This document shows, in pieces, positions 1 to 64,000 of a DNA stretch of 64,000 bases (positions within the stretch are counted from its first letter, which is position 1; each line of letters opens with the position of its first letter). The notes under the pieces are model-generated. The model saw only the letters and a program-made list of their open reading frames with translations. It made no database searches and was not told the DNA's origin. Made by a program: the position numbers and the translations under genes. This DNA is from Atractiella rhizophila (taxonomy: Eukaryota). Location: contig MU271194.1 of the NCBI GenBank assembly GCA_021432655.1, positions 81,522-145,521 on the forward strand, written 5' to 3'.

Positions 1-834
1 AGCTTATATGAGTGGGTGTACGAGCATGTAAAGAAAGACGTCGTTGTGGGTTCCATCACTGGCGGAACGGACATCTGTTCCCTCTTCTGCGGCTACGGCA
101 CCTACCTACCTGTAGGTCCTACTTAGGACCTCCCTCATGAATTAGTGCAAACTGATCGAGCTTGCAGGTATACGCGGGCGAAATCCAGCACGCAAATCTG
201 GGGATGGCAATCGAAGCTTGGAACGAAGAAGGGAAAAAGGTGGCAGTGGGAGAGAGCGGGGAGCTCGTGTGCATCAAGCCGTTCCCCGCGATGCCTATTC
301 GCTTCTGGCCTACCACGGAGGATCCGGATGGGATGCAAAGGTATCGGGCCGCGTACTTTGGAGATTTCGAAGGGGTGTGGAAACACGGAGACTACTGTTC
401 GTCTTTCTCTCCTTTTCCCCCAAATATAAGTAAAGAAGATGAGCTGAATCGAGCAACTTAGGCATATTCACCGAGAGAGGAGGAATTGTTATGCTTGGAC
501 GGTCAGACGCAGTCCTGAACCCATCAGGAGTACGCTTTGGCAGCGCTGAGATTTACGAGGTGCTAGAAGGGATGGGCGAAGCTGAGGGAATCCTCGATTC
601 GCTGGCTGTAGGACAACCTATCGATGAAGGGGCTGATGAGAGGGTCGTCCTTTTTCTGGTCATGCAAGAGGGCCATCTATTGGACGAAGAACGAGCGAAG
701 AGAGTGAAGGCGAAGATTAGACAAGCGCAAGCTGACTGTTCCTGAATTAGGAATAAGCATACTGATGTCGACATTAGGAGGAGCCCTAGACACGTACCTG
801 CCGTGGTGTTACAGGTCCAAGATATCCCCTACAC
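1..834 (+). CDS. Acetoacetyl-CoA synthetase (acetoacetate-CoA ligase), 3' portion; 5' end outside the window, last exon unreadable
   Basis: Spliced exons give [73 protein letters not shown] and [19 protein letters not shown], all typical of the family. Includes a GC-AG intron at 727-777. Confidence 0.9.
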
Positions 835-1201
835 GTGCGATATCTCATCTCTTTTGACACCCTGCGCACACCCAAACCAGAAGAAAAACGAAAAAAAGCG
901 AAAAGCCCCGCAAAAAAAACAGACGCGGCGCATGCATCCGCCACAGACCCTCGGAAAGCAAAAGAAAAACACAGGGGCCCCCCCGAAAACAAAAAAAATC
1001 GGGACACAGAGAAAAACACAAAATCTACAAAAGAATATACAAAAACAAGAGACCCCGCTCAAAAGCTAGAACAAAAATCGACACAAACATGTCTTGTACA
1101 AGAGAGAACGCAAGATGTATAAACTACCTATTGGTGTTCGGGGAGTTGAAGTATGCTCCGATGTCATTTTGTTAGTTTTGCAACATCCATTAACAGCTAA
1201 A

Positions 1202-2875
1202 TCACGAGGACACGTTCTTCCGTCGTGCGACTGCAAGCACCAAAGCGGCAGCAGCGTAAATCCCCTTTGTACCCCTGTCAGTATCCTGAGTTCGAGGAGG
1301 GAGGGAGGGACAAACAGCAGAAAGAAACCAAGAAAAGTTAGGTGCGCTATCCAATGTAGCACTGTAAACCGACCCAAGAATGATGGGAGAGATCGTCAAT
1401 CCAATGGCGTCCAAGACCGCAAAGCCTTGTATAAGGCTATCTGTTCGTTTAACAAGCTGGGTCATGAATGCTTGTATTGATGGAGCCGCCCCACTCGACA
1501 GTCCCGCCATGGCCAGACCCACGAGAAGGCCCACCCAGGACTTTGAAAGACCAATAAGAAAGATGCCGCCACTATTGAGTGCGAAGGAGAGGGAGGAGAA
1601 GAGTAAATCAAAGTGATTCGGTCCAGGAGACGACGAAGGTGCTTCGGAGAGTAGAGGTGTAGTGATGCTGGGTGTGGTTGGAGGTGTTGAGCGGCGCATA
1701 CCCGAGAATAGTCGCCTACCGTAACTCGATAGTGGTGGGAAAATAAGGATGGAGTATATCGACTGTTCGAGGAGTGTTATGATATGAATGAGTTAAAAAT
1801 AAATGGGGACGGCGAACCTGAATGCCCAGATAATATGCGAGAAGAAATCCAAGATCCTTTTCCGAATAATGTAACCTCCCAGTTGTAAACAACATGAGCA
1901 TCTAACCCGTTTGTTAGCCCGCGGCTCTGGGAACAGTGACAATATCGAACCTGATTGAAGAACCCCACCACCAGCAAGCTCAGAAAGTACGCAGCACCAC
2001 ATCCCAGTAAAGCATAGCTCCTTTGCCTTCTTGCTCTCCCAGCCGCGTCAGGCGGGAATAACAAGCGCTTTGCCCTTTTATACCCCTCTTTGAAACCTGT
2101 CGAGCCCTCTTTTTCTTCCTCTTTCCTTTGTAGCTTGAGCTCGGCTTTCGCCTCGTCAGTCAAGGACTCTCTGACGGTTGCAAGGACGAGCAGTAAATTG
2201 AGCGACTGGACAGCTAGAGCAATCCACAGAGGAAAGGTCAAGAGTCCGGTTCGATTTGCGATCCATCCCCCTCCACCTGTACTGACGGCAGTCGCAAGGC
2301 CAGCCATGCCCCTTTGCACGGCAAACCAACCTGCCCGTTTATGCATTTTGTCTTCTGGCAAGAGGTCGATGATGTAGTTCTGCCAGGCGAGATTGAAAAG
2401 AAATGGTCCCAAAGAGCCAATGGATACGACTGCTAGCATGAGGAGTAGGAATGAATGCAGAGTCAGGGATGCGATGACGAGGGTTGTGTTCAGAAGAGAA
2501 GCGAGGAGGGCATAAATGACGAGCCGCTTCCTCCCTATCCTTTGATTCTTTAGACCAGCACTTAAAGCAGATAAGAATCATACCCCGGGTGTTCACGAGA
2601 TGAGAAAACTCCTTAATACTGACTAGGCTTATGATGCACTCAAAGCACACCATCGCGCTCATCAGTCCACTCTGAATACGCTCGACCTCAACTGAGGAGC
2701 ATTTCGAGTCGTCCAGCTCCAAATCGAACTCTTGGAAGTAGAATCGGCATGCCCATTGACGATAGATCATGGGAATAATTGGCATTGGGAGTCCATGGGC
2801 GACGTTGTAGAGGAAGATTGGCGAGAGGATGGAATAGAGCGTTGCTTTCGGTGCAAGTCGCCGCAGCTTGAACAT
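1202..2875 (-). CDS. Major facilitator superfamily transporter (SLC46/tetracycline-efflux-like), multi-exon
   Basis: ATG at 2875. Multiple hydrophobic helices run across ORFs 2339-2875, 1777-2439 and 1202-1699, including ACRFY...CSSVEVERIQS and LTISPIILGSVYSAT. Short GT-AG introns join the pieces. Confidence 0.8.
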
Positions 2876-3823
2876 TGCGGACAGTCTGCAAGGAATGTTA
2901 GTTGGTTATCGAAAAGTTGCAGCACAGACAGGTTATGCCAATTTTAAGATGTTGAGCGGTGGGAATTCTGCAGCACAACTTGTTGGGGAGAACAGTCTGC
3001 TAGAGACACAATGGACGGCGACAAAGGCTGACGCGTATTTTGAGCCATGTGATTTTTTTTGCGCAAGATATAATATACACGACTTTTAGGTCAACCAGCC
3101 TGCTGCATCATCTGCAAGTGCGCATAGAGTCTAACAACACCCAAACTAGGCAAGGTAAGAGGGATACTGGCGGCATTAGGCGGAATTTGATACAGTTATA
3201 CTGGAGAAAACACCACCTGGCTCTCAGTGACAGGGCTCCCCCTTTCACACAGAAACGAATACGTGAAGAGCGTGTTCCCCTCACCATCCACCTCAATATG
3301 CAGCAACAGCGTATAACGTTTAGCATACATGAATGATATGCATGCTGATTGGAACAGACAATGTTTCAGGTTAATCTCGACTGAGCCATAGCATCCAACA
3401 CAAATTTTAAGGATTTCAGGCCAGAGACAACCTCAAAGCGAGGAATCTGTCGCGTCTAACCGCTCCATTTCTTAGACCGCACCCTTTTGCTGGTTCAAAA
3501 GCCCGACCAGCTCATCATCGAAGCGTGTAACCAAGCTCCAAAGAGCGGATGGAGTTCAGCAGTGTCCGGCTTACCAGCCGCTGGATTAGAAGAAGGTGAT
3601 GCGGAATCCATTCCTTTTTTGTGAATTTAGTAAATTTTCACCTCAAATGGACGATCTGCGCGACATAGCCAGAAAGGCGACTCAAACTATTGTACGATTT
3701 GGTACGATCTTGCCCCGAAATGAGAAAGGACGACTGGACATTGTTTTTCGCACTGATCTAAACAATTTACATGAAGTCGAGGCATAATAGCGAAAGAAAT
3801 GCAACTTTGACTACCAACTGCAC

Positions 3824-3840
3824 TTGCGTCATTACGTCAT
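3824..3840. promoter_or_regulatory. Tandem CRE/ATF-like bZIP sites (TTGCGTCATTACGTCAT); second copy at ~5453-5469
   Basis: The reverse complement contains ATGACGTAA and ATGACGCAA. Motif match only. Confidence 0.3.
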
Positions 3841-4204
3841 GCACAAAGCTCTCATTGCCCAAAAGCCCCGACTAAGGACAGATAAACGTACCTAAGCACC
3901 TTTACTCTGATTCCAGTCAATTCCAAGAATGCTTCTCAGCTGCAATCAATCGACAATCGACCAATCCCAGTTCGTCGTTTATCTGTGTTTGGGCGGAAGG
4001 CGTCACTAATTGTGATCGCAATTCCGGCTGCTTGAACCTTGGCTTGCTCCAGTTCAACCAAGTCGAACTTGCTCGAATTCGCAGGCTGCCCTATAAGAGC
4101 CTTGCCTTGTCCTGTCCATTCCGCTCTTCACGGCTGGATATCGTCAAATTCGCACCTCGAGCTTTCCGTCGTCGGTAACACGGAGCGCTGCTTGTCAGCT
4201 CAGC

Positions 4205-4534
4205 TTAACGGTCTTTCACGCTACTTCGTTGAAGAATCATACCCCGGGTGTTCACGAGATGAGAAAACTCCTTAATACTGACTAGGCTTATGATGCACTC
4301 AAAGCACACCATCGCGCTCATCAGTCCACTCTGAATACGCTCGACCTCAACTGAGGAGCATTTCGAGTCGTCCAGCTCCAAATCGAACTCTTGGAAGTAG
4401 AATCGGCATGCCCATTGACGATAGATCATGGGGATAATTGGCATTGGGAGTCCATGGGCGACGTTGTAGAGGAAGATTGGCGAGAGGATGGAATAGAGCG
4501 TTGCTTTCGGTGCAACTCGCCGCAGCTTGAACAT
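4205..4534 (-). pseudogene. Truncated duplicate of the MFS gene 5' exon
   Basis: MFKLRRVAPKATLYS...HLVNTRGMIL matches the MFS first exon, then runs across the duplication junction into a stop at 4205. Confidence 0.8.
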
Positions 4535-7124
4535 TGCGGACTGTCTGCAAGGAATGTTAGTTGGGTTGCAGCACAGACGGGTCGATGCCAATTGTAACAT
4601 GCTGAGGCAGAGAAATCCATTCGTTGGCGAGAACAGTCTGCTAGAGACGCAATGGACGGCGACAAAGGCTGACGCGTATTTTGAGCCATGTGAATTTTTT
4701 TTGCGCAAGATATGCACGACTTTTAGGTCAACCAGCCTGCTGCATCATCTGCAAGTACATATAGAGTCCAACTACACCCCAACTAGGCAAGGTAAGAGGG
4801 ATATTGGCGGCATTAGGCGGAATTTGATACAGTTATACTGCAGAAAACACCACCTGGCTCTCAGTGACAGGGCTCCGCCTTTCACACAGAAACGAATACG
4901 TGAAGAGCGTGTTCCCCTCACCATCCGCCTCAATATGCAGCAACAGCGTATAACGTTTAGCATACATGAATGATATGCATGCTGATTGGAACAGACAATG
5001 TTTCAGGTTAATCTCGACTGAGCCATAGCACCCAACACAAATTTTAAGGATTTCAGGCCAGAGACAACCTCAAAGCGAGGAATCTGTCGCGTCTAACCGC
5101 TCCATTTCTTAGACAGCACCCTTTTGCTGGTTCAAAAGCCCGACCAGCTCATGATCGAAGCATGTAACCAAGCTCCAAAGAGCGGGATGGAGTTCAGCAG
5201 TATCCGGCTTACCAGCCGCTGGATTAGAAGAAGGTGATGCGGAATCCATTCCTTTTTTGTGAATTTAGTAAATTTTCACCTCAAATGGACGATCTGCGCG
5301 ACATAGCCAGAAAGGCGACTCAAACTATTGTACGATTTGGTACGATCTTGCCCCGAAATGAGAAAGGACGATTGGACATTGTTTTTCGCACTGATCTAAA
5401 CAATTTACATGAAGTCGAGGTATAATAGCGAAAGAAATGCAACTTTCTGCACTTGCGTCATTACGTCATGCACAAAGCTCTCATTGCCCAAAAGCCCCGA
5501 CTAAGGACAGATAAACGTACCTAAGCACCTTTACTCTGATTCCAGTCAATTCCAAGAATGCTTCTCAGCTGCAATCAATCAGCCAATCCCAGTTCGTCGT
5601 TTATCTGTGTTTGGGCGGAAGGCGTCACTAATTGTGATCGCAATTCCGGCTGCTTGAACCTTGGCTTGCTCCAGTTCAACCAAGTCGAACTTGCTCGAAT
5701 TCGCAGGCTGCCCTATAAGAGCCTTGCCTTGTCCTGTCCCTTCTGCTCTTCACGGCTGGATATCGTCAAATTCGCACCTCGGGGCTTTCCGTCGTTCGGT
5801 AACACGGAGCGCTTCTTGTCAGCTCAGCTTAACGGTCTTTCACGCTACTTCGTTGGTTCCGTCAGCTTGTTCCGGCGCATAGTTCCTTGTGCCACTGGGG
5901 AGAAGATCAGGAGGAGAAAACGAGAATTTCAGCTTGCTGAAAGGTGTTATAAGGTCTGGATCTGGCATTGAGCAACAGCTGCTTCAGGACAGCTTGCTTT
6001 GGAGGAGTAAGTAAAGGAAGACTCGTTCATTTTTAAGGTAAGCTTTTGCGTTTCGTAGAAAAAAGAGGATGGTAGTGTCTCTTTTGATGCCTACTTGGCA
6101 CAATTCCGTGCGCACTTTTAAGGAGAATCTGCACTCTACTGGTTTATTTCGACGAATATTGTTCAGCTCGGACAGCTGCGTACTATTGCCTTTTTGACGA
6201 AGTTTTGAGCCATGATATGATATGGACGCATAGAGAGAGGAACCGTCCTTAGTGATTCCACCTCAGCCTGATCAACTGCTTTTGTGTTTCATGCCACTAT
6301 CTAAATTGCAATATTCTCCCTCTACAATTTGTTCCTCCCAACCTGCCCGGAGAAAGCGTTATGCTGTAGATGTTTCTGAACACAACTCGGTGACCGTGCC
6401 CTTTTAATTTAGTTAGTTCACACTTAGCGCCGTGGCTGCCTCTGAGCTCCTGCCAGTCTATTCCATCCGAGCCTTATTGCTACGGCATTTTCCCGCTTGT
6501 GCTTTTCATTGAAAACTGGAGATTTCCTGCATGAGTTGGCGTTAGACAAAGGACCTGGTTGTATCGTTGACTATTGATTGCATCATTGTGTACCTTTCAC
6601 AACTAGAACTAAAGATATTTATTATGTATCAACCCGAATTTCTCAGTAACTTTTCTCAACACCCTTCCTGCAAGATTGGTCCAGAATCAAGGGACTGTTG
6701 GCCCAAGCAGCGTTTCACTGACAAGTGTGACAATGCTTTGGAGTTCCATTTGATAGTGAATGAAGTGTTCTATTTTGTTCAGAGATGGATATATAACTGA
6801 AGTTACTATCCAACTAATATGATCCCAACTCTGGCGCACCGTCACCTTTGGAGCGATTTTCGATGCCTTGCGCTAATTCCCCATCCTCACAAGTAAAGCG
6901 GCCGTTACAATACCGTTCCAACGGATACTGATAATAAAATTTTGATTTGTATCTCACATATGTTATCCGTGCGCGATGCACGCGGATGGGGGATTCTTCC
7001 GTTTCATGTCCCAAACCCGATCTCTATCCCGGTCTCTTATGCCTCTGCCGTCTCGTCTTTTCCTCTCATTCTTGTTGCTACTTTTTTGCGTCAAAACCGA
7101 CCCTATTCACTCATTAACATTAAC

Positions 7125-8364
7125 ATGGGGCTCTTAGACAATTTACACATCTCGATGAATCCAAACACAGTCCTTCTCGTCGTTGTCCCTCTTGGATCGG
7201 CCCTGATCCTTGGCCTTCTTTTCTTCTGGATTTGGCTCAATCGAAGACGTGCGAGGCAAGCCAGAGCGCAAGTTAAGGATTGGAGAGATGGTGTCAAACC
7301 AGAGGGGGAGGGAGATGCTCTGGAGGTAGTTGTCGGCGTCAAGCAGCTGACAGAAAAAGAGCTGGAGAGCGGGTTGTACAATTCGTACTCTGAAAAACAC
7401 TCGGTTTGTGCTTCTTTACAAGTAAAAGGTACAATTATTGACCGAGGCGCTGTAGGAGTTCAACGTTGTTGTTACGCCTCCTCCCGTCACGCCACCGCAT
7501 GCGTTTACGGCTTCGATGCGGATCGAACCCTGGCAATTCCCTCCATCGCTCCCTGGGTTTGAAGTCCCTACCACCCCGTCGACCTTCACGATGCCCAGCA
7601 CACCATCACCTGCCTATGCCCCTCCATCTCGTGCTCCATCTTATAAATCCACCACCAGCCGCTCTCCCTCTTCTTCTCGCTCTCCTTCGACCAAGCTTCC
7701 TAGGTTCCCAAGGTTTCCTATATCGCCAAAGTCTCCAACGTTTCCAAAGTCCCCTCGGTCTCCTAACTCAGCACCTGACCTGACCATGGACGACTTTTTC
7801 TTGCCTTCTGACACGCCTTCCGTGCCACTGCCCATCTCTGCGGCGATGGCGATGTCTTCGTCTAATCTAGAGATCATCACACCGCCGCTTCATCTCATGC
7901 CGAACAGTCCAATCAGTGCAGAGCTGAGGAGGGTGGAGAGCGAGAAGAGGAGAAATTTCGAAGGCAAAGAAGCGGAGAAAAGAACACTTCCTCTCCGTCG
8001 CGAGGAGGGCCTGTACTTCAACGGCACTCGTTTCGAAGGCGGCGTTGGATTGGAAAGGGCAAGGAGCGAACGTATCGTCCGATCGGCCAGCGAGGGAAGG
8101 GCGAAGATGGCTGCCCGCAAGCATCGACAGGCGGAGAGCGAGGGTGGACGGTCGAGAGGAGCCAGGAGGAGCGCGACGCTGAATATGCCTCGAGAGAAGA
8201 GGAGAGAGCGTGGAAGAGGAGCGATCCCTAACGCTGCTGTTACGCCTTTTCAACTCGATTCGCCTCCCTCGAGGACGTCCAGCCTTAATAAACAGCATAG
8301 ACGACCAAAAGCTCCTCCATTTACGAGAGAGGGTTCAGTGTCCTCCATCCAAAACATCGCTTAA
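7125..8364 (+). CDS. Hypothetical single-pass membrane protein with Pro/Ser/Arg-rich disordered tail
   Basis: ATG at 7125, N-terminal hydrophobic helix (VLLVVVPLGSALILGLLFFWIWL) followed by NRRRAR. One intron at ~7404-7455 leads into ORF 7516-8364. Confidence 0.7.
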
Positions 8365-9093
8365 CATTATCTACACCATTTATCAGTATCAGTTATTGCT
8401 TCTCGTTCCGTGTATTCCCACAAATCAACCGGGCCTGCGTTGACAAACGATTTAATCCTCAACATCTTGACGATAGCATCTTCTGCAATACTTCAGCGTC
8501 GTATTGGTGCTTTAATCCTCGTTTGCTGGTCGTTCGCCTCAAATTATAACAAAAAGCCAACGTTGACAAAGGCATCATTCACCTTACCATGGACTTCGTT
8601 TTAGATTTCCTCTTCTTTCAGTAGGATACGAATGATGTTCTTGCTGGTCGTTGTCCTTTATTTTGTCGTTTGCATCTCCCTTAGCGCTTAAGCTCGCTGG
8701 GTTTGTCATTGTCGTCAATTCCACCAGAGGTGTATTGTCTTTCATTGCTAGCGTCAGAGACTGTGTGTACTATCCACTGTGTAGCTTAAATGATTAAATG
8801 ATCCCAGCATCGATTTATATTCTTTCCTGCCATCCATGGATTCAAGCCAAAGCATTCGAGAGAATACTAATTGAACAGCTAAAGAGCTCAATCCATTAGA
8901 ACAGGAATCTGCTTGAACATACATCTTGTCGAAGGATCATAAAGGCGAAGGTCGGGTTGAAGAAGGGAGGTATGTGACATTTTGGATTCGGTCAAGGAAT
9001 AGATAGTGTAAAATGACGTATATTAAGAATAAATGAACCAAGAACTCCACAACCCGAAGCAAGCGCCGTCAGATCGTCGTCTGTAGAACAGGT

Positions 9094-10181
9094 TTAGTTG
9101 GTCCTCTGCCTCTTTTTGCTCCTCTTCTCCTCCTCCTCATCTAAATCAATCTCCTTCGAAGCGTCATCGTCGTCCTCTTCGTCCTCGCTGTGGTCTTCTC
9201 CATCTTCGAGGTCGCTATCAACATAGACGCCAGCGAAGAGGTCGAGAGCCTGCTCATACACAACGTTAAACTGTCCAATCGAATAACAGGTCAGGCCTGC
9301 GTTCATTCAATGGTTATGAGCGGAGGAGCGTACCATTTCAGCGAAGTTGTAAGGGTCCTGTCCATCCTCGCCACTAGTGAAGTAGTTGAAAAAAGAACCG
9401 TGGATCTGATCAGGAACCTCGTCGAACTCCTCCATATCGTCGATATTCTTCGCAGGATACTTCTTGACGAGATTCTTATCTTCCGACTTCCAATCAATCG
9501 GGGTAGGTGACGTGTAGGTCTCTGCTTCCAACGAGTATTTGGGGACGGGGGCCGCAGGAGTTTCCAATTTGACGTTGTCCGCAGGTGTCAAACTATAGGA
9601 CTTGACAAGGGTTGTGTTGCTGAAGAATGGGTTCTCCTTGAAAGTCTGTGTATTTCGAACGTATGTCAGAAAGGTGTCTGGCAGTGAACAGAACAGCAGC
9701 GCAACGCACGAGCACAATGTCAAAATACCTAGGATCCTCCTTGTGAATGATTTTCAAATCTTCCAGAGCTTCAAGAGCCTCTCTGTCCTCAGCAACCATG
9801 AAGCTGCTCAGGTTGGCAAAGTTGGTCAACTGTTCTCCCCGTTGACGCGTTCAACTCCCAATTAGATCAGAGAAGAAGAAATACGTACAGCAGTCAACCA
9901 AAATTTGGGGTACTTTTTGATGAGCGCCTCTCGTTGGGCGAGTACCTTCTCCTGAGCTGCCAACTTCTGTTTCCCTGTTACACCAAACAAATCACGAAAA
10001 AACGCGTAAAGTCAGACATTCTTCCCTGTGCCGTTTCCAACAAAGACGTACAAGCCTCATATTCGACCTTTTGCCAGGACTCCACAATGGTATTAGCCTC
10101 CTCGACATTGGCACCATAAATCTCCTTGTACCTCAAAGATTTGATGGACACCATATCAACAATTTCTCCGTTCGCTGCCAT
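9094..10181 (-). CDS. Nucleosome assembly protein (NAP/SET/Vps75 family) histone chaperone
   Basis: Spliced motifs REALIKKYPKFWLTA, FKENPFFSNTTLVKSY, TPIDWK and GSFFNYF, then an acidic tail with a basic NLS (KRSKKRQR). Confidence 0.85.
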
Positions 10182-10415
10182 GCTAGAGAATGCGGTGGAG
10201 AAACGGGAAGTCTGAGAGGTTTGTCGTTTTTGAAAGGAAAAAATTGCGGCCGATTCCGGTGGTTTCGGTACCGCGCTTGTTCCGGATAGGCCGCCGTCCG
10301 GCCTGCAAGGAAGCAAAGACGAGACGCGTCTTAGTTGAAGCTTCCTGCCAGTCAAGTAGATTCCTTGAGAAAGCCTCCACCGAACACATAGGACAAGTGA
10401 AGAGGTAGCATAAAG
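10182..10415. promoter_or_regulatory. Short bidirectional promoter between the NAP-family and PC4 genes
   Basis: The divergent ATGs are 234 bp apart. Palindrome AGACGCGTCT (MCB core ACGCGT) at 10322-10331, plus several CCG/CGG triplets. Confidence 0.5.
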
Positions 10416-11057
10416 ATGGGGAAACGCAAAAACGAGCCGAAATCAGATGAATTTGTTGTGGACTCTGACGCGAGCGAGGAGGAAAAACCCGTGAAGAAGA
10501 AAGCGAAGAAAGAGAGCGAATCCTCTAAAAAGTCTAAGGAGATAATGGAGAAAAGCTCTAAGGTATGTGTCCCATGGTTATGGCCTATGTATTCCTGATG
10601 TCTGTCCAACAGAAGAAGGTGGATTCTGAGCAGGAAGAGGAGTCTGAGACTGAGCCTCAAGGTTCCTCGAAGGACGTGAAGGTGAAGAAGAACAAAGATG
10701 GGAAACCCTACGTAGAGGTTTGTCTCCTTTCTCTACATCAAACCCGAATATTAATGATTACAAAAAACAGCTTGGGAAGTTACGACGCGTCACTGCGAGC
10801 TCCTTCCGTGGAAAAGAGAGCATTGATATCCGAGAGGTTTGACCCTTCTCTCTACATTCTGACCTATGACATACCGACTCTTGCAGTATTACGAGAAAGA
10901 TGGCGACGTTCTTCCTGGTAGAAAGGGCATCTCTCTCTCTCAGGAGCAATGGGCTAAACTGAAGGAGCTTATCCCTGTTGTCAGTCTTTTCATCACCGTT
11001 TGTGTATATCGTAGCGCTAATTGTTACGTGAAGATTGATGGCATGCTTGGAAAATAG
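10416..11057 (+). CDS. SUB1: PC4/Sub1 ssDNA-binding transcriptional coactivator
   Basis: Charged N-terminus. The spliced core [47 protein letters not shown] is the PC4 domain. Confidence 0.88.
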
Positions 11058-11854
11058 TTTTGATTCTTGTTTTACGTCTGCTAGTTACACCCCCATCATC
11101 AGGGTTCAAGTCTGCTGTCAATCTCCATGTTTATCTCGACAATCATCAATATGGTAGAATGAAGTCAACCTAGATTTGGGAAAACTAGGACTTGATACTG
11201 CAGGCGAGTCATTATTTCTCTCTGAGGGAGACGACGCTTTCCTCTTCATGGTTCGATGCCTGTGCAGCAGATCCTCGTCATCAAAGAGAAGTAACGCAAA
11301 CAGTATTTAACTTGTTGCATTTGCAGCTTGCGCGACTATCTGTTACTCTCCATGCATCCGACTCGGAGCATGAAATGCCAACTCGATTGATTCCCTATGG
11401 GGTCGCTGAAAGATCGAAGAGCTGCGCACGCGAACAAAGAGGAAGGGCACAGGAGTGAATGATGTATTGTCCGGTTCAAAAACACGTTGAGAGTCATGTT
11501 AAGTAGGTCCCATTATATTCTCAACGTCAGCGTCTAGCTGGGGCTTTCGAGCGCCGGAGATCACATCTCCCAAGCAGCATGGCGCCGTCGTCTCTCCCTA
11601 CTACTACTTCAATAGCTGTCTGGTCCCAACGAGCAGCTCCACTCCTCACCACCGACTTCGGATGTTTTGGACCTTTGACACATCACAGCGGAAACGGGAA
11701 GAGAGAACCGCGGTCATGACCACAGCGCGGAGAAACTGGAGTATAGATCCGTAATAAGGAGTGGATAAATACTAAAAGGAGATATGTTCCCTCCCTCTCA
11801 ATCCGGCCAGCTTCAACGATCTCTGACCACCTGAGCACGCCATTTCCGCTACCT

Positions 11855-13074
11855 ATGGATCCCTCAAAAGCCACTGCAGCACTTAAGGATTTCTCTCTCC
11901 CTCCCTCGCCTCCCAAGACTGTTGTCATAGTCGGCGCTACCTATGGAGTAGGAGCTGCCGTTGCACGGCAATGTGCTCGTATTGGATGCGCTAGAATCTT
12001 CATTATGGGAAGGAGCGAAGATAAAGCTGAGGGTGTCTTAAAGGATTTAAAGCGGAATGGCAAGGACTACTTGCAGGTTGCCTTCGTAAAAGGGGATGTT
12101 TCGTACGTTTCTCAATCATGTTTCCGGTAAAAGGAAGCTAAGCCAGCTGCGACTGTAGCAACAAGAAGGGGATGAGGAAGGCGGCAGAGGATCTCAACAT
12201 TGCTCTCGGCACAGGACAGATTGATTATCTGGTTTGTATTCCCCTACAGATGATTCTAAAGTTACGCGGTGATGATCCATCCGGTATAGTTCATGTGCCA
12301 AAATGGGGTACCATCCGGCATTATCAGAGAGAACGACGACGGGTGCGTCTCCTATCCCGTTTATGACTCTGATGGTTTGACTTTTGCTATTTTCTAGGGA
12401 AGAGATCGCGTTCGCTATACAAACTCTTTCCCGTTTCGCTGTCCCATACCTCCTCATCAAATCCCACTCACTCGCACCGAAAGCGAAAATCATCACAATC
12501 GCGAACTCAGGAATGGACTTTGCTGAGCTTTCAACATCTGACCTTTCGCTCAAAGAGAGAGCAAAAACGAGGTCCAAGATAACTTTGACTCAAGATCAGT
12601 CGAAGAGGGATAGCTGCGTCCTTGATACCATCACAATGGTCCGTCATTCAGTTCCCAAAGACCAGAACTCTGATTCCAACCATGCATTGTAGGAGTTCAA
12701 TGCACGTTATCCTGAATACAGCTGCTACAACATCTGGCCAGGATTAGTGAAAACCGAATACTTCTTCGAGAACAATTCTCTTCCTTTCCCACTCTCAACG
12801 ATTATGAACCTCGCGGTTCGCCTGGTGGGAACAACGCCGGCTGCTTTCTCCAACACACCAGTCTACGTAGGCACCCGTCTTTCTAACCGCATGTGGACAA
12901 GTCGTTCTGAATTTCTGGCAGATTGCTTTCCACCCAGAGGCAGAAGAGAGGATGGGTAACGGGAAGCTTTGGCAATATACCATGAAGCCGAGCAAACCAG
13001 GCAGTTGGGCTCAGAACGATGAGAACAGGAAGAATTGTTGGAATGCTCTCAAAATTATGATTGGAGAAAAATAA
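11855..13074 (+). CDS. Short-chain dehydrogenase/reductase (NAD(P)-binding Rossmann fold)
   Basis: VVIVGATYGVG, IFIMGRSEDKAE, FVKGDVS, IDYL and NIWPGLVKT across several exons. Stop TAA at 13072-13074. Confidence 0.82.
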
Positions 13075-13804
13075 TGTAGAAGTAGTCCATCTAACTTGAA
13101 CTTGACGACACATTTAAGTCCAGAGATCATGTGCAGCAAGGTCGAATGAAGAAAGGTACTATGTTGGCAACAAGAACTCCTTAGAGAACATGGAAGGAGT
13201 CAGAGTTTTGAGACTTCTGTATTGAGAACAGTTGTTTTCACCACGGCACTTCCTCTTATCCTCCAAAACTCAATAATGTATACTTCCCCTTTCATTCCAC
13301 GACCGGTTCAGGAATAGGCTATATCATCCAGGCTTACTAACCTTCAAACTTCAAATTTGAAGCGTTGTCTCATCCTGCGCCGCGGAAGCACTCCTTCCTC
13401 GGCACCATGTTGCTTGCAAAATTTGCATGAAATGTTGCAAGAAAAAAATGCTGACTGTCCGTCAGAGAGGTTCCGAGGGATGACGCGATGACGCGTCGCC
13501 GGAAGTCAACATTGTGGGAACTCTGGAAGATTGTTAATGTAACAGCCATTTGGTACTAATACGCTGACCAGATTTGTGGCTCCACGTTCGCGCACACCCA
13601 GGTAGTGGAGCGCGCGAAGTGAACGACGGGGAGGTCTATCGGCCCCAAACATGGCATTCTTCGCCCAGAAATCAATGAACGGGCTTTCGCATATACCGCC
13701 TGCTTCCGAGGCACTATATAGGTAGGCAAACGGTTATCATGTCCAAAGCCCTTTCGCCGCCCATCACACAGTAAAACTCGATAAAAGCAGCAAACTTCAA
13801 GGAG

Positions 13805-14026
13805 ATGGCTACAGCAACATCGCCCGCACCTGCCTATACCCATCTCTCCCCACCGCCTTACGCCCCCTCTCCTCCGCGCTCAATATCGAGCGAGACCTCT
13901 GCATCACTAGTGACAGAATCAGAAGCGAAGAAGGAGCCGGAGAGCTTTGTTTCATGGTTCTTTGGTTTGTTCAAGGACGATGGGAAGAGAGAGCAAAGTA
14001 GGGGATGGAGAAATGATAGGTGGTGA
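13805..14026 (+). CDS. Small (73 aa) uncharacterised protein with PPPY motif, ending RNDRW
   Basis: ATG downstream of a TATA-like CTATATA (~13715). A paralog at 21731-22001 shares the C-terminus. Probable GC-AG intron in the 3' UTR (14039-14089). Confidence 0.65.
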   Translation: MATATSPAPAYTHLSPPPYAPSPPRSISSETSASLVTESEAKKEPESFVSWFFGLFKDDGKREQSRGWRNDRW

Positions 14027-14497
14027 CGGGTGGTGATGGCAAGTGTGCACAATTACTGGGGAGTAAACAGTGCTGATGCGACTGAACAGCCCTGAAGACG
14101 CGGACAGGTTGCTACACTAGCACCAGCCAAACACGTCAGACATTTCGGATTTCCAAAACACCTTCCTTATCTGAAATTCGTAAATTCGTTGTAAATATTC
14201 AATACTTTTGGATATCGCGCGGCTCATACACTACATACTGCATGATGTCAATCCCATTACTCTGTACTACTTTTTCATAGAGCTCAAAGGGCAGCATGCA
14301 GCATATGAGCAATGTCAGTTGGTGCTGCCTGAATGAATAAAACAAATTGAAGCGCACAATGCTAACACTCACCATTCACTTAATGCCAGTCAGTTACGAG
14401 AGGTCTTTCTCTTACTACAGGGTGGTAGATGTAGATACACCCTTAGGGGTTCAACCTATTAGATATTGAGACCAGCCAGTGAAGGCGAAGTCTTGGG

Positions 14498-15641
14498 ATG
14501 GTGAAATCTAAAAGGCGTAGCCTAAAATCGGGTTCGTCTTTTATCTTACCTTTGATTCCATCGCATTTATTGACAAGACTGATTGCAGCGCTGGAGCGCA
14601 TTCAGTCATCCTCGAAAAAGAGGAAGCTGGACTCTCCCTCCACTGCTGCCGCCAATGGAGCTGAGGACGGCCGAATGGCTAAAAAAGCAAAGCCAAATCC
14701 GTCCGTGGCGAAGTCGCAAGCGAATCAACAGCCTGTTATACCTTTCGCGCAGGGAGAGTCCGTCCTGCTTGTTGGAGAAGGGGATTTCACATTCACCCTC
14801 GCACTTTTATCCCACCTCTCGTCTACCTCCGCGACCGATACAAACGAGGATGGCGCTGACGAAGGAGATCCGCGAATCCTCGCGACCACTTTTGATAGCC
14901 TTGCAATTTTGAAGGAAAAGTATCCGACGGTGGAGGAGACTGTGAAGTCAATCGAGGAGCGAGGAGGGAAGTGTGTCTTCGGCGTGGATGCGACGAAATT
15001 AGAGAAGTACAAGGAAGTAAAAAGGAAGGGCGGGTGGGATAAGATTGTGTTCAACTTCCCTCATTCCGGTACGTCCTCCTCTTTCTCTCACACTCTAGGA
15101 CTGACAGTACCAACCTGTAGGTTCAAGCATCGCAGATCAAGATCGCAACGTCCGCACAAATCAATCGCTCATCCTCCTCTTCCTACGCTCAGGACATCCC
15201 CTTCTACGACCTATCTCCTCCACCTCCCCCTCCTCGCGCACTCTACGCCGCACTCCCACCCCGGACTCAGATGTTGAGCCTTCTCTATCACCCGTCTCTC
15301 CAGCGCGCTCGACATCGGACCCGTGTATCCTCATCACCCTCTTTACCGGCTCACCATACACTCTGTGGTCCCTTCCCGATCTAGCAAAAAACAAGCGCTC
15401 AATGTCGCGGACCGTCCTCGAGCCTCCTCTGAACGGACTCAAACAACCGACGTATGAGGTCCGGAGAAGCTTCAGATTCCCTGCTCAGAAATGGGGTGAG
15501 TTGGGATACGCTCATCAGAGGACGAATCCGAACTTGAAAGACGGGCGAAAGAAAGGAAAGGTTGGAGGAGGGGAGGGAGAGGCCAGAACCTGGGTGCTTG
15601 TTCCTAGGGAGGAGAAGCGCAAAGAAGACGAGAGTGATTGA
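14498..15641 (+). CDS. BMT5: DUF2431 / Bmt5-like 25S rRNA (uridine-N3)-methyltransferase
   Basis: Motifs LLVGEGDFTF, ATTFDS, FGVDATKL, DKIVFNFPH, ITLFTGSPYTLW and GYAHQRT. Introns at ~14531-14587 and 15068-15120. Confidence 0.8.
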
Positions 15642-15812
15642 ACGTTTTGACCTGAAGCTGGAAAGCTTGACTCTGCAGAGATGATGCATAGCACAGAGAG
15701 TCGATTTATCGACGGTTTGCGATAGATAGCCAATGAGTTCTACCGGATGTATCTAAAAGTACACAATCACTGTACACGCCAATAACTAATATGCCCAACA
15801 ATCTGATCCATC

Positions 15813-18094
15813 TCAAACAGCAGGTCCCTTATAAGGGCTTTTCAGCTTTCCATCCAAGCTCAGCTTCAACTGGAGAGCGACCAGCTTGGAGAGGTGTCGA
15901 CTGCTTGGCTGTTGGGTTTGAAGAAACCAAAAACCAGGGTCTACAGTCGTAAATGAGGTGAGATTCCATGGACTGTTGGAAACAGGGAACGGAGGCTTAC
16001 GACCAGATTGCACAGCAACTCCCTTCTGCTCAGCTTCTGAGTAGATTCCCTGCACATCTTCCATTTTGTTCGCTTCCTCTATGCCAATATATTTAGAAGC
16101 TGTTTCTCGTTGATCGTTATCCTGGAATCTATGCGTCGATTTAGTCAGTCTACACGCTCCATCAGGAATGAGGACGAACCCCGTGGCCATGACAATCACA
16201 TCGGCTTCATCTACGGTGCCATCAGAATATTCAACTCCCTTGTCAGTGTACCTGACGATTTGTTTCTTGGATCGAATCGTCACACGCCCATCGAGGACCA
16301 TGTCCGCCATTCCACAGTCGATGAGATGACCGGCTATGGAGATGCAAACAGTCAACAGTGACCGCAGGAGTGGAAGGAGAGAAAGACGTGCCATGTTTAA
16401 CGTAGATGCAGTTCCAGAAATCCTTCTCCTCTGCAATCATCATTCCCTTGGCTTTCATGCTATCATAGAACTCCTTATTCTGCTCTGCCGAGAACTTGAT
16501 CCAGCCATTCAACAATATCCGTCCGATAGAAGGAGGGAGGGATTCGCTCATCTGGTCGGAAATTTCGATCGGCGTGAAATCGTTGTAATGTTCGTAATGT
16601 TTTCCAATCGCCTCCTCGCAAGTGATCATGCACGACGTGTTACGCTGATAAAGGACGACGGAGGAGAGACCAAAGCGGACCATGTCCATTGCGATATCGT
16701 GAGCTGAGTTCGCCGCTCCTTGAAGTGTAATGTGTTTAGGAGAAGGAAAGAATGTGCAGGCGTAGAAGGCATACCAATGATTAGTCCTCTTTTGCCTTTC
16801 CACGGCTCTGCATTCCAGTATTTGACACTATGAACGATGTCTCCCTTGAACTTCTCCTAAACAATAGCACATTAATGGACACCTTTACTGGAGGAGATGC
16901 AGAGAAAACGTACCCGCTCCGGAATTTCCGGTTCGTAAGGATCCGTGTTCCCTACTCCGGTGCACATTACAATGTGCTTCGCCACAATGGTTTTCACTCC
17001 GTCCTTTCTCTTAATCTTATTCGTCCACTCCTTCCGATCTTCATCCCATTTTCCCTCCTCCCACCTGCTCTGCATGTAGACAGGTAGACCCAAAGATTTT
17101 CGATAACTCTCGTAGTGATCTGATAGCTGTTGAGCCGTAATAAAGACAGGATAGTTTTCTGGGTAGCGAAGAAACGGCATGTGCCCTATTTTCTTCGGTG
17201 TGTCTGCATGTTATTGGATGTATCAATGTTATATGCATGATCAGGTGAGGAGTACGAACGCAGTTTGCAAGCCTCGTAACGTGTGCCCCAGCTGTCGCCA
17301 CACTTCTGGTTGCCATCCACTACGACGTGAGGGATTTGGAAGGACTTGAGAAGGGCTGAGAGGCAGAGACCGGATTGGCCAGCGCCTGGGCCAATTGTTG
17401 TCAGTTTTCTCAAGGCGGCTAACAGTCGAATGGGTCACATACCGATAACGAGGATGTCGGTCTGTTCAGGGAAATTGCCGTCTGGCGCACCATTGGCAAT
17501 CGGCTTCTCCTTCATCTTCTGTTCATCAAGGGTTTCGACGCCATCGAGCGCGAAGATGACTGTATATACAGTCCAAAGTTTCCACCTGTCTTCTGCAACC
17601 CTCACAGCTCGGAAGCTCCCCATGCAACTAGCTTTCGGCTCTTCGATCTCAAACACGAAGCCAGTATCAAGCCAATGAGTCTTTTCTGAGAACTCCACGA
17701 TCTTTCCCGGCGCATCTTGAAGGCGGAAAGAGTGCGGTTTCGCGTGAGGAGCGAGGGCTTGAACAGCTTTGGAGATATTAGGGATTCCATGGATGGATCG
17801 AATCGAAGCTATTTCACCACAATCACCAGAACATATCAGCGTAAGAGGCAAAGGGGAAAGAAAGTACGAACCAGTGAATGCGAGCTGATCACGCCAAACA
17901 GCACCATCAAGGAACAAGTTGTTCAAATCGTCGTCCTTCCCTTCAAAAACCTTTGCCAGCTTATCCACCAATTCCTTTCCTATGGAATTGATGTCCGTGC
18001 TCTGTGGAATGGGAAGGTTGGTAGTAGGAAAGGAGACGGGGATAGAATCAAGGGGTGCCGATTCGGCAGTGGGGCGGAAAGTGTCTCTTGCCAT
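15813..18094 (-). CDS. Flavin-containing monooxygenase (class B) with N-terminal extension
   Basis: FAD motif G-AGQSG, FMO fingerprint FKGDIVHSVKY (FxGxxxHxxxY), NADPH motif G-AANSAHD and late VMATGF. Confidence 0.88.
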
Positions 18095-18481
18095 TTCGCA
18101 GACTGATTATGTTCTTGTTATCAGTGTGAGCACCCGATGAAGCACGTAAGCTGACTGGATCGATGGATCTGTGTTGGTACAAGCACCAGGTTTTAAAGCT
18201 ACAGTGGCGAGCTGGGCGAAGAATCGGTTCCTCCGTCCCCACTTTACCGGCTAAATATTAGAAGCACGCATTCTCATTCCTGACAATGACGGTTATCAAA
18301 GCGAGCTGGAGAGCGACCGTATCCCAGCTTTGCGCACGAGCTGATTGTGGGAGGCAGGCAGAAAAGGCAATGAAGTTAATAGCGGCAGATGTTCAACATT
18401 GCACTGCCCCACTGACGAGAACAATTCATTGAAGTATTAAGAACACCTTGAAGTGAAGGAAGGGACAAATAGTCCACCATC

Positions 18482-18611
18482 ACTCATTCATGGTACTCAT
18501 TCATGGTACTCATTCATGGTACTCATTCATGGTACTCACTCATGGTACTCATTCATGGTACTCATTCATGGTACTCATTCATGGTACTCATTCATGGTAC
18601 TCATTCGTGGT
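18482..18611. repeat. Minisatellite, 10 x 13 bp ACTCATTCATGGT
   Basis: Counted directly. Unit 5 is ACTCACTCATGGT and unit 10 is ACTCATTCGTGGT. Confidence 0.97.
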
Positions 18612-19325
18612 ATAAATATCAAACCTACCCTCGGAGACAGTGCACACAATCGTGGCGCCTTCAGGGCAATGACTGACGGTTGGAGTCGGTTGGAGGATAG
18701 GTGTATTTGCTATCACAAAACATTTCTACCCTCTATTTCTATTGGGAGAGGAGGAAACATGGTACTTATGGGTTTCAATTTTAAGCTGACTGTCGCTTAG
18801 AGAAAGAAGCTGATATAGAGAACCATTACAAAAGTGCGAGGTTATGACAGCAACGAGTTCCATCGTAATGCTTTGATCCGAAACACTTTCCACACCTTCC
18901 AATATACCTTTGAGGCAAATAAAGCCATCTTACCCTTTTAAACATGTTTTCATCTCAACTGCGCTTCCAAATGCTTTTCCACATTACAAAACCTCCAGTC
19001 GCGTTGCTGTTACGCGGTTGTAGTGAGCAACATGCCCTCAGCACTTGAGTCAACTGGGCCACGCATCACAATATATGTCAAAGCATGGCGTTACCAACAC
19101 GGCGTGGGCGAAGCAAAGAGTTGGAGAAGAGTCGAAGTGGCGAGGGAATCGTTGAGGTCGCAGCCGCATGCTTTTCCGTCCGCTAACTGATCAGCGATCA
19201 GCGACTGAGCTGATTCAAAAGCTGATCAAGATCAAAAAGTACGATCAATCAAAACTCGAATCACTTGCCTGAGATAAAAGACACACAAAACCACCATCTG
19301 AAGGAAAGTATTTCTCAGTAGCAGA

Positions 19326-21156
19326 ATGAGTGCGACGCATCCTTTCTCCTGCCTCACTTGCTCTCTTTCTTTTGCCACTCCGACGCTGCACAGAGATCAT
19401 TACTCATCCGAGCTCCATCGGTACAACGCTAAGGTACGCCACTCATCATCTTTACCCCGTCTTGCCTCTAGCTCATATGTGCAACGATGTAGAGAAAGGT
19501 AGCGAAACTCCCACCGGTCACGAGGGAGGTATGGGAGGAGAAATTGGGAGCTGGCGCGAAATTGGAGAAGGAGGAAGCAGAGAAGAAGGAGGAGTGGTAC
19601 TGTAAGGCTTGCAGGTAAGTCACAGCTTTATTCATGACAAATGAACCTTTCTGTGTGTTTCCTCGGCCATATTTTTATTATGCTGTCAGGAGCATCCAAT
19701 TTACATTTCTGTCCTTTGATGTTTTAAGTGGCTGCTAGAGTGTATGCATTTTGTCTCTATTGAATTTGTACTCATTGGTTTTGAGAAAGAGGAGGAGTTG
19801 CTTTGATAATTTGTTCACTTTATGCCGTTCCTTTTACATTCTTGCCTGCTGAGCATAAACAGAGCTGACTAACCAACCCTTGGCTCTCAGCAAATCTTTC
19901 TCGTCTATCAATGCGCATCGCAATCATCTCGAGTCCAAAAAGCATCGCGATAATGTCTTCAAGTCTTTCTCAGCCGATTCCATCTCAAAATCACAATCAC
20001 AATCTACCATCTCCAAATCTGCTTCCAATTCTCTCTCCGAAGAGTCCACGGACGTAGCAGCTGTGACACAGTCTCTCGCTTCTGCTTCTCTCGCAACGAC
20101 ACCAGGAGGAGACACAATGGATGCCCTCGTCAAATCCCGTCTCGCTTCCCACCCTCCGCTCCCGAAAGGAACCTGTCTCTTCTGTCACTCTTCGACCTCC
20201 TTCGCTTCGCTCGATGAGCTCACAACCCACATGCAGCGCAAACACGGTTTCTTCATTCCCGACTCTGAGTATCTCGTCGACCTTCCAGGCCTGCTGGGTC
20301 GATTGGGTGAACTGGTTGGCACCTGGAATGTGTGCGTTTGTTGTGGGAAGGGGTATGGGGGTGAGGTCGTTATTGAACAGGTCGAGGAAGAAGGAAGCGA
20401 GAAGAAGAAGGTGAGGGAGAGAGATGGATTGGATGCGGTCAGGAAGCATATGGATGCTAAACGACATTGTCGCTTGCCTTGGGACACCGAGGAGGAACGG
20501 CTTGATTATGCGGATTTCTATGATTACCGACCTTCTTATCCAGATTATAAGCCACCGAAAAAGAAAGAGGAGGAATGGGAGGACACAGAAGATGTTGAGG
20601 ATGACGAGGGAGAGGTTGTTGAAGTTTCGGCATCGGAGGACGAAGAGAGCGAGGAGGAAGAGGATGAAGACTTTGAGAATACGATTCCCATTTCCTACGG
20701 TTCAACACCTTATGAACTCATCCTCCCCTCTGGCATTCGAATTGGTCATCGTTCCCTTCGGAAGATTTACGCTCAAAATCTCGCTCCGCATCTCATCAAA
20801 TCCGCTGCCTCTAGATCTGGTCCTTCGAAGGATTCCCAGCTCGTAGATCGTCTAGCAGAGAGCGTCACGACAGGAAAGAGTCTTGCATTATCGAGGCAAG
20901 GTTTAGTGGCCGCGAAGGGAGGTGGAGGGAAGTTTGGGAGGGGTGGAGAGCTGGTGAAGGCTAGAAATGCGGGAGAAGCCAAGGAAGCTGGAAGACATAT
21001 TAGGGAGTATAGGGACCAGAGGAAGATCAGTGAGCAACAGTTCGTCACTGGTATGAAGAACAAGTACGTTTTATTCCCTCTCAGTCGATTGTCGGCCATA
21101 ATAAGATATGCTGTGGTAGTAATCAAAAACACTTCAGAGATCCTCTGCTCCAATGA
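19326..21156 (+). CDS. REI1: Rei1/Reh1 C2H2 zinc-finger pre-60S maturation factor
   Basis: MSATHPFSCLTC...HYSSELHRYNAKRKVAKLPPV, WYCKAC-KSF...HLESKKH, CLFC...HMQRKHGFFIPDSEYLVD, ELILPSGIRIGHRSL and C-terminal NNQKHFRDPLLQ*. Confidence 0.93.
19640..19845 (+). ncRNA. Candidate intronic box H/ACA snoRNA within REI1 intron 2
   Basis: 276-nt intron (19615-19890) in a ribosome-biogenesis gene, where neighbouring introns are ~55 nt. ACA at 19836-19838 lies upstream of the branch point. Boundaries are approximate and no folding was computed. Confidence 0.4.
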
Positions 21157-21730
21157 GCATGAGGTTGGATGTAGGAGAAGTGGAGAGGTGGAAAGAAGGT
21201 GCCAGTGCATAGTGCAGTGGAAATGTATCGAAGTGAAATCCATATTCTAGACTCCTCTCATCATCATCCGTCCTACCGCCTCCAAGCCGAAGGTGGAACT
21301 TGAAGGAAGTTTCATTTGTGGTGCATGTGCATACCAGTCAGGACGATGAGCATTCAAACATCGCCAGGAACATTGCATGGATCCTGCTTAGTTGAGGACA
21401 AGATTGCATTAGTCGAGGGCAGAGATTTGTCATATTTGGTAAAGGCGAGATTTAGGAAACTAGTTCATCCCTCTCTCTTGCTGTCACCAGAACATGCTTG
21501 GGACACTTGCGAAATGATGCATTCGCTGATCCCATTCTCACTGTCGTGGTGGTACACACTGGCAAATCCAAATTACTGCCATATTTGTACAAGCATAATC
21601 TATACCATCAAGATGATGCGCTAAAATAAGCCTATGTCCTTCGAAATCGTGCGGAGGGTTAGGACATACACCGTCTTCTATAGAAGAAATAAAGCTTTGT
21701 CCAGTGAATCAGAATAAGGCGTACCGGAGT

Positions 21731-22001
21731 CTACCATCTATCGTTCCTACGCGCTCTTTGGTGTTCCTTCTTCCCATCTACTACTTCGTTCTTGAACAAC
21801 CTAGCTAATTTGGAGAGGAAGTTCTTGTCTTCGGTTGTAACGTTCATCGAAGAATCTTGATCCCCTTCAGCTGCTATAATGACGTTGAGACGAACGCGTA
21901 TTCCGATCTGAGTGTCGTCAGCCCTTGATTCTCGAGGAGAATAAGCCGGAGGTGGCTCTTCTGATGCAGGGAGAATATCGAGGTAGGGGAGAAGAAGGCA
22001 T
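21731..22001 (-). pseudogene. Paralog of the 13805 micro-protein with a 1-nt frameshift (pseudogene or consensus error)
   Basis: MPSSPLPRYS, then one extra base in GGG at 21969-21971, then PASEEPPPAYSPRES...NFLSKLARLFKNEVVDGKKEHQRARRNDRW*. The span of 271 nt is 3n+1. Confidence 0.65.
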
Positions 22002-22957
22002 TCTGTCAGAATCTTCTCTGATTATCACCAGCGTTGGGGGCATGGAGGCAAAGCTTCACCAATATAACGCTTTTATCCAGCCAATGCTGTCAAGTCCGGC
22101 GCGCTCCATGAACTCCGCTCCAGTCGCCCAATAGTAGACTTCCTCGCTTTTATCCGTGACCTTCAGATTTTCCAGACAGAGCAGAATTTCCCTGTCTTTG
22201 TCACCCTTTGGCACGAGATGCACTGGGCTTTGTTCTCTCAACATGCCGAGGAATGCTTCTGGAGTCAGCCCATGCGCGGATGAGCGGGCAGTTCATTATA
22301 TTATCTGCTTGTCTGTTAGTTTTCCCAATATATCCTTATGGCAGAATCTCTCCCCGGCCTGCAAAATGAGGCATTGAGGGTCAAGGTCTCGAAATGACGG
22401 ACTGTAGCGCACAGTGACTCGCGAACAGCTTCTTTGGAAGGAGTGAAAAGGTTGTCATGCACTTTTGACAAGGGCAGTCTATGTCTTAGGGATGCCTCCT
22501 TCTATCATGAGAGAGACTCTAGAGGCAATAACAGCAACACTAGTAAGCCAACGCCTTCAGTGGCAACTGAGGAAGATTGCTTCGTGAGCACAACAGCAGA
22601 ACAAGTGTCTCGCCGAGCCTTGGCTAGCTTCAACGTCTGGGGTGTAATCAGTGCCGAAACCGGGGTGTAAATCCATCGCGCTCCTCGGGAGGTGCAACCC
22701 GATATATAAAAAGGCTAAGCATTGAGTTTGTCGTTCCCAACTGCTTGCTCGAAAGCGTCTACAGAGTAAATGTGCCAGGGCAGCAGGGCATCATATCGCG
22801 ACACCAATTTCATTTCAATCGTCACTGCAATGAAAAGGTAGGTCCAGTCAAACATCACCCAAACAAGAAACGCAAACACAGAAAGTTGTCATCCCAAGCT
22901 GATTAATGGATGGTATTAAACGTAAGCTTTCTGTTCATAACGACAACGATGCAGGAT

Positions 22958-24346
22958 TTAACCCCTTCGGATCTCTCCAACAGGAAGGACGAAGAAGGAG
23001 TTGTCGGGCGTCAGAATGCCAGCCAATCCAACATACTGCAGCGAAGGGAGTCAGCGATATGAAACAGTGACAGAACAGAACAACGTACCCAAGCGATGAA
23101 AGCTGTTATGATTCCGAAGGCACCTCCAGCTTTGTGGACCTTGACATTCTCAGTGAACTCTCCGGCCATCTGTTGCATGGACTCAGTGAGAACCGTCCAA
23201 ATATCATGGTAGATCACGTACGAGAAGAAGGAAAGTGATGTCAAGGAAGAAGAATAGAGCGATGAGTCCCCACGACGATCGCAGCGTACAGATGAGCATG
23301 AGCGTCGTGAAGATGAACCAGGTTGCTATTTACACATAGCATGAGAACGACGCGTTTTGGAAGGTGCGAAGGACAGACCTAGGTAAATACCGACGGATGA
23401 AACGAGTTGACCCTCCTCTCCTTCAAAAGCAGCCAAAATACCAGAATCTGGAATGTAGATGGCAGCGAAGGAGAGCCAGAAAGCACCGTAGGAGGAGAAA
23501 GCAGTAGCACCGAAAGTGTTCCCGGCAGCGAATTCCCACATACCTGCATGGCACAGGAACGATCAGTCCTCAGCTCAGGATGAGGAAACAACACAGACCA
23601 GCAAGTAACTGAGCCAAGCCACCATATCCAAGTGCAAGACCCACAACGACGTTAGGAATAGTGACGTGCCGGGCTTGGACATTGATCATGGAGAGGAAGA
23701 AGGTGGTTCCGGCGAAACCCATCAATCCCAAAGGAGCGGGATTGGCGAATTTTCTGTGGTAGACCGGGAAAGCGGGTTGGGAGGTGTCAACTGGGTGTCC
23801 ACCAGGAGTGACGGCACGGTTCACGGGCTAAAGAAGCATGAGCGTTCAGGCCGCTCCAAGGAACCTATGAGCAAAACCTACAGCCCCATGAAAGGCTGGA
23901 GAAAGATGTCAGCGAGGACCAGAGATCATGACGTGAAACGAGGAGAAAGCTCGGAAAGTTTACACCACGAAGAAATACATATGGTCTGACCGTTCATGCA
24001 CGTTCAGGCAACCTGCAACATGCAACAGATCATCGAAAGAACAGTCACAGCACGCTCTGGGCAAAGTCTCCCGGTCCGTGTCCCGGACAATAGACAGACA
24101 ATGTCCGACAACTTCGCATACTGGACGAAAATAGCGAGACCAGCTTCTTGGCAATCCTCATATTTTCGAGGCAACCCCATTGGTGCTAGGCTATGGAACC
24201 GAGCGCACGAGAGTACACCTATCTTTGTTCCTATACCTTAGGTGCATTGAAAAAAAACGCGTCTGGCAGCTTCCCCCAAACAATTTTCATGAAAGACAAA
24301 GTAACATACCAACTTTCTCTCCGTTAGAAACACCAGACTCTGACAT
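22958..24346 (-). CDS. Gpr1/Fun34/YaaH (Ady2/Ato) acetate transporter
   Basis: Signature [42 protein letters not shown]. Exon 1 MSESGVSNGEKV (24346-24310), then a 414-nt intron and a 14-nt exon (23895-23882). Confidence 0.92.
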
Positions 24347-25973
24347 GTTAAAGGTCTTTGCTGATTTTTAACTACTTCACAAAGGATTGGCTGTTTGAGA
24401 GCGCAGGGAGAGTGAGCGACTGAAGGACTTGAAAAGTGCGGGGTATTTATGCTTCTCCTCAAAGGGGCCGGACTTTTACGGGATCGCTGCAGTCCCGCTT
24501 CCCAAAAAGGTTATTTAGAGTTGAATCAACAAACGAATTGTCACGTTTATTGGCCAGTCAGAATCTTCTAGTGACAAATCCGTTACATCCACCAAAGCAG
24601 CGCGCATCTGCTTCCTGCAAGCCGTTCCTCCGTCAAAGAGCCCTCCAAGCTCTCGATTTCGACTCGACAGAGTTCGTGCAGACATGGGGATGAGAAGTGC
24701 GAGTGACCACCCCCGCAAAAGAACAATATTTTCCTCACGAAATCGCCCGGGGACAGTCTAGAACGGGCATGGATATCTCCATCGCTTGTCAATCGCTGCG
24801 TGCACCGAAGTAGCGCCGTCTTGTCTGACACTTGCCCAGAAGGATTCAGCAGCAAAAATTCGGGGTGGAACAGTCTCGCAGACCCTTGAGCCGGCTTGAG
24901 CAAGGGCGAGGACATGTCGAGGTCATGACTTCCACCGTGGAATATGCTTCTTGTTTCCAGCCGCGCCGTGAGCGCGTGAGCCCCAAATTCATTTGCTGGA
25001 AGCGGCGCTGTGCCGATTATAGGATAAAGGACAGGACAAAGCATTGAAGAACACAGTCGATCTCAACTCAACTGAATCTCCGACATTATTGGCTACCTTA
25101 CAACATTCTTGTAACCTGTCACAGCTATGCTCTGAATGCAAGGAAGAAGAGGTGGAGGAAAGGATGTTGTAAATTGCTGACGGCCGCAAATGAGAGGGAA
25201 CGCTCCATCACAGAGGCTCTTGCCGTTTGTGCAGAAAGAGTTCTCGTTGCAGATCATCCGTCTGTGCGAGAACATGAGTTAGAGCGAGATAACCGCGGGC
25301 TAAATTAAAGATGTAATTGCTCTATTTTTGATTCACATTATCCACTAATTCTGATCTTCTTGTTGATTCCAAGAGACGCAAACTGCCCGCTCTGTCAGAC
25401 ACGGCGCGTATACCGTGCTCGAAGTTTGAAGGATGGAGAGTGCCTGAAAGAAGAGAGCTCGTGAAACGGGCAAGTAGCCAGGTTGCAACCCACTCATGCC
25501 CATGAATTTTGGCATCTCGATGACCTCAGTCAGAAAACATGAAGGTGTGTGTACATAACGCCTTTCATGGCAGTAGAGTTTTCCGTTCCTGCATTCCTTA
25601 CAGTAGGAAAATGGAAGTCGGAACTATGGACAGCTGAGCTCCTAAACTCGCTATTGATAACAATGGCTCTCATCGAAGGACGGAGCGAAGGAAAATGGAA
25701 ACAAATTCACCACGATCACCCGGCGCAGAATATATCTGAAGATGACAGCGCTCTTGAATATTGCGGTGTTGACCAGGCATCTATGTTCAACGAGAAAGTC
25801 ACGTTTTGCGAAAAGTTTACTTGTCGGCCTTCTGGCAAACGTGGCGGCTGCTTTTCTTTTGATGATAGGGTTAGGGATTCGTTGCAGAGGCAAAACCAAG
25901 TCATCGACTCAGGTGGTATAAGAGCCGGGTACTCAGCAGAGGATAGTGTTAGCAGCTTTTAACAGTATACAAA

Positions 25974-26479
25974 ATGGTAAGTCGTTTTCCTTTCTCTGTG
26001 AGGCGTGGGTTCCGTACGGATTGTGGGGAAGACGCCGTGGCAATCGAAAGGAAGTGAGGGCTGATCGTGTGATTCTTTGGCGGTAGACTCTTGCTGTCGA
26101 TCTCTTGAACCCCTCTCTCGACGCCGAGAAGCGAAAGCACAAGAAGAAGAGGCTCGTACAGTCTCCCAACTCCTTTTTCATGGATGTCAAATGTCCCGGT
26201 ATGTCCTCCCTACATGATCTTTTGCTGTCTCACAGGCTGAGAGGATGATGTGGACTGATTGATTCTGCGCGATCGTAGGATGCTTTAACATCACTACCGT
26301 CTTCTCCCATGCCCAAACTGTCGTTCTTTGCGGATCTTGCGCAACAGTACTTTGTCAGCCGACTGGTGGCAAGACACGACTGACTGAGGGTTCGTTCTTC
26401 TCTCGCCTTGCGCAACTATTTACAACAGTATGGCTGACCAAACTTGCAAATAGGGTGCTCGTTCCGGAGAAAGAACTGA
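25974..26479 (+). CDS. RPS27: 40S ribosomal protein S27 (eS27)
   Basis: Not in the ORF track. ATG-only first exon; the splice gives [83 protein letters not shown] with 3 introns. Confidence 0.97.
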
Positions 26480-27053
26480 GCCTGGGGGACTCTGAAAACT
26501 GATCTCTTCATCAGACTGTTGTCAGCGACCTAGGGACTGATTATGCGTATGATTCACTTCATGATTTTACCACCTTTTCCATGCAATATTTCATGTTTCG
26601 TTCTGTTGCGAAGCCATCGTAGGGGTTGACTCTGGATCATGAATTGGCAGGGTGGAATTCCGAAACGAAACTTAGGTTGCTGACAGTAGCTTATGTCCCT
26701 TCATGGTGGAAGTCACAATAGCCTGCAGTGTTGACGTTCAAGACGGAGGCGACACATTACACTAAGGCATAGGGGATAGCGACAGGGCAAGTTCCTGACC
26801 CTATCAACGCAATTCCTGCATCGTCAACAAACCAAAATAAGAATCGATGAGACCACCGATTCCTCATAAGTGTGAAGATATCTGCCGTGCTAAACTGCAT
26901 GACGGCTTGAACTGTTGAAAGTCAACAATGATAATGATCAGCGGTCGGAGATTGTGTTCAATGTTGTGCGATCGGGTCCGGGGTAAACGATAGCAACGAC
27001 ATCGTCAGCTGTAAGTCTCAACAACTCAGGCAAGTGACACCAAAGGAGGAATA

Positions 27054-28343
27054 ATGTCTTGGTACGTTTATTTCTTCTACAAGTGTTTAAACAACTCTAA
27101 TGCTCTTGATAGGGCTGGGTACGTTTGACTCGGCAAGTCCACCAATGGCGTCCTAACCTCCTTGTTCATGCAGATTAAAGAAAGGTGTTTCTCGAGCGGG
27201 TACAACGGTTTGCCTCTCCGCCAAATATGTTTGTCTCAGTACATGCTGATATCTGATTGGATGTTACGCTGTAGCTCCTCCAAAAGACCGGGCAAGTGGA
27301 TCGTACTGTTGATCCTCAATTCCAAGAGGAGGTAGAACGGTTCAAGCTGTTGGAGAAGAATGCGAATAACTTGCAGAAACACTCTAAGTTGTATCTCGAC
27401 TCTCTGCGCGGTAAGTCGGAACTCTTCACCAGTCTCACCCCGAAGTGACGGCGTTGGCGTAGGGATGACTGGTGCTCAGCTCCGAATCTCAGAGACAATT
27501 GATCACTTCTACAATGATGCATTTACTGGTGGACAAGCGACTGATGAAATGGCTGGACACTCTTACAAGCGGGCTATTGAAGAACTTGAAGGGAAGACGA
27601 GAGATCAGTTGGTTCGTCTACTTCATGTCATCTTGATTAAACGGCGCGAGCTCAGTGACGGGGATGGTGTGTTTCGTGTATATAGGATGCCCCTTATCGA
27701 CAGACAGTCCTGGAACCCATAGGGAAGCTTTGCTCCTATTTCCCAGAAATAAATAACTCAATTCAGAAGAGGAACAAGAAGGTTTGTCCCTCACTCCCTT
27801 GTGAGAGAATGGCTTTGTGAAGACATGCTCATGCTATAGCTGCTCGACTATGATTCCGCCCGTACACGCATGCGCAAACTCCAAGAGAAGCCCAATGATG
27901 ACCCCGCCAAGTTTTCAAGAGTACGTCTCCTTTAAATGTTCAGTTTCCCTCAAGTTGATTGTCGCTACAGACAGAGAAAGAAACGGAAGAAGCAAGGGTC
28001 ATTTTTGAAACTATCAATTCTCAACTCCAGGTCGAGGTGCCTCAAATGGTCGATCTTCGTGTTCCTTACCTAGATCCTTCGTTCGAGGCCATGGTTAGGA
28101 TACAACTCAAATTTGCAGAGGATTCGTGCGTGTCCCTTACCCTCTGTAATGTTGTGGACAACGCTTTCTAACACTGTCTGCGCGTACGACTTGCCACTGT
28201 TTAGGTATGAGCGTCTGAGTGGCGTGCAGAGATATCTCCAGGATAATGTGAGGGACGATTACGCGGAGGGAAGGCTAGATGCCCAGGTCGAGGGAGCGCT
28301 GCAGGAGATGAGAGACTTGAGCATCTGCGGTTTGAGCGGTTAG
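27054..28343 (+). CDS. RVS161: N-BAR amphiphysin-like protein Rvs161/Hob3
   Basis: The splice gives MSWAGLKKGVSRAGTTLLQKTGQVDRTVD...KRNKKLLDYDSAR...QMVDLRVPYLDPSFEAMVRIQLKF...EMRDLSICG. Confidence 0.92.
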
Positions 28344-30343
28344 AACTCCATCGTCGAAGGAGGACCTGACATCTAAATTGTGCGTTATCAAGTTCTGTGG
28401 AATGGTAGAAATGTTGTATTGTTATTGACCATGATCGCGTTCGTTGTGCCTGATAGCCTGATGCCTCATAAAAAGGCCCACATGTCTCGATTGGAAGACC
28501 CAATCCATCTGGCAAGCACTCTCACAAGTAGACAGAGTAGCCGCCGTATGTGCATCACTTACAATTAAGTGAACTCAAGATCCTATGACTATGTTTCCAA
28601 ACTGTTTAAGGATTGCGCGTATTCACATTATATCCACTGTTTATGCTCCTTCTCTCCTCATGAGGCCCTTGATAAGCGGCGAGATCGTTGCGAGTAAAGA
28701 TCCGGAACTGTGCAGTGTGCTGGCTCCTCGCCGAGGCGGTATTTTTCATCGATTTTTCAAATGCATGTTCCAAGTAGTTGCGTGAAGGAAACGTTCTCCT
28801 CTCATTGGGAGCAATGGGAGGATCCAGTGAACAGGACTACTACTGGCCGGGTCACTGTCTGTCTTCATCAGATGGCACGAACTTTTATCAGCGAGTGACG
28901 CTGCGGGGCTGTTGCAGCATCGCGTTTGGTGTTTCCACAACAAGGTGAAATGGATGTTTCTGTTACCCGAAAATTCCCAAGACGAGAGAAGAGAATAAGG
29001 TCGCAGTTTGTCATCTATTCTCCTTCATGATATTCCAACAGTCCGCGCGGAGAGCATACAAGTGTGGACGACTCTCCTTTATGCTAGAAGCAGTTCCATC
29101 CACATCGGTTGCTGGTTGCTGAGTAAATGGCTGTCGGACGGTCCTGTCGTTACAATGGGACACATGCGTTCTTGAAATTGCAATGTTGGGATTTTGCACA
29201 GCTTCATCAAATGGTTAGGTTGCACACATGCTCCAGCTGAAGTGGGCCATTGATTGCTACAATAAGCGAAAGGTTACAATCTAAAAACCCATCGGCTTCG
29301 ACCTTTGACGGTACCCTGTGGTAACGGTCCAGGTTGAGCCAACATCAGTGGAGCAGGATCTCTGGGGAACCATGTAATCCTGTTCGCCCACCAGGAGCCA
29401 GAGCCACCTCTCCTGGTTGAACAATTGTATGCCATCCTTTTCCTCAGGCTAACGGTTAACGAGTGTCAATACAAGATGGGATGGGGAGGTCCGGTGGTTT
29501 GTATCTGTCACTGGTCAATCGACGAACTTCTTCGAACTTCGAAGGAAGCCATGGATTTTGTTGCATCATAAATGTCGGCCCTGCAGACGTTCACCTCGCA
29601 ACAGATATTGGTTTCAGGGTATTTCAGCCCGACATTCGAAGCTGTGATACTTATTGGAGGCGGCCGTCAATCAGGCGATCCAGACCATTGTTCTGTATTC
29701 TGTACGCTGTGGTGTGTTGATTGTTCTACAAGTGAGAGGGATTTTCAGGTGAGGCTTCCCGCACTAACAATTATATGGAATTGCGAGGTTTGCGGCGACC
29801 GGGAAGAGTTTGAACTCGACATACACTTCACTCGGCTCTAACCCGTGCCGATGGTAGCAACGCTAATGGAGCTCCCGTCTCTGCAGCTCATTGGCAGTGA
29901 GGTCGTCCCCATGCCGTCCATGCCTCTTTTCATGCTCTTCCCCAGCTTCTTTTCAACAGATTGGAAATGGGATCGACTGACACATTCAAGTTGTTACAGA
30001 TCCTTTTCTAGTCCCCTGCCGATTTAGGCCAGGATTTAGACGCCTCCAAGTATTCGAAACGAGGAAAAGAGTACAGATTGTTCGCTGTACACGATCGTTG
30101 TACGTCTGCCTCCGCTTTAACCACCGTGTGCTAAATTGCTGAAAGAATGTGCATGGTTCTGCAGGAAGCTCCCAAGCGCCACCCTTTTATCGGCTGATAA
30201 CCCCCTTCTTCGAAGGGTTCTTATAAGACGTCGATTCGGTCTGAACGATCACGACGAGAGATTCAGAGCATTTAACTTCCACACCGATTCTCTGTCTTTT
30301 CGGTCGCAGCAATCCTTCCCAGTCCTTACTACATCTCGCAGTA

Positions 30344-31493
30344 ATGTCAACAACAACGACGGAGAAGAAGAGGACGCGTACGAGGAAAGTCATAAATCCC
30401 TTACAAAGGGGTAAGTCATTCAGTAACCTTCTTATCTAAATCTAACGTTTCTCAGGCCTTGCATGCGAAACATGTCGAAAAAGGTACGAGACTTGTGACC
30501 ACGACCTGCAGTTCGCTGACTACTCGAGTGAAGGAAGGTGCGCTGTTGCGCGTCGAAACCAGCCTGTACATCATGTCGTCGAACTGCAATAGTGCGGTAA
30601 GCTCGATCGCCTTCGATCTCACTGATGAGCTGATGAGGATCAAGGGGACGAGATCCATCCAAGGTGATCTGTGTCTACCCAGATCCAGTCCTCTCTTCCC
30701 CAGCGGCGTCTTTCATTGTCAAAACTATGAGTAACCCTCCGCACCAGCCTCCGCTATTCCCAGCGGACATCGAGACAATGGCGATCGCAGAACAAAGTAT
30801 GATTTCCTTTGAAGCTCAAGTTCCATCTTCCATCTGTTGATCTGTCATGTACAACAAGGATCCCATGGATACCTCGCTGACCGTCGTTCATCGACGGATT
30901 CATACGCATCCTCCTCAGACGGTCTTTCCTCTTTCGATGCAGCTACCTCTCAGCTCTTAGCTTCTTTCCAAAGCTATGGCCTTGGGGGACCGATCGATGT
31001 GATGGCTTCCATTCGCCAACAACAACTGCAGCAGATTGAGCAGAAACAGATGTTGCCTCATCAACCGTGGGCAGAAACGTCCTCTGCTGCTCAAGATCAC
31101 CTTCGATTGCGGCAGCAGGCACTCTACAACGTGTCGCATATGCCTGCGACGTACGATCACTTTCAACAATCGTTTCTTTACCCTACACCAGTCCTTTCGG
31201 GTCCCACATGCGCCGCTTCCCTGCCTCCACTCACGCCCGCACTCCCTCCCTTGTCACACAATCTTAGCTTCAAGTCCTCAGCAACAACGGCTACCAACTA
31301 CACTGGTATCGAAAACCTCGATCGCTCAATCATGACACGATCACTTTCGACTGCTCCAATAGCCAACACTATAACCCTCCTCCCTTCAATCCCTTCAATA
31401 GTCCCTCGTTTGCCATCTACGTCACCAACTTCGGATTCTTCAGTCTCGGGAGCCTCGTCGTACTTTACTTCAGCATCTGTGCCATCGTCATAA
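30344..31493 (+). CDS. Zn(II)2Cys6 (Gal4-type) transcription factor, short form
   Basis: The DNA-binding domain is absent from the ORF track. The splice gives MSTTTTEKKRTRTRKVINPLQRGLACETCRKRKVRCCASKPACTSCRRTAIVRGRDPSKVICVYPD, then a Q/S/P-rich region (ORF 30837-31493). Four introns. Confidence 0.88.
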
Positions 31494-31828
31494 GACTCGT
31501 GAAATCTCTTCTGATCCTATATGCAATTCGGTTTGATTTGTGCTGCAGCTATATGCATCTATGATATTGACGGAATGTATTACCATTACTTCCTCTTCGA
31601 AGACATTGTGACTTGATAGTGGCCCCGCGCTGGGCAGTAATAATGCGAAGGAATCGATTCCAGTGAAACCTGATAAATACACCTCAAGGCTGCAAACGGC
31701 GTAACATGGTGAAAAACCGTAACAGATCGTACAAAGAAGGAAAAAAACCGAACCTCCTCAAAGTATCCCGTCTGTAAACCATACACTGACACTGCAACTA
31801 TAACAGAGCGCCATAACATTCTGCGCTA

Positions 31829-33504
31829 TCATGTTGCTGGACTGGTGAGCATCGCGCCTTCAACATCCTTGCCCTTGCCCTCCTCAGGAGTCATTCCATC
31901 TGTCCTCTCCTTCTCCTTGACTGCGTCAGCAATCTGCGACGTAAGCTTTGACTTCAGATTCTTCCTCGCCGTCATTCGGGTATTGATGTACTGTTGACCA
32001 ATGACCTCTGTTCCACGTCGAAGGATCTCAACCATTATGTCCTCGACCCACTGTAAAAGTCTAGTGAGCAGGAGGAAGGAAATCCGGAAGCGAGGTTAGA
32101 CGCACCTCATTCTCCTCGAACGGGATATCCAACCAATCTGCTGGCAAGCTTTGGGTTATAGTTCGATAGCTGAGTTTGTTTCCTGGGTCCTCAAGGAGGA
32201 AGATAAAGAATAGATGCTTTTCGTCCTTCTGCGTCGATGGCTCGTCCTCATCGCCAAAGATGGGGAGTGTATCGAGGACTGGTTGTATACGGAGAAAGAT
32301 GGGGCATTTCGTTACTGGGATTGTGAGAGAGGAGGATGGGTCGGGATTACTGGGATGGGGAGTTGGGTCGGCTGTATCCAAGGTGTCTGAAGAGGGAGGG
32401 ATGTAAGATGTCTTCACCAATTGTTCGAGATTTGCCTGTAGAACAGGCATCGGTCAATACTTGAAAGCCTCAAAAGGTTAATGGTGCTCACTTTTGCAAG
32501 CTTGAAGCCTTCTTTCTTCCCCTCCACGAAATTCAAGTTCCTTTCCTCCTCCGCTCCGTCCTCTTTCTTCAAATCTTCTTTCCCTTTATTTATCACCAAA
32601 TCGCCCCCTTCAACTTGTTCCATGATCTTCACCAGGACTGCATACACCAACGCTTCAACCCCGTCATACCCTGCCATATCGTGCGAGAGTGTAACCTCAA
32701 TCAATTCATGCTCCGCTATGGGAGGCGCCACCGCGTTCAGGATGTCGTGGAATGTTTTTCCTCCCAACGTTCGCAGGTCAGAACCGACTGACTGAGCTGC
32801 ATCCCCAAGGATTGTTAACATCCAGTTGTCACTTCCACACAAGAGCGGGGGTGAAACGACATACCCATCTGTCCTAGCTTCTCGACATCAACGTAAGCGC
32901 CGAGCTGCTCAACTTTGACATTCTTTGCCAAATCTGTCCACTTCTTCGCCTGCTCGCTCTCCGCCAACCCTTTCACATACCCTTTCACCTCATCCACCTT
33001 CAAATTCTTCTGCACATTCTGCGCCTGCTGCACTACCGAATGCTGAATAGACTGCGCCTGTTGAATCACCGAAGTCGCAGAATTCCACATCGAACTCCAT
33101 CCCCAGCCTCCTCCAGCTTGAGTTGGAGCAGGCTCTGGTGCCGCTTCATTCTTGGCGGGACGTTGGGAGTCAGTGCTCTTCCTCACTGGCGGCCCAATCG
33201 CCACTCCTTGTCCTGCACCTCTCAAGCTCCCTTTCGAGCTTGTACGATTGAGGTCTGGCACTGGAAGCTGAGTTGTCGGTGTCGAACTGCGCGCGGTAAT
33301 CTCGTCGAGAAATTCGAGCACCTTTGCCGCTTCTTCGGGATTGGGAGTACCCGTTGTCGGTGCAACTGTTCCTGCGGCAGTGGATGGGGCGGGGGCAGGG
33401 ACGGTGGAGGAGGAAGGTGCGGCTGAGTAGGAGTCTAGATCGTCAAGGAAGGCTAGTACGTCGTCTCTCGCGGAACCGGTATTGGGTTTTTTAGAATCAG
33501 CCAT
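31829..33504 (-). CDS. MTC1: Mtc1 (maintenance of telomere capping 1) family protein
   Basis: DDVLAFLDDL N-terminus, GGGWGWSSMW, LNAVAPPIAEHELIEVTLSHDMAGY, PIFLRIQP and TITQSLPADWL. Confidence 0.75.
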
Positions 33505-33815
33505 TTCTAGGGTAGGCTACAGGAGCGTAAACGAAAGGGCTAGCGAGAAGTCAGATGCATAACACTGGACCACCATCCCATATCCAAGGAGGACTTCATA
33601 CTCACACTTCTGTCAATTCGCAGCTAAATCAAGTCTCTTAACTACAGTAGGGCCACAATGTGGTGTTGTTCTCTGCTCTTCTTGCAATTGTCAGTTGAAG
33701 TTGTAGTTGAACTTGGGACAAAGCAATGGCGGGTTTCAACTTCCTTCCTAGCATGGCAGCATGACTCAACCCAGACTCACGGGACCACTGCTGGATCTGA
33801 TTCTTTCTCTTCATC

Positions 33816-34548
33816 ATGGCAGACAACCCCAAGATTTCTGTATTGTTTGTGTGTTTAGGTGCGCTACCTATCTACATTATATAACAGGAGGCAGAGCTGA
33901 TAATCTAATCCTCGGAGTAAGGCAACATCTGCCGCTCTCCTCTCGCGACTGAGCTCTTCCGTTCCATAGTTAACCAGCGAGGATTAGCAGATAAGTTTGA
34001 TCGAATTGAAGGAGCAGGCACGGCGGGTTTGTCTACTTTATCTTTAAAGGGCGGCGCACATTGTTCGCTGACGCCAGAATCGCAGGTTACCATGTTGGCG
34101 AGACTCACGATGAGCGCACCATCGATGTGCTGCAGAAACACGGTGTCTCGATATCTTCACGCGCGCAACAGGTGAAGCGACGGCATTTCAGCGAGTTCGA
34201 TTACATTCTAGCGATGGATAAATCGAATTTATCCGCTTTACGGAGTCTGCAGCAAAGCGTTAAGAAGGAAGATACCGCAAAGGCAGTTGTCAGGATGTTT
34301 GGGGAATATCAGGATGGAAGGGAAGTCCCAGACCCTTATTACGGAGGTGATGTAGGTCTTTCCCTTTCCCCTTGTCGAAGCAACAATATAATGGCCATGG
34401 TACTGGTCTCCTTTAGGAGGGGTTTGAGCAGGTTGGTATTGTTCTCTTTGCTCAGGCGCTCAGGACTCATCAGCGTTTGGCAAAGGTCTATCAACAATGC
34501 CACAGATATTGCGACGCATTTCTGAAGTCCCTCGGGTTTGAAGAATGA
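33816..34548 (+). CDS. LTP1: Low-molecular-weight protein tyrosine phosphatase
   Basis: The splice gives ISVLFVCLGNICRSP (P-loop CxxxxxRS), GTAGYHVG, FDYILAMD and VPDPYYGG. Confidence 0.92.
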
Positions 34549-34827
34549 AGGCATAGTGACAGGCAAAAACTTGAGCCGAACACAATGATCCTGAGGACAA
34601 ACTTAGAGGTACTGAGGATGCGTGGGAGGCTGGAATGTAGATACGATTTACGATCCATGTGTCAGATCAACAAGTCATCAGGTCCTTTATGTGTAGGAAA
34701 TCGTCACATTTGCCTTTCTTGTGTTAAGGTATAGATATGAATTGGTTGGTAGAGTGAACACCAGAGAAATAAGACAGGACGGTGCAAAAAGTTGTGAGAA
34801 GGTTTGTTGTGGTTGCGTTGAAAAAAG

Positions 34828-34909
34828 CGTTCAGAGAGAGGATTGAACTCTCGACCTCACGATTGCGTTCTTAACAGTCGTGCGCTCTAACCAGCTGAGC
34901 TATCCAAAC
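34828..34909 (-). tRNA. tRNA-Asn(GTT) with 8-nt canonical intron
   Basis: Reverse complement reads GTTTGGATAGCTCAGCTGGTTAGAGCG CACGA CT GTT A [AGAACGCA] A TCGTG AGGTCGAGAGTTCAATCCTCTCTCTGAACG. A T6 Pol III terminator follows (34821-34826). Confidence 0.95.
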
Positions 34910-35053
34910 TCGTATATGTGTCTTGTGGCGGATGCATTCCTATATATCCAACACCGTCATCTGATTTAATGCTCTGGTGTCAGTTCATAATGACTCCGTT
35001 CTCCCACCATCCTCCTCTTTCGATCCATTTCGCTTAGCATCGTAGCAAACAAT

Positions 35054-35778
35054 ATGTCGTCTGTGCGTTTCAAGTTTGTTTCTTGACTGAGATATGCTGA
35101 AGAATGCAATGTAGCCAGAAGCTGGACCATCTTCTGTTACAGGTAGCGCGTTTCTTGTTCACTTTCACGACATCATCCTAGTTCTAAGGATGTACGAATT
35201 CACGCACAGAAAAGCCTATCGATGTTTCTCTTGCACCCGAAGACGCGTCAAAGAAATATGTAAAGCTAGTGTCAAGAGATGGTACGGTTTTGCTCAACCG
35301 CCACCTCCAGCGAGGAAGTTCATTCAGGCTTTGTGTCACAGGATTCGAGTTTGTCGTCCTCCGGGAGGCAGCTTGTCAGAGTGAGATGATAAGGAGCTCT
35401 TTGGACAACGACTGTGAATCGTTCCCTCTGATTACTTCCCTCAATTAAAGAAGGTATGATAGATGACTTCGAAGAAGCGAGAACCGGCGTAATGAAAATG
35501 AACGAATAGTCTGTCCCCTTTCCCTTCTTCAGCAAACCCAAATCTAACCTCTTTGTTGCTGCAGTGCAAATGTCGTCGAGGTGCTTGTCCAGTACATGTA
35601 TTACAAACTGTACTACACGAAGCACACAGATGAGGACCTACCAAATTTCGAGAGTCGCATCCCTTTGGAGATCGCGCTTGAGGTGTAAGTTTTCTCTTGG
35701 TTTGTTCTCCTGCGGTTGCTTATGAACTATATGCATTCTGGGTGAAGAATGGAAGCAGCCGATTTTTTGGATTTGTAG
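35054..35778 (+). CDS. ELC1: Elongin C (Skp1/BTB-like)
   Basis: Not in the ORF track. The splice gives KKYVKLVSRDGFEFVVLREAACQSEMIRSSL...VVEVLVQYMYYKLYY...IPLEIALEVMEAADFLDL*. Confidence 0.9.
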
Positions 35779-36421
35779 ACTGTTTAGACCGTTCCCTTAG
35801 GAATAGTGTCAATCAGATTGAGCATTCACAATACTATCTAATTCGGATTCCAAGGAACAAAGGAAGAGGAGTAGGGGGTATTTAATTCCTACAGAACACT
35901 CCAGCGATTCCCACATCAGTTATCACTACTATCAAGTTCAGTTTGAAAGGTAGGGGACTCAAGGAAAGTATCGAAGACGACCAATGTTAAAGTGAAGCGC
36001 AATGCGAAACGAGAACGAAGAAATCAGAACACAAATTTTAACGACTTATCAACTTGAAGAGTTTCTGAGCTGGAGGTATCACTCGGGTATTAACGAACAC
36101 AACAACGAATTTGATCAATCGAACAAGTTTAAGTTGATCAAGGCAGGCAGTGAAAGAGCGTGTTGCTAATGATAAAGCTAAAGCGTTGTGGTTGAAAGAG
36201 CCAACGAACAAACCACTCTATTGTGTTTTTTTGGCACTGGCAATCGAAACAAATCGAAAAGGCTAATTAGGTAGCTATCAGACTATGAAGAAAGGGGAAT
36301 CCATAACGTCCTTGCTTCCTTTCCTTTCTTTGTATTGTAAGAGTAAAACCGACGAAAATCAACTCTGAACCAAAAATTCGGACGACGAACAAACCCTGAT
36401 CCAACCAAAAAGGGATTCACT

Positions 36422-37740
36422 CTACTGTATCAATTTCTCCGTCGAAGTCGGCGTAGGTAGAACTTGCTCATCAGCAGGCGAGTCGGTGTCGAGAATGGCC
36501 ATGCGTCGATCGATGAACACCCTGTCTCCTTCCAGGCGTTCCCGCACCCAATTCCACCAGTTCTTGCCGATGTAGAAATAGAAGACTCCAAACACGGCTC
36601 CCGTGATGTTGGCAAGGTGGTTGTAGCCCAGCCAGCCTTTGTACAAGCCCAGGAAGTCAAACGTTAGCTGTTATACCACAATCACATCAGCATGAGTTTG
36701 GTGAATGGGTGGGAAACACTAACAAGACCGGAGCCGAGCCATTTGACATGGAATTCGTTCGAGGGACCAAAGATGACGTAGCCTTCCCTGAGTGGAGCTA
36801 CCCAACGAAGATGAGCAATGCGAAGGAGGGGGATAGAGAGAAACGGACAAACGATCTCGAATGCGACCCAAGAGTAGAGAATACCGGAAGTGATGGTCAT
36901 GGCAGGATTGAGTGCTCCTTTCAAAGAAGTGGAGAGACCCTTTCCTCCAATGAGGAGGCGGTTGATTCGTACAGCGTGAAAGACGTGAGAAGCGAGTACC
37001 GACAGTGTACCAGCTAAAACATGTCAGAACCCTTCTGCAATGGCCGACGGAGATAAGGACGCACCTGTGAGGTAGAAAGCAAGGAAATGATACTTTCCAA
37101 TGGTGGGAGGGAGTTCGAAACCCCTGACTTCCTCACCAGCATCCTTCCGTCGTCCAATCTCCCTCTCCGCCAAGTCCTCGCCGAATCTCCTCTCCACTTC
37201 CCTTCCGAGCGAAGCTATGAAGATGAGCTTGCCGATGAAGGGGGTCCACCTCTTGGTGAAGAAGTTCGACGTCAACAGTGTGTAGCTCCTTCCTGAAAGC
37301 GGTGTATGAGTGAAGTGCGTCTCAAGCCATGGTTGGACCTTCGGGAATCGCTTGGTAGGTAGTCTCGAAGCAGCAAAGAGCGAGATTTGGGTGAGGAGGA
37401 TGAGGGAGGTGATTTGGGGGATGGGAAGGGACGATTTGCCCTCCATCTTTCCCTTCGTCTTATAATTGTCCTTCCTTCGAATCTCCTCCCTAATCTCTCG
37501 ATTGGTGATCCAAGCCGAAGCAACCAGAGTGCCAGCAGATAGCCCGAGCGACCACAACACTGGTCGGAGGATGTTGGCTTCTCCCGTCGCGCTCGAAGTC
37601 GCGGAGGATGCAATCGTGCTCTGTTGGCGCAACTGGCGGATCCGGAAGGCTTGTGGCTTCGAGAAGATGGGCCGAGGAGGAGGAGGGATGCGAAGATTGG
37701 AGAAAAATCGTTTCGTCGTTTGAGCGTTCGTATTAGCCAT
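36422..37740 (-). CDS. Pcp1/PARL-like mitochondrial rhomboid, catalytic motifs degenerate
   Basis: Arg/Ser-rich presequence-like N-terminus, HTPLSGRSYTLLTS, YHFLAFYLTAG, and GWLGYNHLANITGAVFG aligning with rhomboid TM6. Confidence 0.75.
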
Positions 37741-38606
37741 CGTCCTTTGAGTTCTCGTCCAACTCAGCAGGGAATTGGGTTGGAAGCAAGACATCTTCGT
37801 CACTTTTGTGTGTAGCTTCGATTTATCGTGGTTTGTGCCCGATTGGACTCTAGGATGAGTAGAAGAGACTGAGTGGAGAAGTTATTCTAGAAGACAAGTC
37901 ACAAAAGATGGTTGGCTTAGATAATCTGGGAATGATAAGAGGGAAAATAAGGACGCACGCAGGCTTTGTCTTTATGAAAGCCCTGAAATATGAAGCCTAG
38001 CCACCGGGCACGGAAACGCTGCAACGTGAAGTGTAATCCAGGAAAACGAGGCGGCTATGTACACCCTCGATTTTCAGCTTTGCGGTTCTGAGTCCCAAAT
38101 CCTTTCAAAGGTCCCAAACAGCGAGATGTTACAGGGTCGTGGATGTGAATTGTTGACACTGAAGTGCTGGGGAAGAACTGAGTGGTGGTCGTTTTTGGAT
38201 GTCTCCTCGCGGAACACGGAAGACCGAACAAAGCACAACAAAGTTATTCACGCGGAGATCATTTGGGCTTCGGACTGAACACTGCACCCGCTCTGCCATC
38301 GCCACCCATCGATCGGCTATAAATTATGCACGAACACGACTCCATCACGAGCAACAGAGTCAAGGCTATCCAGCAGAGTGCACCTTATTGTGGAAATTGC
38401 TCAAGAAATTACTATGCAGGGCGACAGCGTCCCAGAACAAAGTCCACGAGGATGTTATTCCGTGCATTATACCACGCAAATCACACTTTCGCTTCTCCTC
38501 ATGGAACAGTATTAAAACACTACCGCAGTTCCATTCACGACAATCTCTCCCGCATCTACTGGTTCGATCTGAGCCGTCGCGACACAAGCGGGAGGTTCAC
38601 GTCCCG

Positions 38607-39402
38607 TTATGACCCTTGTCGCATTTCTCCATCCAGTCTCCCTCGACCATCTGGATCAGTCGTACCGATGCACCCAGCACCGATGTACGCCTGGAAGCCC
38701 GCGCATCCGCCTTCCTTCAACAGTTCCGACACCTCTGCCGGACACTTGGTCTTGAGGAACCATGCGGCGGAGGCGAAGGAGTACGTGTCGGGAAGGACAA
38801 GGGCGAGTACGGCGTTCTTCGTGTCGGGAGAAATGTAGGTGGGAGAGGTCGGATCGTCCGACGTGGAGTCGGGAGGGAAGGGACAGAGAGCGAGAGCGGC
38901 GTCCCGAGTCTCTGGAATGGACAGCGCATAATCCTATCACCACATAGCATTGGATTTTGCTATGGCGAGGTGGGAACAGCCTACATAGACGAAGTTGAAC
39001 ATCATCAGGTTCCTCGTCCCCTGTCCGGGCCTTCCAGGTGCAGGGAAGCTAATGTTCATTGCATCCGATCAGCCTGAAATAGAAGGGGCAATGAGGGACG
39101 TACTGATTCTTCTCAAATCTCAAATTGCCCGTCTCGAACAGCATCAGCGAGATCAAGGCCGCAACTTCTCCCTCACTTTCGACCGCGTACGTTTTGAAAC
39201 TTTCATTGATGTAGGGAACGGCTTCGTCTGCTGTCCTGCACTCTGCAGCAAATGTCGCCGAGGAGTTACATACCGCCGTGGACGGCGCTATGGCAAGTAA
39301 CTGATTCACGCTCAAGTTAGCGCATCCGGCTCGAGCGGAGTTTGCGGAAAGAGGGAGGGAGAAACTAAAGCCAAAGAGGGAAAGAGCGAGTGGGATAAAC
39401 AT
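38607..39402 (-). CDS. Secreted fungal protein of unknown function (ECRTA...FETG...GQGTRN type, possibly lysozyme-like fold)
   Basis: Signal peptide MFIPLALSLFGFSFS, then ECRTADEAVPYINESF, LMLFETGNLRF, PGRPGQGTRNLMM and SFASAAWFLKTKC. Two introns; the true stop may be 38512. Confidence 0.75.
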
Positions 39403-40259
39403 ATTTATAGTCACTATAGGATGTGAACAAGTGCAAAGGAGAGAGGTGACGAGGGCGAGAGGAGCGACGACGAACTGGCTTTATACTGTATGGATATCGG
39501 TGGAGGATACGCACACAATATCCTAGCCCACGCTACTCAATACTCTCGCTCCGCGTTGGGTTGCCATTTATTTTGCTTGACCGTGGTTTCATTTCCGAAA
39601 CAACGCACAAGCAACAACTGTGGTCTGATTGGACCTCCACATTTTAGAACCCATCTTGCCCAGCGTATCAGCCTGCCACAGGCTGCAGCATAGCGAGCCA
39701 GATGAAACCTGCAAGCTTGAAATCTGAAGAGATAAAGAGCAGTTCCCAGCCTCGCTAGCTCCATCATAATTCTAGCAAAGAGCGGCAAAGTCAAAAGCAG
39801 CGCATCAGTGCAAAATGAGCTGGCGAACCAAAGCCAGAATATAGAAATTGATTAAAGAGAACAGTCGTTACTGAAGAGCTTATATATTTGTGAGACTGCC
39901 CACTCGCGTTCCACCCTTTCCGGAGATGACGCGAACAGGTTACCTCAGGAGCCTGAGGTTGGAAGAATGGATGGCCCGTCTGCCGTTGGCGATGTCGCTC
40001 CTCCTGACTTGAGTGCCAAGGACTGAAAATCAAGAAGAATAAGAATGATAATCATCCTCAAGCGGATATTGGAAGACCCGAGAACAAAGCACCAATGTTG
40101 ATCTAGGTGGTGCAAGTGTCAAGAAACATTTGGGATGCGATCCCCAATTCGATCAACATTGCTTGGCAGGAGGCGGACAAGAGGTAAGGAACAGACAATT
40201 GGATTCAGTCATTAGTTCAGTATCCAGTATAGATATTCGTTGCTGCTTTATCGCCGACG

Positions 40260-41377
40260 TTACTTGGAAGACAACTGGACCGTCAACGAGAGAGACTAAG
40301 AGGAGCAGTCCAGTTTGCGAAGTCAGAAGAAAGAGGTGTGGCTTACAGTCCCCCCTGAGATTGAGGTAATTGAAACTTTCACATCTCCAATTTGGAAGCT
40401 GTAAGGAGATCCTGGATCAGAGACAGGGTCCCAAAATTGTCCCTGTTGGCCGTCAGCTGCATAGCTGACGCGATACCAAGGAGAGTCGCCGATGTGAAAG
40501 ACCTGCGTGGGGACATGGATCTCTACACCAAACCAGAGAGTGCTGTCGGCGGACGAAGTGTATGTAGCATAATTATCGCAAGGAGTAGAGGCGAGATCAT
40601 TTGCGTTGTCGATCCACGCTAGATCACTGGTGCCGAGAGAGCCCTTCAAGGTTTGGTTGGGAAGTTGTGTGTAGTGAATGAAGGGATTGGAGCGTTCATA
40701 TTGAGAGGTCAAGGTCCAATCAGTCGACGTTAGGTTAAGCCAATGGATCTGGTAGTCAGGAGCAACGCCACTCGTAAGAGCCGCCTGACAAATCTGCCTT
40801 TTCAACAATAATTTAGAGTCGGGCGGCGCCTGATACTGCAACTGTTTGACCAAGCAAGCCTGGAATATACTCGTCAATACAGGACTGAAAAGGCAAAGAC
40901 ACTCACTCCCGAAACTTGGAGCCCTCCCACTCCCAGTGCCGCTAGCAATTCTTGTGAAACCACCCCTTCCTCCATCTCTCCCAAGTTTGCCAAGTCAAGT
41001 GCTTCGGCATCGGCCACCCTATCGGTGTTCAGCCAAAGGCTTCGAGTACTGTTGATGAACCGAACAACATCAGCACCCAAGTCTCCTGTTTCCAATTCTA
41101 AAATCTCTCCCTCTTGAATAAGTTCGCCAAGAGCAGTGGGATCGCTCAATCCTTCAGCAAATTGCTGAACAGCAGGGAATACCAGTAGATTCCCTTCGCC
41201 ACCGGGTAGACCAAAGCGCTTCTTCACAACTTTAGAACCTAGAGTTGGAGGTAAGGGGAGAGACGAAGGAAGGGCGAGTTTTTTCTTGTTCGGAGCTACA
41301 AAGCTTCTCCGCCACGAAGAATCAGCAATTCCAATATACCAGGAGACGGTATCGTTCCAGAGCACGGTAGCCGACAT
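40260..41377 (-). CDS. Hypothetical protein with beta-rich C-terminal domain
   Basis: ATG at 41377. Two introns join ORFs 40874-41425 and 40323-40877 and a last exon SLSLTVQLSSK*. Confidence 0.65.
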
Positions 41378-42597
41378 TGTTCTAGAGCTGGTTGAGGGGA
41401 AAGGAGATCTAGTGCAGATATGCAAGGCAGAAAAGTTCTGCTTTTATATCTTGAGAGGAAGTCAACTAGGCGTAGATACCAAGATCTTCCACAGAAAGGA
41501 GTGCCGTTAACGCCAGATACCAAGGGAAAATCCCACCAAACCTACTCCTCTTCGTGAAAGAGGGCGTCATATACTAAACATCTCTTACCACTACGAAAAG
41601 TGCTATCTTTAGTGCAATCGTCCTGAAGAAGAAAATCATTCTGCTCTCACCCAGCTGGAGCTCCGCTTGGCAAGAAAATCAACCTGGTCCAAACATGTTA
41701 CCAGCGCGGTCAGGTGAGCCATAAAAGATTTTCAGACTGGTATTAATAGGTCTGGTAATAGGAAACCTCACCGCAGAGGGTAGGATTCGTACTCAGAGGG
41801 AACTGGCCACTCAAAAGTACGAAAGATACATTCTCCTTCTCAAGTTCGATGTCTGGCCCATCACTTGATTTGGACTGTGCACGCGAGCTTCCTCCGAGGA
41901 AGTAAAAATTATTCTCCCAATCAGGAAAGTATCAGAAACCTGTGGGAGATTGCTTGAACATGAGATCGAAAAGTGATCGATCATCGCTTGGCAACCCATT
42001 GTGGAAATAATTAAGTACTTATAAGATGATAATATCTCCTCTAGAACACGGAAAGATCCTCAATCCAAATCCAGAGAAAAGATCCAATGAATAGTAGAGG
42101 ATCTTAAATTAACTGGAACGCCAATGCTACTGAGGACTGGAGGCAGGCTGGCAGTGAATCCACTTGAAAGCTTCACAGCATTAACTTGTAACCGTCAATC
42201 CAAGCTTAAATGTTTTTTTAAAGAAAGACACACTATGGACAATCACATCAAATCCTCGTCGTGGTTTTGTTCCCGAATAGCTTCCTGCGCCGCGACTCAT
42301 TTCTCTTTCCTCATTTGGTCCTTATTGTTTTTAAGGTTCGGCTCTATTGCAACTGAATTGAAGTTAGGTACAACTAACTGCACAACACTTGAGGTGGCAC
42401 ACCCTTTCTGTTCCTTCCCCTCCACTAATTATCTTCAATTCTTTGGCTGGCGATAGCAATGATTCAAGCGTACGCGCGTTCAAGCGATGACTGCATCGAT
42501 TCTGCATGTCAGCGTCCCAAGCTTTGTGGAACTCGAAGCTTTGAAGGTTGAAGCCAGAGGTTGCATTGGGCTACTATTACTTGCAGAGAAGCATTAT

Positions 42598-44757
42598 TCA
42601 TCTTTTAAATCCAAAAGTACCGTGAAATCCCAACCCGAACACACCATCATGTCCCTTCTCTTCCTTTGGCAACTCAGCCCTAAAAACCTCTTCGAAACTA
42701 ACAGCATCTAAGCCTAGCAGGAAGCTCTTCTCCTTCCCTCTCCCCTCTCCTGCATCGAAAACGGCACTGAGAACTATTCCGTCGTCCTCTCGCTCTGCAC
42801 CTGGTCTGGGAATGAAGATGGGTTCCGAAGGTGTGCAGAACGGTCGGTACCAGCGTTTGACTTTAATTTCTTCCTTTGCTCCTGGTGAGGAGGAAGGAAG
42901 CGAGATTTTGATCAGCGAATCGAAAAGTGTCCTCCTCTCTCTGCCTCGAGAAGAGTTGTGGGTCCCGTAAGCATATCGATACTCCTTCCCTCCACGAGCC
43001 GGATGAAGGTTCGGCAATTCGATGGTTTCCCCGTCTCCCAACTCAAACAGCTGCTCAGCGACGCCTTCAACCTTCCCTTCCTGCACGACAACCTTTAACC
43101 TCTTAAACACCCCACCAACATTGGTGTCCTTGAGTTTGCGCATGTTCGAAATATAAAGTTGCTGAACTATGTCATGGTTCTTATACGCCGAATAGTCGAT
43201 GATGACCTCGTTCCCGAGTTGGAATGCGTTGATGCAGTGGAAGCAGAAGAACGGCGGTGCGCTGTACTTCAACACGTTTCCAGAGCCAGAGCGGGGGATA
43301 AGAAAGATTGTCGTCTTGCGATTCGGATCCCAAGCCTTGAACGAAGACGCTACATTTCGCTTGATCACATCAATATGTCAGCTATTGTCGGCAGGATGAA
43401 GAGGGAGATGCATACGTTAAGCAATATAGATGCGCCATTGAGGGAGAAATCGCATTGCCACACTGTGAGGACGACGTAGCTACAGAATCATGAGAGTCAT
43501 TGCCGGTCTTATTCGAAAAGGAGCGAGAAAGAACATACTCGTCGGTACACAAAAGCGAATGTAAATACGCCGCCGGAGCACGCGCATCTTTAATCTTAGC
43601 AAGAACTCTTCCCTTCTCATCCTTCTCCCCACCGAACCCAAATACGGTCCACTCCGTCGTCCTTCCCATCTCGATCGCAAAATTGAACACCTCTCCCGTC
43701 CTCGGATCCACAGCGGCATGTGCAGCGGCCAATTTTCCATTCGGAGGAGCGGGCGAAGGGTAACGGCTCTTTGCTGTCGGTTCGAGGGTGGTCGGATCGA
43801 CGGAGAGGAGGAGGTTGGCGTCTGTGGTGAGCACGAGGGAGTCGAAAGGTGAGTCCTTCTCCACTTTACCGTTGGTTCCAGTCTTAGAGGACGATGGGAA
43901 CGAAAGAGGAGGATTAGCGAGCAAGGTCACCGAAATATTAGCGTCTGTGATCTCCTCTTTCTTCGGCGCTCCTTCCAAGAAGTGACTGAAGAATCCCCTG
44001 AAGACAGACTTGCAAGGATCCTGGCCGAAAGAGATCCCATAGTACTGTCCGCTCTTCTTGATTCGCTCGACAAGATCTGGACAGGTGTTTCTCGAGCGAT
44101 AGAACACTTTGCGATCACGAATTGTAAACTTTTGAAGCTGGCCTGTACACCGCAAGGCTCTTCATTGAGACTTGAAGCTTGATGGTTGATGAGAAGGTGG
44201 GGTAACTCACCTAATCCGTCGAACCAGTGCGAGATCTCGAACGTCTTTCCTGCTTTCTTGCCTTCCAAATCAATGCTATAGGTCGCAGGTCCCGTACGAT
44301 AGAGCGTTCCCCTGATTCCGAGACAGGTCAGTTCTGCGCAGGAAATTAACTCAAGGCGAATAATGAAGTGCTCTTCTATGGGGATGAATGGAACTTAAAG
44401 AGAGAAAGATCTATGAGAGGGAAGAGAGACCTACTCCAACCACTCTGGGACCTTCCCTTCCCCTCTACCACTACCTCCTTCACCATCCTGACCGGAAGAG
44501 AGGATCATCTCCCTCTCCTCTCTCACCTCCATCATATTTTGAAACAGACGTTCAATGGACCATCTCGCGTCGTCTCTTCCTTCCTTCTTCTCGCCGTTCT
44601 CCTTTGCTCCGTCAGCCGCAGACTTCGGACTGTCGCCGTCATGTGCTTGTGTTCCCGATCCAACATTTGTTGTGGTAACAGAGTTGGATGGCCCATTGGA
44701 CTCGTCGTCAAGTGCACATTTGGGGAGGGAGCAAGGAGAAGAGGCGGGAGAATTCAT
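42598..44757 (-). CDS. Carotenoid cleavage oxygenase (RPE65/CCD family)
   Basis: VPEWL-GTLYRTGP, SHWFDGLG, four Fe-ligand His contexts (AAAH, YLHS, FHCIN, GFHG) and SEPIFIPRPGAEREDDG. Confidence 0.92.
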
Positions 44758-45834
44758 ATTTGTTGTAGAGTAGTGACACTGCGTTCAAGCTCAATGTCAA
44801 GAGGTCAGAACTGCACAAGATATATAGCCCAACGTGACGTGGGTGGGTGCTTCGTGTTTCGGTGGGCAAACCGAGTTGGAACGGTGGGAACTTTTGGGAA
44901 GGCTGAGAGAACTTGGGCGAGGGTTCTAATACCCAGACAGCTCAGATCTCCACAAAAAAGCTGACAAATACACGAAACGAAAGCTCGTCGTAACAGAGAG
45001 TGTTCTCCTGCTTCCTCCTGCCAAGCGGAGACGCTGAAACCTCACTTTATAAGTGGTCGTCTCGCGCGAATCGCTCAAAGTTCAGCTGGCCGTGACGAAA
45101 TAATCGCCGTTTGAGGAGGCCCTTCCCTCACGCTGCCAGACAGCGCTCCGTGGGCTCGTTGTCCTATCATGTCAGAGTTCCACTTCGCGAATTCACAAGC
45201 GATATCGCAATGCCATGGACATTCGCCTGACAGCGTGCTTTGTGGTTATGGCAGTAGAGTCAGTGAGAAGAGAGAAGGGTGGGCCATGCCGCAGTCGCGG
45301 AGAGTGGAAACTGTGATTCGTTCTGAATAGTGTCGTCGGTACCGTCGTTTGAACCGACAGCAAGGGCAAAATCTGCAAGGAAACGTAGGAAAAGATACAG
45401 TACAGGAAAGTATGAAAGAGAAGATTGAGGGATGGGTGAATTACAGCAGCACGTGATGTTGCCTGTGCCACTTCCCAACCTACGGATTCCAAAATTTGTC
45501 TGACTGTTCTTCTACAACAACAATCGACCGATTATCCAAGGTTATCGATGGAAAACTTCCAGGGTACTCATTGGCAAAGTCAAACAGTCAAGGATATCTT
45601 GTTTCCAATATCCTAACAGTAACAGCTAAATACAAAGCTCAGTCTATGCACACACAAAATCATCTGCACCAGCAGTACTGAAACTGAACTGAGGACGAGG
45701 GTACTTATTGATAATCGAACCAACCCATCATGATAGAAAATCGTCGAACTGTCCATGTCATAATCACCGATTCAAAAGCCATAATAGTCATCAATATCCT
45801 TGTCCATACGCATGCATCTTCTCATTCAGGGCAA

Positions 45835-47829
45835 TTAATTGGCGACCACCTCCCTCTTCCTCGTTCCCCACCTCCTAAGTCCTCCCAAACCTCCTGCTGT
45901 ATGACCGTCCGCGTTTGCACTCGGCTCTTTAATCCTCTTCGCCCACTCCACCACTTCCCTTCCTTTGTCCCTTCCCAAATCGACAGATCGTTTGATTGTC
46001 CCTTTTCTCCTTCCCCAAGTACCTCCTGATCCTCCTTTGCCCGGTGTGGACGCATTGGAGATAGTGGAGGCGGTGGGATGACGATAGAGGTCTTCTTCCG
46101 CGTCTGGAATCACATTGGAGACAAGAGCGGATGGTTGGGCTACGGGAGGAGGAGAGGCTGAAGAAATAAGGGGCTCTTTCGGCGGTATAGGGGGCTTGTC
46201 CTCTTGGGCCGATGGCAGTGACGAGACTGGAGCAGGAGCAGGAGGTCGCGGTGGAACAGGTGGAGGGATTCCTGCTGCGTAAGAATAAGTGACAGGCGCC
46301 TTCTGTCCAGCCTCTCTTCCTTTCACTTCTCTCTCCATAACCTCCCCTTCCATCCCAACCAACGCCGAGGCAGGATGACGCGCAATGCCTTCAGCGTAGG
46401 AATAGACATCTGGCGTCCTCAACCCTCCATCCCTCCCCTTCGAATCTCTATGTTCCACGGTCTTGTGAATTTGAGGAGCAAGCGGCGTTTCTGCCCCAAT
46501 GTACGAATAAGCTTCCGGCGTCCTTGTACCCCCTTCATCCATGCTTTGTCTTCCTCTCCTCGCTCTAGAACGATCCGAAGGTCTCGAAAGTGAGCCTGAG
46601 AGAGAGCCTGATCTGGAGGATAGGCTGGATCCGGAGTTAGTGGATCCGGACGTGTTGGGACGTCGAGAGAGCGACAAGGAGCGCTTCGCCTTAGTCAAGA
46701 GCTCGGTGAATCGTGCACTGGACGCAACGGAGGTGGGAGAGGTGGGAGGAGATGTCATGGTTGAATTGGTAAGAGTGGAGGTCGGTGAGTTCGGCGTCTG
46801 GTTCAAGAGGACGTTAGGGTGTTGCGTCTTCAACTTGTTCGACGGTTTCCTGTCCAATCCATTGTCATTGTCTACTCGGTTCTTGCTAGCCATTGAGTCG
46901 CGTGATATCGTTCGATGCAAATATGAGGATATTTTGGACAGTGAACTCGCCCGCTTCCGAGTCGGCGGCCTTTCATCTTGCTTCTTCCCCTCTTCTCCTA
47001 ATCCTTGCCCATCTCGGGAAGGGAACTTTCTCCTCCAAGTATCGAGGCTTCTCCTCTCCCATGCCCTCTCCCCTTTCTCTCCATCTTGCGCTCTTGAAAG
47101 GGATGAAGAGCGGCTAGGGCGTCGAGAAGAAGGCGAGGAGAGCGAGAGTGATTTCTTGAGAGCTGCTCCCATCCTATATCCGGCAACATAAGCTCTACTT
47201 CCTCTAACACCCTCTCCATCCCCATCACCAACCGCAGCCTGAGAGGCGCTCCCGCTCCTTCCCCTCGTCTCCCGGTCCAGTTCAATCAAGTCTGCGTTCC
47301 TTCTAGAGCTCCTCATCTCCCTCTTCCTCTCCTCCTTGGTTCTCCCACTCCTCCCAACCGTTCCTCCACGCTTGATACCCTTCCCAGCGAGTTGCAAGAT
47401 GGAGTTCCCAGATCCATCACTGCCGCTTCCGCTCCTGCTCCTGCTCCTCGACAAATCGCTTTCTACAGCGTTTGGCATGACAATGACAGGTGTCTGCACC
47501 AGCTCGTCGTCTCGGTCCAGCGGGATCTTGGGAGGTATGGGAGGAGGAACTATTTTATGATCTCGCCCATTGTAGATATCGGGGCTTGAAGAAGAAGCGG
47601 CTCGTTTGTGTGCTGAGGCTTCGATCGCTGTGCGGGACGCCAGCCAGAGGCCGACGGTGTGAGCGTGGACTTGTGCTGTTCGATGTCCATCGTGCATCAT
47701 TAGCATCCTTCAGCTGCCTGGTCAAGAAGAAGTAGGCGAACCTGAATAGTCCTTTAGGTTGGAAGGCGGAGGAGAAGGCGTGGAAGGAGGTGAATAGTAC
47801 GTTGTGGTTCCCGTGCGTGTGGAATACAT
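45835..47829 (-). CDS. Hypothetical low-complexity (Ser/Arg/Pro-rich) protein
   Basis: 623-aa open frame. A probable first exon MYSTRTGTTTYYSPPSTPSPPPSNLKDYS splices onto AQVHAHTVGLW. Confidence 0.7.
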
Positions 47830-48170
47830 CGAATCTGGTCTTTCCATTCCTTTGTGCAAATCGGGACGCTAAGGATGTAGGTACAAATACGAGAGAAAAG
47901 ATTGTCGAAGGGAAGCCCGAGGATGAAGAGAGGCTTTTGTACTTTGCTGGAGAGTCAATATTACGTCACTTTATGAAGGCCATTGAATCACGAAATTGCG
48001 GCACATGACTTTCAACCTGCAGGACAACACGTTTTTTTTGGCGTATTTCAACATTTTAATCCCTGCAGCCTATTTGCAGTGAAATGTGGGAGAAGTCATG
48101 AGTCTCATTGATTACCGTCGTGCACAAGTTCAATACATATTAAGGCTCTGATAGTCCTGCAAAAAAGTGT

Positions 48171-48721
48171 TCACACGAACGCAACAAATCCAGCAGCAAC
48201 ACCAGCAATTGCGACTCCAAATTCTCGAAATCCGATGACTAACCTTCCTGAGGAGGAGGACTCAACGTCGACCTCATCGATCTGCTCAGGAGTGAGGGAA
48301 GCAAGAACTTGTCCATCTTCTCCGTAGACAGCAGTAGGACCGACAGAAACATCTTCAGGGAGACTAGTTATCTCTGGTTAGAAAGAAAATACGCATAATT
48401 CTGCTTAAGGACGGACCCAGTCAGGGTTTCGGTTGGAACTTGGAAACCTTCTGGCCAAATCGCCCTTCAACTCCCCATAAGCAGAACGAACAGCTTAGTC
48501 GAGGAAGAGCCTTACGTGGGAAGCGTGTAACTCGTCAATCCTTCAAGGTCCTCTTCATCGATGACAGGATGCCCAGAAGGCAGCGCTCGAACAACAGGGT
48601 AGCTTCCCACAAGACAGATCAGAACGCATAGGACAGAGCGGGAAAAGACCCACTCCTTGACAGGGCTAGCAGCCACCATAGCACTGAAAAAAGCCAAAAA
48701 GAAAAGGGTAAAAGGCTTCAT
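48171..48721 (-). CDS. Small secreted, probably GPI-anchored protein
   Basis: Signal peptide MKPFTLFFLAFFSAMVAASP, three introns, acidic core, and C-terminus SSSSG...FGVAIAGVAAGFVAFV*. Confidence 0.75.
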
Positions 48722-50378
48722 GTCGATCAAAGCAGTGTTTTAGATTTTGCTAGTTTCTAAATGTCCCTGAAGAAAGAGGAAAAGATGGAGGAGAGACTTT
48801 TATATACTTGGAATGTTATGGCTCCGACAGCAACTCTCCTTCCACATGCAGTCAGGGTAAAGCAGGGTCGAGTGGAACGGTTCGCCACATTCCTAGCCAA
48901 TGGAAAAAGGGGACGAAGCGAGAAGAAAGACTTGGCCTCTCTGATAGGCGGAAGCAGATAATTTTCTCCACACGTGATTGCTAAACGGATTGCACGGTGA
49001 AACAAAATGTCTAGCTATGCTCTTGTTGTCCTATTGGTTAGTGATAACTCCGACTTCTTTTGATCAACCAGAAAGAAACAACATCCATGTTCATGCAGCA
49101 GAGACAGCTGGAAGCAGAACAGCAACCGAATTCGAGTGCTTTAGGAGACTGCCATGTGAGTCTTCGCTCGTAACACTATGTAGGTGCAACCTGAAGTTGT
49201 GCTAGGAAGGCTATGCAAGGCTTGAGGGAACGACTTGACTTTGTGTGATGAATGAGGACGGCGAATTCAGTTGGAGGACGAAGCGACTCTGAACGTGTGA
49301 TTGTCACTAGTCTGTGCTTTGCCAGGCAGAAGGTTCCATTTCAAGGCTGTTTCTAAATCGTCCAATGAAGAAACACCAAACGGCTTCACTATGAGACAAA
49401 AACGGTGTTGCAAAGTTTATTTCTCTGCAGAGCGATTCCAAGCATTGCGAAGACTGCATCAATCCAACATCCAACTAGGACTAGTTATTCACGCAAATAC
49501 GGTCTTTATGATAAAAAAGACATTAGACAAGGATTATCGTTAGGAGCCTAATTCACTGGTTGTTTGGCGATGACATGTCCAAAGTATTTTTCGGGTTGGA
49601 GTTCTTCGAACTGTATTATAAAAGCAAAGAGCAAGCTGGGCGGTACTGACGTCTGCAGAACCGAATAACAATTTCCTAGCCACTTCCAGAGTGCAGAACC
49701 AGCTCAGGGGAAAGGAAAGGAATTGAATCAGAGAAATGCACCAGAGATACTGCCTGTTAGCACTGGTGCTTCAAAAGTTCAAATAGTGGAAACACATTGG
49801 AAGTCTCCGAAACACAAGCCTCCTTCTTCTAAAGGTCTACGCAAAGTCATTGATCACCGATCATCTACATAATTAATCCAAGTTCAATTGCAAAAGTCTT
49901 CCGGACAGACCATTCGCAGGTTTCAGTAATACCTCACGATCCCTGCCCCCGTCCTTTTTCTCCTAAAAAGAACTCACCTGTTCACATCTCAAAATCTAAG
50001 CCTAAGCGTATTCACACTATCCAACCGCATCGCACACATCCTAGCTATTGCCCATTAAGTCCTTTGTCTTTCCTCTTGCATTTTATAGCTACTACATTAG
50101 GTTTCGTCTAACTCCCGTGGGTGTTAGTGGTCGTTGTCCAATCAAAATTGATGAATTAGGGTAGGGAGAGTTTGATTCCGCAACTCATCTTCACTCACAA
50201 ACTTTTCTTTTTTCGCCTCTTTCTCTATTCTCAATGCTTCTAAGTCATACCGCTCAAGAAGGCAATCCATTTCAAAGTACAGAACCGGATATCAACATCA
50301 GACTTCAAACATTCCAGCACATCCATCACATAACTGTTACTTTTGCACACTCAACTCCAAAAATCACGCCACTGGAAC

Positions 50379-52555
50379 CTACAAATCATCCACCAATATT
50401 TTATACCCACTCTTCAACCCTGTTTCTCTCGTATTCTTCGTCGAAAAGTCGTTGAGCGCCGAAGCTCTATAAAAGAGTGCTCTGAAATAAGCTGGGAAGT
50501 ATCTGATGAGGGGAAGAGTCGCGCTCAGATTTCCAGGAACGAAGACCATGTTTCCGCTCAATCCAGAGTTGAGTTGGTCGACAATGATTTTCGCCACTCC
50601 CTGAGGTGTCAATTTCGCTGGCATGGTGGCTCCTTTATGGTCGGCAACGATCGAGCCGAGAGGAGTGTCGATCTACCATCATGGTCATCCTGATCAGCAT
50701 TTGCGTGTGGAGGTCAGGAAGTACAGAGGTTGGAACAGACCTTCAATGGACATATACATGACGTCCTTACTTGCGGCGCATTGTACCGATACTTCAACTC
50801 TGCGCTCAGTCCTTCGTGGAATGCAACTGCTCCTGCTTTCGAGACAGCGTAGTCGACCATTCCTGGTACTGTGAGCCAACTTCATACACAGTACAATCGA
50901 ATCAGCTCCTAAGTCGAGGAGGAAGTCATGAGGGACGAGAAACGCACCCTGCAGTAGATGCAACCTGCACAATGTGCCCGTGATTTCTCTTAGCAATAGC
51001 AGGGAGAAACTCTTTGATGACAAGAAAACTGCCTGTGCTCGCGAAAAAAAGATTAATCGCAAAGTCCTACAGCGCATAACTAGGAGGGCTAGGACACGAA
51101 CCAAGGACATTGACCTTCAAAGTAAGGTCGAACTCTTTCCCCGTCAACTCCAACAGTTCCTTGCTCCTCAAAATCCCCGCATTGTTAATGATAACACTCG
51201 GCTCTCCCCATTTCTCCCTAATATCTTTCGCGGCGCGTGCGATGTCGGCTTCATCAAGGATGTTGGTTTGGTAGTAAACGACGGAAGGGTCTTTACCCCA
51301 TCTGTTTGTAAGTTGGCTGACAGTGAGGAGGAAAGGACTAACTCGAATGTGCCGGAGCTGGAGCGAGGTCGAGAGAGGCGATACGGACGCCAGGGCATTT
51401 GAGAAGGAGCTGTTCGATGATTGCTTGTCCGAGGCCACCAGCACCTTAATGGGACGCGATTAGTTGCCTAGTCTTGCACATTTGGAAAAAGGAAGTTAAA
51501 GGAATTAGGAAATGCACATGTGTTGTATGATGGTTGCAAGAACTTCCATCTAACATTTGTAGCCACGTTAGTACAACTCATTCATTGTTCTTGATTCTGA
51601 GATTCGTGTTTACGGTGTAGAGAACAGTGACTGCACGTCTTCAATGAGACGCGATTTAGTTGGCCCAGTCTTTCGCATTTGGAAAAAGAAAGTGGAATAC
51701 GAAATGGACATGAGTTGCATGATGCGTTGCAAGAACTTCCATCTAACATTTGTAGCCACGTTACGACAACTCACCCATTGTTCTTGATTCTGAGATTCGT
51801 GTTTTACTGTGTAGAGAATAGTGACTTCACGTCTTCAATGACGGCCTCTGGTCGCAATGAAGAGGGAAGGAAATAAATCATGTAGGACGCATTGTTTCCT
51901 CTCTCGAACTAGAGTGGGTGGCAAGGTTGACGCGATTGTAACTGAGTACACTCTCGCGTCACAAGTTGAGAAAAAAGTGTCACAGGCCAAAACTAGGAAG
52001 TGAAGTATGACAGAATAGAATGACCTAAACCCGGTGGTGTAGGTGGAGAAAGAAATCATGCGTTTCATTTGGAACACATTGGGAGGCAATGTTACAGTAT
52101 TCGCGGAGAAAGGCGACAGAAATGTCACATTGCGGATGTAGGGAGAAGAGCCATCCTCTTCTGCCCCATTCAGCAATTGTCCAGTTTGTGCGTTCGTCTG
52201 CTCCGAAGGAGTTATATCTGAAATCTGAGTGGAGGTTTAATACTCCCTTTTGGACTTAACTCAACTCAACCCAATTTAAAGACCTCTTTTCTGTTCTCAC
52301 TGCACGATGAAAGCACTCACCACCAGTAATAACGACCACCTCCCTCCTCCACTCCAGCCTTCTCCTCTTAAATTCCCCATTCTCGACATATCGAGCCAAC
52401 CAGTAGCTAGCCCACCTGAGAGCCATAAAAATGACTGCTCTGTGCAACCACTTGTTCTCTGCCTTCCATAGTGCAAACGAAGGATAATAAGGCGACTGAA
52501 GGTATGATCGTGCCGCAATAGCGATAGACGCAATTAAACCGAGAGTCTGCTTCAT
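50379..52555 (-). CDS. Membrane-anchored SDR (17beta-HSD11/RDH10/Tda5-like)
   Basis: WRREVVVITG-GAGGLG split by an 876-nt intron (52320-51445), PSVIINNAGI, YSKAG near the catalytic region, and PGNLSATLP. Confidence 0.85.
51448..51841. repeat. Two diverged ~195-bp direct repeats inside SDR intron 1
   Basis: Units start AATGGGACGCGATTAGTTG (51448) and AATGAGACGCGATTTAGTTG (51643). They share GCAAGAACTTCCATCTAACATTTGTAGCCACGTTA and TTGTTCTTGATTCTGAGATTCGTGTTT. Confidence 0.92.
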
Positions 52556-54413
52556 GCTTTTGAGTTGCTACTAAGTCCAAAACCGCTTCCAACGCAGAAA
52601 TTCAGGTTCTTGAGGAAGTACTCCAGGAAGGAGAGGAACCCAGTGAGTATATATACCGGAAGGGAAGCAATGATACCCGCAATTTTACCGGGGTCACCGC
52701 GCACACTACCTCATTGATTGTTGATCGAGCGAAACGCGGGGAACTGACGATGATTTCGCGGGTCACCAAGAGAGTGGCGGATGCGACGGACGGAAGTAGA
52801 CGCATTGGTGAAATGGTTAGATGTTAGAGGCACTGAAGTGCAGAATGCCTTGCAATATGTAGCTGGTGCGGTATACGCTGCGACCAATAATGGTAAAAGA
52901 AGTAGGGTGCGTGTCTTTAATTGTCGTATCGCAACTCGAAAGCATTGTAAACCTTCTCCTGTCAGCGCACTGGTACTTTGCCGGTTTATCTTGAGAATTC
53001 ATATCATGCCATACAGCCGGGCAGCTGATACGCAGTGACAACAATAGTTTGAGAATGGAAACAGAAAGCTCCTAAAGACTCATTGTGGGTGCAATTGTTC
53101 GATTCTGACGATCACGATCAGGCACTGAGTCTAGCGAGGGACCGGTCGACTATCTATTCAGAGATGAATCTTCATGTTTCAACTCGCAGGATTTATTGAC
53201 TACTAAGTAGCTCTTAGTCGATCTCTGCCCGATTCTTTCCCTACCTATTTTGTGGCGCAGGGTACTAACTAACAACCCAAAAACGTCCGTCTTGTCCCTC
53301 TTTATTCTGTTGCATTACGCGTATATTAACTGCATAGAGAATTCTTGATGAGTTGAAGAGTAGGGCTAGTTATTACTTATGCAAGATGCAGAGAAAGGGG
53401 TCATTAAGAAAAGATATGACCCCTCTCTTCACCACTCTGAATGCAACGCTGTATGTCCATTCCAGAATGCTTTTTGATACTTCTCTTCTCGTTAGGCCCA
53501 ATACCCCCCTAACAAATAGCGGTGATGCTGTTCCTGTATTGGAAAGAGGAACTTATCTCCTCGAGACCTCCCCTCTTGGGAAAAAGAGCGGAACCAACCG
53601 CTTGCCGAGAGGCAACCAGGCAACTCTGTATCTCCATCACCGTCTACTAAACAAGCGATTTCACGCGTCGCAAAGGTGCTAGGAGATACGTCTTGGATAC
53701 GGAGTACTCGCTAGCCTTGTTACTTGTGGAAAAGTCGCGAGTAGTGCTTCGTCCTGCTTGGTGTTGGGAACTGAGGTGTTGGTTTGTCCGCCTGTCTCAT
53801 GAAGGCTTTAGGCCATAAATCGTCCTGGATTTGAGATGCTTGTTCCTTACTTTCCTTATAAGTATACCTTGCATTACAAGCTAGTTCCTTCAGGCTTTAA
53901 CCTCTTCATCCTTTATCATTGTGCAGGTTGCTAGTCTGTCACGCGTTTACTTTTTGTTTTTTTTTCTCTTGCAGCCTTGGTATCGTAGAGACATTGGACT
54001 CCGATCAATGTGAAGCTACAAGGGCTCATTTTGACTTCTCAAGGACAATCCAGTGCCTTTGTCTCCTTCTGAAGTGTAGAAATGCGATCTTCAACATCTA
54101 CAATGACGCTCCACGTGGCGACCAGATCAATGGAAATGGTGACAAAAGACGGGCTTGATCAAGGACATAAAGCGACACAAACAAAGTCAGTTTATCTCTT
54201 CAATTGAACCATCTGACCCTCTCTCAGTGGACCATCACTTCCCATATATACCCCCTCTGTGAGAGAGCTGAAGGCGTCCCTCCGTTGTGAAATGAAACTG
54301 AGTAGGAGGATACAGGGAAGGATGGATGATACCATGAGGTGCGTTTTTTTGGGCAGGACGTGGGAAGGGAAGAATGGGCGTTGATTGCACTCTTGGGAGA
54401 CAGTTCAATCGTT

Positions 54414-56231
54414 ATGTCTCGCCTTCTGGACTGCCCTCGAGAGGTCCAAGATCATATTCTCAAATGTCTTCTCGACACAATCCAGAACGAAACAAATCCA
54501 GCTACGAACCCCGTTCTGAGGGTGGCGCTTCCTTTCGCGCTTACATGCAAGATCCTCTATGGAATCGCCTATCCATACCTCTACAAACACCTCAACCTCA
54601 ACGTCCCCACGAGTGGACTTCTTCGATGCGCGCAAGAAGCCAGCAAATGGGGTCAACACGTCAGGAGCGTCAACGTCCGCTTCTGCCCTCCGCAGACCTA
54701 TCCTCTGGCCTACACAAGGCAGTACCTGCTCGAGAGTATCCTTCGGTGCAAACTCCTCCGAGATATTGTCACGAAGCTTCCCTTCCTCAACTCGATCTAT
54801 TTCGATTTCGAAGAACAGATGCCAGATCGCTTTAACATCTCGCCTCCTTCCTCTCCTGCCCCTCCTCCTGCCTACGACGAAGAACCAACCACTGCCATCC
54901 GCCCACGCTCGCCACCTTTCCGCCTCCAACTCGAACATCCGAGGAACCAGCAGATCCATAACTTCAACATCAGCTTTCAACGATTCGTCGACTTCCTCTA
55001 TAGGAATGGACAAGACTCGACTGACGAGTTTAACATCTTCTCTGCCGGAGTTTCAAGCGTTCTCGATTCCTTCGTTTGCGACCCCAAGAAACTCTTCTAC
55101 ATTGAGATGAACCACCGGACGCAGTTCGATGACGATGATGCTTTCCGACAGGCGGCCATTGAGAGGTTTTACAACCGCTTCTGCCACTATTCCACGCAGG
55201 TCATTATGCGGGAGAATCGGTCAGGAGTCGAGGATATCGATGCTGAGATTACCGAAAGTCGAGTGCCACTTACCGCTGGAAAGGTCGTCCTCGTCGGCCA
55301 TTCCTTCATCGAGAAGGACTTCGCAGTCGTTCCATCTTCCAATCCATGCGTTATCGCCCATTTCTCTCTTTACAGTTGCGAACTGGACTTCATCGGCCTC
55401 CGTCTGATGCTCTCCCATCTCGCACCGACAATTCACACCATCTGCTTAAAGGACATCTCCCTCCTCACCCCGTCAACTCGCATTTCCTTCGCTGCTAACT
55501 CCATGAACTCTCTCCACAACCCCAATCGCATCCTCCAGAGGTTAGGTGACGTCCTCATCCCCAAGGTCTACATCCAAACCTTCCGAGGTCAAGGTTTGCT
55601 CGACTTTCCTCATCTCGAACACCTCGATATCAACATTGTGGACGACATGCCGTGGAAGATGGACATCTCAGATCCACGAGATCAATCCCGTAGAATGATA
55701 GCCTGCCAACAGGCGGTCCTGCACTCCTTTTCCCGGGCATTCAAACTACGTCAGCTCATCTTTGACGCTGCACGAATGGACGCTCTCTGCAACTCCTTCG
55801 AGGGAGGGATCTTCAAAGGACTTCAGTGGCTCCAATTTGGGCCTGTGGGGTCTACTTGGAGAGGTAGCGTTGAGAGGACGATGGAGGCAGCAAAGATGGT
55901 CAATGTGAACGAAGAGGATCATGTGAAGGTATTAGATCGCCTTGGAAGGAGGGTGGAGACGGTGTTTTCGAACAAGAGGATCCTGATACAGGAAGAGAAT
56001 AGGGCGTTAGTGGAGCGGCATGAGAAAGTCGATGTGGAGTGGAATCATGATTTGCCCGACGAGGTCATGGACGAAATCGGTCATCTCTTCGTGGATCCCA
56101 ATCTACCTTCCATTGAGGGTACCGATCCTCCTCAAGCTGTAAGCATTTCTCTGTCTTTCCGGCTTTGTGATTGACAGATGTGGATCTACAGTGATACCTT
56201 GTCTGACCACTCTGCATCGTGCATTTCGTAA
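54414..56231 (+). CDS. Hypothetical F-box-like protein with possible LRR/RNI-like C-terminal region
   Basis: N-terminus MSRLLDCPREVQDHILKCL...ALTCKILYGIAYPYLYKHL resembles basidiomycete F-box-like starts. One long exon plus a short terminal exon after an intron at ~56139-56177. Confidence 0.6.
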
Positions 56232-57062
56232 CTGCTCACATTTCTCATCTGTACCTTTGGAGTTGCAATATGTTCTCAGCAGTGGTTTCTTATCGATCGA
56301 TCAGTGTATAGTTTTTGTTGTCTCAAAGTCTCGACATTGTTGGAGGTGCCTCGTTCCTTCATGCTCCCATGCCATTCGTGCTCCAATTCAACTAACTATG
56401 CTTTTATGGTACATCCTTCATTGCTAGTCTCAATACATGTTTATTTACAAACTCAAGCTCCTAACTGCGGTCGCTGCAAAGGATGGTAAGACTGTGGGCA
56501 TTCCACAACTGCCTTCATTGTCGACAGTTTCTGGAAAGATCTCGTCAAAATCCCCTGTTAAAGATTACGGTCTCCTCCAGGTGATTTCTGCAAGGCTCAT
56601 GTAGGTTCTGCCTCGGTCACTTTCTTAGGTCAGTCCTTTTCTCCCATCACCACATGAATTTGAGTTGGCAAGGCAGAGGAGGGCTCACTGCGTACAAATC
56701 AATTTAAAAGCCACCTTGCCATCATCAACAACCTTGACTCCAACAGCGCGGCGCGAATATCCCTCAGGACCTGCGTCAAGACCTTCCTCAAAACCACGAG
56801 CAAACAGGCGTTATTTGCTCAACGCTCAAACTCTTGCTCGGAGCCACCATGTAGCCCACTATATAAGCACCCACTGCAGCTTTTCTCGCTTGTCATTTGT
56901 ACACTCCTCATTTCAAATTACCTCCCGCGAAATTCACTTCCACAACAACCCACAACAACATTTATTGCTTTTGAACCTTCCATGTAAGGGTGCAGTCTAC
57001 ACGCTACCCTCAATCGAGCGACGCGTTAACGAGATGACTATAGCGAATTGCGAATTGTCACG

Positions 57063-63734
<6,672 letters not shown>

Positions 63735-64000
63735 AAGACTGTGATGCCCCGCGTGAATTGCGAGGATGACGTATTACGAGACTCTCAGCATTGAGGATGT
63801 TAGTTAGTACAGATACATGTATTTGCACACCTTTTCGCGAAAATGAAATCCTCCCGTCTTATATAAATTTATGAAAACAGGGTTTGGGTTTGGGTTTCGT
63901 ATTTTGATCTTCAGGATTTCAAATTATGGCGCGGCGTGATTGAACCGACCCGCCAACCTCCACTTCGTTCAAAATCTTTCTGCTTCAGTAAGCGTCCGGT

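What the first reader, a model, noticed from the sequence alone, without database searches (positions are those of the whole stretch)
13805..22001. Unannotated micro-protein family: two paralogs with PY motifs and a shared RNDRW C-terminus
Seen: ORF 13805-14026 (+) ends SFVSWFFGLFKD---DGKREQSRGWRNDRW*, and a frame absent from the ORF track at 22001-21731 (-) ends NFLSKLARLFKNEVVDGKKEHQRARRNDRW*. Both start with a Pro-rich segment carrying PY-type motifs (PPPY; LPRY and PPAY), both have an amphipathic-looking helix before the tail, and both have an apparent intron just after the stop (GCAAGT at 14039; GTACGC at ~21724). Protein-level conservation despite divergent DNA suggests selection. Established: [LP]PxY binds WW domains of Rsp5/NEDD4 ligases. 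Inference: a small ubiquitin-ligase adaptor or regulator family; I do not recognise it as a named family.
Basis: partly seen in the sequence, partly recalled or inferred. Interest (0 to 1): 0.7.

Follow-up and report, generated by a model that had tools for sequence, protein, structure and literature searches.

The report
Two fungal PY-motif micro-protein genes
Two small overlooked genes in this fungus make spliced RNAs for related 73- and 89-residue proteins that look built to bind the cell's main membrane-tagging ubiquitin ligase, but no relatives were found elsewhere and their job is untested.

Summary
Mostly confirmed. Gene A (13805-14026, +) is an intact 73-aa ORF. Gene B (22001-21731, -) is not one frame in the window: an extra base at about 21970 breaks it after 11 codons. 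All 5 other sequences covering that site lack the base, and the two assembled copies give an intact 89-aa protein. A-B likeness far exceeds chance (score 93; 0 of 5000 shuffles). Differences pile up at third codon positions in the helix and RNDRW tail. Spliced RNA contigs confirm a 47-nt intron just after each stop; A's donor is at 14043, not 14039. Only these two loci were found in the genome, and no homolog anywhere else. The genome encodes an Rsp5. Best reading (0.45): small non-transmembrane Rsp5 ligands or adaptors, with PY motifs in front and lysines, helix and tail behind. Binding, translation and target are untested. The scan had already noted this pair on other DNA of the same genome (e1-7575156). 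New here: B's splicing, its frameshift and the selection tests.

The parts
13805..14026 (+). Gene A coding sequence, 73 aa (P0001), single coding exon
   Evidence: identical DNA on contig C435 (0 differences in 222 nt); covered by spliced contigs in X3 and X5
13826..13861 (+). A: APAY (residues 8-11, non-canonical) and PPPY (16-19, canonical PY motif)
13940..13978 (+). A: predicted helix, residues 46-57/58, borderline amphipathic
   Evidence: AlphaFold2 H46-57 at low confidence; moment 0.43, p 0.06
13979..14023 (+). A: conserved tail DGK-E--R--RNDRW
14043..14089 (+). A: 47-nt GT-AG intron in the 3' UTR, starting 16 nt after the stop
   Evidence: joint 14032 to 14090 with 7 exon letters between, in X3 and X5; sequence
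13715..13720 (+). TATA-like box upstream of A (inferred promoter)
   Evidence: the X5 contig begins at 13773, the X3 contig at 13563; contigs cannot fix a start site
21731..22001 (-). Gene B coding sequence; 89 aa in the C435 copies (P0002, P0003), frameshifted in the window
21969..21971 (-). Run of three identical bases (two in other copies): the frameshift; assembly error or null allele
   Evidence: base left out in X1, X3, X4
21941..21986 (-). B: LPRY (residues 6-9) and PPAY (17-20)
21791..21826 (-). B: amphipathic helix, residues 59-70
   Evidence: moment 0.78, p 0.003; AlphaFold2 H59-85
21734..21778 (-). B: conserved tail DGK-E--R--RNDRW
21678..21724 (-). B: 47-nt GT-AG intron in the 3' UTR, 6 nt after the stop
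   Evidence: joint 21677 to 21725 in X3 only
22003..22059 (-). B: 57-nt GT-AG 5' intron ending one base before the ATG
   Evidence: X3 contig 22060-22516 has a 16-letter loose end matching the start of B; an X4 contig crosses it unspliced
22056..22244 (-). 62-aa upstream ORF in B's long leader; in the spliced form its stop lies in frame directly before B's ATG

Best explanation
A and B are a real, old pair of paralogous micro-protein genes, 8 kb apart on opposite strands. SHOWN: ORFs, transcription, splicing, protein-level constraint on the PY region and the helix-plus-tail, no transmembrane segment, an Rsp5 gene in the genome. INFERRED mechanism: the disordered N-terminus binds Rsp5 WW domains through PPPY (A) or LPRY and PPAY (B). 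The C-terminal helix and Arg/Trp tail dock the protein on a membrane surface or on one target protein. Rsp5 is thereby brought to that place and ubiquitinates the micro-protein's own downstream lysines and probably its neighbours. It would work like Sna3 or an ART adaptor cut down to under 90 residues, held peripherally and not by a transmembrane segment. The window's copy of B is most likely an assembly slip or one null allele.
For: Homology beyond chance. Helix+tail: 16 of 30 codons keep the residue against 9.7-11.3 expected under neutral change (1-38 of 4000 simulations), with 18 of 34 differences at third positions. PY region: 10 of 22 against about 6 (34-77 of 4000). The middle is unconstrained, 3 of 19. 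A has 0 differences in 222 coding bases between alleles against 30 substitutions and 14 indels in 784 flanking bases. Spliced contigs exist for both genes. [LP]PxY is in only 10 of 664 small ORFs of this contig. PPAY and PPPY were each 5 of 38 motifs in yeast Rsp5 substrates, second to PPSY (PMC1911201, passages). Rsp5 prefers lysines at least 10 residues C-terminal of the motif (PMC3738095, passages); all 4 lysines of A and all 5 of B lie there, and two are conserved. WW and HECT exons are on contigs C188/C804.
Against: No binding, translation, localisation or target was shown. No homolog outside this genome, so motif conservation rests on two paralogs. About 4% of yeast proteins have PPxY and 7% LPxY, and composition alone gives one motif in 2-4% of shuffles. 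A's first motif is non-canonical and its helix only borderline amphipathic. Codon scores are weak: 88th-89th percentile of 512 small ORFs, below all 10 training genes, and the synonymous-only score is slightly negative. The selection test uses a protein-guided alignment, which inflates identity. B is broken in this haplotype. Lysine placement follows almost automatically from N-terminal motifs.
Confidence: 0.45

Rival explanations
1. Real proteins whose function lies in the conserved helix and RNDRW tail (a short ligand or inhibitor of some other protein). The PY motifs only let Rsp5 keep them short-lived, so they are substrates and not adaptors.
For: The tail is the most constrained part (pN 0.19-0.27 against 0.37 in the PY region) and sits at the exact C-terminus in both. 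Lysines lie where Rsp5 would modify them. B has an internal Met (ATG 21847) that could give a tail-only form.
Against: No partner is known. Tandem PY-like motifs with kept spacing are more than turnover alone needs (inference). No C-terminal motif family could be matched.
Confidence: 0.25
2. Decoys: inducible PY peptides that occupy Rsp5 WW domains and so spare other substrates.
For: Small, mostly disordered, tandem motifs, no catalytic or folded domain.
Against: A decoy does not need a conserved C-terminal tail. Contig depth cannot show high expression.
Confidence: 0.1
3. Real proteins, but the PY-like words are by-products of a Pro/Ser-rich N-terminus, or bind another WW or SH3 protein.
For: PY motifs are common in proline-rich regions (PMC8509885, passages). 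A Pro/Ser-rich frame at 7456-8361 scores 50-62 against A and B by composition. Other WW proteins exist in the genome.
Against: Both tyrosines and their preceding prolines are kept in register between two paralogs at saturated synonymous distance.
Confidence: 0.12
4. Untranslated or decaying relics: transcribed leftovers of an old duplicate, B already breaking down.
For: Frameshift in window B. Many upstream ATGs and an in-frame stop just before B's ATG in the long spliced leader. Weak codon scores. No homologs.
Against: Third-position excess. A is invariant between alleles while its flanks differ. 5 of 5 other sequences lack the extra base. One-base indels also break the neighbouring monooxygenase on C435, so such slips occur in coding DNA of this assembly.
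Confidence: 0.08

Closest known systems
Sna3 of Saccharomyces cerevisiae (PMC2171029 abstract and outline; PMC3738095 passages)
   Same: Small protein, PPxY motif that binds Rsp5 WW domains, acceptor lysine C-terminal of the motif.
   Different: Sna3 is a membrane protein sorted into multivesicular bodies. A and B have no transmembrane segment (best 19-residue hydropathy -0.22 and 0.42), put the motifs at the N-terminus, and match no Pfam family. No sequence homology was detected by any search.
ART / alpha-arrestin adaptors of Rsp5 (search listings and abstracts)
   Same: Soluble PY-motif proteins that bring Rsp5 to membrane cargo and are themselves ubiquitinated.
   Different: ARTs use an arrestin fold to see cargo. 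A and B are under 90 aa with no such domain.
Single-pass PY adaptors such as Rcr1/Rcr2, Ssh4, Ear1, Bsd2, Commissureless/PRRG4 (names partly recalled; PRRG4 from listing)
   Same: Tandem PY motifs in a disordered, Pro/Ser-rich stretch.
   Different: They have a transmembrane helix and a luminal part; A and B have neither.

Membership tests
Protein-coding micro-gene | Intact ORF | tested here: met
   A intact in both contigs. B intact in 2 of 3 assembled copies, broken in the window.
Protein-coding micro-gene | Transcribed and spliced | tested here: met
   Canonical joints: A in X3 and X5, B in X3. The kind of X3 and X5 is not on record; RNA is inferred from canonical joints in several genes.
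Protein-coding micro-gene | Purifying selection on the protein | tested here: met
   caveat: two paralogs, protein-guided alignment
Protein-coding micro-gene | Translation | not testable with these tools
   No ribosome profiling or proteomics; codon score only suggestive
Protein-coding micro-gene | Conserved in other species | tested here: inconclusive
   No hit; no fungal genomes could be searched by tblastn, and small ORFs are often missing from predicted-protein sets
PY-motif ligands of Rsp5/Nedd4 | [LP]PxY motif in a disordered region | tested here: met
   A PPPY; B LPRY and PPAY; no secondary structure predicted there
PY-motif ligands of Rsp5/Nedd4 | A WW-HECT ligase in the same genome | tested here: met
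   WW and HECT exons on C188/C804
PY-motif ligands of Rsp5/Nedd4 | Tyr-dependent binding to WW domains | not testable with these tools
Rsp5 adaptor (functional class) | Promotes ubiquitination of a third protein | not testable with these tools
   No target known
Sna3 / PMP3-type membrane proteins | Hydrophobic membrane hairpin and family profile match | tested here: not met
   No hydrophobic 19-mer; no Pfam match at E up to 10
Single-pass PY adaptors (Rcr1/Ssh4/Ear1 type) | Transmembrane helix | tested here: not met
ART / alpha-arrestins | Arrestin domain | tested here: not met
   proteins are 73 and 89 aa

The most novel reading that the evidence does not exclude
A and B are the first examples of a minimal, non-transmembrane, non-arrestin Rsp5 adaptor: tandem PY motifs joined by a free linker to an amphipathic helix and a C-terminal RNDRW ligand that picks a membrane or target. 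The family would be hidden in basidiomycete genomes because its ORFs are under 100 codons. B's output may also be gated by a 5' intron whose removal places an upstream ORF's stop directly before B's start.
Probability: 0.25. Interest if true: 0.7.

Novelty: new variant of a known kind. Interest (0 to 1): 0.4.

Why it matters
Known Rsp5/Nedd4 adaptors use a transmembrane anchor or an arrestin fold. A working adaptor under 90 residues would define the minimum parts list, and would show that gene sets of basidiomycetes miss such regulators. The constrained C-terminal RNDRW is a ready bait for finding an unknown binding partner. As things stand it is a two-gene, lineage-restricted pair with a plausible but untested function, and the scan had already noted it once.

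Tried and rejected
Homolog searches, all empty. Protein database: P0001, 0 of 1 candidate; alignment, 0 of 12; longer proteins, 0 of 743. Profile against 1.84 billion representatives: 0 at E up to 0.001. Exact look-up: 0 of 3. ESM Atlas: none for A; one unnamed cluster at 0.80 for B, within chance range. Metagenome contigs: 0 of 287 stretches confirmed; 2 tail-pattern matches, both off-frame in prokaryote-like DNA. Pfam none. PDB sequences best E 1.1. Foldseek 0 of 210 at E up to 0.001.

Third paralog in the genome: the tail query returned 5 of 5 candidates, all A or B copies. Patterns gave 6, 14, 18 and 8 matches (controls 2, 19, 15, 3). The non-family matches showed no family features; the best were L063 (score 68, low complexity) and L089 (E 0.01, directly after a stop). 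The rest of contig C15 gave nothing.

Two B copies on C435 as a tandem duplication: doubted, because one copy is an island between N gaps whose flanks overlap by 115 identical bases. A or B as last exon of a longer gene: rejected. A's upstream frame closes 10 codons up and shifts between alleles; B's spliced junction makes a stop before the ATG. A 5' intron in A (13722-13771): no joint among those shown (4 joints were not shown). DNA-level homology of A and B: only a 14-base match. Recalled motif classes (Atg8-interacting, ESCRT MIM1, PTS1, PDZ class III) are not shared convincingly by both proteins; recalled, not tested by a tool.

Complex prediction with the genome's own WW2-WW3 was not available, so there is no verdict. 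Paper searches found no description of such a family: (0 papers; 1; 3 listed), 78, 88, 38, and 93 (RNDRW: 2 papers with unrelated titles, listing only). bioRxiv supplements and subscription journals could not be seen.
Full report
Setting. The window is intron-rich fungal DNA, part of contig C15 of a 51.5-Mb assembly. Between the two small genes lie a BMT5-like methyltransferase, a flavin monooxygenase-like gene and a REI1-type zinc-finger gene (Pfam; the names REI1 and monooxygenase are my reading of those hits). An earlier scan note calls the organism Atractiella; I did not test this. Contig C435 carries the same region at 94-99% identity, so it is another haplotype.

Observation. ORF A (13805-14026, +) reads 73 aa as described. 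From ATG 22001 it stops after 27 residues, with LPRY in that frame and PPAY to RNDRW in another. The cause is one extra base in a short run at 21969-21971. Both C435 copies lack it and give 89-aa proteins differing by one Lys/Arg change. Runs X1, X3 and X4 also lack it, and X5 does not cover the site. So 5 of 5 other sequences lack the base. These contigs drop minority alleles, so a true null allele in the window's haplotype is not excluded. One-base indels also break the monooxygenase on C435, which fits assembly slips.

More than chance. A and intact B align end to end (BLASTP E 1e-10; 29 invariant columns). The score of 93 was reached by 0 of 5000 shuffles (maximum 49). Among 19,210 pairs of small window ORFs, the best score apart from two recent duplicates was 53. 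DNA likeness is nearly gone (one 14-base match) and synonymous sites are saturated (pS 0.78, pN 0.39). In the helix and tail, 16 of 30 codons keep their residue against 9.7-11.3 under neutral change (1-38 of 4000 simulations), and 18 of 34 differences are at third positions. The PY region keeps 10 of 22 against about 6 (34-77 of 4000). The middle is free. The alignment was protein-guided, which biases these tests upward. Between alleles A has 0 differences in 222 bases against 44 events in 784 flanking bases; neighbouring coding stretches show 0 of 326, 2 of 635, 4 of 866 and 18 of 416. Against the more distant C435 copy, B has 2 substitutions plus the indel in 271 bases, with 12 events in each 400-base flank. 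Codon usage is weak support: the ORF frame scores best of six for both genes, at the 88th-89th percentile of 512 small ORFs, but below all 10 training genes.

Transcription. I laid 4 of the 22 runs listed. X3 and X5 show canonical joints in several genes, so I take them as RNA; their kind is not on record. Both splice A's 3' intron, 14043-14089. The donor is the GT at 14043, not the GC at 14039, in the alleles seen. Both introns are 47 nt and start 16 and 6 nt after the stop. An X3 loose end shows a further intron, 22059-22003, ending one base before B's ATG; an X4 contig crosses it unspliced. In the spliced long leader a 62-aa upstream ORF stops directly before that ATG, and eight upstream ATGs lie in 22516-22002. 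I infer that B is made mainly from a shorter leader. Translation is unseen.

Family size. The tail query finds only A and B copies in the genome (5 of 5 candidates). Four pattern searches and a profile scan of the rest of C15 found no third member. The second B copy on C435 is probably a mis-scaffolded allele. No homolog appeared in any outside library. No other fungal genome could be searched as DNA, so the true range is open.

Anatomy and mechanism. Both proteins have a Pro/Ser-rich start with two aligned motifs (APAY/LPRY and PPPY/PPAY), a variable middle, a helix and the tail. AlphaFold2 gives low-confidence models: helix 46-57 in A; a hairpin at 36-56 and helix 59-85 in B. There is no transmembrane segment; the helix is amphipathic in B and borderline in A. 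The genome encodes a WW-HECT ligase of Rsp5 layout. Rsp5 WW domains bind (L/P)PxY, and PPAY and PPPY were each 5 of 38 motifs in its yeast substrates (PMC1911201, passages). It modifies lysines at least 10 residues C-terminal of the motif and not N-terminal ones (PMC3738095, passages); all lysines of A and B lie on the favoured side. I put Rsp5 binding at about 0.75-0.8 overall, split into adaptor or tether (0.45), plain substrate with a tail function (0.25) and decoy (0.10); incidental motifs 0.12; non-coding relic 0.08. Against over-reading: 4% of yeast proteins have PPxY and 7% LPxY, and the motifs favour proline-rich regions (PMC8509885, passages).

Comparison. It would work like Sna3 (PMC2171029, abstract and outline) or an ART adaptor but belongs to neither family, nor to the single-pass adaptors: the membrane segment and the arrestin domain were tested and not found. 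Ten paper searches showed no description of this pair; most were seen as listings only, and subscription papers and bioRxiv supplements were out of reach.

Verdict. A real, undescribed, transcribed and constrained pair of micro-protein genes, so far confined to one genome, with a plausible Rsp5 link and an unexplained conserved tail. The scan noted it before on other DNA of this genome (e1-7575156). New variant of a known kind; interest 0.4.

Noticed in passing
window 22244-22056 (-): 62-aa ORF in B's leader with a coding-like codon score (93rd percentile of 512 small ORFs), one copy per haplotype, no Pfam match. Splicing of 22059-22003 creates its stop in frame directly before B's ATG. Allelic changes are 2 non-synonymous and 1 synonymous, so no sign of constraint.
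   Followed up: partly
G000:C435:24450-31364, at window 20982/21097: About 4.4 kb absent from the window interrupts the 3' end of the REI1-type gene on C435; the part searched is single-copy in the genome. A 1.8-kb island between N gaps inside it repeats window 20543-22390.
   Followed up: partly
window 18094-17870 (-) versus L012: The C435 copy of the flavin monooxygenase-like gene has two one-base indels in its first exon that break the frame: assembly error or dead allele.
   Followed up: partly
window 12500-23000: In DNA run X1, contigs matching the window's alleles have depth near 100 and the other alleles near 210, hinting at three haplotypes or unequal nuclei; contig depth is a weak measure.
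   Followed up: no
window 6960-8364 (+): Gene with a hydrophobic segment followed by a Ser/Pro-rich tail with PY-like words (SPAY, APSY); may be a single-pass Rsp5 partner.
   Followed up: no
window 21120-21730: One X3 contig runs from REI1's last exon through B's spliced 3' end, so the two convergent transcripts probably overlap.
   Followed up: no
window 13780-13788 (+), 22154-22146 and 22077-22069 (-): The same 9-base GATA/TATA-like word occurs once before A and twice before B; may be chance.
   Followed up: no
window 2339-3787 and 4205-5425: Recent duplication of the 5' part of a transporter-like gene (near-identical ORF starts at 2875 and 4600).
   Followed up: no
window 13400-13500: A's upstream region has repeated short motifs and several 8-14 base indels between haplotypes.
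   Followed up: no
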